From positions 1 through 64,000 of the forward strand of contig JBCCQY010000011.1 in NCBI GenBank assembly GCA_039208735.1: a stretch of 64,000 nt of DNA. The letters are read 5' to 3'. The notes beneath the pieces were generated by a model. The model had not been told where the DNA came from and made no database searches. It saw nothing but the letters and a program-made list of their open reading frames with translations. Shown one piece after another: positions 1 through 64,000 of the stretch (position 1 is its first letter; every line of letters begins with the position of its first letter). Both the position numbers and the translations under genes were made by a program. Origin of the DNA: Myxococcota bacterium. Its GTDB lineage: Bacteria > Myxococcota_A > UBA796 > GCA-2862545.

Positions 1-726
1 CCCGAGACCGCCACCCGGGCGCTCGACCCACTCCCGCAGTTCATCGACGACGAGCCCGAGCGGAAGCGCAACCGTCGTAAGGAACGAGACCGCGAGCCCG
101 AACCTGACCCCGCGCGGCTCGAGTTTGAGCCACCACCGCCACCCGTGGAATCCGAGCCCGCCGCCGATGGTGCCAAGATTGCTTCGGGCGAGATGGACCG
201 CTGGAGCAAGTCAGCTTTCGAAGGTCGGTTGTCACCGGGGTCGGCCGAGCGGCTGGCGGGTGTCGAGATCGATGATCCGCAGTTTACGCGGGCGCGCACC
301 CTGCTCTACCTCAACGCAAAGAAGCGGGGGCAGCTCGAGGAGCAGCGCGGCCACTTGCGTTTGCTAATGTCGGTACCGGAGAATCAGTACAATCCTGTGC
401 TGTTGGTCGAGCACGCCCGAGACGCGATCGAGCAAAAGCAGTACGGCGAGGCGCTTAAGCGGGCACAGGTTGCCGAGCAGCACTGGGCGCGTATGCCGTC
501 CTCACTGGTGTTCACGCGCAAGGCGTTGATCTACGAGATCGAAGCCAACGCTCACACGGGTCTGTTCTTCGCGAGCGAGGGGCGTGACGCGAACGAGTTG
601 CGCGGCGCGATCCGAGGATGGGAGAAGTTCCAGCGACACGTGGCCCGCAAGGGCCGCAACGACATGGCATCGCGGGCGGAGGAGCAGCTCCAACGCCTGC
701 GCGAGCTCGAGGAGCGTCTCAAGTGA
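1..726 (+). CDS. Hypothetical protein, 5'-truncated by the window edge; Pro/Glu-rich linker followed by a TPR-like helical C-terminal domain
   Basis: Frame 1 is open from base 1 (PETATRALDPLPQ...) to TGA 724-726; helical repeat-like segments such as HARDAIEQKQYGEALKRA. Confidence 0.7.
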   Translation, partial: PETATRALDPLPQFIDDEPERKRNRRKERDREPEPDPARLEFEPPPPPVESEPAADGAKIASGEMDRWSKSAFEGRLSPGSAERLAGVEIDDPQFTRARTLLYLNAKKRGQLEEQRGHLRLLMSVPENQYNPVLLVEHARDAIEQKQYGEALKRAQVAEQHWARMPSSLVFTRKALIYEIEANAHTGLFFASEGRDANELRGAIRGWEKFQRHVARKGRNDMASRAEEQLQRLRELEERLK

Positions 727-1154
727 CCTGGCTTCTGTTCGGGACAATGGCCTTTGCCGGCAAGCACGCCATCGTAGGTACCGTGGTCGACCGCAACGGG
801 GATCCGGTGCCGAGGGCCGTGATCTCTGTGAACGTCACGAGCAAGAAGCAGGCGAGCTTCAATGTGGCGTTGATGACGGACCGCCGTGGGACGTTCCGCG
901 TGGACTACCTAAGGCCCGAAGAGTCCGAGCGGCGCATCAAGTTGGCGAAACGCGCTGAGTACGACATCGAAGTGTTCAAGCCGGGTTTTCACCTCCACGA
1001 CACCAGCGTGTATTTTCGCAAGGGTGAGGTGGTGGTCGCTCCCATCACGCTCGTCGAAGAGACCATCGCCATTCAGGACCTTCCCGAGAACCTCGACCCG
1101 GCCGCGAATGCCGACGCCGCAACGTCAACCGGCGCCACATTCGAGTGGCAGTGA
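723..1154 (+). CDS. Exported protein with carboxypeptidase-regulatory-like (beta-sandwich) domain
   Basis: GTG overlaps the upstream stop (GTGA); short signal peptide, then IVGTVVDRNGDPVPRAVISV...TDRRGTF...YDIEVFKPGF. Confidence 0.7.
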   Translation: MTWLLFGTMAFAGKHAIVGTVVDRNGDPVPRAVISVNVTSKKQASFNVALMTDRRGTFRVDYLRPEESERRIKLAKRAEYDIEVFKPGFHLHDTSVYFRKGEVVVAPITLVEETIAIQDLPENLDPAANADAATSTGATFEWQ

Positions 1155-2467
1155 TTGGGTCCATGCTGGCGTTTGCCCTCGCGGCGTTGATCGGTTGCCG
1201 GTCTGGTTCGTCCGAGCCCGGGACCGATGTGCCCCTCGACGATCTGGGTTGGGTGGCAGACGTGGCTCAAACCCCGCAGCGCTTTGCCACCTTGATGAGC
1301 CAGGGGCGGGAGGGGTGGGTTTCGCTCCACGCTCACGATTACAGAAGCGCCGTCAAGGCATTCGGCGCTCCTGGCTCGGGACGGTTCCGGGCTCAACTCG
1401 CGTTGGCCACGTTCTATGACGATTTGGCTCGCCTTACCGGCTTTGGAACTGGCGAGTTGTTCGACGCGTGGAAGGAACGCGGATCCCTTCCGAAGGGTCC
1501 CGAAGCTCCCCTGATCGCAGCGTTGGCTGCGTCCTGCGCGGACCGTGATCCGGCCGGATGGGCGACTCAGGTGACCTCGGGTCCAGATCTCGCATTGGCG
1601 CAACGTCTTCGGGCTGGCGATTCGCCCATGACGACCGATCGGGCAGACACCCCCGTGGGCCAGCGAATGGCCCTGCACGCTGGGGTTCGGGCGGGCGACC
1701 GTGCCCCCGAGGCCTTGCTTCGCGAGGCGGCAGAGCCCCTGCTTGTTAAGGATGAAGGCGATTTTCGCCGGGAGTACTGGGACCCCTGCGTGGCTCCCAC
1801 GTTGGCCGAACGGGCCATGGCGGACACGTTGGCAAGTCTCGAGGCGATGGGGGGGGCCGCTGCCTTGGTGGAAACAGGCTTGGCGGCAACCCTGTTTGCA
1901 AGCTGGCCACGACGCGAAGACGTTCGCCGGGTGTTGGGTGAAGAGGGAATCCCCCTCGACGAACGCGTGCGAGGTCTGGGCGCAGCGAGTGCGCTGCTCG
2001 ATCGTTTGGGCCCCATCAACGAAGATTCCGATGATGTGGATTCGGCCAAAGACTGGCTTCGTCGTTTAGATCGTGCGCTTGACCACTGGGGCGAGCAGTT
2101 GCGGAACCAGATCGATGATGACGGCCGAGCGCTCCTTGCCGACCTGCAGCTGATAGGACGCCTTCGCCAGGAGGTCGTGATCGTGCAGGCACGGGAGGCG
2201 CTTCGCAGAGGGCATCCCCGCCAGGCGTGGGCGATGTTGGAGCAAGCCCGCGATCCGAGTGAGGGCCTCGGTCCGGCAAATCCTCCGGCCCTTTATGCGT
2301 TGTTGGCCGAGGCCCACCTGCGGCTCGGACGTACACGTGAGGCGATGGATGCGGTGCAGCCTCTGGTTGAGGTTTGGCCCGTACTCCAAGGAACCCGAGA
2401 GACCCTCGGAGATTGGGCGGTCCTGAAGGGACTCGATCGGCGCGGCGACAGCAAGGAGAATCCGTGA
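1151..2467 (+). CDS. Putative lipoprotein with C-terminal TPR-like repeats
   Basis: Lipobox-like LAALIGC; C-terminal ALLAEAHLRLGRTREAMDAV; GTGA overlaps at both ends. Confidence 0.65.
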   Translation: MIGSMLAFALAALIGCRSGSSEPGTDVPLDDLGWVADVAQTPQRFATLMSQGREGWVSLHAHDYRSAVKAFGAPGSGRFRAQLALATFYDDLARLTGFGTGELFDAWKERGSLPKGPEAPLIAALAASCADRDPAGWATQVTSGPDLALAQRLRAGDSPMTTDRADTPVGQRMALHAGVRAGDRAPEALLREAAEPLLVKDEGDFRREYWDPCVAPTLAERAMADTLASLEAMGGAAALVETGLAATLFASWPRREDVRRVLGEEGIPLDERVRGLGAASALLDRLGPINEDSDDVDSAKDWLRRLDRALDHWGEQLRNQIDDDGRALLADLQLIGRLRQEVVIVQAREALRRGHPRQAWAMLEQARDPSEGLGPANPPALYALLAEAHLRLGRTREAMDAVQPLVEVWPVLQGTRETLGDWAVLKGLDRRGDSKENP

Positions 2468-3975
2468 TTGCGTTTGCCATGGGGCTTTTGGTAGCGGGAC
2501 TCAGCACGGCGCAGGGTGCTCCCATGCGCTACGCCGAGGACCGTGCGCCCGCCATCGTCAACCCGCTCTTCGCCACCACGATGAGCGAAGCGCGAATCGA
2601 CGAATTGGTCTTCGATGGGTTGTTCAGCGATGACCAGGAGCTGCGGTCTGTGCCGCGCTTGGTGCAGTCGTTCGAGCTGGCTGCGGATCAACAGTCGATG
2701 ACGCTCCGTTTGCGGCAAGACATTGCGTGGCATGACGGGCAGCCGTTCGACTCGGGCGATGTCGTTTTCTCGATCAACGCGTACCGCGACAAGGGCACCG
2801 CTTCGAGCGAAGCAGGTCGCGTGGCGTGGATTGCGAAGGCCGAGGCGATGAGCCCGCACGTCGTGCGGCTCCAGTTCGTGAAGCCCGAGTACGCTCCGCA
2901 GGACAAGCTGCACTTCAAGATCTTGCCTGAGCACAAGTTTTCATCGACCACGGTGAAGCGGAGTGACCCGTTCCGGGCCCGACCCGTAGGCACCGGTCCC
3001 TTCAAGGTCGAATCGTTCAACGACGACAACTCGGTCTCCATGTCGCGGCATATGCAGCGTTGGGATCCCGCCGGCATCGAAGAGATGGTGATGCGCGAGG
3101 TGTCGGACAAGAACTACCAGGCCAAGCTCTTGGTCTACGAGAGCCTCGAGGCGCTGATTCGGGTGCTTCCCCGCGACCTTGCGACGCTGCAGAACGACCG
3201 GAAGATCGAGCTTCATCCTTACCAAACGAATTCTTGGTGGTACTTCGGGCTCAATGAGCGCCGGGCTCCGTTTGGGGATGTGCGGGTTCGCCAGGCCATC
3301 GCGCTCATGATGGATGTCGACAAGCTGCTCAAGCCGATTGGCACCGGGGACCGGGTGAGTGGACCGTTCGTCACGAGTTCGCCCTTCTACAACCACGACG
3401 TTCCGCTCCTTCCGCACGATCCCAACAAGGCAGCAACGCTGCTGAAGTCGGCTGGTTTCAAGTTTGACGGTGAAAACTGGAAGCAGCCCAACGGCAAGCC
3501 GCTTACGATCAAGCTGGTCACGTTGTCGAACCTCGAGGCGGCCCAGGATGTGGTCATCAACGTGCAGTCGCAGCTGCAGAACCAGGGCGTCAAGGTCGAA
3601 CCCGAGTTTCTCGGAATGGCGGAGTATCGGGCTCGAATCTGGGGAAATCAGGACTTTGATATGCTGTTGTCGCAGTGGTCCTTCGACCGCAGCGAAGACA
3701 TCTTTGAGCAGTTCCACTCTCGCGGTTCGCGCAATTTCACGGGCTTTTCGGACGCAACGACCGACAAGCTGCTCGAACAGGCTCGCGGCACCACGGACCC
3801 ACAGCGCAAAAAGGCGCTCATGCGGCAGGCCCACCGTCAGATTTCTGCGGGTCAGCCCATGGTGTTTCTCTGGACCCTCGACAGCTACGCCGCGATGTCC
3901 ACGCGGGTGAAATCCGTGACCATCCACCCGTTCTACTTCTTCACATGGGCCTCTGATTGGAAGCTCACACGCTGA
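2464..3975 (+). CDS. ABC transporter substrate-binding protein, family 5 (OppA/DppA-like)
   Basis: Signal peptide; LRQDIAWHDGQPFDSGDVVFS, PVGTGPF, DVRVRQAI motifs. Confidence 0.92.
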   Translation: MIAFAMGLLVAGLSTAQGAPMRYAEDRAPAIVNPLFATTMSEARIDELVFDGLFSDDQELRSVPRLVQSFELAADQQSMTLRLRQDIAWHDGQPFDSGDVVFSINAYRDKGTASSEAGRVAWIAKAEAMSPHVVRLQFVKPEYAPQDKLHFKILPEHKFSSTTVKRSDPFRARPVGTGPFKVESFNDDNSVSMSRHMQRWDPAGIEEMVMREVSDKNYQAKLLVYESLEALIRVLPRDLATLQNDRKIELHPYQTNSWWYFGLNERRAPFGDVRVRQAIALMMDVDKLLKPIGTGDRVSGPFVTSSPFYNHDVPLLPHDPNKAATLLKSAGFKFDGENWKQPNGKPLTIKLVTLSNLEAAQDVVINVQSQLQNQGVKVEPEFLGMAEYRARIWGNQDFDMLLSQWSFDRSEDIFEQFHSRGSRNFTGFSDATTDKLLEQARGTTDPQRKKALMRQAHRQISAGQPMVFLWTLDSYAAMSTRVKSVTIHPFYFFTWASDWKLTR

Positions 3976-4913
3976 AGGTCGGGCTGTCCGTCCTTCGTAC
4001 GGTCGGACAGTTTGTGGCCACCCTTGCCGGCGCGATGGCCTTCGTTCTCGCGCTGCTCGTGACAGCACCTGGCGACCCTGTCGACCTCATTCCAAACGGG
4101 GCGGAACTCCGTCCTCAACTTGAGGTCGAGTGGGGGCTCGACCAGCCTGCTCCGGTGCGGTTTGTGCGCTTTGCGCGGCGACTCGTGCTGCTCGACTGGG
4201 GCCAATCGCTGTCGTACCGTCCTGGTGCGCGGGTGTGGGATGTGGTGCAGGGACCTGCCGCCAGCTCCGTCGGACTCGCCGCGGCCGGGCTTGGGTTTGC
4301 GTTGCTCTGGGGAACGGGCTTGGCGTTTGTCACGGTGCGGGGGCAGCGTCGGGTTCGGCTTGCCGTCCAGGCGGGGAGCATCATCCCGCTGTTCCTGCTC
4401 GCCCACGGCCTTGTCACGGTGTTCAACGAGTCCGCCTTTGCGCTGATGGAGGAGGGCCTCATTGCGCGGCCCGAGTGGTTTGCCTTGCCGGACCAGCCCT
4501 CGCTTCTTCGCACAACGATGGCCATCGTCCTGCTCGCGGTCGCCTCGGGCACCCTCGCCGAGACCCATGCGCAAATCCACGATGCGTTGGCGCGCATTGA
4601 GTCGAGTCCCTACATCGACGCCGCGCGAGCACGTGGGGCCCCCTTGTGGCCTCACATTTGGCGGAATCTCATCCCGGAACTCGCCGCCACCGCGTCGGAA
4701 CGGGTGGCGTTCGTGGTGGGCGGGGTGGTGATCGCCGAGAAGGTGCTGTTGCTAAACGGCTTAGGAGCTGTGCTTTGGGAAGCCGCGAAACTGCGAGATT
4801 ACGACCTTGCGTTGGTCATTGCGCTACTGTCGGCCGCGTTTGTAGGGTCGATCCGGGTTGGGGCCGAGGTGGTCCGGGTCTCCTTGGATCCTAGGCTCCG
4901 AGAGAACGCATGA
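3957..4913 (+). CDS. Peptide/nickel ABC transporter permease (OppB-like)
   Basis: APGDPV, WGLDQP, DWGQSL, EAA-type loop YIDAARARG, GLG...RDY; start uncertain. Confidence 0.88.
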   Translation: MEAHTLKVGLSVLRTVGQFVATLAGAMAFVLALLVTAPGDPVDLIPNGAELRPQLEVEWGLDQPAPVRFVRFARRLVLLDWGQSLSYRPGARVWDVVQGPAASSVGLAAAGLGFALLWGTGLAFVTVRGQRRVRLAVQAGSIIPLFLLAHGLVTVFNESAFALMEEGLIARPEWFALPDQPSLLRTTMAIVLLAVASGTLAETHAQIHDALARIESSPYIDAARARGAPLWPHIWRNLIPELAATASERVAFVVGGVVIAEKVLLLNGLGAVLWEAAKLRDYDLALVIALLSAAFVGSIRVGAEVVRVSLDPRLRENA

Positions 4914-5752
4914 CATCGGTGGCCATGGTCTTGGCGGTTCTTCGCGTTCGGCTTCAGCGCCTGTCGCCATCGGCGGGGCTCGGTTTCGGGCTTCTCGCCC
5001 TGATTGTGCTTGCCGCCCTGTTGTCACCGTTGTCTGGCTACCCGGTGGGGGCCGATGTCGATGCCACGGCGCGCGACCTTTCGCCGAGTGCTGCCCACTG
5101 GATGGGCACCGATCACCTTGGACGGGACGTGTTCTGGCGGTGGGTCCTCGCATCCCGGGCGTTCGTAGGGCCGGGTTTTGCCGCGGTGGGGCTTGCCTTG
5201 TCCATCGGAGTGTCGCTCGGGGCGTGGGCCGGCTTCGTGGGGGGCGTCGTGAGCAACGCCATCCGCTTTGTGTTGGGGTCGGTGGCCAGCTTGCCAACGT
5301 TGGTCTTCGTGCTGCTGTTCTGCACGATTTACGGCGCGGGCACCTGGCAACTGGCCACCTCTGCGGGCATCGCGGCGGCGCCGGCCATCGCCCAGACGGT
5401 GCACGACCGCGTGGACGCATTGAAACGGTCCGAATTTGTGTTGGCCGCCCAGGCACACGGGGTTCCTCTGGGACGGCTATTGCTCGCACATCTCGTGGGC
5501 GCCGGTGCGGGCCCGGCCATCGTGCGACAGGGGCTTGCAACGTTCGGTCAGTTCGTTGTTCTGGAATGCACGCTGTCGTACCTGGGCGGCTTCGGGGTGC
5601 CCGAGCCCCAACCGTCGTGGGGGAACATGCTCGTGTTCGATTGGGGACGGACGTTGGGCCTTTCCGTCACTGCGCCAGCCTTGGCGATCTGGGCCACCGT
5701 TGCCGCGACTGTGGCGGCGGGGACAGCGTTTGCGGAGGAGGAGGATGGCTGA
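4910..5752 (+). CDS. Peptide/nickel ABC transporter permease (OppC-like)
   Basis: HWMGTDHLGRDVF, EFVLAAQAHG, LSYLGGFG, PSWGNML. Confidence 0.9.
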   Translation: MTSVAMVLAVLRVRLQRLSPSAGLGFGLLALIVLAALLSPLSGYPVGADVDATARDLSPSAAHWMGTDHLGRDVFWRWVLASRAFVGPGFAAVGLALSIGVSLGAWAGFVGGVVSNAIRFVLGSVASLPTLVFVLLFCTIYGAGTWQLATSAGIAAAPAIAQTVHDRVDALKRSEFVLAAQAHGVPLGRLLLAHLVGAGAGPAIVRQGLATFGQFVVLECTLSYLGGFGVPEPQPSWGNMLVFDWGRTLGLSVTAPALAIWATVAATVAAGTAFAEEEDG

Positions 5753-6536
5753 CCAGATCCGACTTCGGAACCTTCGCATCGAAGCGGCAGGACGGTTGCT
5801 GGTCGACGATGTGGCGTTGACCTGCACCGCCGGCGAACTGCTCGCCGTCGTGGGCGCGAGCGGCTCGGGCAAGACGCTCACGTGCCGGGCCCTGCTGGGC
5901 TTGGTCGACCTGCAGCCAGGGGTCGTTCAAGCCGATCTCACGATCATGGCCGATCAGGTCCGTCATCGGCCCTATCAGTACGCCATTGGGGTGGGGCGAA
6001 CGGCCAGGGACCGGTCGTTTCGGTCGGTTCGCGGTGATGTGGTGGGCTACCTGCCACAGCAAGCCGGCGCGGCGCTGGACCCCCTCGAGCGCGTGGGGCC
6101 TCAAGTGGCGCGCGCCGCTCAATTGGGGGGCAACGATCCGGATCCCACCGAATGGCTCGGCCAGGCTGGTTTCTCCGAGTCTGATCGGCAAAGCGTGGTG
6201 GACCGGTTTCCCCATGAACTGTCCGGCGGCATGGCCCAACGCGTGGCGATCGCTCAATTGTTAGCTCGAGGAAGCCGCTTCGTGGTGGCGGATGAACCGA
6301 TGACCGGACTCGATGCACCCGTGCAGCAGCGTCTCGCCCGTCGGTTCCGAGGCCTTGCCGAACGTGGTCTGGGCGTCATCATCGTCACGCACGACTTGTC
6401 GCTCGTCCATGCCATTGCGGACCGGGTGCTCTTGGTGGACCGCGGACGCATTGCGGAAGTGTGGTCTCGAACCCAGATCGAAGCGCGAACGGCCAGTACG
6501 GCTGCGGGCTTGCGATTGCTGAGGGCCATGCCATGA
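5745..6536 (+). CDS. ABC transporter ATP-binding protein (OppD-like)
   Basis: Walker A GASGSGKT, signature FPHELSGGMAQR, Walker B VVADEP, THD; GGAGGAGG upstream of ATG 5745. Confidence 0.92.
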   Translation: MADQIRLRNLRIEAAGRLLVDDVALTCTAGELLAVVGASGSGKTLTCRALLGLVDLQPGVVQADLTIMADQVRHRPYQYAIGVGRTARDRSFRSVRGDVVGYLPQQAGAALDPLERVGPQVARAAQLGGNDPDPTEWLGQAGFSESDRQSVVDRFPHELSGGMAQRVAIAQLLARGSRFVVADEPMTGLDAPVQQRLARRFRGLAERGLGVIIVTHDLSLVHAIADRVLLVDRGRIAEVWSRTQIEARTASTAAGLRLLRAMP

Positions 6537-7309
6537 TCTGGCAACTCGAAGGAATCACCAAGCACTACGATCGAGGACGGTTCCCGTTTCGTGAGTCCTG
6601 GACGGTGCTCGACGAGATTGACCTGGGTGTGGTGGCCGGTGAACGCGTGGCGGTGGTCGGACCTTCGGGTTCCGGCAAGTCCACCCTCATCCGCTGCGGT
6701 TTGCAGCTGATTCCACGAACGTCGGGCCGCATTCAGCTGTTTGGTGAATCGACGGAAGGGTGGAGTCGAGCCCAGTGGCGTGCAATTCGTCGTCGTGTGC
6801 AGCTTCTCGTTCAAAACCCTCGGGCGATGTTGCACCCAGAGGTTCCGGTAGGTGCCTTGCTCACCGAAAGCGCCTCTCTGCACGGCCATGAGCAACCGCA
6901 GATGGCGGCGGAGCAAGCCCTGCAAGAGGTCGGCCTTGGCGGACGAGGAGCGTCCTTGCCTCGGCAGCTCTCGGGCGGTGAACAACGCCGAGTGGGGCTC
7001 GCCCGCGTGTTGCTCGCAAAGCCTGAACTGCTGGTGGTCGATGAGCCGACGGCGGGCCTCGACGCGGCGGTCAAACGCGACATGCTGGACCTCATGTTGG
7101 CCCGGGCGACCCACGCGGCAGTGGTCATGGTCAGCCACGACCTGAAGACGGTAGCGCGCGTCTGCCATCGGGTGGTCGTCCTCGCCGAAGGACGCGTTGT
7201 CGAGCAATTCCGCACCCGTGATGTGGACGCGTCTTTTGCCCCTTCCCACCCCGTGACGGCCGAACTGCTCGGCGCGGCCGGCCTCTTGCCTTCGGAGGTC
7301 GTCTCGTGA
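6533..7309 (+). CDS. ABC transporter ATP-binding protein (OppF-like)
   Basis: GPSGSGKS, LSGGEQRR, VVDEPTAGLD, SHD, HPVT; ATGA overlap with upstream gene. Confidence 0.92.
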   Translation: MIWQLEGITKHYDRGRFPFRESWTVLDEIDLGVVAGERVAVVGPSGSGKSTLIRCGLQLIPRTSGRIQLFGESTEGWSRAQWRAIRRRVQLLVQNPRAMLHPEVPVGALLTESASLHGHEQPQMAAEQALQEVGLGGRGASLPRQLSGGEQRRVGLARVLLAKPELLVVDEPTAGLDAAVKRDMLDLMLARATHAAVVMVSHDLKTVARVCHRVVVLAEGRVVEQFRTRDVDASFAPSHPVTAELLGAAGLLPSEVVS

Positions 7310-8325
7310 TGACGACGTACCTCGCCTTCCTTGCCGTTGCGGTCGCAGCGGACTTCGATAGCGTGATGGATCAAGCACGCTTCTTCCTCGAGCGAGAGCA
7401 GCTTGCAGACGCCCAGGAGCAGCTTGAGGTCGCCGTGACGACCTTGCCGGGGAGCCGGGATGCGGAGACCTGGTTCCTACTGGCGAAGATTCACTACGAA
7501 CGAGGGCAGCTCGATGCGGCGACCGAGGCTGCGAATCGCGCGAGAATCTTCAGTCGGACGCCCTCAGAGCTGAGCCAAACGCAAGAACTTTACGCGTTCT
7601 TCCAAGGTCGCTTTGGGATGATGACCATCGCGGGTCCCGAGGGCCAACGCACGGCGGTCGATCTTCAACAAACCAGCAATCAGTTGGATCCCGAGTTGAA
7701 GGCCTACGTTTCGCGATGGCGGACCCGGCTTGCTGACGACGAAGTGGCGTTGCCCTTTTCCCTCGGCGTTCCGGTTGGAAGCTACGCGGTCAATGGGCAG
7801 TCGGTCGACATCGAAGCTGGCGAGACCACCGTGGTTGAAGGGGCCGTCGTAGACGCTTCGGGATTCGATGCCCTCACCATCGATCTTTCGGCCGGCGGAT
7901 TGGGGTGGGCTACCGATCAGCCGCTCCTCGCCTCGGGCCTGGCGGAGTTGGCGGTCACCGTGCCATTCCGAGGGTGGATTGCGGGGCTGGTGGGCCAAGT
8001 AACGGCGCAGCGGTTCGGTGAGGAGGTCGTCGAGACAGGGATCGGGGGCTCGGTCGGCCTTCGGGCTGGTCGACGCTTCCGCATTGGGCATCCCTGGGTG
8101 CTCATTCCAGCCCTCGATTTGCGCGCGGGACGGGTACCGGGGGTGGATTCTTCGGCTCTGTTTGTCGGACCTCAAGTTCAAGCCAGCTACCGGCGCACCG
8201 CGCACTGGTCCGTAGGCTTTACGATCGCAGGGGAGCGCGTCGTCGGGTCATTTCCTGCGAATCCCGATGGGGGATTTGGGGCGTGGATGTGGCGATTGTC
8301 CACTTCGGTGGGGTATCGGCGGTAG
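7306..8325 (+). CDS. Exported protein with N-terminal TPR and C-terminal beta-strand-rich (possible outer-membrane barrel) region
   Basis: Signal peptide; DAETWFLLAKIHYERGQLDAA; amphipathic Gly/aromatic strands ending WRLSTSVGYRR. Confidence 0.6.
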   Translation: MMTTYLAFLAVAVAADFDSVMDQARFFLEREQLADAQEQLEVAVTTLPGSRDAETWFLLAKIHYERGQLDAATEAANRARIFSRTPSELSQTQELYAFFQGRFGMMTIAGPEGQRTAVDLQQTSNQLDPELKAYVSRWRTRLADDEVALPFSLGVPVGSYAVNGQSVDIEAGETTVVEGAVVDASGFDALTIDLSAGGLGWATDQPLLASGLAELAVTVPFRGWIAGLVGQVTAQRFGEEVVETGIGGSVGLRAGRRFRIGHPWVLIPALDLRAGRVPGVDSSALFVGPQVQASYRRTAHWSVGFTIAGERVVGSFPANPDGGFGAWMWRLSTSVGYRR

Positions 8326-8366
8326 CGAGCGGGCGATCGTCGTTTAGGCGGACGATTTCGGGCTCG
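8326..8366 (+). terminator. Imperfect hairpin immediately after the ABC operon
   Basis: CGAGC...ATCGTC...GACGAT...GCTCG nested inverted repeats; no U-tract. Confidence 0.3.
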
Positions 8367-8424
8367 CACAGGTTCCGAGATTGACCTATGCTGGCTTCTT
8401 CAAGGATCCTCCACCCTTCCCTCC

Positions 8425-9357
8425 ATGCTTCCCCTCTTTCACCATGATTTGATCGTCGCGCCGCTCGGCTCCGGGTCGCGCGGCAACTGCACCTACGTGG
8501 GCAGTGCCGCCCACGGGCTTCTTGTGGATTGCGGTCTCTCCACTCGGCAGGTGTTGTTGCGGCTAGAGGCGGTGGGCCTCGACCAGGCCCGCATCGACGG
8601 GGTCTTGGTGACCCACGAACATTCCGACCACGTGGGTGCGGCGCGCATTTTGTCCCGGCGGCTTCATGAGCGGCAGGGGTCTGCGGTGCCGTTCTTTTTG
8701 ACGCGCGGCACCGAGGCGAGCCTCAATCCTCGCTGCCGACCTGAGCACCACAGGCTGATCGTGGCCGGTCAACCGTTTCGTGTCGGGCCGTTTGAGGTCA
8801 CCCCCACCCGCGTCCCGCACGATGTGCTCGATCCGGTGGCTTACTTGGTGGGCTACCGAGGCCGCTATGCGTTTGTGGTTACCGATTTGGGGCGGTCGAC
8901 ACGCCTGATCGAACGTCAGCTTTCGCAGGCGCATCTCGCCGTTGTGGAATTCAATCACGACCTGGAGATGTTGCTCGACGGTCCGTACCCGTGGTCATTG
9001 AAGCAGCGCGTGCGCGGAAACCATGGCCACCTGTCCAACGAACAAGCCGCGGATCTGGTGGCCAACGGCGCAAGTGATCGACTGAAACACCTGTTGCTCG
9101 CTCACCTCTCCGACGACAACAATCTTCCGGAGCGGGCGCTCGATGCCGCACATCGGGCATTGCATCGAGCGGGTCTCGACGGGGTCCAGGTTCAGGTGGC
9201 TCCTCAGGAGCGCCCTGCGACGCCAGCTGAGATTGAAGCCACGGAAGTTTTGCCATCCGTCAGACCAAAGAAGGGCAAGAGTCGGCGACGCAACTTACCT
9301 TTGGTCGACTCCGAGCCACGAATTCAGCTTCCGCTGTTCATGCGGAGCCCTGGATGA
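8425..9357 (+). CDS. MBL-fold metallo-hydrolase (YycJ/WalJ-like)
   Basis: LGSGSRGN, THEHSDH, TDLG, EFNHD, YPWSLKQRV..NHGHLSN, LAHLS..NN. Confidence 0.88.
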   Translation: MLPLFHHDLIVAPLGSGSRGNCTYVGSAAHGLLVDCGLSTRQVLLRLEAVGLDQARIDGVLVTHEHSDHVGAARILSRRLHERQGSAVPFFLTRGTEASLNPRCRPEHHRLIVAGQPFRVGPFEVTPTRVPHDVLDPVAYLVGYRGRYAFVVTDLGRSTRLIERQLSQAHLAVVEFNHDLEMLLDGPYPWSLKQRVRGNHGHLSNEQAADLVANGASDRLKHLLLAHLSDDNNLPERALDAAHRALHRAGLDGVQVQVAPQERPATPAEIEATEVLPSVRPKKGKSRRRNLPLVDSEPRIQLPLFMRSPG

Positions 9358-9431
9358 CGGTGTCGATCATTGGGCGCTGTCGGCTCTGAGTCCGTTTCTG
9401 AGCATGTCGCTGGCGCCCAATGTCGTTGCCG
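9358..9431. terminator. Long hairpin between convergent genes (possible bidirectional terminator)
   Basis: Perfect 10-bp inverted repeat CATTGGGCGC (9368-9377) / GCGCCCAATG (9413-9422) with extendable flanks. Confidence 0.4.
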
Positions 9432-9443
9432 ACCCGAGATGAA

Positions 9444-9761
9444 CTAGGGGGTCGGCGTAAGTAGCGGGTTGCCCGTGAGGCCCTCAGGCGTGGTGTCGTC
9501 CACCGGTGCGTCGGTGCTGAGCACGCTGGCCGAGACCCAGCCATAGCGGGTGCCTTTCTTGATGCGGACACGGTCACCGCTCGTAACGATCAGCTCTACC
9601 TCGTCGCCCTTAAAGAGCTGGGGCCCCTTGGCTTCTTGGTCGTACTCGAAGAACCGATCCGATTCGACGTCTTCGACCAACCAACGGGACTCACCCTTGT
9701 TGCCGAGAAGTAAGGGACTTTGGGCGTAACTGAGGGTGGACACCAGCAAGGCGAGCCACAT
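9444..9761 (-). CDS. Small exported protein, SH3b-like
   Basis: Strong RBS AAAGGAGG; signal peptide; GDEVELIVTSGDRVRIKKGTRYGWV. Confidence 0.65.
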   Translation of the reverse strand: MWLALLVSTLSYAQSPLLLGNKGESRWLVEDVESDRFFEYDQEAKGPQLFKGDEVELIVTSGDRVRIKKGTRYGWVSASVLSTDAPVDDTTPEGLTGNPLLTPTP

Positions 9762-9786
9762 GGCAAATCCTCCTTTGTTTACTGGC

Positions 9787-10491
9787 CTAACGCCAGTCGG
9801 TCGCGACTGGCGGTGACGTCTCGGGCATGCGGTCGAGCCATTCACTCGCCTTTTGCAGCACCTCGTCCAGTTGGGACGCTCGGTCATCGACGTTGCTAAG
9901 CGTGTACTGCGTGCGGCGCAGCGTCCGCTCCGCGGACGGCCCCAGTTCGGCGGCTTGCTGCAGTGACGTGTCGAGGTTCGTCACAATCCGACGCAAGGCC
10001 TCAGGATCGGCCGAGAGTTCGCGAATTGCGCGCGAAAGGTTCGCGAGATCATCGGGGTCGAGTTTCTCGACGATCTGCGTGAGTCGGAGCAGCAAGTCTT
10101 CGGGGTGTAGGCCCTTCTGGCCTTGCACCGTGAGCACGTCACCGTCCTGCAGCAGAGGTACGGCGTCGTCGCCCGAGGGGATGAGCTCGACGGTCGGCGA
10201 AGGCGACCAGGGCGTCACGTGGATCTTGGCCTGAACGTCGCGTCGGAGTTCCGCTTCGCGATCCAATGACAGCTTTACGATGGCCTTAGCGCCGGCGAGG
10301 TAGACATCGTCCACTTCACCTACCGACACTCCGGAAATCGTTACCCTCGCGCCCACCTGGATGCCCGATGCATCTTCGAGGGGTACCGCCACGTCGATCG
10401 GGTCCGAAAAATCGAGCATGCCGAGTTCGTAGGCGACGACGCCGGCCATGGCGACGACCAACAGGCCGCCGACGGGAACTTCGTACTGCAT
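9787..10491 (-). CDS. MCE/MlaD family protein
   Basis: N-terminal TM, DASGIQVGARVTISGVSVGEV, VELIP, followed by a helical tail. Confidence 0.85.
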   Translation of the reverse strand: MQYEVPVGGLLVVAMAGVVAYELGMLDFSDPIDVAVPLEDASGIQVGARVTISGVSVGEVDDVYLAGAKAIVKLSLDREAELRRDVQAKIHVTPWSPSPTVELIPSGDDAVPLLQDGDVLTVQGQKGLHPEDLLLRLTQIVEKLDPDDLANLSRAIRELSADPEALRRIVTNLDTSLQQAAELGPSAERTLRRTQYTLSNVDDRASQLDEVLQKASEWLDRMPETSPPVATDWR

Positions 10492-10492
10492 G

Positions 10493-10882
10493 TCAGGACT
10501 CGCTGGTGGGATCGTCGGGGCGCGGGGAAGGCGCCTCGGAGGTCCCGGAGGGGGAAGAGGCGGGAGGGGTGAGCGGCTTGAGGTGCATGGAAAGGCTGAT
10601 TTCGAGGGAGTGGGAACGCACAAGCTCCATGAGGTCGTCCTTCAGGCGGAGCTCGGAGAGGTAGTTTCTCACTTCCCGGGCGACCATGCGGACCGCCTCC
10701 GTCTTCGCCTTGTCCGACGTGGTCAGGACGGCGGTGATTAACTCTTTTGTGTCTTCCGCGAGTTCCCGACGATCCAACAATCGACGAGCGAAGCGCATGA
10801 GGCGTTCTGCGGTACCCTTGGGCTCATCGGTGGCCTTGTCGACCTCGCCGGAATCGGATGCAGCTTCGGAGTCGGGATCCAT
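10493..10882 (-). CDS. Hypothetical protein
   Basis: Natural-looking helical core DKAKTEAVRMVAREVRNYL; stop lies 1 nt from the MCE start. Confidence 0.65.
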   Translation of the reverse strand: MDPDSEAASDSGEVDKATDEPKGTAERLMRFARRLLDRRELAEDTKELITAVLTTSDKAKTEAVRMVAREVRNYLSELRLKDDLMELVRSHSLEISLSMHLKPLTPPASSPSGTSEAPSPRPDDPTSES

Positions 10883-10968
10883 TGAGGCCTCTTCATCAAT
10901 CGGGCGTCGAACGGCATTGTTCGTAACGCCATGCCCCCTGCGCAACACCCACGGGCTACGCTGGCCCC

Positions 10969-11490
10969 ATGACGCCCGATGAGTACCACGCAGTGTTGAC
11001 GTTCGCGGCCCGGGCCCATCGCGACCAACGCACGCCCCACGGCCTGCCCTACCTGACCCACGTCTGCATGGTGGCAGCAGAGGTCGACCTGGCGCTGCGT
11101 ACTCGCCACGATGTGGACCATGACCTCGCTGTGCGATGCGCGTTGCTTCACGATGTGATTGAAGACACGCCCGTCACCGAGGCCGAGGTGGCAGAGGAGT
11201 TTGGTCGTGCGGTGGCGGCTGGTGTACTCGCTCTTTCGAAAGACGCTGCGCTCCCCAAGCCTGAGCGCATGCCCGACAGCCTTCGACGGATCTGCGAACA
11301 ACCCCTTGAGGTGGCTGCGGTGAAGCTGGCTGATCGAACGGTGAACCTGGGTCCTCCGCCGCCGCATTGGACGGCCGAGAAGTGTGAGGCGTATCGCCGT
11401 GAGGCGCAGCTCATCCTCGACACGTTGGGTCATGCGGATCCGACGCTTGCCGCACGCCTGACCCATCGCATTGCGCGCTACCCCGCGTGA
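10969..11490 (+). CDS. HD-domain small alarmone hydrolase-like protein (Mesh1/SAH family)
   Basis: AHRDQR, PYLTH, ALLHDVIEDT, VKLADRTVNL; no synthetase domain. Confidence 0.82.
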   Translation: MTPDEYHAVLTFAARAHRDQRTPHGLPYLTHVCMVAAEVDLALRTRHDVDHDLAVRCALLHDVIEDTPVTEAEVAEEFGRAVAAGVLALSKDAALPKPERMPDSLRRICEQPLEVAAVKLADRTVNLGPPPPHWTAEKCEAYRREAQLILDTLGHADPTLAARLTHRIARYPA

Positions 11491-12146
11491 ACATCTCCGG
11501 CGTCGGGCTGTTGGTACTTGTCGGCTGCACGGCGTTCCCGTGTCAGTCAGGGCCGGTCGAAAACTGTGCTCAGCCCAGGCTTTGGTATGGTCCCCCGGGC
11601 AGCCAGCCTCCTACCGTCTGGGGTTGTAGACCGCCGTCTGCCGCCTACGAAGTGCTCCCGTTGGGCTTTCTTGATCCCCTCGACACCGGCTACGTCGTGG
11701 TGGGCAATGAGGTGGACTGGGACGTGCCTTGGCCGATCACCGTGGGAGACACAGGGTCGCCTCGCGATACCGCGGATGGGCCTACTACGGCCATCACCGG
11801 CACGACCGCGACGACTGCGGACACCGCCGATACCAGCGACACCGGGGCTCCCCGGCCTCGTCGTCAGGGTCCCCAAGACACCGGCGATGTGGACCCGGAA
11901 GAGAGTACGGCCGTGACGGGTTTCACGGGCTTTACAGGAGCAACGGGCGACACTGCCGTGGAGGAAGCCGTCGACGAACCTGAACTGCCGACCAGCCCTA
12001 CGGCCGACACGGTCGATACGGGGGCGTACTTGGAGCCCGAACCCGAGTCTCCGGCGCCGCTCAATGACCCCACGGATCTCGTAGTGCCCCAGCCGGAGTT
12101 CCAGGATCCAACGGACCTCGTGGTGAATCCCGATGGAGGAGAGTGA
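11487..12146 (+). CDS. Putative lipoprotein, acidic Thr/Asp-rich low complexity
   Basis: LLVLVGC lipobox; repeated DTG/DTA; DPTDLVV occurs twice. Confidence 0.6.
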   Translation: MNISGVGLLVLVGCTAFPCQSGPVENCAQPRLWYGPPGSQPPTVWGCRPPSAAYEVLPLGFLDPLDTGYVVVGNEVDWDVPWPITVGDTGSPRDTADGPTTAITGTTATTADTADTSDTGAPRPRRQGPQDTGDVDPEESTAVTGFTGFTGATGDTAVEEAVDEPELPTSPTADTVDTGAYLEPEPESPAPLNDPTDLVVPQPEFQDPTDLVVNPDGGE

Positions 12147-12679
12147 CAATGTGGTGGTGGATGGCGGCGGCGTTCGCAGGACCGCTCCCCTGGGCGGGAG
12201 ACTGGGCCTTGGATCCTACGCAGAGCGACGCGGGGCCCGAAGTGATCGATCGGCTCGTGCGAGGTCCCATTACGACGGGTCAGAATGCAGCTGGGCTTTC
12301 GCCCGATCCCACATCGGGGCAACAGACCCAGCAAGATGACCGCTTGCGGCTTGTCAGCAGCCTCCAGCACCTCTTGTCCCGTTCGGGGCGGATCTTGCTG
12401 GCTCCGGCCGATGATGGGGTCGTGGTGAAGTTTGCTGGCGAGGAACCAGTAACCGTGCCCCTTGGCCGGAAGTGGACCAAGGTCGACTGGGGCAAGACCC
12501 GGGTCCGACTTCGTGTCGAGCAGGGACAGAACCTCGTTATCGAACGCCGGGCGGCCGGCGCAATCATTCGCGAGACCTTCCTGCCGATCAGCGAGCCTGG
12601 CGAAGTGGCGGTGGTGATTCGCATCGATGGCACCGGGGTCACGCCCCAGGAGTTCCGCCGGGTATACCGCGCACTTTAG
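12143..12679 (+). CDS. Hypothetical exported protein
   Basis: Short signal peptide, then WAGDWALDPTQSD; GTGA-type overlap with upstream gene. Confidence 0.6.
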   Translation: MTMWWWMAAAFAGPLPWAGDWALDPTQSDAGPEVIDRLVRGPITTGQNAAGLSPDPTSGQQTQQDDRLRLVSSLQHLLSRSGRILLAPADDGVVVKFAGEEPVTVPLGRKWTKVDWGKTRVRLRVEQGQNLVIERRAAGAIIRETFLPISEPGEVAVVIRIDGTGVTPQEFRRVYRAL

Positions 12680-13761
12680 GCCTTTACCAGGCCCTCAACG
12701 AGGTCCGCGGCTCGTTCGGCCGCGTCAAGGCGGGCTTGTGACGTCGCGGCGGCTGACATGGCCTGCAGTCGCTCTGCGTCGACCACCAAGTCGGCCACCC
12801 GGCGTGTCGACTGATCGAGGTCCCAACCCGCTTCTACGATGACTTCGGCCGCACCCACGGCCTGAAGCCCCTTGGCGTTTTCTTCCTGGTGGTTTTCGGT
12901 CACGTTGGGGCTTGGCACGAGGATGCTTGGCTTGCCCACCGCGGCGAGTTCGCCAAGGGTCGACGACCCCGCCCGCGCCACTACGAGGTCCGCCATGGCG
13001 TAGGCGTCGGCCATCCGGTCTTCATAGTCGACCAAGCGGACGCCGGGGGGCGGCGTTCCGAGGGCCTGCGACACGGCCTCGTGGTAGCGACGACCACAGA
13101 GGTGAAGCACTTGAAAGGCGCGCCCTTCGAGCTTGGCCAGCGACAAGGCGAGTTCGTTGATGCGCTCGGCCCCGAGCGAACCACCCACGAGCAACACCGT
13201 GGGGGTGGCCGCATCAAGGCCGTACTTTTCGGCGGCGCCCTCTCGTGAGCCGTCTCGGATGGCCGGGTTGATCGGCACGCCAACGAGGTGTTTGGGGGCC
13301 GATCCAGGCATCCGAGCGCGGGTCCGCTCATACGTCAGAAGGATGAGGTTTGCGACCCGAGCACACAGTTGGTTGGCGAGTCCAGGCACCACATTGGCCT
13401 CATGAATGGCGGCACCACGACCCAGCGTCCACGCGGCAAGCACCGGAGGGGCGCTGATGTAACCGCCGACCCCGAGGACCGCGTCCACGTGGTCCGCCCG
13501 TAATGGGCGGCGGGTGGCGACAATAGCGCGCAACAGCCCCCAAGCGAACTTGATGCGTCCCCACAGTCCACCCCGGGGATACTGCAACGCCCGCACGGGC
13601 CGGAAGGTGTAGCCGCGTTGGGGCGCCACCCGGCCTTCAAGCCGGTCCGGATCGCCATAATAGAGCACTTCGTGACCGCGCTTTCGCAGCTCATCACCGA
13701 TTGCCAGCGCCGGATAGACGTGGCCGCCAGTCCCGCCGCCCGCCAACACGAACACCGCCAT
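12676..13761 (-). CDS. murG: UDP-GlcNAc:lipid I N-acetylglucosaminyltransferase
   Basis: GGGTGGHVYPA, GGYISAP, HEAN..PG.AN, GGSLGA, RAGSST..E, HQ..NA. Confidence 0.95.
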   Translation of the reverse strand: MAVFVLAGGGTGGHVYPALAIGDELRKRGHEVLYYGDPDRLEGRVAPQRGYTFRPVRALQYPRGGLWGRIKFAWGLLRAIVATRRPLRADHVDAVLGVGGYISAPPVLAAWTLGRGAAIHEANVVPGLANQLCARVANLILLTYERTRARMPGSAPKHLVGVPINPAIRDGSREGAAEKYGLDAATPTVLLVGGSLGAERINELALSLAKLEGRAFQVLHLCGRRYHEAVSQALGTPPPGVRLVDYEDRMADAYAMADLVVARAGSSTLGELAAVGKPSILVPSPNVTENHQEENAKGLQAVGAAEVIVEAGWDLDQSTRRVADLVVDAERLQAMSAAATSQARLDAAERAADLVEGLVKA

Positions 13762-13881
13762 CAACCCCTCCTAATGGGCGCCTCCTAGCGCGGAGAAGCC
13801 GCCGTGGGGCCCGCGCGATCGCCTCTGTCGGAATGGTCGATCCGAGCATGCACATCTTGGCTCGGCATTGCCAATCTTTGA

Positions 13882-13903
13882 GTTGGTTGGTTAACCAACC
13901 AAC
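13882..13903. promoter_or_regulatory. Perfect 22-bp palindrome, probable TetR operator
   Basis: GTTGGTTGGTT-AACCAACCAAC directly abutting the ATG of the TetR gene. Confidence 0.75.
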
Positions 13904-14482
13904 ATGCTTCCTGACCCTGACTCCAAGCGAGGGCGACTCGTGCGAGCCTGCAAGACGTTGGTGGCCGAGCGTGGCGTGCCGCGGGCGACCGTGGCCGACG
14001 TCGCCCGCAAAGCCGACATTACGCCGGGCCTCGTGCACTACTACTTCCCTTCGAAGCAAGCCCTCGTGCATGCCCTGTTCGATTCGTTAGTGGCGGACTT
14101 TGGGGCTCGGCTCGAGACGGTCGACGGTCCCGAAGCGGTGCTGCGGGGGTTCGTCGATCGGGCGTTAGCTCTGGGCGACGATGCAGATCCAGAAGGGGTC
14201 CGCGCCTGGGTGTGGTTGTCGGCCGAAGCGTTGCACGACGAAGGGCTTGCGGAACGGTGGCAGGCGCAGGCGACGGTCTGGCTCGATCAACTCACGAACG
14301 CGTTCGATCAGGTCGGCGCAGACGATGCTGCAGGCCTTGCTGGCGCGGTGCTCTCGGGGGTGTTGGGGGCGTGGCAACTGGGGACTGTGGCCCCGGGGGC
14401 GTTGGTTCCCGGGTCAGCGGCCCGGGTCCAGCGCAGGTTTCTCGATGCAATCCTCGCGTCCTTTGAGGCAACTCGTGACTGA
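13904..14482 (+). CDS. TetR/AcrR family regulator (BetI-like C-terminus)
   Basis: HTH ATVADVARKADITPGLVHYYFPSKQAL. Confidence 0.92.
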   Translation: MLPDPDSKRGRLVRACKTLVAERGVPRATVADVARKADITPGLVHYYFPSKQALVHALFDSLVADFGARLETVDGPEAVLRGFVDRALALGDDADPEGVRAWVWLSAEALHDEGLAERWQAQATVWLDQLTNAFDQVGADDAAGLAGAVLSGVLGAWQLGTVAPGALVPGSAARVQRRFLDAILASFEATRD

Positions 14483-14486
14483 CTCG

Positions 14487-15668
14487 ATGCGTCCCCGTGC
14501 CAAAGCGACCTTGCTCGGTGGGTTGTACTTCGCACAGGGCTTGCCCTACGGTTTCTTCGCGCTTGCCGTGCCGGTCTTGTTGCGGGCTGAGGGCGCGTCG
14601 CTCGAGTTGGTTGGCGCGAGCAGCCTTCTGCTTTTGCCATGGGCCGCCAAGGTCCTTTGGGCGCCTCTCGTCGATCGGTACGGCGACAAGCGAACCTGGA
14701 TCTTGACGCTGCAGTTGCTCACGGTGGTGGGATTTGCCGGGCTGGCCCTGTTGAATCCCTCTCGAGTGACCGAGGCGCTCGCCATTGCGATGGTTGGGGC
14801 TTCGTTTCTTGCGGCTACGCAGGACGTGGCGACGGATGGCCTGGCGACCGTATTGCTGACCCCGGAAGAACGAGGTTGGGGCAACGGGCTGCAGGTCGCG
14901 GCCTATCGGCTGGGCATGATCCTGGGCGGAAGCGCACTGCTGATCCTCTACAGCCAAGGCGGGTGGCGCGTCTGTTTCGCCGTAATGAGCGGGTTGCTGC
15001 TGTTTGCGACGGTTCCGATATTCATTTGGGGCCACGCCCTGCCTCGGCGCGTGCCTTCGGAGACCGCGCCCTCCTGGTTCAGCCTCTGGGATGCAGCCCG
15101 TATCATGGGGCCGTGGCTGGGCTTTCTTGCGGTGGCCAAGGCGGGTGATGCCGCGGCCTCCGCGATGGTTCGCCCCTACTTCGTGGATGCAGGCTGGTCG
15201 CTCGACGGCCTTGCGGGAGCGCTTGGGTTTGGTGGCTCGGTGTTCGGGTTGCTTGGGGCTGCGATCGGCGGAGGAATTGCCACGGTGATGTCGCGACGGC
15301 GGGCGCTTGTGACCACGACGACCCTTCAAGCGGTCACGGTGGGGCTGTTGGCCATTGGGCTGTCGATCGAGGCGGGCCCCTGGGTTCCCATGGCGTTGGT
15401 GTGGCTCGAGGACCTGGGGTCGGGCACCGCGACGGCGGCAGTCTTCGCTGCGATGATGGACCGGTGCAGGCCGGGCTTTGAGTCGACCGACTACACGCTC
15501 CAGGCCTCATGGTTGGTCTGGATGGTTGGCTTTGCGACTGCTCTTTCCGGAGTCAGCGCGGCAACGTTTGGGTACGTCGGCCACCTTGTGTTGTGTACCG
15601 GACTGGCGATGTTCGCGGTCGTGGCGGCGCGCTTTGTGCCCGCTCCTCGGGAGGTCCCATGGAACTGA
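14487..15668 (+). CDS. MFS transporter, AmpG/RhtX-like
   Basis: LYFAQGLPYGF, LPWAAKVLWAPLVD, ATQDVATDG, GNGLQ..AYRLG, TDYTLQ; about 12 hydrophobic segments. Confidence 0.88.
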   Translation: MRPRAKATLLGGLYFAQGLPYGFFALAVPVLLRAEGASLELVGASSLLLLPWAAKVLWAPLVDRYGDKRTWILTLQLLTVVGFAGLALLNPSRVTEALAIAMVGASFLAATQDVATDGLATVLLTPEERGWGNGLQVAAYRLGMILGGSALLILYSQGGWRVCFAVMSGLLLFATVPIFIWGHALPRRVPSETAPSWFSLWDAARIMGPWLGFLAVAKAGDAAASAMVRPYFVDAGWSLDGLAGALGFGGSVFGLLGAAIGGGIATVMSRRRALVTTTTLQAVTVGLLAIGLSIEAGPWVPMALVWLEDLGSGTATAAVFAAMMDRCRPGFESTDYTLQASWLVWMVGFATALSGVSAATFGYVGHLVLCTGLAMFAVVAARFVPAPREVPWN

Positions 15669-16390
15669 TGGCTTTGGGCGTCGGAGATGCGTTTACCGCG
15701 CGCTACTATTCGACCTGTGCTGCAGTCCGTAGTTATGGTAAAACCTTGCTGATCGACTGTCCGCATCCGATTCGTCGCGCGATGGCAGACGCCGGAGGCA
15801 CCCTCGATGTGGGGGACTTGGATGCGGTGATCATCACTCACAACCACGCCGATCACGTGAGCGGGGTCGAGCCCATGCTCTTCTTCGCTCACTTTGTGCT
15901 TGGCCGGAAGCTGCCTGTGCTTGCGCATCCGGAGGTGCTGGCCGACTTGTGGACGCACCACCTCCAAGCTGGCATGCAGGAACTCCTGGCCTCCGACGGA
16001 AGTCGCCACCGGCTCACGTTTGAGGACGTTGCCGTGCCGATGGCGCGTGACGAGGCGGCGGCGACCGAGGCGTGTGGATTTTCGATCGAGGTGCGTCGCA
16101 CGATTCACCACATCCCGACCTTTGCCCTCCGCTTGAGCGATGGGCAGGCCAGCCTTGGGTGGAGCGCCGATACGGCCTACGACCCTGAGCTCATCGCATG
16201 GTTGGCCGAGGCCGATCGCTTCGTCCACGAAACGAACTACGGCGTCCACACCCCCTACGAGAAGCTTGCTGCTTTGCCAGTGTCGCTCCGACAAAAGATG
16301 TGGCTCGTGCACTATCCAGATGGATTCGATGTTGAATCCAGCGTCATCGAGCCCTTGCGCCAAGGCCAGACCTACGCGATACGCCCCTGA
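15659..16390 (+). CDS. MBL-fold hydrolase (RNase Z/phosphodiesterase-like)
   Basis: LGVGDAF, LLIDC, THNHADH, WSADT, HE, VHT, LVHYPD. Confidence 0.82.
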   Translation: MELMALGVGDAFTARYYSTCAAVRSYGKTLLIDCPHPIRRAMADAGGTLDVGDLDAVIITHNHADHVSGVEPMLFFAHFVLGRKLPVLAHPEVLADLWTHHLQAGMQELLASDGSRHRLTFEDVAVPMARDEAAATEACGFSIEVRRTIHHIPTFALRLSDGQASLGWSADTAYDPELIAWLAEADRFVHETNYGVHTPYEKLAALPVSLRQKMWLVHYPDGFDVESSVIEPLRQGQTYAIRP

Positions 16391-16407
16391 CTCCGTTGGA
16401 GGAAGGG

Positions 16408-17202
16408 ATGCATCGCTTCAACCTCACGCTACCTCGCCATGCGTTCGGTCCCCGAGAGACCGCACGGCCGGGTGAGATTTGGCGCACGTTGCAGGACGTG
16501 GCGGTACGGGCGTCGAGCGAGGCGGGCTACACGCCGCGCGATTACCGCGAACAGCAGATCAGCTGGGTGATGCGCACGATGACGGTCCGACACCTGGCCG
16601 AGATCCGATTCGGCGAACACGTGGTTGCCGAGTCCTGGATCTCCACGTTTGAGCGTGAAATCTTCAGCAATCGACAAATTCGCCTCTCGTCCGACGGTGA
16701 GCCTGTGGTGCTGGCGGATCAACGATGGGTTCATGTCCGCCTTCCCGATCTGAAGCCCGTACGCGCCTCAGCGGAGCTGAAGCAGGCGTTGGGAGAACTC
16801 CTCGAACCGCTGGACCTCAACCTGCCGGCGGCCGAATCCGACTTCCACGAGAAGATTGGTTTTAGAACTGACTTTGCAACTTGGCATAGCCAAATGGACC
16901 CTCTCGCCCACGCGAACCACCCTGCCTACGTGGATTGGGTGGATGAAGCGTGGCTCCGCTGGCTGGTGGCTCAAGGCATGGACCCGCAGGAAAGCATTGC
17001 GGTCGCTGAGTCGGTGACCTACCGGTCCGGTGTGGTCGCGCCCGAACGGGTCACCGTCGAACTCTCGCTGACGGGATCCGAGGACGGGGCAGCCTTTTTC
17101 GATGCAACCATCAAGGTCGGGGACCGCCTGACCGCCACGGCGTGGGCGGTTCGTCGTCACCCTGACTTCACGGGAGACTGGGCGACCGTCTTGTCCCGCT
17201 GA
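16408..17202 (+). CDS. Acyl-ACP/acyl-CoA thioesterase (double hotdog fold)
   Basis: LQDVA..., WVMR, MDPLAHANHPAYVDW; GGAGG RBS. Confidence 0.78.
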   Translation: MHRFNLTLPRHAFGPRETARPGEIWRTLQDVAVRASSEAGYTPRDYREQQISWVMRTMTVRHLAEIRFGEHVVAESWISTFEREIFSNRQIRLSSDGEPVVLADQRWVHVRLPDLKPVRASAELKQALGELLEPLDLNLPAAESDFHEKIGFRTDFATWHSQMDPLAHANHPAYVDWVDEAWLRWLVAQGMDPQESIAVAESVTYRSGVVAPERVTVELSLTGSEDGAAFFDATIKVGDRLTATAWAVRRHPDFTGDWATVLSR

Positions 17203-17525
17203 CCTTGGGCGCTTTGCGCTGGGTAGCGAAGGGCGGGGGTTTGTCGAACGGGAGTCCCGCTGACCTTGGGCGCGTTGCGCCCGGGGGCAAAGGGCAGGGG
17301 TTTGACGAACGGGAGTCCCGCTGACCTTGGGCGCTTTGCGCTGGGTAGCGAAGGGCGGGGGTTTGTCGAACGGGAGTCACGCTGACCTTCGGCGCTTTGC
17401 GCTGGGTAGCGAAGGGCGGGGGTTTGTCGAACGGGAAGTCCCGCTGACCTTCGGCGCGTTGCGCCGGTAGCGAAGGGCAGGGGGTTGTCGAACGGGAGTC
17501 ACGCTGACCTTCGGCGCTTTGCGCC
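17193..17525. repeat. Intergenic tandem array, ~5.5 copies of a 60-62 bp unit with an internal hairpin
   Basis: Units start at 17193, 17254, 17315, 17376, 17438 and 17498; consensus GTCCCGCTGACCTTGGGCGCTTTGCGCTGGGTAGCGAAGGGCGGGGGTTTGTCGAACGGGA. Confidence 0.95.
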
Positions 17526-17541
17526 TGCAGGTCTACGCGTG

Positions 17542-17564
17542 TCAGCCAGCCGGAGGCTGGCTGA
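17542..17564. terminator. Perfect hairpin directly after the msrA stop
   Basis: TCAGCCAGCC-GGA-GGCTGGCTGA, 10-bp stem. Confidence 0.6.
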
Positions 17565-18185
17565 TTAATGGCCCGCCTTCTCCCCCCAAAGCTGACGAAG
17601 CCGCGCATCCCGCCCACACCCCGTCCGGTAGCGCGTGTAATGCAGCGGATTGGTCTTGTAGAAGTCCTGGTGGTACGCCTCGGCGACCCAAAATGGCTGT
17701 TCGGGAAGAACCTCGGTCACAATCGTCTTGCCCAAATCCTTCTCGGCCTTCTTCTTCGATGCTTTCGCCTTTCGGATCTCCGAAGGCTCCGACGTGAAGA
17801 TGCCGGTCCGATACTGGTCGCCCTTGTCGCAGAACTGGCCCCGGGCGTCGGTGGGGTCGACGTTGTGCCAGAAGATCTCGAGCAGTCGATCGTAGCTCAC
17901 CTTCTTCGGGTCATAGACCACTCGGATCGCTTCGTAGTGACCGGTACGGTGGTAGCTGACTTCCTGATAGGTCGGGCCCTTCTCAGGACCGCCGGTGTAG
18001 CCACTGGTCGTTGAGATGACACCGTCGACCACGTCGAACGGCTTCTCCATGCACCAGAAGCAGCCTCCCGCAAAGATCGCCGCCGCCTGACCCTCTTCGA
18101 CCGGGGGGGCCTCCGACGTCTTGGCCTCGGCGGTCGTGGTCGAGCACCCGACCGCCATCACTGCGGTGAGCAACATCCGAATCAT
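17565..18185 (-). CDS. msrA: Peptide-methionine (S)-S-oxide reductase with lipoprotein-type signal
   Basis: FAGGCFWCME, SGYTGG, TGHYEAI, GQFCDKGDQYR, AEAYHQDFY; N-terminal AVMAVGC. Confidence 0.95.
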   Translation of the reverse strand: MIRMLLTAVMAVGCSTTTAEAKTSEAPPVEEGQAAAIFAGGCFWCMEKPFDVVDGVISTTSGYTGGPEKGPTYQEVSYHRTGHYEAIRVVYDPKKVSYDRLLEIFWHNVDPTDARGQFCDKGDQYRTGIFTSEPSEIRKAKASKKKAEKDLGKTIVTEVLPEQPFWVAEAYHQDFYKTNPLHYTRYRTGCGRDARLRQLWGEKAGH

Positions 18186-18288
18186 GAAATCCGCTCCTTT
18201 CAATGCATGAGCCGTATGACCGAGCCCCTACGAAGCCAAGTCGCGGAATCTCATGGCTCGTTACGCCTACCTCCAACGAGGAGGCATC

Positions 18289-18525
18289 GTGCAGGTTCAG
18301 GTGCGGTACTTCGCCGCGCTCCGCGAGAAGCGGGGTACAACCATGGAGCGGGTGGCGGTGACCCCCGGTGAGACACTGCAGGCGCTCTACGAGCGTCTCT
18401 TCCCCGGTCCCGCAGACACACGCATGCCCGTCGCGTACGCCCGAAACCACATGCATGCCAAACCTTCTGAAACCATCGAGGACGGCGATGAGATCGCCTT
18501 TCTACCTCCGGTTGGAGGTGGCTGA
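18289..18525 (+). CDS. moaD: Molybdopterin synthase sulfur carrier subunit
   Basis: VRYFAALRE...DGDEIAFLPPVGGG, C-terminal GG; adjacent to moaE. Confidence 0.9.
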   Translation: MQVQVRYFAALREKRGTTMERVAVTPGETLQALYERLFPGPADTRMPVAYARNHMHAKPSETIEDGDEIAFLPPVGGG

Positions 18526-18941
18526 TGGTCGAGCTTACGGATCAAGCGATCGACGTCGCAGCGGTTCGCGCCAGTGTTTCGGACGATGGGTTCGGCGCCA
18601 TCTTGGTCTTCGAAGGTGTGGGACGAAACCACTTCGATGGGCGGCCCGTCACCCACCTCGAGTACGAGGCCTACCCCGAAATGGCGGTGCCGGTATTGCA
18701 GGCGATCGCCGATGAAGTGGCCGAGAAATGGCCGGGCGCCAAGGCGAGCCTTGTGCATCGCACCGGTCCGGTGGCCATTGGGGAACCCTCGGTGGTGATC
18801 GCGGTAGCCACGCCTCATCGCGCTGAGTGCTACGACGCCAGTCGCTATGCGATCGAGGCGCTAAAGGAGCGTCTACCCGTGTGGAAGAAGGAGATCTACG
18901 ACGATGGCTCCGCCTGGAAGGCCAACGCCCCAACGTCGTGA
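18525..18941 (+). CDS. moaE: Molybdopterin synthase catalytic subunit
   Basis: GAILVFEG.GR, LEYEAYPEMA, HRTG, PHR, LKERLPVWKKE. Confidence 0.95.
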   Translation: MVELTDQAIDVAAVRASVSDDGFGAILVFEGVGRNHFDGRPVTHLEYEAYPEMAVPVLQAIADEVAEKWPGAKASLVHRTGPVAIGEPSVVIAVATPHRAECYDASRYAIEALKERLPVWKKEIYDDGSAWKANAPTS

Positions 18942-18981
18942 CCCGAGCCGGGAGGCCGACCGGCCGCGGTTCGAGGACCGC

Positions 18982-19680
18982 ATGCCCGGCGATTATCGCC
19001 GTCCCGAAGCGAACCCGTACGTGGCAAGCCATCGCGACTTTGGGCCCGAACTCTTGACGGCCGACGCCGCGTTTGGTGTGGACCGCGATTGGGCCACGCT
19101 CTTCGGACGAGCAGCTCCCCTTCACGTCGAAATCGGCTCGGGCAATGGGTTTTTCCTGTCCGAATTGGCCATACGCAATCCTGACATCAACGTGCTGGGG
19201 ATTGAGATCCGCTACAAGCGCACGGTGCTGTGCGGACGGAAGCTTCGCGAAGCCGGGGTCTCGAATGCCCGCATTGCGCGCTACCACGCTGCGTTCCTCG
19301 ACGACTTGTTCGAACCGGGCGCCATCGACGTCCTATGGGTCCATCATCCAGACCCTTGGCCGAAGGAGAAGCACGAGAAAAACAGGCTGATCAGTCGGTG
19401 GTTTCTCGAAGATGTTGCGCGCTTGGTGATGCCAGGGGGCTTCTTCCGATTGAAGAGCGACTTTGAGCCGAATGTGACACGAGCGGCCCACCTCATCGAC
19501 CACGGACCTGACGATGAACCCTTGCCGCGACTTCCCTTCGTGGTGACGGGGCGAAGCGAAGACGTGAACACAGGCCCCGCGCCGTGGCCTGACGACATCG
19601 AAACGAACTACCAACGCAAGTTCAAGCGCAAAGGAGAGCCCGTCTACGCCGTTGAGCTGCGGCGAGACGCTACTCCGTAG
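18982..19680 (+). CDS. trmB: tRNA (guanine-N7)-methyltransferase
   Basis: VEIGSGNGFF, LGIEI, PDPWPKEKHEKNRL, ETNYQRKF. Confidence 0.88.
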   Translation: MPGDYRRPEANPYVASHRDFGPELLTADAAFGVDRDWATLFGRAAPLHVEIGSGNGFFLSELAIRNPDINVLGIEIRYKRTVLCGRKLREAGVSNARIARYHAAFLDDLFEPGAIDVLWVHHPDPWPKEKHEKNRLISRWFLEDVARLVMPGGFFRLKSDFEPNVTRAAHLIDHGPDDEPLPRLPFVVTGRSEDVNTGPAPWPDDIETNYQRKFKRKGEPVYAVELRRDATP

Positions 19681-21304
19681 GACGGTTCGACAAACAGCGC
19701 TTCATCCGTTCGATCGACTCATCTCGGCCTAAGAAAGCGAGGGTGTCGCCGATCGCGGGGCTCGTTCCGGTGCCGGTGAGCGCCACGCGAATGGGTTGGG
19801 CAAACTTATCGATCGTGGCTCCGGTCGACTCGCACAGGTCCTCGAGGGCCTTGACGAGGCTGGGAGCCTCCCATCGCCCTACATCGGCGAGGGCTGCGGT
19901 AACTTGGTCCAAGCGCGACCATCCATCGTTTCCATCCAGGCGCTTGCGTACGGCTTTGGGGTCGTACTCGGTCGGCGCGGTCCATAGGAACGAAGCCTGT
20001 TGTTCAAGGTCCACGAACGTATTGGCTCGACCCTGGTACATCGCGACCAACGCACGGCGGCGGTCTTCGTCGAAGGACTGAATCGGGCTGTCGCGATGGG
20101 CAAGCCACGTCTCGAAGTGCGCATGAACGACGTCGAGAGGTAGGTCCTTGATGTAGGTGCGGTTGAAGGACGTGAGCTTCTTGAGGTCGAACTTCGCATC
20201 GGTCTTCACCACCCTTTCGAGCGAGAACGCCTCGACCATCTCATCGAAAGTCATGATTTCTCGGTCGTCACCGGGAGACCACCCCAGGAGCGCCAGGTAG
20301 TTGAGCAAGGCCTCGGGTAGAAAGCCGCCCTTTCGAAAGTCTGCGACCTCGATGAACGGCAGCTCCACACCCAGGTGTTTGGCGATCGCTTCGGCAGTGG
20401 GCACATCATCGCTCTTCTTGGCCAGGAACCGCCTGAGCAACTCAGGGTCGATCGCCCATTGCTCGGGCAGGTCGCCGACCTCTCCCTTGCCCAACCCCAG
20501 CGTCTTGACGTGCTCACGCAGGGCCTGTCGGGCCTCTTTGGCCTTGTCGCGCTTGCTCATTCGGCCGCCGGACATGTTGTTGATCGTGGACAGGTGGGCG
20601 TGGTGAGGGAACTCCCAGCCGAAGGCCCGGTAAAGCTGCCGGTGCTTGTGAGTGTTGTTGAGGTGGTCACGCCCTCGCGTCACGTGGCTGATCTGCATGT
20701 GGTGGTCGTCGACGACGACTGCCAAATGGTAGGTTGGCCAACCATCGGCCTTTTGGATGACGATGTCGTCCATTCGGTGAGACGGCACGGTGACTTCGCC
20801 CTGAACCTGGTCCAGAATCGTCACGTCCTCGTCCGGCATCTTGAACCGCACCACCGGCTTGCGGCCTTCCGCGACGTAGGCCTCCCGTTGCTCGTCACTG
20901 ACGGGGCCGCCGCGGTACGCGAAGTCGCGTTTTTGGGCCCTTGCGGCCTCCCGCATGGCCTGGAGTTCCTCACGGGTGTCCCAAGCCTCGTAGGCCTTGC
21001 CCTCGTCGAGCAGCTGCTTGATGTAGCGCTGGTAGAGCGCGAGCCGTCGCGATTGGAAGTACGACCCCAATTCGCCGCCTTCCTCTGGACCCTCGTCCCA
21101 CCGTAGGCCGAGCCACCGTAGATCGGTCATGATGCCGACTGCGGCTTCTTCGGTGCTGCGCGTCTGGTCGGTGTCTTCAATGCGCAGCACGAACGTTCCG
21201 CCATGCTTTCGAGCAAAGAGCAAGCAGTAGAGGGCCGTGCGAACGCCCCCGACGTGCAGCGAGCCCGTCGGTGAGGGGGCGAAGCGAGTACGGACGTTGG
21301 ACAT
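19670..21304 (-). CDS. gltX: Glutamate--tRNA ligase with an insertion after the KMSK loop
   Basis: RFAPSPTG.LHVGG, LRIEDTD, PTYHLAVVVDD, RMSKRD, LLNYLALLGWS. Confidence 0.95.
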   Translation of the reverse strand: MSNVRTRFAPSPTGSLHVGGVRTALYCLLFARKHGGTFVLRIEDTDQTRSTEEAAVGIMTDLRWLGLRWDEGPEEGGELGSYFQSRRLALYQRYIKQLLDEGKAYEAWDTREELQAMREAARAQKRDFAYRGGPVSDEQREAYVAEGRKPVVRFKMPDEDVTILDQVQGEVTVPSHRMDDIVIQKADGWPTYHLAVVVDDHHMQISHVTRGRDHLNNTHKHRQLYRAFGWEFPHHAHLSTINNMSGGRMSKRDKAKEARQALREHVKTLGLGKGEVGDLPEQWAIDPELLRRFLAKKSDDVPTAEAIAKHLGVELPFIEVADFRKGGFLPEALLNYLALLGWSPGDDREIMTFDEMVEAFSLERVVKTDAKFDLKKLTSFNRTYIKDLPLDVVHAHFETWLAHRDSPIQSFDEDRRRALVAMYQGRANTFVDLEQQASFLWTAPTEYDPKAVRKRLDGNDGWSRLDQVTAALADVGRWEAPSLVKALEDLCESTGATIDKFAQPIRVALTGTGTSPAIGDTLAFLGRDESIERMKRCLSNRPTE

Positions 21305-21331
21305 CTGGTCTCCCCTTGAACGGGGGACATA

Positions 21332-22045
21332 TCAGGCCAGCGGCACGTGTCCGCGACCCGCGTAGGCAAAGGGCATGCCTAGCCGCGTCAGCAGATGTTC
21401 GACGACTTGTCGTTGCATGGCCGTGCGCCGTGCCAACGGAAAGCCCATCCAAGTTTCAACGCAGGTTCCAATGCAACCCACCCGGTCGACGATCACCTCG
21501 GTCGAACTGGTGGACACCGGGTAGTACTGCGTGGCCCAGTGCTCCTCGTCGGACTCGCGGTTCGCATTGAGGTCGGCGGTGACCGTTTCGAGCAATGGAG
21601 GGCAGGGATCCACCCCGTAAACCAGCGTTTGGCCAAAGGACGGGGTGACCGCAGGGTCGTAGCGCTTCTGGCTTTCGTGGAGGGTGGCCACGAGTGCAGG
21701 TTTTTCTGCTTCGATGAGCCTCATGAAGCGGGCGGCGAGTCGTGGCTCATCGTCTGCCGAGGTGGGGTCGCCGGGAAAGCTTCGGTTGAGGTCCGCCCCG
21801 CCGGGCGCCGATCGGGTGCGGGCTCGATACGCGGGCGGGTTCATCACTGGAATCACCAACAGGCGCCCCTTTCGGGGCGTCAACCCGGCCTCGAGCATCT
21901 CTTGCAACGCGTGGACCCCCGCGATCTCGTCGCCGTGGATGCCCGCTTGAATGATCGCGGTTGGACCCGCCTCTGACGCCTCCTTCACCGAGACGATGAC
22001 ATTGGGCCAAAGGGCGTGCACCCCAGGGGTGAGTCGCTCCATCAT
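21332..22045 (-). CDS. Succinylglutamate desuccinylase/aspartoacylase (M14-like) family protein
   Basis: GIHGDEIAG, NPPA, DLNRSFPG, TLHES, VE. Confidence 0.82.
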   Translation of the reverse strand: MMERLTPGVHALWPNVIVSVKEASEAGPTAIIQAGIHGDEIAGVHALQEMLEAGLTPRKGRLLVIPVMNPPAYRARTRSAPGGADLNRSFPGDPTSADDEPRLAARFMRLIEAEKPALVATLHESQKRYDPAVTPSFGQTLVYGVDPCPPLLETVTADLNANRESDEEHWATQYYPVSTSSTEVIVDRVGCIGTCVETWMGFPLARRTAMQRQVVEHLLTRLGMPFAYAGRGHVPLA

Positions 22046-22169
22046 GCCTCCCGTGGATCTACCCACGATCCCCTTCTGCACGGGTTGTATGGTGTGGCGA
22101 AGGGTGCTGTGCGGACTTTCCCGGGGGGTTGCGGGGTCGAAGGCAGCGTCCGATCAAACGGGAGCCCCC

Positions 22170-22760
22170 ATGTGGATGACGTTGTCGATGGCGGTGGCGC
22201 TGGCCGATGCCCCGGAAACTCCGGTCACGCCTGCGTCTCCAGAGCGCATTCTCGTGGTTGGCGCTCCGGTCCGAGGGTCCGAACCCGGCTGGGTGGCGGG
22301 GCTCGGTGACTGCCTAGAAGAACGGAAATCCGGGGCTTTTCAAGTCATCGATCGCCGAGATCCTAAGAGCCACTGGGCCGGACTCTCGGAGGCCCTCGCG
22401 CAGTTCGCAGACCAGCGGGCAAGTCGGCTCGTCGTGGCCTTGGCCAGCGAGCTGGCTCCCGAGAATATCGATCTCAAAGGGCTGATCGGCGTGTTCGGTC
22501 GCTATGCAGAGGCGCCTACGCACGTCTGGTTCCTCTTCCCCCTCCCGATCGCCCCGGATCGCCGGGGATCCGCCTACCAGGAACTGTCCGCTTTAGTCGC
22601 CAAGGAGTCGGCACTGTCGATCCTCGATCCTTGGAAAGATGCCCCGAAGGCGGAATCGTCGGCATCGACGTCGTGGCTGGCCGAAGGTACGGTGACCGCG
22701 GCGGGCGAGGTTCGGGTTGCGTCGGTCGCCTGTGACGCGGTATTGCCACGCACGCCCTGA
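22170..22760 (+). CDS. Hypothetical exported protein (possibly degenerate SGNH-like alpha/beta fold)
   Basis: Signal-like N-terminus; RILVVG first strand; no catalytic GDS motif. Confidence 0.45.
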   Translation: MWMTLSMAVALADAPETPVTPASPERILVVGAPVRGSEPGWVAGLGDCLEERKSGAFQVIDRRDPKSHWAGLSEALAQFADQRASRLVVALASELAPENIDLKGLIGVFGRYAEAPTHVWFLFPLPIAPDRRGSAYQELSALVAKESALSILDPWKDAPKAESSASTSWLAEGTVTAAGEVRVASVACDAVLPRTP

Positions 22761-22891
22761 ACGCGCGTTGTTTTTCGCCGAGAAGGGTTCGCATTCATGC
22801 CCCTTTGGGTGATGGATCTTTGTGAACCTCACCACGGAAGCGATTCCGTCACGTCCGTGCGCCTCCCCTCTTCCCCCTCGTCGGAGCGACC

Positions 22892-30718
<7,827 letters not shown>

Positions 30719-30722
<4 letters not shown>

Positions 30723-33517
30723 TGCCAGGTCCACGTTGCAAAGGCGACCCACTGTCCGTCTTGCCACGACCAGCCGGCAGCCGGATCCTCGACGATGCGC
30801 CCCACCCCTACGGTGCCGCGCCCATCAGCGAACAACGAAACAAAGGGGTCCGACGCCACTTGGGTGCCTCCTCGGATGCCCACCACGGTGAGTCCTCCGG
30901 AGGGTAAGCTTCGCCCGACTCGGGTGCGCGTGGCAAACGCTTGCACCTGCCACAATCCCAGAGCGAGGTCCAGGCGGTCATAGTGAGTGCCTTGTTGGCG
31001 GACCGCCTCGAACGCCGGGTCGGTGAGCCAACCCCCATTGGCGACGGCAGGCCACACCGAGACGGGGGTGCCTCCATGGGTCCACTGGTCGAGGACCGTC
31101 TCACCGGTGGAGAGACCGGTCTCGTAGCGAAGCGTCAACCCGTATCGGCCCAGTTGGAACCGTCCGCCTCCGCGCACGAGTTGCCAGTCCAATCCTCCGG
31201 TCTGGCCAACCTGTCCGGTAACGAAGCCTTCGAGCGCAACAATGTCGCGACGGGGTTCGACGACCGCAAGCGAGGCGCCGAGTTGGCCCGCCACTCGGGT
31301 CAGCCCTCCGTCGCCAAGATCGACCCGTTCGACGACCGCTCCGAGCGAGGTGCGAAGATTTGCCGCGATGCCCAGGCGATGCCCACCCTTCCGGGTCAGT
31401 GCACCGCCAGCTCGACGAACTCCAAAGCGGCGATCTTCACCGAGAAACCCTGTGAGTTTCCATCGCTGGTTCGCCCCCCGGGCCCCCAGCCCCACCGATG
31501 CCCCTCGCACCCCTCGCTCGGCCGGCGCAAGAGCCACGAATCCTTGGGCGGAATAGCGCCCCATTACGTCCCCTCCGGTCAGCGCCAGCTCACCCTGACC
31601 CTGCCCCGTTGTGGAAACCCCAAACCCCCCCAATGGAATCCACGTCCAGTGGCCCAACCGGTAGGACCGCCGCATGGGAACTCGCCGTTCGACCAGCGGC
31701 GGAGGCTGGTCAGGGCCGGCACGTTTGAGGATGTCCCCAGAACCGGGAAGGGGACGGTCGACGGGTTCGTCCAACCGATGGATCGCTCCGCCGTCTGGGG
31801 TCATCGTCGTGACCCACCAGGTCCCGTCGGGTCCCACCTCAGGCGCCTCGGCGCCCCCCACCAAGGTCCGAGGGATGGCATCCCCAAGGTCCACAGGGCC
31901 CGCGGGGGCGTCGGCAGGGCCAAGGTCGTAAACCGCCAGTTCCCCTCGCCAGGCGACTTCCGCCACCACGTGCCCTTCGGGGGTGAATGCCAGATGGCGG
32001 AGTTGCGGTCCGTCGAGGGACACGGGGTGCCAGCGTGGCTGGCCTTTTTGCCGGTCCCAATACATCCAACCGTAGCCGCGGCCCCGGTTCTCGAGCCAGA
32101 CCAGCCCTTGGCCGTTCGGGGTCACGCGCGGATGGTCTACCTGGGGGGTCAGCCCGGGCTCGGAAACGGGGGTGAGGTCGCCCGTCGCCAAGTCGACCTC
32201 CACGATTTGGGTCTCGCCCCAACGCTGGCGCACGGCGACGGCCCAGGTTCCGGAGGGGGCGGGATCGGCCGACCGGACATCGGCCCTTCGGGTCACCCGG
32301 CGCTCCGTTTCCTCATCCACATTCCAAAGGTAAAGGTCGGACCGGAAACGGCCTTTGCGATCGGGAACCCGAGATTCGAACAAAATCGTCGAGTCGTCCA
32401 CGAAACGCGGGTTGCGCGCGACCCGGCGGCGATGAACCCGGACCCGGTCGATGGCGTGAGGAACGTACGGGGGCGGAATCGCCGCGACGTCTTCCGGATC
32501 TGCCCGGAGTTGACGTTCGATCGCAGCTTGTCGCTCGGACTCGAAGTCCTCGGGCGGCATTGCGGAAAACACCACCAGGGAAGACCGGCCATTCCGCGAA
32601 AAGACCGGCACCGCGATGCGTTCTCCATCGGGGCTCACCGAGAGATGACCCAGGCCCGCTGGACGTTCGAAGACCCGATTTGAGCGATCGGGCCAGGGCG
32701 TTGGCCACGCTTCGGCCATGACTTCCGCGACGAACCGACCGTACGCCACTTGGGGCGACTCGCCGAAGAGGCCCGCGAATGCGGATTTGAAGCTTCGATC
32801 CTGCCTAGCAGTAAGCCGGGCCCACAGGTCCCGGAGCGCGCCCTGGTGATGCTGAGCTTCGATCCAGTCGAGGAAGGCGGCCCCTACGAGGTACGCAAAA
32901 CCTCCACCGCGATGACGGTTCGCGCCAGAAAGTTCGCCATAGACGGGAAATCGCCCCGTACGCGCGAGCAGGCGCAGCCAGACGAGCGACGCATCATCAT
33001 TGGGGCGGCCGGCCCCGGTAAGTCGGCCTTCCACCACGGTGGCGTAGCCTTCGACCACCCAGCGGGGGATCTTCGTGGGGACGGGTCCCCAGCCCGTCGT
33101 GCGCTGAAGGAATCGCCGAAGACCATTTCGGGACTCCAACGTCAGGTGCACGATGTGGGTGTCTTCGTGCACGACCAGATTCTCGACCCAGTCCCGCTGA
33201 TGGCCAATCACCGAGTCGGCGGGCGGCGGACTCGTGAACAGCCGCATTCTTGGTCCGCGACTGTCGGGAAGGGCTTGGCCGTTGGACGCCGCGAACGGAT
33301 CCACAATGAGCACGTCCACCGGATGGTCTGGCACCACCCCGACCTCGGCGGCCACACGTTCGCGCATGGCCTCGATGCGTTCACCCACATCCGTGGCATA
33401 GGCCTTGGCCGCTCGCGGGTAGTGGATGCGGAAGTGAGGGGTTTGGAGGGTTCGCCAGCGACCGGGAGCCACCGGTTGGGCGAGGGCACCAAGAATGACG
33501 AAAAGGGCAATGAGCAT
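30719..33517 (-). CDS. Large exported protein: gluzincin-like N-domain, TolB-like beta-propeller, possible C-terminal barrel
   Basis: WRTLQTPHFRIHY, VHEDTH...WVVEGYA; repeats SPDGERIA, PSGTWAV, TPNGQGL, GPDGTWW; ends ATWTWQ. Confidence 0.72.
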
Positions 33518-33541
33518 GGCCCTGGCTGTATTGCGGACGGC

Positions 33542-34906
33542 CTACGACGGCCGACGGCGCTGCACCATGAGGGCAAAGGAACGGCCCGCGAGGTCGTCGG
33601 CATCCAGGCCCGACGGGGCGAGTTCCTCGAGGCTCAACGCCCCCGCGTCCACCATGCGGAGCACCTTGGTGAGCAGCTCCTGTCCACGCCACAGCAAGTC
33701 AGGCCGGGCTTCGGCCCCTGCGAGGCACCGCAGCAGGGTTTCGGCCATTCCGTCTGTCACCTCGGGCCAGGTGCTTCGAGCGTAGGCAAAGTAGGCGGCC
33801 CATCGAGCCGGGAGCTGCCGCGGGTCATCGTCGGTGCCCCACGAGACGCCTTGCTTCAGCAGTGCGTGGACGCGATCGGCGCCCCGGCGCCAGACCTCAT
33901 GGACCTCCGCGAACCGTTCCGCCCGTTCCGCGGGGCTGACCGCTTCCGGATCGAGGTCTCGGAGGTTCGGCGACCGGCCCGCGGACAGCTGAATGGAGGT
34001 TTCCGAAACTTGGGCCCGCGCGGTGGCGAGGACCAAGTCCGCAACCGCGGTGCCGTGGGTCTGGCGAAGGCTCTCGAGGTCGACGCGAACCGACCGAAGA
34101 CGGCCTCGACTTACCGATGTCGACAGCGGATAACGGGCGTTCGCGAGGACCGCGGCGGGCCGGGTGATGTGCCACTCGAGGCCCACCGTTCCAAGTGGCC
34201 AGCCCACCGAGCGCTCGAGATGGTCCAGCAATGGGGTCAAGGCTCCGATGACGCGATCGCTTAGATCGTCGACGGTCAGCTGGAGCGCGGGGAAAGGCGT
34301 CTGGTGGTGGTCGCGCCAGTCGCGGAACATCGTGACCAGCCGTTCGACGGTACGTGGGGCATCGGTTGCCGCCAGTGAACCAAGCTCCAGCGTGATCTGG
34401 TCCGGCAGGTTGCGCTGCTCCGCGTCGATGGCGAACGCCCGGGCGATCGCGACGGCGATGTCGGGTCCTGAGGCGGCGGCCGCGGCGCTTGTGAGCTGGA
34501 CGCGCAGGTCCTGGATCGACCGCGACGCGAGGCGTTCGGTGACTCGTCGGTAGACCTCATGGGCGAGTTTTGCCTCCGGCCATTGCGCTTCCGTGGCCGC
34601 ATCGCGGCGCTCCAGTCCAGAGAGGATCTCGTCGACGCGCTTCGGGTCGGTGGGAAGGACTTCCCAGCCCGGCAAGCGCAAGGCGCGCCACAACTCCACA
34701 CAGTCGGGCGCAAAGGTCTGCATCGCCAACATCGCGGAGCGATTTGCCCGGCTCATGAAGTCGGGCTGCAGATCGGTTCCATTGACCACAAAGGATTCGA
34801 CCCACAGCGGCTTGGGGGCTGCAGGAGGGTCATGGGAGCGTGCGGTCCTCTGAGTGAGGACTTCCAGCGCCGCAGACAGAACATCCGGATCGAGACGGTT
34901 GGCCAT
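33542..34906 (-). CDS. Divergent DUF6986/HpcH-HpaI aldolase-like protein
   Basis: Remnant motifs QDLRVQL, PRQLPARWAAYFAY and C-terminal GL..DDL..RSF...RR recalled from that family. Confidence 0.5.
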   Translation of the reverse strand: MANRLDPDVLSAALEVLTQRTARSHDPPAAPKPLWVESFVVNGTDLQPDFMSRANRSAMLAMQTFAPDCVELWRALRLPGWEVLPTDPKRVDEILSGLERRDAATEAQWPEAKLAHEVYRRVTERLASRSIQDLRVQLTSAAAAASGPDIAVAIARAFAIDAEQRNLPDQITLELGSLAATDAPRTVERLVTMFRDWRDHHQTPFPALQLTVDDLSDRVIGALTPLLDHLERSVGWPLGTVGLEWHITRPAAVLANARYPLSTSVSRGRLRSVRVDLESLRQTHGTAVADLVLATARAQVSETSIQLSAGRSPNLRDLDPEAVSPAERAERFAEVHEVWRRGADRVHALLKQGVSWGTDDDPRQLPARWAAYFAYARSTWPEVTDGMAETLLRCLAGAEARPDLLWRGQELLTKVLRMVDAGALSLEELAPSGLDADDLAGRSFALMVQRRRPS

Positions 34907-34953
34907 GCCGAAGAATCCCGACCGCGCAGCGCGGTGTCAAGCTACGTGCGGGC

Positions 34954-36198
34954 ATGCACACACTGGCTCACGATACGGCGCTGGTCCTGGTGATGGTGGG
35001 GTTACCGGCTCGCGGCAAGACCTTCATGGCGCGAAAGATTGCGCGGTACCTCAATTGGCTCGGCGTGACGTCGCGAGTGTTCAATGTTGGCAATTATCGC
35101 CGACATTACTTGGGCTCGGCCCAGCCCGCGACGTTCTTCGACCCTAAGAATCCAGAAGGATTCGACAAACGCCGGCAAATGGCGATGGCAGCCCTCGACG
35201 ATCTCCTCACCTGGCTCAAAGACCAGGCGGGTCGTGCGGTGGCGATCTACGACGCGACCAACGTGACCCGACAACGCCGCCAGTGGCTTCGCCAGCAGCT
35301 GGCCAACCATGGCATTGAACCTGTTTTTGTGGAGTCGATGAGTTCTGACCGAGGGCTCATTGAACACAACATTCGGCAAACCAAGTTGTCGATGCCGGAC
35401 TATGCCAACGTCGAGCCCGAGGAGGCGGTGCGCGACTTTCGTGAGCGTATTGCCCACTACCAAAGTGCGTATGAGCCGGTCGACGTCGACGAGGGACCGC
35501 ATGTCAAGGTCATCGACGTGGGCGAGCGCGTGAACCTGCATCGCATTCACGGCAGCTTGCTCTCCCGGATCGTGTTTTTCCTGATGAACCTGCACATCGT
35601 TCCTCGACCGGTGTTTCTCACCCGGCATGGAGAGTCCGATTTCAACGTGCAGGGTCGACTTGGCGGTGACCCTGATCTGACGGCGCGAGGTCGTTCGTTT
35701 GCGCGCGACCTGGCCCAGTTTTTTACGCAGCGACTCGCCGAACCCCCCATCGTGTTCACGAGTACGTTGAAGCGGGCACGGCAGACCGCAGAGGCGCTGC
35801 CGTTCGAGGTCAACTCCATCAAGAACCTCGATGAGATCGATGCGGGGGTCTGCGATGGGTGGACCTACGCCGACATGATGGAACGTTTGCCTGAAGAATA
35901 TGCCTCGCGCCAGGCCGATAAGCTCCGCTATCGGTATCCTCGGGGCGAGTCCTACGAAGATGTCATCCAACGGCTCGATCCGGTCATCATCGAGGTTGAA
36001 CGGCAGCGTTCACCGGTCATCATTGTGGCTCACCAGGCGGTGATTCGGTGTCTGTACGGCTACCTGACCGACCAAGCGCTCGAAACGTCGCCGCACCTCG
36101 CCGTGCCGCTGCACACGGTGACCGAACTTGTGCCCCGTGCTTACGGGGCTGGAGAGAGCCGGACAAGCTTCATTGTACCGGACAGACCGTTGGGTTGA
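34954..36198 (+). CDS. Bifunctional 6-phosphofructo-2-kinase/fructose-2,6-bisphosphatase (eukaryote-type)
   Basis: VMVGLPARGKT, FNVGNYRR, YDATN, DF.ERI..Y; LTRHGES, LDEIDAGVCDG, YRYPRGESYEDV, AHQAV.R. Confidence 0.92.
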   Translation: MHTLAHDTALVLVMVGLPARGKTFMARKIARYLNWLGVTSRVFNVGNYRRHYLGSAQPATFFDPKNPEGFDKRRQMAMAALDDLLTWLKDQAGRAVAIYDATNVTRQRRQWLRQQLANHGIEPVFVESMSSDRGLIEHNIRQTKLSMPDYANVEPEEAVRDFRERIAHYQSAYEPVDVDEGPHVKVIDVGERVNLHRIHGSLLSRIVFFLMNLHIVPRPVFLTRHGESDFNVQGRLGGDPDLTARGRSFARDLAQFFTQRLAEPPIVFTSTLKRARQTAEALPFEVNSIKNLDEIDAGVCDGWTYADMMERLPEEYASRQADKLRYRYPRGESYEDVIQRLDPVIIEVERQRSPVIIVAHQAVIRCLYGYLTDQALETSPHLAVPLHTVTELVPRAYGAGESRTSFIVPDRPLG

Positions 36199-36862
36199 AG
36201 CTCACGCACTCGCGCGTTTCATGCGCATTGGCCCAGGTTGTCGCAGCTTCGGTGCCCTGAAAGGTGATGCGGCACTTCTCGTTGGGCGGCACCCCTTGGA
36301 CGGTGGCCGCCATCTTTCCAGGACCTTCGGGGAAGAATCGGCCCCGGCGTTGGAATCCGCTCGATGGGCAGTCCACCTCGATCGACACAAAGCCCCGATC
36401 TGAGGAGCTGAAGATCTTGATGGGACCTGGCTTGGGGGCCACGGGGCCGGCGTCCGGAACCGGATCCGGCTCGTTGTCGACGATGTCTCCGCCGTAGCCA
36501 GCATCCGCGATGTGGCGAGGATTGCTCGGCGTGAGAATCGGCTTGGGACCTTCGGGTTCGTAGCCTTCAAGCAGGACGAGGGCGATGAGGAGCGCCGTGG
36601 TCACGCCGGTGACGAGCCCTGTGCCCAGGACAAGCCAGGGGGCGCGTCCCGCAGGCCGGCGATCCGGAGCGCCGGAGAGCGTGGAGGGGTCCGCCTGATG
36701 GGGCGTGAACGGGGCTCGTGGGTCGACGGGCGGGGATGCCGAGGGGGACCTTGCTGGCGTGGATGAAGCGGGCTTTGCAGCCGGGTCGGGCTTGCGGGAC
36801 AAGCGTCTTCCCGGGGCCCCCTTGGGTCCGAACTCGTCGTCGTTGCTGGGCCGCCGTGCCAT
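36170..36862 (-). CDS. Hypothetical single-pass membrane protein with small four-Cys C-terminal domain
   Basis: Pro-rich N-terminus, one TM (WLVLGTGLV...ALVLL), C-terminal domain with 4 Cys. Confidence 0.6.
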   Translation of the reverse strand: MARRPSNDDEFGPKGAPGRRLSRKPDPAAKPASSTPARSPSASPPVDPRAPFTPHQADPSTLSGAPDRRPAGRAPWLVLGTGLVTGVTTALLIALVLLEGYEPEGPKPILTPSNPRHIADAGYGGDIVDNEPDPVPDAGPVAPKPGPIKIFSSSDRGFVSIEVDCPSSGFQRRGRFFPEGPGKMAATVQGVPPNEKCRITFQGTEAATTWANAHETRECVSFNPTVCPVQ

Positions 36863-36884
36863 GCCGCCTCCCCGCCGCAGGAAC

Positions 36885-37709
36885 TTACACGAAGAAGTCA
36901 GGCGTCAAGGGAGTGCCTGGCGATACCGCGTACTTGTCCAAGTCGGTTTCGCCCGCCTTGAGGAGCACCTCTTCGTCGATGAAGAAGTTGCCGGTGACGG
37001 CAACGTCTTGGGTGAGGATCCAGTGGGCGGCATCGGCCATGCATTCGGGGGTTCGGCTGCTGTTCATCAGTGCGTCCCCACCCAGCATGTTGACCGCCGC
37101 GGTGGCGATGGTCGTCTTGGGCCAAAGGGCATTCACCGCAATCTTATTGCGGAATTCGCCAGCCATGCCGAGTACGCACATGCTCATGCCGAACTTGCTC
37201 ATGGTGTAGGCCACATGGGGGGCAAACCAGCGCTCCTCCATGTTCAACGGCGGCGAGAGATTCAGGATCTTCGCGTGGTCGGATTTCAGAAGGTGGGGCA
37301 AACAGGCCTGCGACGTGGCGAAGGTACCTCGGACATTGACCCCAAACATAAGGTCAAACCGCTTCATTGCCGTGTCAGCCGTGCTGGTGAGCTGAATCGC
37401 GGACGCATTGTTGACGCAGATGTCCAGTCCGCCGAAGCGGTCAACGGCCTCTTGGACGGCTTGCGCGATGCGATCGGGGTCGCGCACATCCACCACCAAA
37501 GGCAACGCCTGCCCGCCAGCCGCTTCGATGGCCTCGGCGGCGGTGTAGATGGTGCCTTCCAACTTGGGGTGAGGCGTGGCTGTCTTTGCGGCGATCACGA
37601 CGTTTGCACCGTCCTTTGCGGCTCGCACAGCGATCGCCTTGCCGATCCCACGGCTCGCCCCGGTGATGAACAAGGTCTTCCCCTTGAGGCTCGTGACTTC
37701 TCCGCTCAC
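36885..37709 (-). CDS. Short-chain dehydrogenase, HSDL2-like
   Basis: TGASRGIG, PHPKLEGTIYT, NNASAI, LSPPL, YTMSK, NALWPKT.IATAA. Confidence 0.9.
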   Translation of the reverse strand: MSGEVTSLKGKTLFITGASRGIGKAIAVRAAKDGANVVIAAKTATPHPKLEGTIYTAAEAIEAAGGQALPLVVDVRDPDRIAQAVQEAVDRFGGLDICVNNASAIQLTSTADTAMKRFDLMFGVNVRGTFATSQACLPHLLKSDHAKILNLSPPLNMEERWFAPHVAYTMSKFGMSMCVLGMAGEFRNKIAVNALWPKTTIATAAVNMLGGDALMNSSRTPECMADAAHWILTQDVAVTGNFFIDEEVLLKAGETDLDKYAVSPGTPLTPDFFV

Positions 37710-37803
37710 TGGCGCTCCCGTGTGATGCTGGACTCCGAAGCGTACCCCGTCGACGGGGTTAGAGGGCCGGATGCCGAGCATCGGCTCGGGCCACGGAGCG
37801 AAA

Positions 37804-39459
37804 ATGGCGAGTCAAACCCGCGTCCAACACATCCAATCCTTCCATCGGCACCCCGATTCGTACAAGCATTGGTCGCTCGAGGTCGACGGCGCCACCGCCA
37901 CATTGGCCCTCGACGTGAAGGAAGATCAGGGCTTGCGTCCTGACGACTACGTTCTCAAGCAGAACAGCTACGACCTCGGGGTCGACATGGAGCTGGCCGA
38001 TGCCATCGAACGGCTTCGGTTCGAGCACCCCCAGGTGCGCACGGTCATCATCACGTCCTCACAGCCCAAGGTCTTTTGCGCCGGCGCGAACATTCGCATG
38101 CTCGCCACGTCGACCCATGGGTTCAAGGTCAACTTCTGCCGCTACACCAACGAAACGCGATGCGGCCTCGAAGATGCCTCTGCGAATTCCGGATTGCGGA
38201 GCATTGCAGCCCTCAACGGAACGGCTGCAGGGGGCGGCTACGAGTTGGCACTGGCCTGCGACGAGATCTTCCTCATCGATGACGGCTCCTCCGCCGTGAG
38301 CCTGCCCGAAGTGCCCCTGCTGGGCGTTCTTCCCGGCACCGGCGGACTGACCCGCCTCGTTGACAAGCGCCGCGTGCGCCGTGACGTGGCCGATCTCTTC
38401 TGCACCAAGGCGGAAGGGTTCCGGGCTCGAGATGCCGTGCGGTTCCAGCTCGTCGATGGTGCGTTCCCCCGCTCCAAGTGGGAAGATGGCATCGCAGGCG
38501 AGGCGGCGAAGACCCAAGGATCCGACGACACGATCAAGGGCATTCAACTCACCGAAGTGAAGAGCGAAGTCTCGGAAGACGGCCACACGCGTACCTATGG
38601 GTCCGTGTCATTGACCCTCGACGAGACCCTGCGCACGGCAACCATCACGGTGCGTGCTCCGGAAGGGCCGGCTCCTTCGATCGAGGACCTGCACGCCCAG
38701 GGCGATCAGGCCTGGGTCTTCCGCGCCTACCGCGAACTCGACGACGTGCTGCTGCGGCTGCGGTTCAACCACGACACCGTAGGCACCATCCTGTTGCGGA
38801 CCGAAGGTGATGCTGACGCCGTCGTGGCCCATGACGCCACCGTGCTTGACCACCCAGACGATTGGTTGGCCCGTGAAATCCGGCTCTTCCAGGCTCGTGT
38901 CTTCCGCCGCCTCGACAACACGGCCCGTTCGATGTTCGCCCTTATCGACGAGGGAAGTTGCTTTGCGGGGTCGCTGTTCGAAATCACGCTGGCGGCTGAC
39001 CGTTCTTACATGCTCGATGATGAAGACGGAGCCGTGACCATTCGCGTGACGCAAGCGTCTGCCGGCGCCTACCCGATGTCGACTGGTCTTACGCGATTGC
39101 AGGCCCGGTACCAAAACGATGAGGCGTTGGTGAACCGGGCTCTCACGACGGACGGCCCGCTCGACGCACAGACCGCTCTCGATTTGGGGCTGGTCACGTT
39201 GGCGCCTGACGACATTGACTGGGAAGACGAGATCCGCATCGCGGTGGAGGAGCGCGTCAGCCTTTCGCCCGATGCGTTGACGGGGATGGAGCAGAACTTG
39301 CGTTTCGTGGGTCGAGAGACCTGCGACTCGAAGATCTTCGGCCGGCTGTCCGCATGGCAGAATTGGATCTTCCAGCGCCCCAACGCGGTTGGTGACGAAG
39401 GAGCGCTTACGTTGTACGGCCATCCGACGCGGCCGTCCTTCGACTGGCGACGGACCTGA
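37804..39459 (+). CDS. boxC: Benzoyl-CoA-dihydrodiol lyase / 2,3-epoxybenzoyl-CoA dihydrolase
   Basis: NSYDLGVD.ELADA, KVNFC..TNETR, SLPEVPLLGVLPGTGG, SPDALTGME.NLRF, IFGRLSAWQNWIF.RPNAVG. Confidence 0.93.
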   Translation: MASQTRVQHIQSFHRHPDSYKHWSLEVDGATATLALDVKEDQGLRPDDYVLKQNSYDLGVDMELADAIERLRFEHPQVRTVIITSSQPKVFCAGANIRMLATSTHGFKVNFCRYTNETRCGLEDASANSGLRSIAALNGTAAGGGYELALACDEIFLIDDGSSAVSLPEVPLLGVLPGTGGLTRLVDKRRVRRDVADLFCTKAEGFRARDAVRFQLVDGAFPRSKWEDGIAGEAAKTQGSDDTIKGIQLTEVKSEVSEDGHTRTYGSVSLTLDETLRTATITVRAPEGPAPSIEDLHAQGDQAWVFRAYRELDDVLLRLRFNHDTVGTILLRTEGDADAVVAHDATVLDHPDDWLAREIRLFQARVFRRLDNTARSMFALIDEGSCFAGSLFEITLAADRSYMLDDEDGAVTIRVTQASAGAYPMSTGLTRLQARYQNDEALVNRALTTDGPLDAQTALDLGLVTLAPDDIDWEDEIRIAVEERVSLSPDALTGMEQNLRFVGRETCDSKIFGRLSAWQNWIFQRPNAVGDEGALTLYGHPTRPSFDWRRT

Positions 39460-39508
39460 CAGGGGCGATGTCGGTCATGTTACCCTGCCCACTTGCAGGA
39501 GACGATTC

Positions 39509-40924
39509 ATGGCCGGCATCGACTATAATGAACGGATTCCGAACAACGTTGGGCTGTCGGACAACCGGCGTCTACAGCGGGCACTCGAGAAGTGGCAACC
39601 GGCGTACCTCGACTGGTGGCGCCAAATGGGGCCCGAGGGCTGGCAGGAAAAGGACGTTTACCTGCGTACGGCGGTGAGCGTTGACAAGGGTGGTTGGGCC
39701 CATTTCGACTACGTTCAGATGCCCGACTACCGCTGGGGCATTTTCCTCGCCGACGCCGAGCCCGACCGGACGATCGGATTTGGCGACCACGCGGGACAGC
39801 CTGCGTGGCAGGAAGTGCCCGGCGAGTACCGCAACATGCTGCGCCGCATCATCGTCACCCAAGGCGACACAGAGCCTGCGAGTGTCGAGCAGCAGCGTAT
39901 TCTCGGGGCCACGGCACCGTCGTTGTACGACCTGCGCAATCTGTTTCAGGTCAACGTGGAGGAAGGCCGTCACCTGTGGGCCATGGTCTACCTGTTGCAC
40001 GGCTTCTTTGGCCGTGATGGCCGCGATGAGGCCGAAGAGTTGTTGGCCCGTCGCGCTGGAGATGCGGACAAGCCCCGCATCCTCGATGCCTTCAATCAGG
40101 AATGTCCCGACTGGTTGACCTTCTTCTGTTTCACCACGTTCACCGACCGTGACGGGAAGTTCCAGCTCGGTGCCCTGGCAGAGTCCGCGTTCGACCCGCT
40201 GTCACGCACGTGCCGCTTCATGCTTACCGAAGAGGCCCATCACCTCTTTGTCGGTCAGACCGGCGTAGAGCGGGTGCTTCGGCGGGCGGTGCAGCTCGCC
40301 AAGGAAAACCCAGGGGTGTCGGTTCGTGATCAGGGCGGCATCCCACTCGAGATCGTCCAGAAGTTCGTGAACTTCTGGTTCAGCTACAGCCTCGATCTGT
40401 TTGGCTCGGAGATCTCTTCAAATGCGGCTGACTTCTTCGCGAGTGGGCTCAAGGGGCGTTGGCGCGAGAATCAGTACGAAGACCACCTCGTGACCGAGGG
40501 ACACTACACGATGTCCCAGCTCGAAGGCGGCAAGCTCATCGACGTCGATGTGCCCATGCGGAACGCGATGAACGAGGTCCTGCGGGACGAGTATGTGAAG
40601 GACTGCGAGAAGGTCCTCGAAAAGTGGAATCGCGCGCTGGTGGCCGAAGGGGAGACCGACTTCGAAATCACGCTGCCATCGGTTCGTTTCCATCGCCGAC
40701 AGGGCATCTATGCAGACGCACACTTCGATACCGCGGGCAACCCCATCTCGGCCGAAGCGTTTGAAGCGAAGCGCGCGTCCTGGCTTCCCACGGACGAAGA
40801 ACGGGACTACGTCCGTTCGCTGATGGCGCCCTGCTACGAGACGGGAAAGATGGCGAACTGGATCGCGGCGCCGCGCAAGGGCATCAACGGGCAGGAACTC
40901 AGCTACGAGTACGTCCGGCTCTAA
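39509..40924 (+). CDS. boxB: Benzoyl-CoA 2,3-epoxidase oxygenase subunit
   Basis: IPNNV.L, QGDTEPASVEQQ, VEEGRH, DRDGKFQL, TEEAHH di-iron motifs. Confidence 0.95.
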   Translation: MAGIDYNERIPNNVGLSDNRRLQRALEKWQPAYLDWWRQMGPEGWQEKDVYLRTAVSVDKGGWAHFDYVQMPDYRWGIFLADAEPDRTIGFGDHAGQPAWQEVPGEYRNMLRRIIVTQGDTEPASVEQQRILGATAPSLYDLRNLFQVNVEEGRHLWAMVYLLHGFFGRDGRDEAEELLARRAGDADKPRILDAFNQECPDWLTFFCFTTFTDRDGKFQLGALAESAFDPLSRTCRFMLTEEAHHLFVGQTGVERVLRRAVQLAKENPGVSVRDQGGIPLEIVQKFVNFWFSYSLDLFGSEISSNAADFFASGLKGRWRENQYEDHLVTEGHYTMSQLEGGKLIDVDVPMRNAMNEVLRDEYVKDCEKVLEKWNRALVAEGETDFEITLPSVRFHRRQGIYADAHFDTAGNPISAEAFEAKRASWLPTDEERDYVRSLMAPCYETGKMANWIAAPRKGINGQELSYEYVRL

Positions 40925-42486
40925 TCTTCGGCGAGTTCGCCACCGCTCATGGTCTCGGCGAGATGGCCTCCGGTGGGCGGCGCGATGGCCAGGTTCCCCG
41001 CGCCGCCAGCCCGCTGCCGAATGAGTTCGGCGGCGGCCCGACACTGTTCACGGACGAGCCCGTCGCCAAACCACCCCGATGAACGCTCACGAAGCGCAGG
41101 AATCGCGCGGGGCGAACCGGCGGTGGTCAAGGCCGAAACGGCTGCCAAGCGGACGGCCCGCGTTCCTCGGTCAAGCCAATACAGCAGGGTGTCATCGACC
41201 ATCGCCCCGCCTTCGCCGAGCCGTTGGATGAGCGCTACGGCATCTGGTTCGCCGTGTGGCCTCAGTTTCGCGAGCCACCAGGCGTATTCCTGGGGGATGG
41301 CGGCGATGAGGGCGGCGACGAGCGCACTGGAGTGCCGCGCGGCCTGGGCGATCGGCCGCACCCGACCCACATTCTCATGCCGTAGATCGTCGACGACGCG
41401 TCCTGCGAGGGCCAGTGCCGCGGCTCGTCGGATGCCCGAACCCGGAAGCCGAAGCCACTGCGTGAGTCGCTCATCGGACTCCGGATGCGCAAACGCGGCA
41501 AGGACCTTGGCGAGCCTTCGCGCTTCGGAGGAGGAGCGAGGGTGCAGCTGTTGGAGCAGCGACCGGGATGAGGAGGGAGGACGATCGGGCAGCGAACGCA
41601 GTAAATCGCGTACAAAATGTGGATCTTCGACCAACCCTGGCGTCGACCAAAGACGGTCCACCACCGCCAATCGCTCCGAATCGTGGTCGAGCTGGTTGAA
41701 CAGTGAGCCGACGTATTGTGCGGCGGGGCGTGCATCGCCACTGTGCCAGGCCTCAATGACCCGCTCGCTGATTCGAGCATCGAGAGGGTCGCCGAGTTCG
41801 AACCACGTCGACAACACCACAGGGTAGGGCGGCATCGCGGCGAGCAAGGACAGCGGAGGCTCTTGGGTCCGTTCGATGAGGGCTTCGCAGGCAAGTTCGG
41901 CCTGCGATGCGGTGAGGTCGGGCAGCAATTCGAGCACCCGACGCGACAACGCAGCCTGGACCCCAGGCGCTTCATCTTCCCTCAGCCACCGCTGCAGCAA
42001 GGCCTCGATCGACGGTTCGTGGCCGAGGCTCACCGCGATGCTCACGAGCTCCTGGACCGCAGCGGTCGCCGCGTGTGGATCGGCAAACCGGACCGTCACT
42101 GCGGGCTCGAGCGTGGCCTCTTGAGCTCCGATGGTGGCCGACAGCCGACCCACGACCTCGGCCAGTGCTTGGCGTTGTCGTTGCCCAAGGCGATGGAGAA
42201 CCGCACGTCCCCCCGCGAGAATGGCGACCTGGTCGTCGAAGGCATCGTCTCCCGTGCGCCATTGGGGTGCGGTGGGCACTTTGTCCCGGGGCACGAGCAA
42301 AAACGACTCTCCGACAGGCTCTGGGCGTACCACGATCCGAACCGTCAGCGGATTGCGCCAGGCACGGTAGTGCGCTTCAAGGCGGTGGCTGGCCGCCTGG
42401 TAGGCATAGAGGAGACCGTCTTCGACGACCCCGACCGGAACGAGGCCGAGGCGTGCGAAAACCGTGGGCCAGAGCGTGTCGGACAT
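40921..42486 (-). CDS. Hypothetical protein with C-terminal HEAT-like repeats
   Basis: TGDDAFDD motif; IRRAAALALA, VRLAAVSAL..AGS.RAIPAL. Confidence 0.6.
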   Translation of the reverse strand: MSDTLWPTVFARLGLVPVGVVEDGLLYAYQAASHRLEAHYRAWRNPLTVRIVVRPEPVGESFLLVPRDKVPTAPQWRTGDDAFDDQVAILAGGRAVLHRLGQRQRQALAEVVGRLSATIGAQEATLEPAVTVRFADPHAATAAVQELVSIAVSLGHEPSIEALLQRWLREDEAPGVQAALSRRVLELLPDLTASQAELACEALIERTQEPPLSLLAAMPPYPVVLSTWFELGDPLDARISERVIEAWHSGDARPAAQYVGSLFNQLDHDSERLAVVDRLWSTPGLVEDPHFVRDLLRSLPDRPPSSSRSLLQQLHPRSSSEARRLAKVLAAFAHPESDERLTQWLRLPGSGIRRAAALALAGRVVDDLRHENVGRVRPIAQAARHSSALVAALIAAIPQEYAWWLAKLRPHGEPDAVALIQRLGEGGAMVDDTLLYWLDRGTRAVRLAAVSALTTAGSPRAIPALRERSSGWFGDGLVREQCRAAAELIRQRAGGAGNLAIAPPTGGHLAETMSGGELAED

Positions 42487-42833
42487 GCGTGGAGCATAGC
42501 AGGGCAGTCGTCCAACAGGTCGCCCGCGCCAACTTCGCGCCACGAAAGAGGACGAAGTCTGGCCGCCATGGCCAGCGTTTCGCGTCTCGCAAGAAGAATT
42601 TCTCACGATCCGACAGAATGCGACCGGACGGAACGTAAGGTTCAGGTAAGACTATCTGCCGATGTTCAAAACGAGAAAATGTCAAGTTTTCACTGAACCC
42701 GGGCATAGACTAGCGCCGTGGGGGTTCGTGTGATTGACTTGCGCACCCGTGAGCGGGCCACTACCTGCACGGGTCTGATCGAACGACCGTGTTGGCCCGT
42801 TCGATTTCGTATCTATTCTGTGCCCTGGGAGTG

Positions 42834-43844
42834 ATGATGGCGATCGAGTCTTTCGTTCCCCGCCAGAAAAAGTCGGAACGACTTTCAGCGGATCAAGAAA
42901 AGGAAATGGCTCGGCGGATTCATTCGGCCGAGCGGCGGGCTCGAGAAGCCATCGACGGCATCGGCTGCGCATCCGAGATCTTGACTCGTAAACCCAAGCG
43001 GGCGGAACGGACTCGCGCGGGCATGGTCGATCGACTCGAAGAGGCGGTTTACGAAGTGTGGCGGCAGTTCCGCAACCACCCTACCCACAAGATGTCCGCG
43101 CGTACGGCCAAGCAGGCGTGGGCGGAAGCTGAAGCGGTGCGCTGGGAGCTTGCGATGAGCGGGCGACGAATTGCGCACGGCGAAGCGCGCAAGCTCGCGG
43201 GCCCGTTTATGGACGAGGCCGATCTGGTGCAGGAAGGCTACATCGGCCTGCTGCGCGCGGCGAAGCGCTTCGATCCTGATCGTGGGATCCGGTTTTCGAC
43301 CTATGCGCGTTGGTGGGTTCGCGCCCAGATGACGCGAGCCATCGACCACACCGGTCGTCCGGTCCGTTTGCCGGGGTGTGCGGTCGAACAGACGCGGAAC
43401 TTGCGTAAGGCGATCAAGCGGTTCGAAGATCTTGGGGCGGATTACACGGTTTCTGATCTCGCTGACGAAGTGGGCATCGATAAGAAGCGCGCGGAGTTTT
43501 TGCTCTCCCAGGGCCAGACCGTCTCTCTCGACCAGCCGGTTGATGATGGTCCCCGTGCGCGGTCGCTCGAGCACTTCCTCGCCGACGAGACCGCCGCCGA
43601 CCCCGACGACGAAGCGATTCACGCCCAAGAGATCCGGCGCATGCTGGAGGCGTTCCACAGCGTCCTCTCCGAGCGCCACCGCTACGTGTTGTCCCGTCGC
43701 TACGGCCTCGAAGACAACCAGTTCCGTACGTTGTCGCAAGTGGGCAAGGGCATGAACTTGTCCCGCGAGCGCGTTCGCCAAATCGAACGGGAGGCGCTGA
43801 TGCGGCTCCGTGAACAGGCGAATATCCGCGACGCCCAGCGCTGA
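42834..43844 (+). CDS. Sigma-70 family factor (RpoD/RpoS-like, no region 1.1)
   Basis: DLVQEG.IGL.RAA.RFDP.RG.RFSTYA.WW, VRLP, SLD.P, TL..VG....LSRERVRQIE. Confidence 0.93.
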   Translation: MMAIESFVPRQKKSERLSADQEKEMARRIHSAERRAREAIDGIGCASEILTRKPKRAERTRAGMVDRLEEAVYEVWRQFRNHPTHKMSARTAKQAWAEAEAVRWELAMSGRRIAHGEARKLAGPFMDEADLVQEGYIGLLRAAKRFDPDRGIRFSTYARWWVRAQMTRAIDHTGRPVRLPGCAVEQTRNLRKAIKRFEDLGADYTVSDLADEVGIDKKRAEFLLSQGQTVSLDQPVDDGPRARSLEHFLADETAADPDDEAIHAQEIRRMLEAFHSVLSERHRYVLSRRYGLEDNQFRTLSQVGKGMNLSRERVRQIEREALMRLREQANIRDAQR

Positions 43845-43847
43845 TCA

Positions 43848-43893
43848 TGGGCTCTAACGCCCGCCCTCACGATACGGGTGGGCGCAAAGAGGC
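43848..43893 (+). terminator. Hairpin downstream of the sigma gene
   Basis: CGCCCGCCC / GGGTGGGCG stem inside GGGCTCT / AGAGGCCC. Confidence 0.35.
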
Positions 43894-43973
43894 CCTGCGT
43901 CAGACTCGCCAACAATGCCTCCGCCCGCTTCGCGAAGCGGTCGCGGGGAGCTATAGGGCTGCATGGATGGAAG

Positions 43974-44810
43974 ATGACCGTTCGCCCTAATGCCGCCGAT
44001 CGTCAGGCGGTCGAAGCGCTTTTGGACCTTGCCGAGGAGGCGCTCGAAGCTGGCGATGCGACCCAGGCCCTTCATCTGTGTGGTCAGGTCCTTCAGTGGG
44101 CTCCTGACCACGCCGGTGCGATCTTCGTTTCCGCTGAGGCCCATCGTGACCTTGGGGCCAACGAAGAAGCCGAGGAACGCTACCAGGAAGTGACCCGCCA
44201 GCGGCCGAACTACGCGCCCGCATGGGCAGGCCTTGCGTCAACCCGTTTCGACCGTCTTCAGTTCGAGCTTGCGCGGGTGGCCGCCCTTCGCGCCATTCGG
44301 CTCGACCCACGCCTTGGAGATGCCTACTACCTTCGCGCGATGATTCGGGAACGTCGCCTCGACCTCGATGGCGCGGACCGCGACTTTCTGCGGGCCTGGC
44401 GCCTCGACCCCATGTCGTGGCCCCGTCCCATGCCCCTGACCGATGCGATGATCGAGTCGTTGGTGCATGAGGCCACACAGCCGCTTCACCCTGCGATTCG
44501 CAGCTACCTCACCCAGGTCCCGATTCTGGTCGAGGACGTGCCGAGCGCAGAGATATGTCTGCAGTTCGACCCCATTGCGCCCCCGGGCGAGCTGTTGGGG
44601 TTGTTCAATGGCCACAGCCTGACCGATCGGTCCGATGAGGATCCGTGGTCGGCCATGCCGGCTACGATCGTCCTGTATCGGCGCAATCTGCAGCGGTTTG
44701 CCTGGCACCGTGAGACCTTGCTCGAGCAACTCCGCATCACCGTCCTGCACGAAGTGGGACACTTCCTCGGTCTCAACGAAGACGAGGTCGAGGCCCGAGG
44801 ACTCGGATGA
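43974..44810 (+). CDS. TPR-repeat protein with C-terminal zincin-like (Zincin_1) metallopeptidase domain
   Basis: About 4 TPRs; LLGLF.G, IVLYRRN, ITVLHEVGHFLGL.E. Confidence 0.85.
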   Translation: MTVRPNAADRQAVEALLDLAEEALEAGDATQALHLCGQVLQWAPDHAGAIFVSAEAHRDLGANEEAEERYQEVTRQRPNYAPAWAGLASTRFDRLQFELARVAALRAIRLDPRLGDAYYLRAMIRERRLDLDGADRDFLRAWRLDPMSWPRPMPLTDAMIESLVHEATQPLHPAIRSYLTQVPILVEDVPSAEICLQFDPIAPPGELLGLFNGHSLTDRSDEDPWSAMPATIVLYRRNLQRFAWHRETLLEQLRITVLHEVGHFLGLNEDEVEARGLG

Positions 44811-44851
44811 CCGTGGCGCACCAATCGCAACGCGTTACAGCTTCGTCGACT

Positions 44852-44924
44852 GGGGGATTAGCTCAGTTGGGAGAGCGCAGCGTTCGCAATGCTGAGGTCA
44901 GGGGTTCGACTCCCCTATCCTCCA
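44852..44924 (+). tRNA. tRNA-Ala(CGC); CCA not encoded
   Basis: Acceptor GGGGGAT/ATCCTCC with G3:U70; anticodon arm CAGCG-TTCGCAA-TGCTG; T-arm AGGGG-TTCGACT-CCCCT. Confidence 0.96.
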
Positions 44925-44941
44925 CTGTCTGACACCACGTG

Positions 44942-45853
44942 ATGGTTCGTACCGGTTTCGCCGACACCAAAGACGGCCTTGATTTGTACTGGCGACACGC
45001 TGGTAATGGTGGTCCCCAACCCACTATTGTGTGTTGCAATGGCCTTGGCGTCTCGACGTTCTTCTTCAAGTACATCGTCGAGCGGTTCGCCCAGACCCAC
45101 GGTGTGTTGGTGTGGGACTACCGAGGCCACGGTCGTTCTGCGATTCCCGCGGAGCCCATCGAAGAGGCGGACCTCTCGATCGAGACGTGTGCAGAAGACC
45201 TCGATCGCGTACTTGAAGTGGCCGGAGTGGATGGCCCCATCGTACTCGTGGGCCACTCCATGGGGTGTCAGGTCCTGCTCGAATACACGCATCGGCACCC
45301 TGACCGTATCGCAGGCATGATCCTGTTGTTTGGGACACCCGGTCGACCGATCGACACGTTCCTCAACACATCGTTGTCGCGGCCTGCCTTTACGCTGCTT
45401 CGACGCGCGGTATCGTTGGGAGGACCGCGGGCGTCGCGTTGGTTGCGGCCATTGTATGAGTCACCGCTGATGGCACCCTTGGCCGCGGTGGTGGGCTTCG
45501 TCGACCTCGAGTACATCGCCGACAAAGACCTGAAGGAGTACCTCGATCACCTCGGGCACTTGGACCCCCGCATCTTCCTGCGGATGGCGACGTTGGCCGG
45601 CGAGCATGATGCGGTGCCCTATTTGCCTTCCATCGAAGCCCCTGCGTTGGTCGTGGCGGGAGGGCGCGATAGCTTCACGCCGCTGTTCCTGTCTGAGAAC
45701 ATGGCGCAGGCGCTTCCCCATTCCGAGTTGATGGTTCTACACGATGCCACGCATGCGGCCATCGTCGAGCATCCTCATGCGATCAATGCGCGTATCGCGC
45801 TGTTCTTGGAGCGCTCTGCGGCCCCTCATGCCGCAAGCCTGGAGAAGTCTTGA
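44942..45853 (+). CDS. Alpha/beta hydrolase
   Basis: WDYRGHGRS, GHSMG nucleophile elbow, GGRD..TP, ATH. Confidence 0.88.
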   Translation: MVRTGFADTKDGLDLYWRHAGNGGPQPTIVCCNGLGVSTFFFKYIVERFAQTHGVLVWDYRGHGRSAIPAEPIEEADLSIETCAEDLDRVLEVAGVDGPIVLVGHSMGCQVLLEYTHRHPDRIAGMILLFGTPGRPIDTFLNTSLSRPAFTLLRRAVSLGGPRASRWLRPLYESPLMAPLAAVVGFVDLEYIADKDLKEYLDHLGHLDPRIFLRMATLAGEHDAVPYLPSIEAPALVVAGGRDSFTPLFLSENMAQALPHSELMVLHDATHAAIVEHPHAINARIALFLERSAAPHAASLEKS

Positions 45854-46584
45854 ACGCAGTGATTCTGGGAGCCACGAAGGGCATGGGCCGAGCGTTGGCT
45901 CGCCGCATGGCCAGTCGGGGTGACCGGCTTTACCTGCTCGCGAGGGACGTCGACGATGCGACCCGCTCCGCAGCAGACCTTCGTGAGCGCGGAGCGCCCG
46001 ACGTTGGCGTGGGGCCGTGTAACCTCGAAGATCCGGACTCGTTTGCTCCGGCCCTGGCCGAAGCCTGGGAGGCGCTGGACCGCGTCGATGCCGTGGTCGT
46101 CACTGCGGGCCTCTTCGGCACGCAAGAAGCCCTCGAAGAGGACCTCGACCTTGCCCGCCGCGTGCTGGTGATCAACCACGCTCACACGGTGATCTTCTGC
46201 GAGCACGCTCGCCGAAGGTTGCTTGAACAGGGCGGGGGAACGCTGTGTGTGTTCTCATCCGTGGCTGGTGATCGGGGTCGCAAGCCGGTCGCGCTGTATG
46301 GCTCGAGCAAAGCAGGGCTCTCGCACTATCTCGAAAGCCTCGATCACAAATATCGCAGCGACGGCCTCGTCACCCTCTGCGTCAAGCCAGGGTTCGTGAA
46401 GACCACGATGACGGCGGGTCTCAAACCGCCCCCGTTTGCGGGGGAGCCCGCCGACGTCGCCCGACGGGTACTCGCCGCGATCGACGGGAAGGCCCCGTTG
46501 GTCTATGCGCCATGGATTTGGGGCTGGATCATGTGGGTCATTCGCCTGCTTCCCCGGGCGGTCATGCGACGCGTCGGGTTTTAG
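45850..46584 (+). CDS. Short-chain dehydrogenase (DprE2-like subgroup)
   Basis: ILGATKGMG, SSVAGDRGR, YGSSKAG, VKPGFV.T.MT. Confidence 0.88.
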   Translation: MNAVILGATKGMGRALARRMASRGDRLYLLARDVDDATRSAADLRERGAPDVGVGPCNLEDPDSFAPALAEAWEALDRVDAVVVTAGLFGTQEALEEDLDLARRVLVINHAHTVIFCEHARRRLLEQGGGTLCVFSSVAGDRGRKPVALYGSSKAGLSHYLESLDHKYRSDGLVTLCVKPGFVKTTMTAGLKPPPFAGEPADVARRVLAAIDGKAPLVYAPWIWGWIMWVIRLLPRAVMRRVGF

Positions 46585-46588
46585 GCGC

Positions 46589-46615
46589 TGTCACCTTTTT
46601 GGCTTGCCCCGCGAC
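46589..46615 (+). promoter_or_regulatory. Putative ECF-type autoregulatory promoter
   Basis: TGTCACC-N16-CGAC upstream of RBS AAGGAGG and the ECF gene. Confidence 0.5.
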
Positions 46616-46639
46616 ATCGGTCGAAGGAGGAAGCAAGCC

Positions 46640-47932
46640 ATGTCGCTGAACCCCCAAGTCGAGGCGGCACGACGAGGTCGACGCGAGGCATTCGAAGGCC
46701 TGGTTCGCGCCCACGCCGTGGCCGTCCATGCCGTGGCCCTACGCATCGTCAAGGACCCGGTGGCCGCAGATGACGTTGTGCAGGAGACCTTTCTCGCCGC
46801 ATGGCGAGGACTCCCCAAATTGCGCGACGCAGAGCGCTTTTCAGGGTGGGTCCTCGGGATTGCGCGCCGTCGGGCTCAGGACTTGGCCCGCCGTAGTCGG
46901 GACGTGCCCGTTGCCGACATGCAGGTCGCGGAGTCCTCACCGCCACCCGAACAGCGGCTGATGTTGGAAGAATCCGCAGGAACGTTGTGGTCGGCCGTCG
47001 AGTTGCTCTCACCCGGCCAGCGGGACGCGGTGTTGCTGTACTACCGCGAGGGACGCTCGGTGGCCGAGGTCGCCGAGCAACTCGAGGTCCCTGAACCCAC
47101 GGTTCGCAAACGGTTGTCGCGGGCTCGCGCTGATCTCCGGCGCGACGCAGAACTTGTGGCTCAACGGGCTGCTGTCACCGTCGGGGCCTTGGTGGCCGCG
47201 AGCGTGACGCGTCGGGCATGGGCGGTCGGGCTTGGGCTTTCCGCCGCCGTCTGCATGATGCTGGGAGTCGGCGTGGCCCAGACCGTGCAGGGGGTAGCCG
47301 AGTCGTTGCCGCCAAGTACTCCTCCGAACGGTCCCACTGTCGTGGAGGGGCAGGTACCGCAAGGTACGCCGCCCGCCAGCACCCGCGGACGAGCCCACAT
47401 CGAAGCCGCGTTGCTCGCGGCGGAAGATGCGCGGTTCTATGAACACGGCGGGGTGGACGGCCGTGCGATCTTGAGGGCAACGTTCCACAACCTGACTTCG
47501 GATCGTGGGATGCAAGGCGGAAGTACGCTCACGCAACAGCTCGCAAAGCAACGCCTCCAAGGCCGGACGGCCTCGCGCCTCGAGGGCAAGATCGCGGAGA
47601 CGTTGTACGCCTGGAAGTTGGAGACAGACCTGGACAAAGCGACGATCCTGGACCGCTACCTAAGCGAGGTGTGGTTCGGCGGAACCACGCGAGGCATCGA
47701 CGCTGCAGCGGCGGACTTTTTCCACACGACGCCCGAGGCCTTAAGCGTGGGTCAAGCCGCGATGCTGGCCGCACTGCCTGCGGGCCCTGCTGCCTACAAC
47801 CCCCGGACTGCGCCGGTCGCCGCCCGGGCGCGTCGGGCTTGGGTGCTCGCACAAATGGTGGACCGGGGTTGGCTCGATCCTTCTGAGGCCGCTCGCGCCA
47901 ACGCCGAACCCCTCACCGCAGATTCGGACTGA
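46640..47932 (+). CDS. ECF sigma factor fused via a membrane segment to a GT51 transglycosylase domain
   Basis: sigma2 AADDVVQETFLAAW..L..LRD..RFSGW..IAR; sigma4 LSPGQRDAVLLYY.EG.S..EVA..L......VRKRLSRAR; hydrophobic segment; EDARFYEHGGVD, QGGSTLTQQLAK. Confidence 0.9.
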   Translation: MSLNPQVEAARRGRREAFEGLVRAHAVAVHAVALRIVKDPVAADDVVQETFLAAWRGLPKLRDAERFSGWVLGIARRRAQDLARRSRDVPVADMQVAESSPPPEQRLMLEESAGTLWSAVELLSPGQRDAVLLYYREGRSVAEVAEQLEVPEPTVRKRLSRARADLRRDAELVAQRAAVTVGALVAASVTRRAWAVGLGLSAAVCMMLGVGVAQTVQGVAESLPPSTPPNGPTVVEGQVPQGTPPASTRGRAHIEAALLAAEDARFYEHGGVDGRAILRATFHNLTSDRGMQGGSTLTQQLAKQRLQGRTASRLEGKIAETLYAWKLETDLDKATILDRYLSEVWFGGTTRGIDAAAADFFHTTPEALSVGQAAMLAALPAGPAAYNPRTAPVAARARRAWVLAQMVDRGWLDPSEAARANAEPLTADSD

Positions 47933-47940
47933 GCCGTTGG

Positions 47941-48984
47941 TCAACGCGACGGATCGATCTGCAGCGTGTAGCTCGGAGGTGGCTTTGCACGGCTGCGGAC
48001 GGCGATCAAGACAGGCCCCGGACCCGTAACTGCCACCACCGCGCGCCTGCCTCGGCGAACCACGGACGGTTGCTCTGCTTGCCGGACTTCAACCTCGAGG
48101 CGCCCGCGGGCATCTGGGTGGCGTTCGATCACCACCCGATGTGGCCCTGGCGCCAATTCTGGAAGTCGCACGTGGTCCACGCCGCCCTGCAGGGTGCCGC
48201 GGTACCGGATGCCGCGCTCCACAATGGCGGCGCGTTCCGGTTCGTCGTTGGGCTCGACCACAAAGGCGCCAGGGGACTCCTCGACGGCGAAACGGTAGCG
48301 TGGCGCCCCAAACACCGGTCGTAGCAGCACGGTCATGGGCTCCCCGGCCAGGACCCCGATGGTTTTGGTCACCTGCCCGTCCACGAGCATCGGGGGCAGG
48401 GCCTCGCCCCCACGCCACATTGCGGTGAACCATGCCGCGCCACCCTCCAGTTCGAGACCGAGGGACAGATGGCCCGTGTCAGGGCCGGGAATGACCACGA
48501 ACGCATCGTCGTCGCTAAGCTCCCCCTGAACGAGGACCCCCGTGGGAAGGATGTGCCCGGCTTCGGGAGGGTTGGGCTCGAGTTCCCAGCGTTCGGTGCC
48601 CCATTCCACGGCGAGTCGGTAGGGCACGTGCTCTCGCCCCCCTTGGCGCGTGAGGACGAAGCCGTAGCGCTTTCCAGGGTGTACTCCAAGCGTTCGAGCT
48701 TCGCGCAGATCGTCGGCGCGAGCTTCGTCAACGATGCGCCCGCCCTGCCACACTTGAGCCAGGAGCGCGGTGGCATCGTGGTCAAAGTCCACCGTGTAGG
48801 TCAAGCGGTGAGCCCCCGGGGGAATGCGCATGGCGTAGCGATGAACATCGCCGATGCCTTCGAGGGTCGCCACGGCGGGGGCGTCAGGCCGAATCAGGCG
48901 CGCCGACGAGCGGAGGGGAGGAGGATGGTCGGGAGGCGGCGGAGGCTCGGCACACGCCACGAGCAGGGAGAGCCAGGTCATCAC
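47941..48984 (-). CDS. Putative lipoprotein with repeated PPC-like beta domains
   Basis: LSLLVAC lipobox; ELEPN and VVEPND repeat starts; Y.L strands. Confidence 0.6.
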   Translation of the reverse strand: MMTWLSLLVACAEPPPPPDHPPPLRSSARLIRPDAPAVATLEGIGDVHRYAMRIPPGAHRLTYTVDFDHDATALLAQVWQGGRIVDEARADDLREARTLGVHPGKRYGFVLTRQGGREHVPYRLAVEWGTERWELEPNPPEAGHILPTGVLVQGELSDDDAFVVIPGPDTGHLSLGLELEGGAAWFTAMWRGGEALPPMLVDGQVTKTIGVLAGEPMTVLLRPVFGAPRYRFAVEESPGAFVVEPNDEPERAAIVERGIRYRGTLQGGVDHVRLPELAPGPHRVVIERHPDARGRLEVEVRQAEQPSVVRRGRRAVVAVTGPGPVLIAVRSRAKPPPSYTLQIDPSR

Positions 48985-48997
48985 GCCGCCACCGTAC

Positions 48998-50512
48998 TCA
49001 TTTGTCGGGCAGCTTGAGTCCCTTCAGGAGGTCTCCGAACGTGCCAAAGCTGCTGGACTTGGCCTGAGACTGGTGTTGCCGCCAACCACGGTCCGCTTCG
49101 GAGGGATCGTCGAGGAGCGAGACGGTGACGCGAGACCCGTCTTCCCGCAGGATGCGGGCGGTGACCTCTCGGCCACGTCGAAAGCGCTGCGCAAGGACCG
49201 TTCCAGGGGGCAAGGCCACTTCTCCAGAGGGAAGGAAGGCCTGACGACCATCGCCCAACTGCAGAACCACGCCCGCAGGGTTGACCTCGACGACGGTACC
49301 CGTCACCTCGGCCCCCACCGGGACGACTTCCGCATCCCCAAGGACTGGCGCCAACGACAGACGCCGCCGATCGTGATCCACCTCGAGCAAGCGCACCTGA
49401 AGCGTGTCACCCTTTTTGTAGGTACTTCCAGCGAGACGGGAGATGTGGGCCAAGCCCTCGAGACCCGGGGCCAGCTCCACAAACACGCCAAACTCCATCG
49501 TGTTCGTGACCGTGCCCGGGTACACCCCTCCGCCCATGAATTCGGTTCCCACGGCACTCCAGGGGTCGTCCTCGAGGGCCTTCGCGGACAGGGTGAGCTT
49601 GCGGGCCACCGCATCGACATTCAGCACGATGACCTCGACCGCCTGGCCCGGCTTCACGACCTGGCGCGGATCGTCGATGCGACCCCAGCCGATCTCGGAC
49701 TTTGGCACAAGGCCATCCACGCCTCCGATGTCGACAAAGAAGCCGAAGGGCTGCACCGACGTCACGAGGCCACGATGGCTCTGTCCCTCTTCGAGGGTTG
49801 GCCACAGTGCGCGAGCCTTCTCTTCGGCTTCCTTCTCTTGCAAGGCGCGTCGGGACAACACGACGCGGTCGCCGGTCTCAAGCACCTCAAACTGGAGCAC
49901 CTGGCCGATGTAGCCATCCGGGTCCACGCCCTGACGACGCGACATCTGCGAAGCGGGTACGAAGGCGCGAACCGGGCCCACGCGCACGGTAAACCCACCC
50001 TTGTTCCGCGACTCGACCTTTCCTTCCACCGGAAGGCCGGCCGCTTGCGCGTCTGCGAGGTGTTCCGCCGCGGCGGCTCCCGTGAGCTTGCTCGTGAGCA
50101 AGACGAGCCCATCGTCGGCGCGCACCACAAACGCGGTGATCTCGTCGCCTGCCTTGGCGTCCGGATCGGGAAGGTCGCCCCGTTCGAGCTGCCCCTCGGA
50201 CTTGCCCCCCAGATCGATGAACGCTGTGTCCCGTCCGATGCGCGTGATTTTGCCCGTCACTTTGGTGCCGGGCTCGAGGGAGACCCGTTGGCTTGAGCCA
50301 TCCATCAAGGCGGCCAGCTCGTCGGGGTTCATCGATGCGAGAAGCTCGAGATCCGACAGATCGAGCTTTCCACCCTCCACTTCGCCGGTAGCAGGTCCAT
50401 CGTCCACCGGCGATGCAGCCGGCGTCTCGACCGGCGTCTCTGGTTCGGGCTTGCGCTCTGGGCGACGGGGTTGACCGGCGGGCACGCGGCGCGGCGGTTT
50501 CGGATTGGCCAT
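48998..50512 (-). CDS. RpsA-like S1 RNA-binding protein (five S1 repeats, Pro-rich N-terminal extension)
   Basis: AFIDLGGKSEG, RAFVPASQM, FGFFVDIGGVDGL, FGVFVELAPGLEGL.HIS, QAFLPSGE; C-terminal FGTFGDLL. Confidence 0.88.
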   Translation of the reverse strand: MANPKPPRRVPAGQPRRPERKPEPETPVETPAASPVDDGPATGEVEGGKLDLSDLELLASMNPDELAALMDGSSQRVSLEPGTKVTGKITRIGRDTAFIDLGGKSEGQLERGDLPDPDAKAGDEITAFVVRADDGLVLLTSKLTGAAAAEHLADAQAAGLPVEGKVESRNKGGFTVRVGPVRAFVPASQMSRRQGVDPDGYIGQVLQFEVLETGDRVVLSRRALQEKEAEEKARALWPTLEEGQSHRGLVTSVQPFGFFVDIGGVDGLVPKSEIGWGRIDDPRQVVKPGQAVEVIVLNVDAVARKLTLSAKALEDDPWSAVGTEFMGGGVYPGTVTNTMEFGVFVELAPGLEGLAHISRLAGSTYKKGDTLQVRLLEVDHDRRRLSLAPVLGDAEVVPVGAEVTGTVVEVNPAGVVLQLGDGRQAFLPSGEVALPPGTVLAQRFRRGREVTARILREDGSRVTVSLLDDPSEADRGWRQHQSQAKSSSFGTFGDLLKGLKLPDK

Positions 50513-50524
50513 GGGTTCCTCGGT

Positions 50525-52661
<2,137 letters not shown>

Positions 52662-52803
52662 GGTCTTCCGAATGGGAGTTAAGGCGGCTCCCTGACCGCA
52701 TAGCGGTCTCCGCTGGGCGTGAAATTCGCGCCGACGGCTTGACCCTTTGGCTGGGGTGATTCCCCTTAGCCGAACCGTAGACTGCGACGACTGCGAGGCG
52801 AGG

Positions 52804-53088
52804 GTGGAAGCAATCCTCTCAAATCCCCTGTTCCCCTTATTGATCGGAATTGGGATCTTCTATTTTCTGGTGATCCGACCGGCCAACCAGGAACGGGAGG
52901 CCAAGGAGAAGCTCCTGGCCTCGCTAGCCAAGGATGACAAAGTCGTGACGGCCGCAGGTCTGTGGGGCACTGTGGTGAGCGTGTCCGACCACACGGTCGA
53001 ACTTCAGATCGCCGACAAGGCGCGTGTGACCGTCGACAAAAGTAGCGTGGCACGTCGCCAGGGCGAGCCCGAGAAGCCCACGTCGTAG
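52804..53088 (+). CDS. yajC: Preprotein translocase subunit YajC
   Basis: IFYFLVIRP, L.KDDKVVTAAGLWG.V; directly precedes secD. Confidence 0.92.
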   Translation: MEAILSNPLFPLLIGIGIFYFLVIRPANQEREAKEKLLASLAKDDKVVTAAGLWGTVVSVSDHTVELQIADKARVTVDKSSVARRQGEPEKPTS

Positions 53089-53097
53089 GGAGACGAA

Positions 53098-55524
53098 GTG
53101 GAAAGCATGAACTGGCTTCGACTGGGCGCCATCGCGGCCCTGGTGCTGGGTTCCATCTACGTTCTATTGCCCGCCGCATTGGTGGACGACACGGATGCTC
53201 GAGTTGAGAGCTTCCAGAACGAAGTTGGCCAGCCAGAGAGCACGAAGCGACTGCCATTGACGGTGACCGCAGGCGATGCTGCGGAGGTCATCGCGGCCAT
53301 CCAGACGCGTCTCGGCGTCGCCTCCGTCGACGTGGCGTCGATCGAGGCGGACGGTGATGAGGGTCTGGTCATCGACCTAGGGGATGCCTCGTTCGACACC
53401 GTTTCGGGGTTGCTCGGCAAGCCTGGCGCGGCCGTGGTCGTCGCATTGGACGACCTTTCGGTCGACGAACAGGACGATGACAGCGTTTCCGACGCGGTCA
53501 AGGAGGCGGTGGAGGCAGCAGGGCTTCCGGTGGATGCGACGTCCAAGAAGCTCGGTGCCGTCGTGCGAGCCGTGGCTCTCGACGACCTTGCACTTGCGGA
53601 ACTCCAGAGTCGAGCCGTCATGGGGTTGCAGCAAGCGGAGGCCGAGGACGGCAAGCCCGCGTCGCTCGTGGCGGTTCTCGCGCCCAGCGACGACGAAGCG
53701 ACGGCGAAGGCCCGCGTGCTGCTCATCAATGGCAAGCCCGCGGGCCTCGTGCTTGAAGAGGATGCGGTGGTGCCGTTGACCGATGCGGTCCGCCCTGACT
53801 TGGCGAAGTTGGTTTCGCTGGCAGGTACGGTCTCGCCGAAACGCAGCAAGACCGTCAAGACCGAAGCCGTCGAAGATGACTCGCTTGAGAATGTTCCGCC
53901 TTGGCTTGCGGCCATCCTCCCCGACACCCAGGTCAACCTGGGCCTTGACCTGCAGGGAGGCATCGACCTCACGTTGCAGGTCGAACTCGATGCGGCGGTC
54001 CTCAACCAGGCCAAGCGCGACACCCAGGGCCTTGTGGAGAAGGCCAAAGAGGATGACCTGATCCTCGATTCGGTGACTCGAATGTTCGGTGAGCCCACCC
54101 TCGAGGTGGTTTCCGACGCTGAACTCGGCAAGATCACCACCTTCATGCGGAACCAGCTCGGGGCCCAGAACTACCAGTACGTCGAGTCCGACGGCACGAC
54201 CCACCGCTATGAGATGACCGACGAACGGCGCGCCGAGGTCGAAGAGCAGTCGATGAACCAGGTGCTCGAAACGCTGCGGAAGCGGATCGACGCCACCGGC
54301 GTCAAGGAGCCTGCCATCGTCCGCAAAGGCAGCGGCCGCATCAATGTGCAGCTGCCAGGCCTCGAAGACCCCAAGGTAGCCCTCGACGTCATCGGTCAGG
54401 CTGCGGTCCTCGAATTCCATATGGTCGACATGGAGTTTGACGACGCTCTGCTCGAAGAGGTCCTCGACAGTGCTCAGGACCAGCTTCCCCAAAGCGAGTT
54501 CTTCGACGACGAGCTGCTGAACAAGTGGCTACACGACACGGGGCGCCTCGACCGCGACCGCATCGTGTTGTGGAGCGAGCCCGGCAACGAAGAACAATGG
54601 GCCGGTGCGGTCGACATTTGGCCGCGTGAACTCAACAACGATGGGGTTCTTGAAGCAGCCCCCATGGTCCTCTTCGATAAGATCGAGTTGACCGGCAACG
54701 ACATCAACGATGCTGGGGTCGGATTTGACCAGAACAACCAGGCCGGCGTTTCCATCGACTTCAAGCCGCGCGGCGGACAGGTCTTCTGCGACCTCACCAA
54801 GGATGCGGTAGGTCAGCGGTTCGCCATTGTGCTTGACCGCATCATCATGAGCGCGCCGAGCATTCGGGAGCGCATCTGCGGCGGGTCGGCTCGGATCGAC
54901 ATGAATGCTTCCGTCGATCCCCTCTCGGAGTCCAAGGCGTTGGCGCTGGTGCTACGCACGGGGGCCCTCGACGCACCGGTGGTGGTAGCCAGTGTCAGTC
55001 AGGTCGGAGCCTCGCTAGGGGCCGACGCGATTCGGGCCGGGGCGACGGGAGCCGTCGTCGGGGTGCTCATCGTGCTGCTCTTCATGGCCCTGTGGTACCG
55101 GACGGCGGGACTCATCGCGGATTTCGCCATCGTCGTGAACATTTTGCTCGTCCTCGCGGCCCTCGCGAGCTTCGGCGCGACGCTCACGCTCCCCGGTATT
55201 GCTGGTATTGCCTTGACCGTTGGTATGGCGGTCGACGCCAACATCATCATCTACGAGCGAGTCCGCGAGGAGCTACGGCTCGGCGTACAGCCTCGCAAGG
55301 CGGTGGATGTGGGCTTCGAAAAGGCGGTGGTGGCGGTTCTTGACGCCAACATCACCACGGCCATCGCCGGTATCGTCCTGTACTCGTACGGCACGGGGCC
55401 CATCAAGGGCTTCGCCGTCACCCTGCTCATTGGGATCGGCACCACCCTGGTGACCGCTCTCTTCGTCACCCGAACGATCATGGAGCTCGTCACGCGCAGC
55501 TCCACGGCCCGTCTGCGGATCTGA
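53098..55524 (+). CDS. secD: Protein translocase subunit SecD with enlarged periplasmic region
   Basis: LGLDLQGG, RID..GV.EP, GASLG.D.I, LTLPGIAG..LT.GMAVDAN, DANITT, GPIKGFA. Confidence 0.96.
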   Translation: MESMNWLRLGAIAALVLGSIYVLLPAALVDDTDARVESFQNEVGQPESTKRLPLTVTAGDAAEVIAAIQTRLGVASVDVASIEADGDEGLVIDLGDASFDTVSGLLGKPGAAVVVALDDLSVDEQDDDSVSDAVKEAVEAAGLPVDATSKKLGAVVRAVALDDLALAELQSRAVMGLQQAEAEDGKPASLVAVLAPSDDEATAKARVLLINGKPAGLVLEEDAVVPLTDAVRPDLAKLVSLAGTVSPKRSKTVKTEAVEDDSLENVPPWLAAILPDTQVNLGLDLQGGIDLTLQVELDAAVLNQAKRDTQGLVEKAKEDDLILDSVTRMFGEPTLEVVSDAELGKITTFMRNQLGAQNYQYVESDGTTHRYEMTDERRAEVEEQSMNQVLETLRKRIDATGVKEPAIVRKGSGRINVQLPGLEDPKVALDVIGQAAVLEFHMVDMEFDDALLEEVLDSAQDQLPQSEFFDDELLNKWLHDTGRLDRDRIVLWSEPGNEEQWAGAVDIWPRELNNDGVLEAAPMVLFDKIELTGNDINDAGVGFDQNNQAGVSIDFKPRGGQVFCDLTKDAVGQRFAIVLDRIIMSAPSIRERICGGSARIDMNASVDPLSESKALALVLRTGALDAPVVVASVSQVGASLGADAIRAGATGAVVGVLIVLLFMALWYRTAGLIADFAIVVNILLVLAALASFGATLTLPGIAGIALTVGMAVDANIIIYERVREELRLGVQPRKAVDVGFEKAVVAVLDANITTAIAGIVLYSYGTGPIKGFAVTLLIGIGTTLVTALFVTRTIMELVTRSSTARLRI

Positions 55525-55531
55525 GGCGAAC

Positions 55532-56785
55532 ATGTTCGAAGAGATCAAACGGCGACTCGACGGGTTCGAATTCGACTTCGTCTCGTTGCGGAATCGACTG
55601 GGCGCCGCGAGTGCCATCTTGGTGGCTCTGTCGTGGGTGTTGTTCGCGGCGATTGGCCCGAATTGGGGCATCGACTTTACAGGCGGCACCCAGATCCAGC
55701 TGAAGTTTGCAGAGCCCATTGAGATCGGCGAGATGCGTCGCGCGCTGACGACGATCGGGGTGGCTGGCGACTCCATTCAGTCGGTCAACGGCGAGGATTC
55801 GGGCGAGTTTATCGTGCGGATCCAAGACCCTCGCTTTGGGATGGAGGGTCTGGAGGACGACGTCCGCAACGCTCTCGAATCGACCTTCGGCAACGACTTC
55901 GTCGATGGCGAGATCCAGTCGAGCGTCGAGGTCTCGGCGCGCTTCGTGGTGAATTACAACGGCGAGCCTCGACCGTTCCAGGAGTTGGGCAAGGAACTCG
56001 AAGGAGCGCTGCCCCAGCTGTCCGCGGTGGGACCGGGGAGCGACGAGAATCAGATCGTCCTCACCGTGGGAGGGATTGATCAGCGCATTAAGGCGCGAAT
56101 CAAGGAGGCCATCAATCAGCCGTTCGAGGTGACCGAGTTGTCGGCGGTGGGGCCCAAGGTGGGCGGTGAACTCCGTCGCCAGGGCTTCATCTCGATTGCC
56201 GCGACCTTGGCCCTGGTGCTGCTGTACGTGGCCTTCAGGTTCGACGTGGGCTTTGCCCCAGGAGCGGTGGTGGCGTTGTTCCACGACGTGTCACTGACCG
56301 TCGGGGTCTTCGTCGCCCTGCAGCTCGAATTCAACCTGCCCATGATCGGCGCCCTGCTCACCATTGTCGGGTACTCGCTCAACGACACGATCGTCATTTA
56401 CGACCGCATTCGCGAGAATCGCGAGCGTCACCGACGAACCGACCTGCCCGGCCTCATCAACGTCTCCATTAGCGAGACGTTGACGCGAACCGTCGCAACG
56501 TCGCTCACCACGATGCTCGCCATCATCGCCTTCCTCGCCATCGGCGGCCCGGTCATCCGGAACTTCGCGTTCGCCATGCTGCTCGGCATCGTCTTTGGTA
56601 CCTACTCGACGATCTTCGTGGCATCGCCCATGATTCTTGTCATGGAGCGGGTCAAGCCCTACCTCCAGCAGCTCATCGCGATCAACGAAGAAGAAGAGGA
56701 CGATGACGGCGGTCCGCCCATGACCGAAAGCGAGAAGCGTCGCCGGGCCCGCGAAGAGGCCGAGCGCCCCGATGCTCCGGCTTAG
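55532..56785 (+). CDS. secF: Protein translocase subunit SecF
   Basis: GIDFTGG, VGPKVG.EL, ALFHD, GYSLNDTIVIYDRIRE, TL.RT..TS, GTYSTIF.A. Confidence 0.96.
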   Translation: MFEEIKRRLDGFEFDFVSLRNRLGAASAILVALSWVLFAAIGPNWGIDFTGGTQIQLKFAEPIEIGEMRRALTTIGVAGDSIQSVNGEDSGEFIVRIQDPRFGMEGLEDDVRNALESTFGNDFVDGEIQSSVEVSARFVVNYNGEPRPFQELGKELEGALPQLSAVGPGSDENQIVLTVGGIDQRIKARIKEAINQPFEVTELSAVGPKVGGELRRQGFISIAATLALVLLYVAFRFDVGFAPGAVVALFHDVSLTVGVFVALQLEFNLPMIGALLTIVGYSLNDTIVIYDRIRENRERHRRTDLPGLINVSISETLTRTVATSLTTMLAIIAFLAIGGPVIRNFAFAMLLGIVFGTYSTIFVASPMILVMERVKPYLQQLIAINEEEEDDDGGPPMTESEKRRRAREEAERPDAPA

Positions 56786-57183
56786 TCTTCGTGGGCTAAG
56801 CGAGCGATGAGTCGCTCACAGACCGCGCGGAGCAAGGAGTAGTTCTTGTTCCGCGCGGGACAGTGCTCCTCTTCGTAGTCGAGCACCACGAGCCACGATC
56901 GCTGGTGCTCAACGCTGTTGTAGGGATGTTGGTAGGCCGCGGCGGCGAGGTCGCGGAGCGTGGCGTCCGCATCTTCCGGCAAATGGGGCGCCCGGGAGAC
57001 CGGCGTGCAGCCAGGCTTGAAGTGCTCTTCGACCCGCTGCCGGACGAGCTGGGGAAACGACTGCCATCGTCGAAAGAAGAGGTCGGCCATGGCCTTAGCG
57101 GCAGCGCGGGTTTCGATGCGCCCATTGCGGGCCTGATGTTCCGCCATCAAGAAGCGTTCGAAGGTCGAAACGGGATCGCCCAT
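56782..57183 (-). CDS. Hypothetical protein
   Basis: 133-aa ORF with natural composition, downstream of a co-oriented hydrolase. Confidence 0.55.
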   Translation of the reverse strand: MGDPVSTFERFLMAEHQARNGRIETRAAAKAMADLFFRRWQSFPQLVRQRVEEHFKPGCTPVSRAPHLPEDADATLRDLAAAAYQHPYNSVEHQRSWLVVLDYEEEHCPARNKNYSLLRAVCERLIARLAHED

Positions 57184-57219
57184 CCGCGATTCGTACCGAC
57201 CCCACCGCGGGTCGTCGAA

Positions 57220-57945
57220 TCAGCGGTGGGTGGCGAGGAACTCGCGGACCTGGGTCTGCACGGCGTCCGCGTGGTGTGGGGCCTTCCATTCGCGAACAAA
57301 GGTGACGTGAGGCAGCTGTTCTGCGAGAAGTTCCGAGACATCTAGAGGATGGAAGGAATCGTTGCCGGCGAACAAGAGTACCGGGGTTCGAATGGCGGCT
57401 GCCTCATCGGGGGTCACGGTGAAGACGAAGGTCCCACCGAACATCGCGGCGCGAAACCGTTGCCATCGATCCTCGTCGGCTTCGGGATGGTCGGCCTCGA
57501 TCTCGGATCGCCAGGCGTCGAATCGCTGATCGAGCGCATCCTGGTTCTCACTCTTGCCAAGGGGCTGAAACAGTACGGCGGCGGCCACCTGCTCGGCTCT
57601 CGCGCGGCAAAGCGCAAGCCCGTAAGGACCCCCAATGCACATGCCGAGGACTGCGAAGCGCGGAAGGTTCAGGTGGTCCACCAGCGCCAATTGATCGGCG
57701 AGGTACGTCGACCAGTCGTGATCGGGCTCGATCGGACCCTTCGATGCACCTGCGTTGCGCTGATCCATCGCGATCAGGCGCACCCGGTCAAGGTAGCCGT
57801 GGGGGTCGATCCACCCACGTTGCCAGGCTTGAATGGTCGAAGTCATCCCCCCGGGGGCAAGCAACAAAACCGGGAAGGCATCGGGGGAACCCGTGATCTG
57901 GTAGTGGAGGACTACGTCTCGGGACGTGTCGTGAAAGCTCGGCAT
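57220..57945 (-). CDS. Alpha/beta hydrolase with Cys at the nucleophile elbow
   Basis: APGG, MDQRNAG.S, GMCIGG, GND.FHP. Confidence 0.82.
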   Translation of the reverse strand: MPSFHDTSRDVVLHYQITGSPDAFPVLLLAPGGMTSTIQAWQRGWIDPHGYLDRVRLIAMDQRNAGASKGPIEPDHDWSTYLADQLALVDHLNLPRFAVLGMCIGGPYGLALCRARAEQVAAAVLFQPLGKSENQDALDQRFDAWRSEIEADHPEADEDRWQRFRAAMFGGTFVFTVTPDEAAAIRTPVLLFAGNDSFHPLDVSELLAEQLPHVTFVREWKAPHHADAVQTQVREFLATHR

Positions 57946-58088
57946 GCGGGGAGCATACCCGTCGTGGGGCCTGAAGCACGAACCGCGATGTGCCGATACG
58001 GAAGCCAGGGGGAATCACGGGTGTCGGCCATGCCACCACCGCACGATCACCTGGTTGCGCCCGAGCCCACGAGCCGTCGGGGGAGGAT

Positions 58089-60107
58089 ATGCTGCCGCCC
58101 GGAGTGCCTACGGGAGCCGAAGTGAGCGCATCGAGCGACGATCTCTCGCATTCGGAACACCGATTCCAGATTCACAGCTGCCTGGGGCGCGGCGGATTTG
58201 GAGAGGTGTACCGAGCGGTGATGATCAGCCCCGGTGGGGTGCGGTCAGAAGTGGCGGTCAAGGTACTCCGGGCCGACATCGACCCGGGGTCTGAGGCGGT
58301 GGCCCGCTTGCGGGATGAGGGCCGTGTCCTCGGCGCCATTCGGCATCCTTCGATCCTCCATGTCCACGATTTGGTCTTGTTGGAAGGCCGGGTGGCGCTG
58401 GTCACCGAGTACGTCGAGGGGCAGGATCTCGACCGATGCATCGTCGCCGAGCCTTCTTTGCCCCCTCGTGCGCTGGTCATGGCGTTGTCAGACGTGGCCT
58501 CGGCCCTCGATGCGGCATGGTCCTCTCGTTCGCCGATCACGGGCCATCCCATTGAGCTGGTCCACCGTGACATCAAGCCAGCCAACATTCGGCTCGGCCG
58601 GCACGGGGAAGTGAAGCTTCTCGACTTTGGCGTTGCGCGGGCCGTCGACATGCAGCGCGAAGCCCATACTGCCGATCACGCCATGATGGGCAGCTACCTC
58701 TACATGGCGCCGGAGCGGTTTGCCGACGATATCGTAGAGCCCGCTTCTGACATGTTCGCGCTGGGCTGTGTGCTGTACGAAGGCCTGGCTCGCCAGCGCT
58801 ACTTCCACGGCATGAGCCTCAAGACGATCTACGGGGTCATGCTTTCGAACCGAAAGCTGCAGTTTCACCAGGACCAGCGGATTCAGGCCCTGCCCCCCTT
58901 GCATGAGGACCTCGAACTCCTCCTGCGCGATCTGTTGGCGGCGGACCCAGATCAACGGCCTAGTCCGGCTGAAGTCGCGCGGCGTGGTGAAGATCTAGCC
59001 GATGACCTGACCGGAAGTTCCTTGAAGCGGTGGGCTCGCCTGCGGGAGTGGCCGGCGGAGCCTCCGAACGTGGCAGGGTCGCTCGATGAAGGTCAGGAAC
59101 TCGTGGCCCAGGGCTACCCGGAGCGCACGCCAGCCGCCGCCCAGACCCCGGCTCCCAGGCCGCTGCGCACCCTTCCCCCCAATGTGAGGCTCACGCCGCC
59201 TCCGGTGAAAGAAAAGCGCCGTCCCCCAACCCCAGTCGAAGCACAGGACACCGACATTAGGCCCGTTCCTGAGCCACTCGACGCGCCCGCGGCGCTCGCT
59301 GCGATCGCGGACGTCGCCGAGGCGGTGCCGGCGACGGTCAGCGTGATCGACGAAGACTTGGATGACGTTGGCCTCGATGAGCCAGGGGATGAATCGCTCG
59401 ACCCCGACACCGAGGAAGCGGAAGAACCCGAACCGATCCCCTACTTCGAGGTCAGCGACGTCCATGTGCCGCCCGAGCCCATTCCCGAGGTGGGCTTGGA
59501 TTCCATTGACGATGCGATCGTTCAGCTGCGCCAGGACCGTACTCGTTCCGTGATGTGGGGCATCACGGCGATCGTGTTGGTGTTGGCTGCAGGTGTGGCC
59601 CTCGCTTGGATGCTCTTTGGGGAAGAGTTCATGGAAGAGGTCGAGGTCAACATGGCCTCAGGCGAGGTTCGGAGGCCGTTGACGAACGATCCCCGGCCCG
59701 TGGTACCGCTCCCCATCACGCCGGAGGCCGCAGCCGCCGCGCAAGCGCCCGAACCTGCTCCTGAACCCGAACCCGCTCCGGAGCCCGAACCCGCTCCGGA
59801 GCCGGAAGCCACTCCGGAGCCCGAACCCACTCCGGAGCCCGAGCCCGACGTGGAGAGCATCCACAAAGCTGGCTGGGCAGCTGTTGATCGGGGTGAATTC
59901 AGCAAGGCCCTTGGGTTGTTCGACGAGGCGGTCGAACGTGATCCGAATCATCCCGATGGGTTGTACGGGCGGGGCTATACGCTGATGAAGCAGGGCAAGG
60001 AGGAAGAGGCCAGCGACGCTCTATGCGCCGCGATCGAAGTCGCGAGCGCATCGCTACGCCGAGAAGTCCGCAGCATCATGCAGGGCAACGGGTTGTCCTG
60101 CCCCTGA
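58089..60107 (+). CDS. Membrane Ser/Thr kinase with Pro/Glu linker and C-terminal TPR
   Basis: GRGGFGEVY, VAVK, HRDIKPAN, DFG, YMAPE; one TM; TPR HPDGLYGRGYTL. Confidence 0.92.
   Translation: MLPPGVPTGAEVSASSDDLSHSEHRFQIHSCLGRGGFGEVYRAVMISPGGVRSEVAVKVLRADIDPGSEAVARLRDEGRVLGAIRHPSILHVHDLVLLEGRVALVTEYVEGQDLDRCIVAEPSLPPRALVMALSDVASALDAAWSSRSPITGHPIELVHRDIKPANIRLGRHGEVKLLDFGVARAVDMQREAHTADHAMMGSYLYMAPERFADDIVEPASDMFALGCVLYEGLARQRYFHGMSLKTIYGVMLSNRKLQFHQDQRIQALPPLHEDLELLLRDLLAADPDQRPSPAEVARRGEDLADDLTGSSLKRWARLREWPAEPPNVAGSLDEGQELVAQGYPERTPAAAQTPAPRPLRTLPPNVRLTPPPVKEKRRPPTPVEAQDTDIRPVPEPLDAPAALAAIADVAEAVPATVSVIDEDLDDVGLDEPGDESLDPDTEEAEEPEPIPYFEVSDVHVPPEPIPEVGLDSIDDAIVQLRQDRTRSVMWGITAIVLVLAAGVALAWMLFGEEFMEEVEVNMASGEVRRPLTNDPRPVVPLPITPEAAAAAQAPEPAPEPEPAPEPEPAPEPEATPEPEPTPEPEPDVESIHKAGWAAVDRGEFSKALGLFDEAVERDPNHPDGLYGRGYTLMKQGKEEEASDALCAAIEVASASLRREVRSIMQGNGLSCP
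59748..59847 (+). repeat. In-frame 18-bp tandem repeat encoding a PEPEPA/T linker
   Basis: Repeated CCGGAGCCCGAACCCGCT-like units inside the kinase CDS. Confidence 0.8.
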
Positions 60108-60111
60108 CGGT

Positions 60112-61809
60112 CTACTCGTCCTCGGGAGGTGGATTGCGACGCGCACGTCGGCGTCGCCTTCGGGGCAGGCTGTCGTCGGGCGAAGCCGGTGGATCGTCCT
60201 CGGTGTGTCCAGGAGGGCGGGCTCCTCGCCGCGCTCGCGGCGGCAGCGGCAGCTCAGGAGCGGGTCCGAGGTCTCCGACTTCCGTTTCCTGATCTTCAGG
60301 CTGGGGGATGTGGCGCTGGGGCGCTCTGCCTTCTCCCTCGGTCGGTGTGCGTCGGGGACGTCTCGGCTCTGCTCGGGCCCCGATTTCGGGAGGCGATTCG
60401 GTGACGGCGGCTGGCGTCTTGGTGCGACGAGGCTTTCGGCGTCGACGAGCAAAGGTTCCCGTTTCATCGTCGCTCGTTCCCACTGACGGTGGTGGCAACT
60501 CCTCGGCCGGGCTCGGGATGCGGTCGCCGATGGGTGTGGGGCGGGCGAACGTCCCTGTGCGCTGTCGTCGACGCGGCCGTTCGGGCACCGGGTCGGGCTT
60601 GGGAAGAATGTCGGGCCGGGGTGGAGCGGACGATTTGCGAGGCGCATCGCCAGGGTCCGACATCGGTTTGCGGCGGGCGCGTCGAATCGCTCCCGTGGTC
60701 TCGGGAGGGCTCGCTTCTTCTTCGGTCGGCTCGGGCGCTTGACCTGCGGCATCTGGAAGGGGGGAGCGGATGGCCTGGCGTCGCCGGCGCAGTCCGGTGG
60801 CCGAGGTGTCCTCGGAGCCTCCTCGATCGGGTTTGGACCAGCGTTCATCGGGCTCATCATCCGGGCGGTTGCTCCTGGACAAAAGTCCGGTGGCCACCGA
60901 GACCAATCCGCCCGCTCGCCTCGATGCGACTCGCTTATGGCCCAACACGTCTTCCATCACCTGCTCGAGCGTGGGTCCCTCCGCATTGTCGAGTTCCCGA
61001 TGAAGCGCTTCGACAAGCGCAGGTCCGGTCAGTCGCGCCTCTGCCTCAGGGCTCAAGGATTTGGCGAACAACGCGGCCATCGGACGCGAAAGGCCCAGCC
61101 GGTGGACGCGCCGAACGGTGTCGCCCTCTCGGACGGCGGTAAAGAGTGCATCGGTACTTTGGTCGTCGTGAACTCGGCGACCCGTGGCGACCTCCGCAAC
61201 CATCAACATCAGGGCAAAGGTGTCGGCGGCGAGCTCTTCGGGCTCCTGTTCGAGTCGCTCCGGAGGAACGTACCGAATTGCGTCTGGAGGGGGCACCTTG
61301 TTCGGGTCTCGTTGGTGCGCGATGATCTCGACCTGAGGCACGCCGTAGCCGAAAACCTGCAGCTCACCATCCGGCTTCAGGGCGATGCGCCACGGGTTGA
61401 GACTGCCGTGCGAAAAGCACCCCGTCTTGGCACCTGTGTCGCTCGCTTCCACGAGGATCTGCCCGCCGAGAACACCGATTTCAAGTGCGGCACGCAGTCC
61501 AATAGGCTGCTTGCGGTCCTTGGCCATCCGAAGCAGCTCGCGCACCGTCCACATGGGCCCCGTCGGGTACACGAAGACGCCCGTGATGAGGTCGTGATGC
61601 TTCAGCTCCACGAGGCCTGTGACCATCGGGTACTCGAGGAACGACAACACCCCACGAAAGTTGAGGCCGAGGTCGGCATCTTCGAGAAACGGGTCGTACA
61701 GGACGATGGCTGTATGCTTGAGTTCGCTTTCGTCGATGAGTTCGACGAGCGTAGAGCCGGAGTCCTTGAACTGGCGCCCGGTCGGTCGCAACCCGAAATA
61801 CTGCTTCAC
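60112..61809 (-). CDS. Kinase-fold protein lacking catalytic motifs (pseudokinase) with a long Arg/Pro-rich disordered tail
   Basis: HGSLNPWRI replaces HRDLKPxN; VFGYG replaces DFG; YVPPERL and ADTFAL retained. Confidence 0.78.
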   Translation of the reverse strand: MKQYFGLRPTGRQFKDSGSTLVELIDESELKHTAIVLYDPFLEDADLGLNFRGVLSFLEYPMVTGLVELKHHDLITGVFVYPTGPMWTVRELLRMAKDRKQPIGLRAALEIGVLGGQILVEASDTGAKTGCFSHGSLNPWRIALKPDGELQVFGYGVPQVEIIAHQRDPNKVPPPDAIRYVPPERLEQEPEELAADTFALMLMVAEVATGRRVHDDQSTDALFTAVREGDTVRRVHRLGLSRPMAALFAKSLSPEAEARLTGPALVEALHRELDNAEGPTLEQVMEDVLGHKRVASRRAGGLVSVATGLLSRSNRPDDEPDERWSKPDRGGSEDTSATGLRRRRQAIRSPLPDAAGQAPEPTEEEASPPETTGAIRRARRKPMSDPGDAPRKSSAPPRPDILPKPDPVPERPRRRQRTGTFARPTPIGDRIPSPAEELPPPSVGTSDDETGTFARRRRKPRRTKTPAAVTESPPEIGARAEPRRPRRTPTEGEGRAPQRHIPQPEDQETEVGDLGPAPELPLPPRARRGARPPGHTEDDPPASPDDSLPRRRRRRARRNPPPEDE

Positions 61810-61833
61810 GCCGAGTGTCCTCTCCGAGAACGC

Positions 61834-62283
61834 CTAGCCGAGATGGCGCTCGAGCAACCCTGCCACATCCGGCATCGCGCTCGCGACCTCTGCCTCGGCG
61901 CGTCCTCGCAGCGACCGGTAGATCGACACCAGGACCGCGTTCTTGGCCCGATCCGCCATGCCGTCCGTGACGGAGAGCAGGTCGTTTGCGATCGTCGGGG
62001 CGTGCATCGTGAAATAGGCGACCCGATTGTCCGTTTCGCGGGCGACCGCCCAATGGGTTTCGAGGATCGGTGCGAAATGGGGGGCCAGGCGCGCTACCGC
62101 GAGCCCGACAATTCCGGGTTGTACGCGCTGAAATGCACTGAACCCCGTACGGATGGCCATGCCCGTGAGGCCGCGGCTTTGAGCGACTCGGTCTGCGAGG
62201 ACATCCTCGGCATCCCGAAAGAGCGCCTCACGCGCGGCGGGGTTCTCGAGAAGCTCTGGTATCGTCGAACCGTTAGAAGTCAT
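61834..62283 (-). CDS. Conserved hypothetical protein (DUF6918-like)
   Basis: GLTGMAIRTGF...VQPG, LLSVTD.MADRA.N..L...Y..LR..A; family name recalled, not searched. Confidence 0.65.
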   Translation of the reverse strand: MTSNGSTIPELLENPAAREALFRDAEDVLADRVAQSRGLTGMAIRTGFSAFQRVQPGIVGLAVARLAPHFAPILETHWAVARETDNRVAYFTMHAPTIANDLLSVTDGMADRAKNAVLVSIYRSLRGRAEAEVASAMPDVAGLLERHLG

Positions 62284-62434
62284 TCGCATTCCCGGGAGTG
62301 GGTTGTCATCCGTTCTGGATTGGGCGCATCCACTCTCTGACTCCATCCCCCAGTCGGATAGGCTCGACAAGGGGGCGACCCCTTTCCCCGGTGGCCTGGC
62401 ATGGCGTACCATGCACGAGCCGTCAGGGACGCGA

Positions 62435-64000
62435 ATGGACTCAGAGAAGCCGCTGGACCACTCTTCTTCCACTCCCCTATCTGCTGTCCGACGCGACCTC
62501 GCCGATGGTCGCTACATCCTCGTGCGCAAGGTGGCCGAAGGGGGCACGGCGTACGTCTACCTCGGCTACGACACGTGGACTGAGACGTGGCGGGCCATCA
62601 AGACCCTGCTCCCCGAATATGCGAAGCGGCCCGCGCTTCGTCATCGCTTCGAACGGGAAGCGACCACGATGAAGACGCTGTCTCACGACAACATCATCGC
62701 GGTCTTCGACGCGGGGATCGACAGCGAAACCGTCTTCATGGTGATGGAGTTCGCAGAAGGTGGCTCGGTGATCGACTGGGTCGAGGCCAACGGTCCCATG
62801 CCGCCTCGCATGGCCACAGACGTCGTCCTGCAGCTTTGTCGGGGCATCGATGCGGCTCACCGACAAGGCGTCATCCACCGCGACATCAAGCCTCAAAACC
62901 TCCTTGTCGACCGTCACGGGTCTTGCAAGGTGACCGATTTTGGCATCGCCCAGGTGTTGGAAGACACCCGGATGACGATGACCGGGACGGTGATGGGGAC
63001 CATGGGCTACATGGCGCCCGAGCAGAACGAAAGCGCCAAGCACGCCGACGAACGTGCCGATGTCTACTCGATCGCCGCCACCTACTACACCTTGATCAAG
63101 GGTGAAGCGGCCACTCACCTGTTCATGGCTGATGAGCAGGATTTCGACGGGATTCCGGAAAGTCTCGCCGCAATCATTCGCGGCGGGTCCTCTTACAAGC
63201 GCGAAAATCGCTACCAGACGGTCCGTGAGATGATGGGGGAGCTTGAGGGGGCCTTGCGTCTCCTGGCTCCCGATCCGCTGGACACCCCGCCGCTCATCGC
63301 GCCCGACATGCCGAACCTCGAGGACTTCACGCCTCCGAGTTTCGATGCCAGCGTGGGGTCACAGTCGGGTGGCGCAATGGTGCCCGTGGGCAAGGTTCAG
63401 CTCGAGGAAGAAGAGCCTCCACCGCCTGTCCATCGCGACTACGTGATCGGCGTCGACGATGTTTCCTACGAAGAGGTGGGGGACCCACAGTCGCTCGAGA
63501 AGCCAACCACACCACAGATCGAGATGGAACTCGATCGGCTCGACCGTCTCGACCGACAGCTTGAGTTTCGACGCACCCCTCCGGCCCCCGCTCGAGCTGC
63601 GTCACCAGGGCGTCATCGAGAGGCCATCCGGGCGGTCGTGCTCGTCATCGCGACCGTCGCCTCCCTCGGCATCCTCATCGTGGTGCTGACGGCCACGCTG
63701 TCCGCGAGCCGAATCCAACGCCTCGAGGCGGAGGCCGACTTTTACCACGGTCGCCTCATGCGCACGGCCCTGGAGATCGGGCAGTCCAGCATCGTTCCCC
63801 TTCTCGACAACATGGCCATGGCCGACCGAATGTCGGATGGCTACCACGACATGCGCCAGCACATCTTCCAACTCGGAGAGTCGCACGACCGTCGTGGCCA
63901 GCAAACGCTGATTCGTCGCATTCAGACGTTGGCGGACGGCCGGGTGGTTCCGAGCTGTTTTCGGCTCACGCTGGAAGGTGGCAAGCAGGGGCCGTGCATC
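62435..64000 (+). CDS. Membrane Ser/Thr kinase, 3'-truncated by the window edge (absent from the ORF track)
   Basis: Manual translation: GRYILVRKVAEGGTAYVY, RAIK, RFERE, HRDIKPQN, KVTDFGIA, GYMAPEQ; hydrophobic segment near 63630-63700. Confidence 0.9.
   Translation, partial: MDSEKPLDHSSSTPLSAVRRDLADGRYILVRKVAEGGTAYVYLGYDTWTETWRAIKTLLPEYAKRPALRHRFEREATTMKTLSHDNIIAVFDAGIDSETVFMVMEFAEGGSVIDWVEANGPMPPRMATDVVLQLCRGIDAAHRQGVIHRDIKPQNLLVDRHGSCKVTDFGIAQVLEDTRMTMTGTVMGTMGYMAPEQNESAKHADERADVYSIAATYYTLIKGEAATHLFMADEQDFDGIPESLAAIIRGGSSYKRENRYQTVREMMGELEGALRLLAPDPLDTPPLIAPDMPNLEDFTPPSFDASVGSQSGGAMVPVGKVQLEEEEPPPPVHRDYVIGVDDVSYEEVGDPQSLEKPTTPQIEMELDRLDRLDRQLEFRRTPPAPARAASPGRHREAIRAVVLVIATVASLGILIVVLTATLSASRIQRLEAEADFYHGRLMRTALEIGQSSIVPLLDNMAMADRMSDGYHDMRQHIFQLGESHDRRGQQTLIRRIQTLADGRVVPSCFRLTLEGGKQGPCI

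Follow-up and report, generated by a model that had tools for sequence, protein, structure and literature searches.

A tail-less PFK-2/FBPase-2 in Myxococcota and a tandem phosphofructokinase as its candidate receptor

Introduction

According to a 2026 preprint, regulation of phosphofructokinase (PFK) by fructose-2,6-bisphosphate (Fru-2,6-P2) appears to be eukaryote-specific (PMC12873801), and an account going back to Rider 2004 cites Desulfovibrio as an exception among bacteria in having PFK-2/FBPase-2 (PMC9721465). The DNA analysed here, a stretch of 64,000 nucleotides from a Myxococcota genome (hereafter the window), contains a gene that an initial annotation, made from the sequence alone, had read as an intact eukaryote-type PFK-2/FBPase-2. 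This raises the question of whether the bacterium might make Fru-2,6-P2 and, if so, what would receive the signal. Bacterial PFK-2/FBPase-2 genes have so far been without an obvious receiver; this genome (G000) combines a putative maker with two candidate receivers.

The gene encodes a compact member of the PFKFB family

The gene and its two domains are arranged as follows:

34954..36198, + strand: PFK-2/FBPase-2 gene, an open reading frame of 414 aa without stops
34966..35601, + strand: 6PF2K kinase domain, aa 5-216 (Pfam, E 1e-74)
35611..36144, + strand: histidine-phosphatase (FBPase-2) domain His_Phos_1, aa 220-397 (Pfam, E 5e-40; 1bif alignment)

The HMM search thus bears out the eukaryotic domain order, 6PF2K followed by His_Phos_1, and the rat bifunctional enzyme (1bif/3bif) aligns to aa 10-399 of the product in a single unbroken stretch (E 2e-120). 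Altogether, 12 mammalian PFKFB sequences from the PDB align over about aa 9-399 (E 2e-120 to 5e-110); in the same PDB sequence search, bacterial histidine phosphatases align to the second domain only, at E 9e-15 or weaker. An AlphaFold model of the protein (pLDDT 91.7, pTM 0.89; 35-sequence alignment) matches human, rat and bovine PFKFBs (PFKFB1-4) with TM-scores of 0.88-0.94. Pfam, PDB alignment and structure therefore agree on the architecture of the PFKFB family, with 6PF2K at the N-terminus and, fused to it, a branch-1 histidine phosphatase at the C-terminus. All six motifs named initially were located, namely GLPARGKT (aa 16-23), FNVGNYRR (43-50) and DATN (100-103) in the kinase and RHG (224-226), EID (294-296) and AHQ (359-361) in the phosphatase. 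The absence of regulatory tails was likewise confirmed: the catalytic core (aa 10-399 of 414) is flanked by ~9 N-terminal and ~15 C-terminal residues, and the phosphorylatable terminal tails of the animal hormone-regulated PFKFB isoforms are missing. The 120 closest proteins measure 387-450 aa (median 409). A promoter and terminator scan found no signal.

The active sites of both domains are conserved

The residues named as surrounding the Fru-6-P pocket in PFKFB3 are Thr48, Arg74, Arg75, Arg98, Asp124, Thr126, Arg132, Arg189 and Tyr193 (PMC3177832). Mapped through rat alignments at a constant offset of 24-25, these residues correspond to T23, R49, R50, R73, D100, T102, R108, R165 and Y169 of the bacterial protein, all of them present, and with Walker A at G16-T23 the kinase domain holds both its ATP and its Fru-6-P residues. 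The phosphatase site comprises R224-H225-G226, N231, R274, E294, Y305, R319, K323, R327, Y334, H360, Q361 and R365, and thus the RHG motif, the catalytic Glu, the second His and the substrate Arg/Lys/Tyr residues. PFKFB3 carries a Ser where the bacterial protein carries an Arg, and because of this Arg the phosphatase is predicted to be likely active.

Conservation was judged from 350 aligned sequences, 210 bacterial and 140 others, after 44 of 394 matches had been left out for low coverage, excess span or duplication; as the bacterial set was partly gathered with two exact motifs, its Walker A and YRYPRGESY columns are biased and the other columns are not. All 210 bacterial sequences share R49, R50, D100, T102, N103, K144, R165 and Y169 on the kinase side and R224, H225, R274, E294, Y305, R319, K323, Y334, H360 and R365 on the phosphatase side, and R108 (209/210) and R73 (199/210) are near-invariant. 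The substrate-pocket residues of both domains are the same as in animals, and the bacterial set is more invariant than the eukaryotic representatives. Compared with the related locus L092, the gene differs at 63, 37 and 219 first, second and third codon positions, respectively, which is, judged from the codons, a purifying pattern. We consider it quite probable that the 414-aa protein catalyses the PFK-2/FBPase-2 reactions.

The protein thus resembles animal PFKFB1-4 (1bif, 1k6m, 2axn, 5htk) in domain order, fold and checked active-site residues, at 42-47% identity in Foldseek alignments. Unlike them, it is bacterial, has no N- or C-terminal regulatory tails and occurs in single copy.

The gene is native to its genome

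As initially described, the gene is intronless, being one open reading frame, and sits among bacterial genes (Pfam): GyrA/ParC- and GyrB/ParE-type topoisomerase subunits, a sigma-70 factor, an SDR and the following divergent neighbour:

33542..34906, - strand: DUF6986 protein (Pfam)

The DUF6986 gene adjoins the PFK-2/FBPase-2 gene in this genome and at four other distinct loci only, all from close relatives, and is probably not part of the same system.

The suspicion that the gene is a contaminant, a chimera or a recent eukaryotic import without function could draw on the nature of the genome, a metagenome-assembled genome (MAG; completeness 92.7%) with an estimated contamination of 6.15%, and on the GC content of the gene's 1-kb bin, 0.59 vs ~0.64 in the surroundings. 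Orthologues with common neighbours are, however, present in 4/4 congeners (80%, 66%, 65% and 63% identity), codon usage is typical of the genome (23rd percentile, with GC3 at the 16th, among 2915 genome ORFs), and, by tetranucleotide profile, the contig ranks 5th of 192 in closeness to the genome mean. Moreover, cultured Minicystis rosea DSM 24000 has the gene in its complete genome (L111), which stands among the best 80 of 382 relatives that were examined from a GTDB scan with two exact motifs, and the bacterial sequences cluster apart from the eukaryotic representatives (see below). One 12.5-kb contig covers 30000-41000 with zero differences; it is no independent confirmation, as this DNA may itself derive from the same sequencing run. 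The distribution data already refute the suspicion, to which we attach practically no credence: the gene is native, and the contamination or chimerism named at the outset as a possible refutation does not apply.

A conserved operon was considered and rejected, since the 80 closest loci had unrelated recurring neighbours, SDR, acyl-CoA dehydrogenase and sigma factors among them, and a 13-locus cluster of apparent neighbours was discarded as consisting in part of antisense shadow frames. No sugar-metabolism operon was found in the window or among these recurring neighbours. A viral origin was also rejected, as six patterns retrieved no relative from viral_contigs.

Elsewhere in the window, the type II topoisomerase genes at 22892-27174 (+) stand in A-then-B order (GyrA/ParC-type before GyrB/ParE-type), and a 1198-aa protein at 27171-30767 (-) shows by eye a Ser/Thr kinase N-terminus, a P-loop region and TPR-like repeats. 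At 37771-40924 (+), a weak PaaA_PaaC-family gene comes after an enoyl-CoA-hydratase-family gene; this pair is probably boxC-boxB of benzoyl-CoA breakdown, and L092, L094 and L102 likewise have the PaaA_PaaC-family gene near PFK-2/FBPase-2.

A gene common in its phylum, with an unrooted tree

Matches to PF01591 (6PF2K) occur in 82/401 genomes of the phylum, including 26/26 of family f20, and in 64/182 genomes of the class, with 40/48 in f1, 15/16 in f6, 5/15 in f8, 2/22 in f5, 1/22 in f2, 0/33 in f7 and 0/10 in f3. In family f14, 67/171 genomes have a match. Carriers invariably hold one match per genome; the sole match of f2 (G568:C125:21463-21741) is partial and contains an internal stop. The initial annotation had described bacterial homologues as sporadic, which does not hold for this phylum, and the implied rarity of the gene is not supported either, since it is common there and NCBI already names such proteins in Myxococcota MAGs. 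The named homologues belong to Myxococcota, Myxococcales or Deltaproteobacteria, which makes Myxococcota the likely phylum of the host; other taxa appear in the MAG titles of some relatives, which we infer to be unreliable submitter labels. By itself, the gene is therefore not new but a member of a known family.

FastTree placed the 210 bacterial sequences on a single branch (support 0.994). In an IQ-TREE analysis of 68 rows, 22 bacterial and 46 others drawn randomly from the shorter branches, the bacterial sequences fell on one side of a short stem (SH-aLRT 90) and the backbone was unresolved. Named non-bacterial representatives were a bird, a fungus, a legume, Acytostelium, Rhodelphis, Pygsuia and Dermamoeba, most others having no name. 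Bacterial sampling leans towards the phylum of the query, and the tree is unrooted, as the fusion has no usable outgroup. This unrooted PFKFB tree speaks against the gene having been imported recently from animals, fungi or plants. As to the proposal that the gene bears on the origin of the eukaryotic enzyme, the bacterial sequences group together, and the unrooted tree gives neither direction of transfer. That the eukaryotic Fru-2,6-P2 circuit came from this phylum seems to us quite improbable.

Two clusters, P0368 and P0342, contain compact PFKFB proteins of 407-413 aa on marine metagenome contigs of up to 64 kb. They lie outside the myxobacterial branch, have an atypical composition and possibly represent a second prokaryotic or a viral lineage.

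A tandem PFK carries a predicted Fru-2,6-P2 pocket similar to the human one

Four PFK-domain matches were found in the genome, two of them in one frame:

G000:C22:18438-20567 (= L021:8439-10568): tandem PFK of 709 aa, two PFK halves in one frame, candidate receptor

This protein passes the TIGR02478 model (6PF1K_euk) with 783.6 bits vs a cut-off of 708.4, and its best PDB matches are human PFKs (E 1e-170). The N-half contains intact catalytic motifs (GGDG, SIDND, MGR, HVQR) and the C-half is degenerate (GGFE and TISNN), so that the fused halves, the catalytic N-half, the degenerate C-half and the score together mark a eukaryote-type tandem PFK1.

In the tandem PFKs of yeasts and mammals, the F' site of the C-half serves activation by Fru-2,6-P2, as stated in PMC12203962, from whose text 'Myxococc' is absent. 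The 19 residues of the human site are tabulated, and modification of Ser529 is noted to block binding, in PMC7702303 (Table S6 for the residues). The tandem PFK of G000 matches 17/19 of them, 16 as in PFK-P and one (Ile) as in PFK-L, with R744 positioned by motif and not via the pairwise alignment; Glu639 is replaced by Asp and Gly585 by Arg. A Ser-to-Asp change is reported to abolish activation in yeast and rabbit PFK. The protein thus has in common with eukaryotic tandem PFK1 (human PFKP, 4xz2/4u1r) the catalytic N-half and 17/19 site residues, and differs in the two replacements and a missing C-terminal tail.

In a tree of 266 tandem PFKs, from which the 19 site columns were left out, the G000 protein belongs to a clade of 62 sequences (support 1.0) with 15-17 site matches, hereafter the serine clade. 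Ser540 is present in 62/62 of its members vs 2/204 of the other tandem PFKs, Phe509 in 60/62 vs 15/204 and Arg576 in 57/62 vs 41/204. The other 204 carry Asn or Asp for Ser540 in 202 cases, have for the most part Trp at Phe509 and Lys at Arg576, and show 10-14 site matches (184 scored in full). Position G585 is Arg in 61/62 of the serine clade and E639 is Asp in 62/62, whereas the remaining sequences keep Glu in 203/203. Named members of the serine clade are Myxococcota and one MAG labelled Alphaproteobacteria; the other bacterial tandem PFKs (Anaerolineae, Caldilineae, Austwickia) share the two-half architecture and are annotated as 6-phosphofructokinase.

On the whole protein, most of the serine clade fits the eukaryotic model less well than the Asn/Asp type does: most Ser-type copies score 729-788 bits on TIGR02478 (one 884) vs 925-972 for non-Ser copies. 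The nearest relatives of the G000 tandem PFK by score are bacterial tandem PFKs, and a search with the C-half returned, among its top 120 matches, serine-clade members followed by bacterial-named or unnamed Asn/Asp types; no protein named as eukaryotic occurred among the top 120 of either PFK homologue search. On both counts, the likeness of the serine clade's pocket to the human one is site-specific, and it arose by convergence or was kept by selection. In human structures, the same pocket binds Fru-1,6-P2, as reported in PMC12203962 and PMC11345425. Judged from its residues, the tandem PFK has about an even chance of responding to Fru-2,6-P2.

Co-occurrence and linkage point to more than one possible target

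A readable Ser-type tandem PFK and a 6PF2K gene occur together in 12/12 genomes (G000, G001, G003, G016, G017, G024, G576, G579, G633, G635, G328 and G515), including genus g229 of another class. These genomes represent three families only (f1, f6, f14), of which f1 and f6 carry 6PF2K near-universally anyway, so the co-occurrence is suggestive and not a statistical test. Of the four non-Ser tandem copies, three lie in family f59, where 6PF2K is found in 0/8 genomes, and the fourth is in G538, a 6PF2K carrier. In G584, a tandem-type PFK is truncated to its N-half at a contig end and there is no 6PF2K match.

The tandem PFK is rare, being present in 8/401 genomes of the phylum, 11/182 of the class and 3/171 of f14, where 64/67 carriers of 6PF2K are without it. 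It was therefore rejected as a universal target (8/401 vs 82/401 carriers) and, because of this rarity, cannot explain retention of the gene in most carriers. No PFK-2/FBPase-2 gene was found in the flanks of 80 metagenome tandem-PFK loci.

Among 166 loci with the kinase domain, a set that contains duplicates and short loci, a PFK lies near the PFK-2/FBPase-2 gene in 10 distinct genomes. At 7/10 loci of f36 and 1/2 of f31 (L274, L276-L280, L283, L300), the two genes stand head-to-head, the PFK being an NF041103-like single-domain enzyme below the cut-off of that model. Three of these PFKs carry GGDD and five GGDG, a possible switch of the PPi/ATP donor. In two further genomes, a PfkA-type gene lies ~5-6 kb away. 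An apparent linkage in G023 was rejected, because the coinciding coordinates belong to two different contigs, C1 and C2, and locus L289 is without a PFK.

The second candidate receiver is class I FBPase, which is present in G000 (C118), in 51/61 relatives and in 59/65 carriers tested. It is equally common in non-carrier families (f2 5/5, f4 2/2, f5 4/4, f7 4/4), and its co-occurrence was therefore rejected as a discriminator. The FBPase I of E. coli is inhibited by Fru-2,6-P2. We slightly favour FBPase I, the only candidate present in most carriers, as a target in vivo. A GlpX FBPase was not found in the 92.7% complete genome.

A possible Fru-2,6-P2 circuit and its alternatives

In the circuit that we propose, the compact tail-less enzyme would convert Fru-6-P and ATP into Fru-2,6-P2 and hydrolyse it back, and the small Fru-2,6-P2 pool would report the supply of Fru-6-P. 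Fru-2,6-P2 would then activate the eukaryote-type tandem PFK and inhibit class I FBPase, pushing the Fru-6-P/Fru-1,6-P2 step towards glycolysis. Lacking phosphorylatable tails, the enzyme might shift between kinase and phosphatase activity in response to metabolites, for instance Fru-6-P, PEP and citrate, by analogy with the damping of mammalian PFKFB3 by PEP and citrate described in PMC12873801. The production of Fru-2,6-P2, suggested initially, gains support from the candidate receptor PFK and class I FBPase in the genome and from the PFK linkage in relatives. On sequence evidence, we lean somewhat towards a PFK-2/FBPase-2 that makes Fru-2,6-P2 and thereby sets the Fru-6-P/Fru-1,6-P2 direction via both targets. 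That some myxobacteria run the complete eukaryotic-type circuit of maker/eraser, activated tandem PFK and inhibited FBPase I, their tandem-PFK clade having evolved or kept the pocket only where the maker is present, we hold at a little short of an even chance.

Fru-2,6-P2 might instead be made for another target phylum-wide, FBPase I or a single-domain PFK, with the serine pocket serving Fru-1,6-P2 or Fru-6-P and the co-occurrence reflecting shared ancestry. The f14 carriers without a tandem PFK, the prevalence of FBPase I among carriers and the head-to-head linkage with a single-domain PFK fit this account, as do the pocket's capacity to bind Fru-1,6-P2 (PMC11345425) and its Arg at position 585, a residue also found in catalytic sites. 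The 12/12 co-occurrence across classes and the site-specific Ser/Phe/Arg pattern, in copies that mostly score lower on TIGR02478 than non-Ser ones, speak against it, and we deem it rather unlikely. Alternatively, the protein could act on a different sugar phosphate, or be mainly a phosphatase or Fru-6-P sensor, and the cell would then have no Fru-2,6-P2 signal. Such a role would agree with the missing conserved operon and with PMC9721465, which describes bacteria, one cited exception apart, as having no Fru-2,6-P2 and notes eukaryotic family members with weak or lost activity; it is at odds with the animal-like, highly invariant substrate pockets of both domains and with the PFK linkage in relatives, and we regard it as unlikely indeed.

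Compared with what is known, a bacterial family member from Desulfovibrio desulfuricans has been in print for ~20 years and is cited, in PMC9721465 after Rider 2004, as a lone exception, whereas the gene is found here in about a fifth of the sampled genomes of the phylum. In the literature examined on that case, we found no receptor described. Our searches, which covered few subscription journals and supplements, found no biochemical study of a bacterial PFK-2/FBPase-2, no paper on a myxobacterial tandem PFK and none on the pairing of maker and tandem PFK or on the serine clade. What appears to be new here is the candidate receptor, a tandem PFK paired with PFK-2/FBPase-2 in one genome. The circuit thereby becomes open to in vitro testing, with a predicted key residue and with Asn/Asp-type PFKs as natural negative controls. 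If assays confirm it, the system is a bacterial variant of the known eukaryotic circuit; the textbook boundary between eukaryotes and bacteria for Fru-2,6-P2 would then be overturned, a minimal tail-less model of PFK-2/FBPase-2 would be at hand, and myxobacteria would have another eukaryote-like pathway.

Further sugar-phosphate genes

Another PFK of G000 (G000:C90:33636-34870, L019), with GGED/PKTIDND, is spread over two overlapping frames, which indicates either a frameshift or an error in the assembly. In these myxobacteria, single-domain PfkA-type enzymes recur whose catalytic motif reads GGNG instead of GGDG (G000:C41 (L017), L177, L179, L192 and L160), and two of them are encoded ~5-6 kb away from PFK-2/FBPase-2. 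In addition, G000 encodes PGI, pyruvate kinase and a member of the glycogen-synthase family; its PGI match (G000:C185:13441-14664) lies inside an open frame of 876 aa, which suggests a fusion such as transaldolase-PGI.
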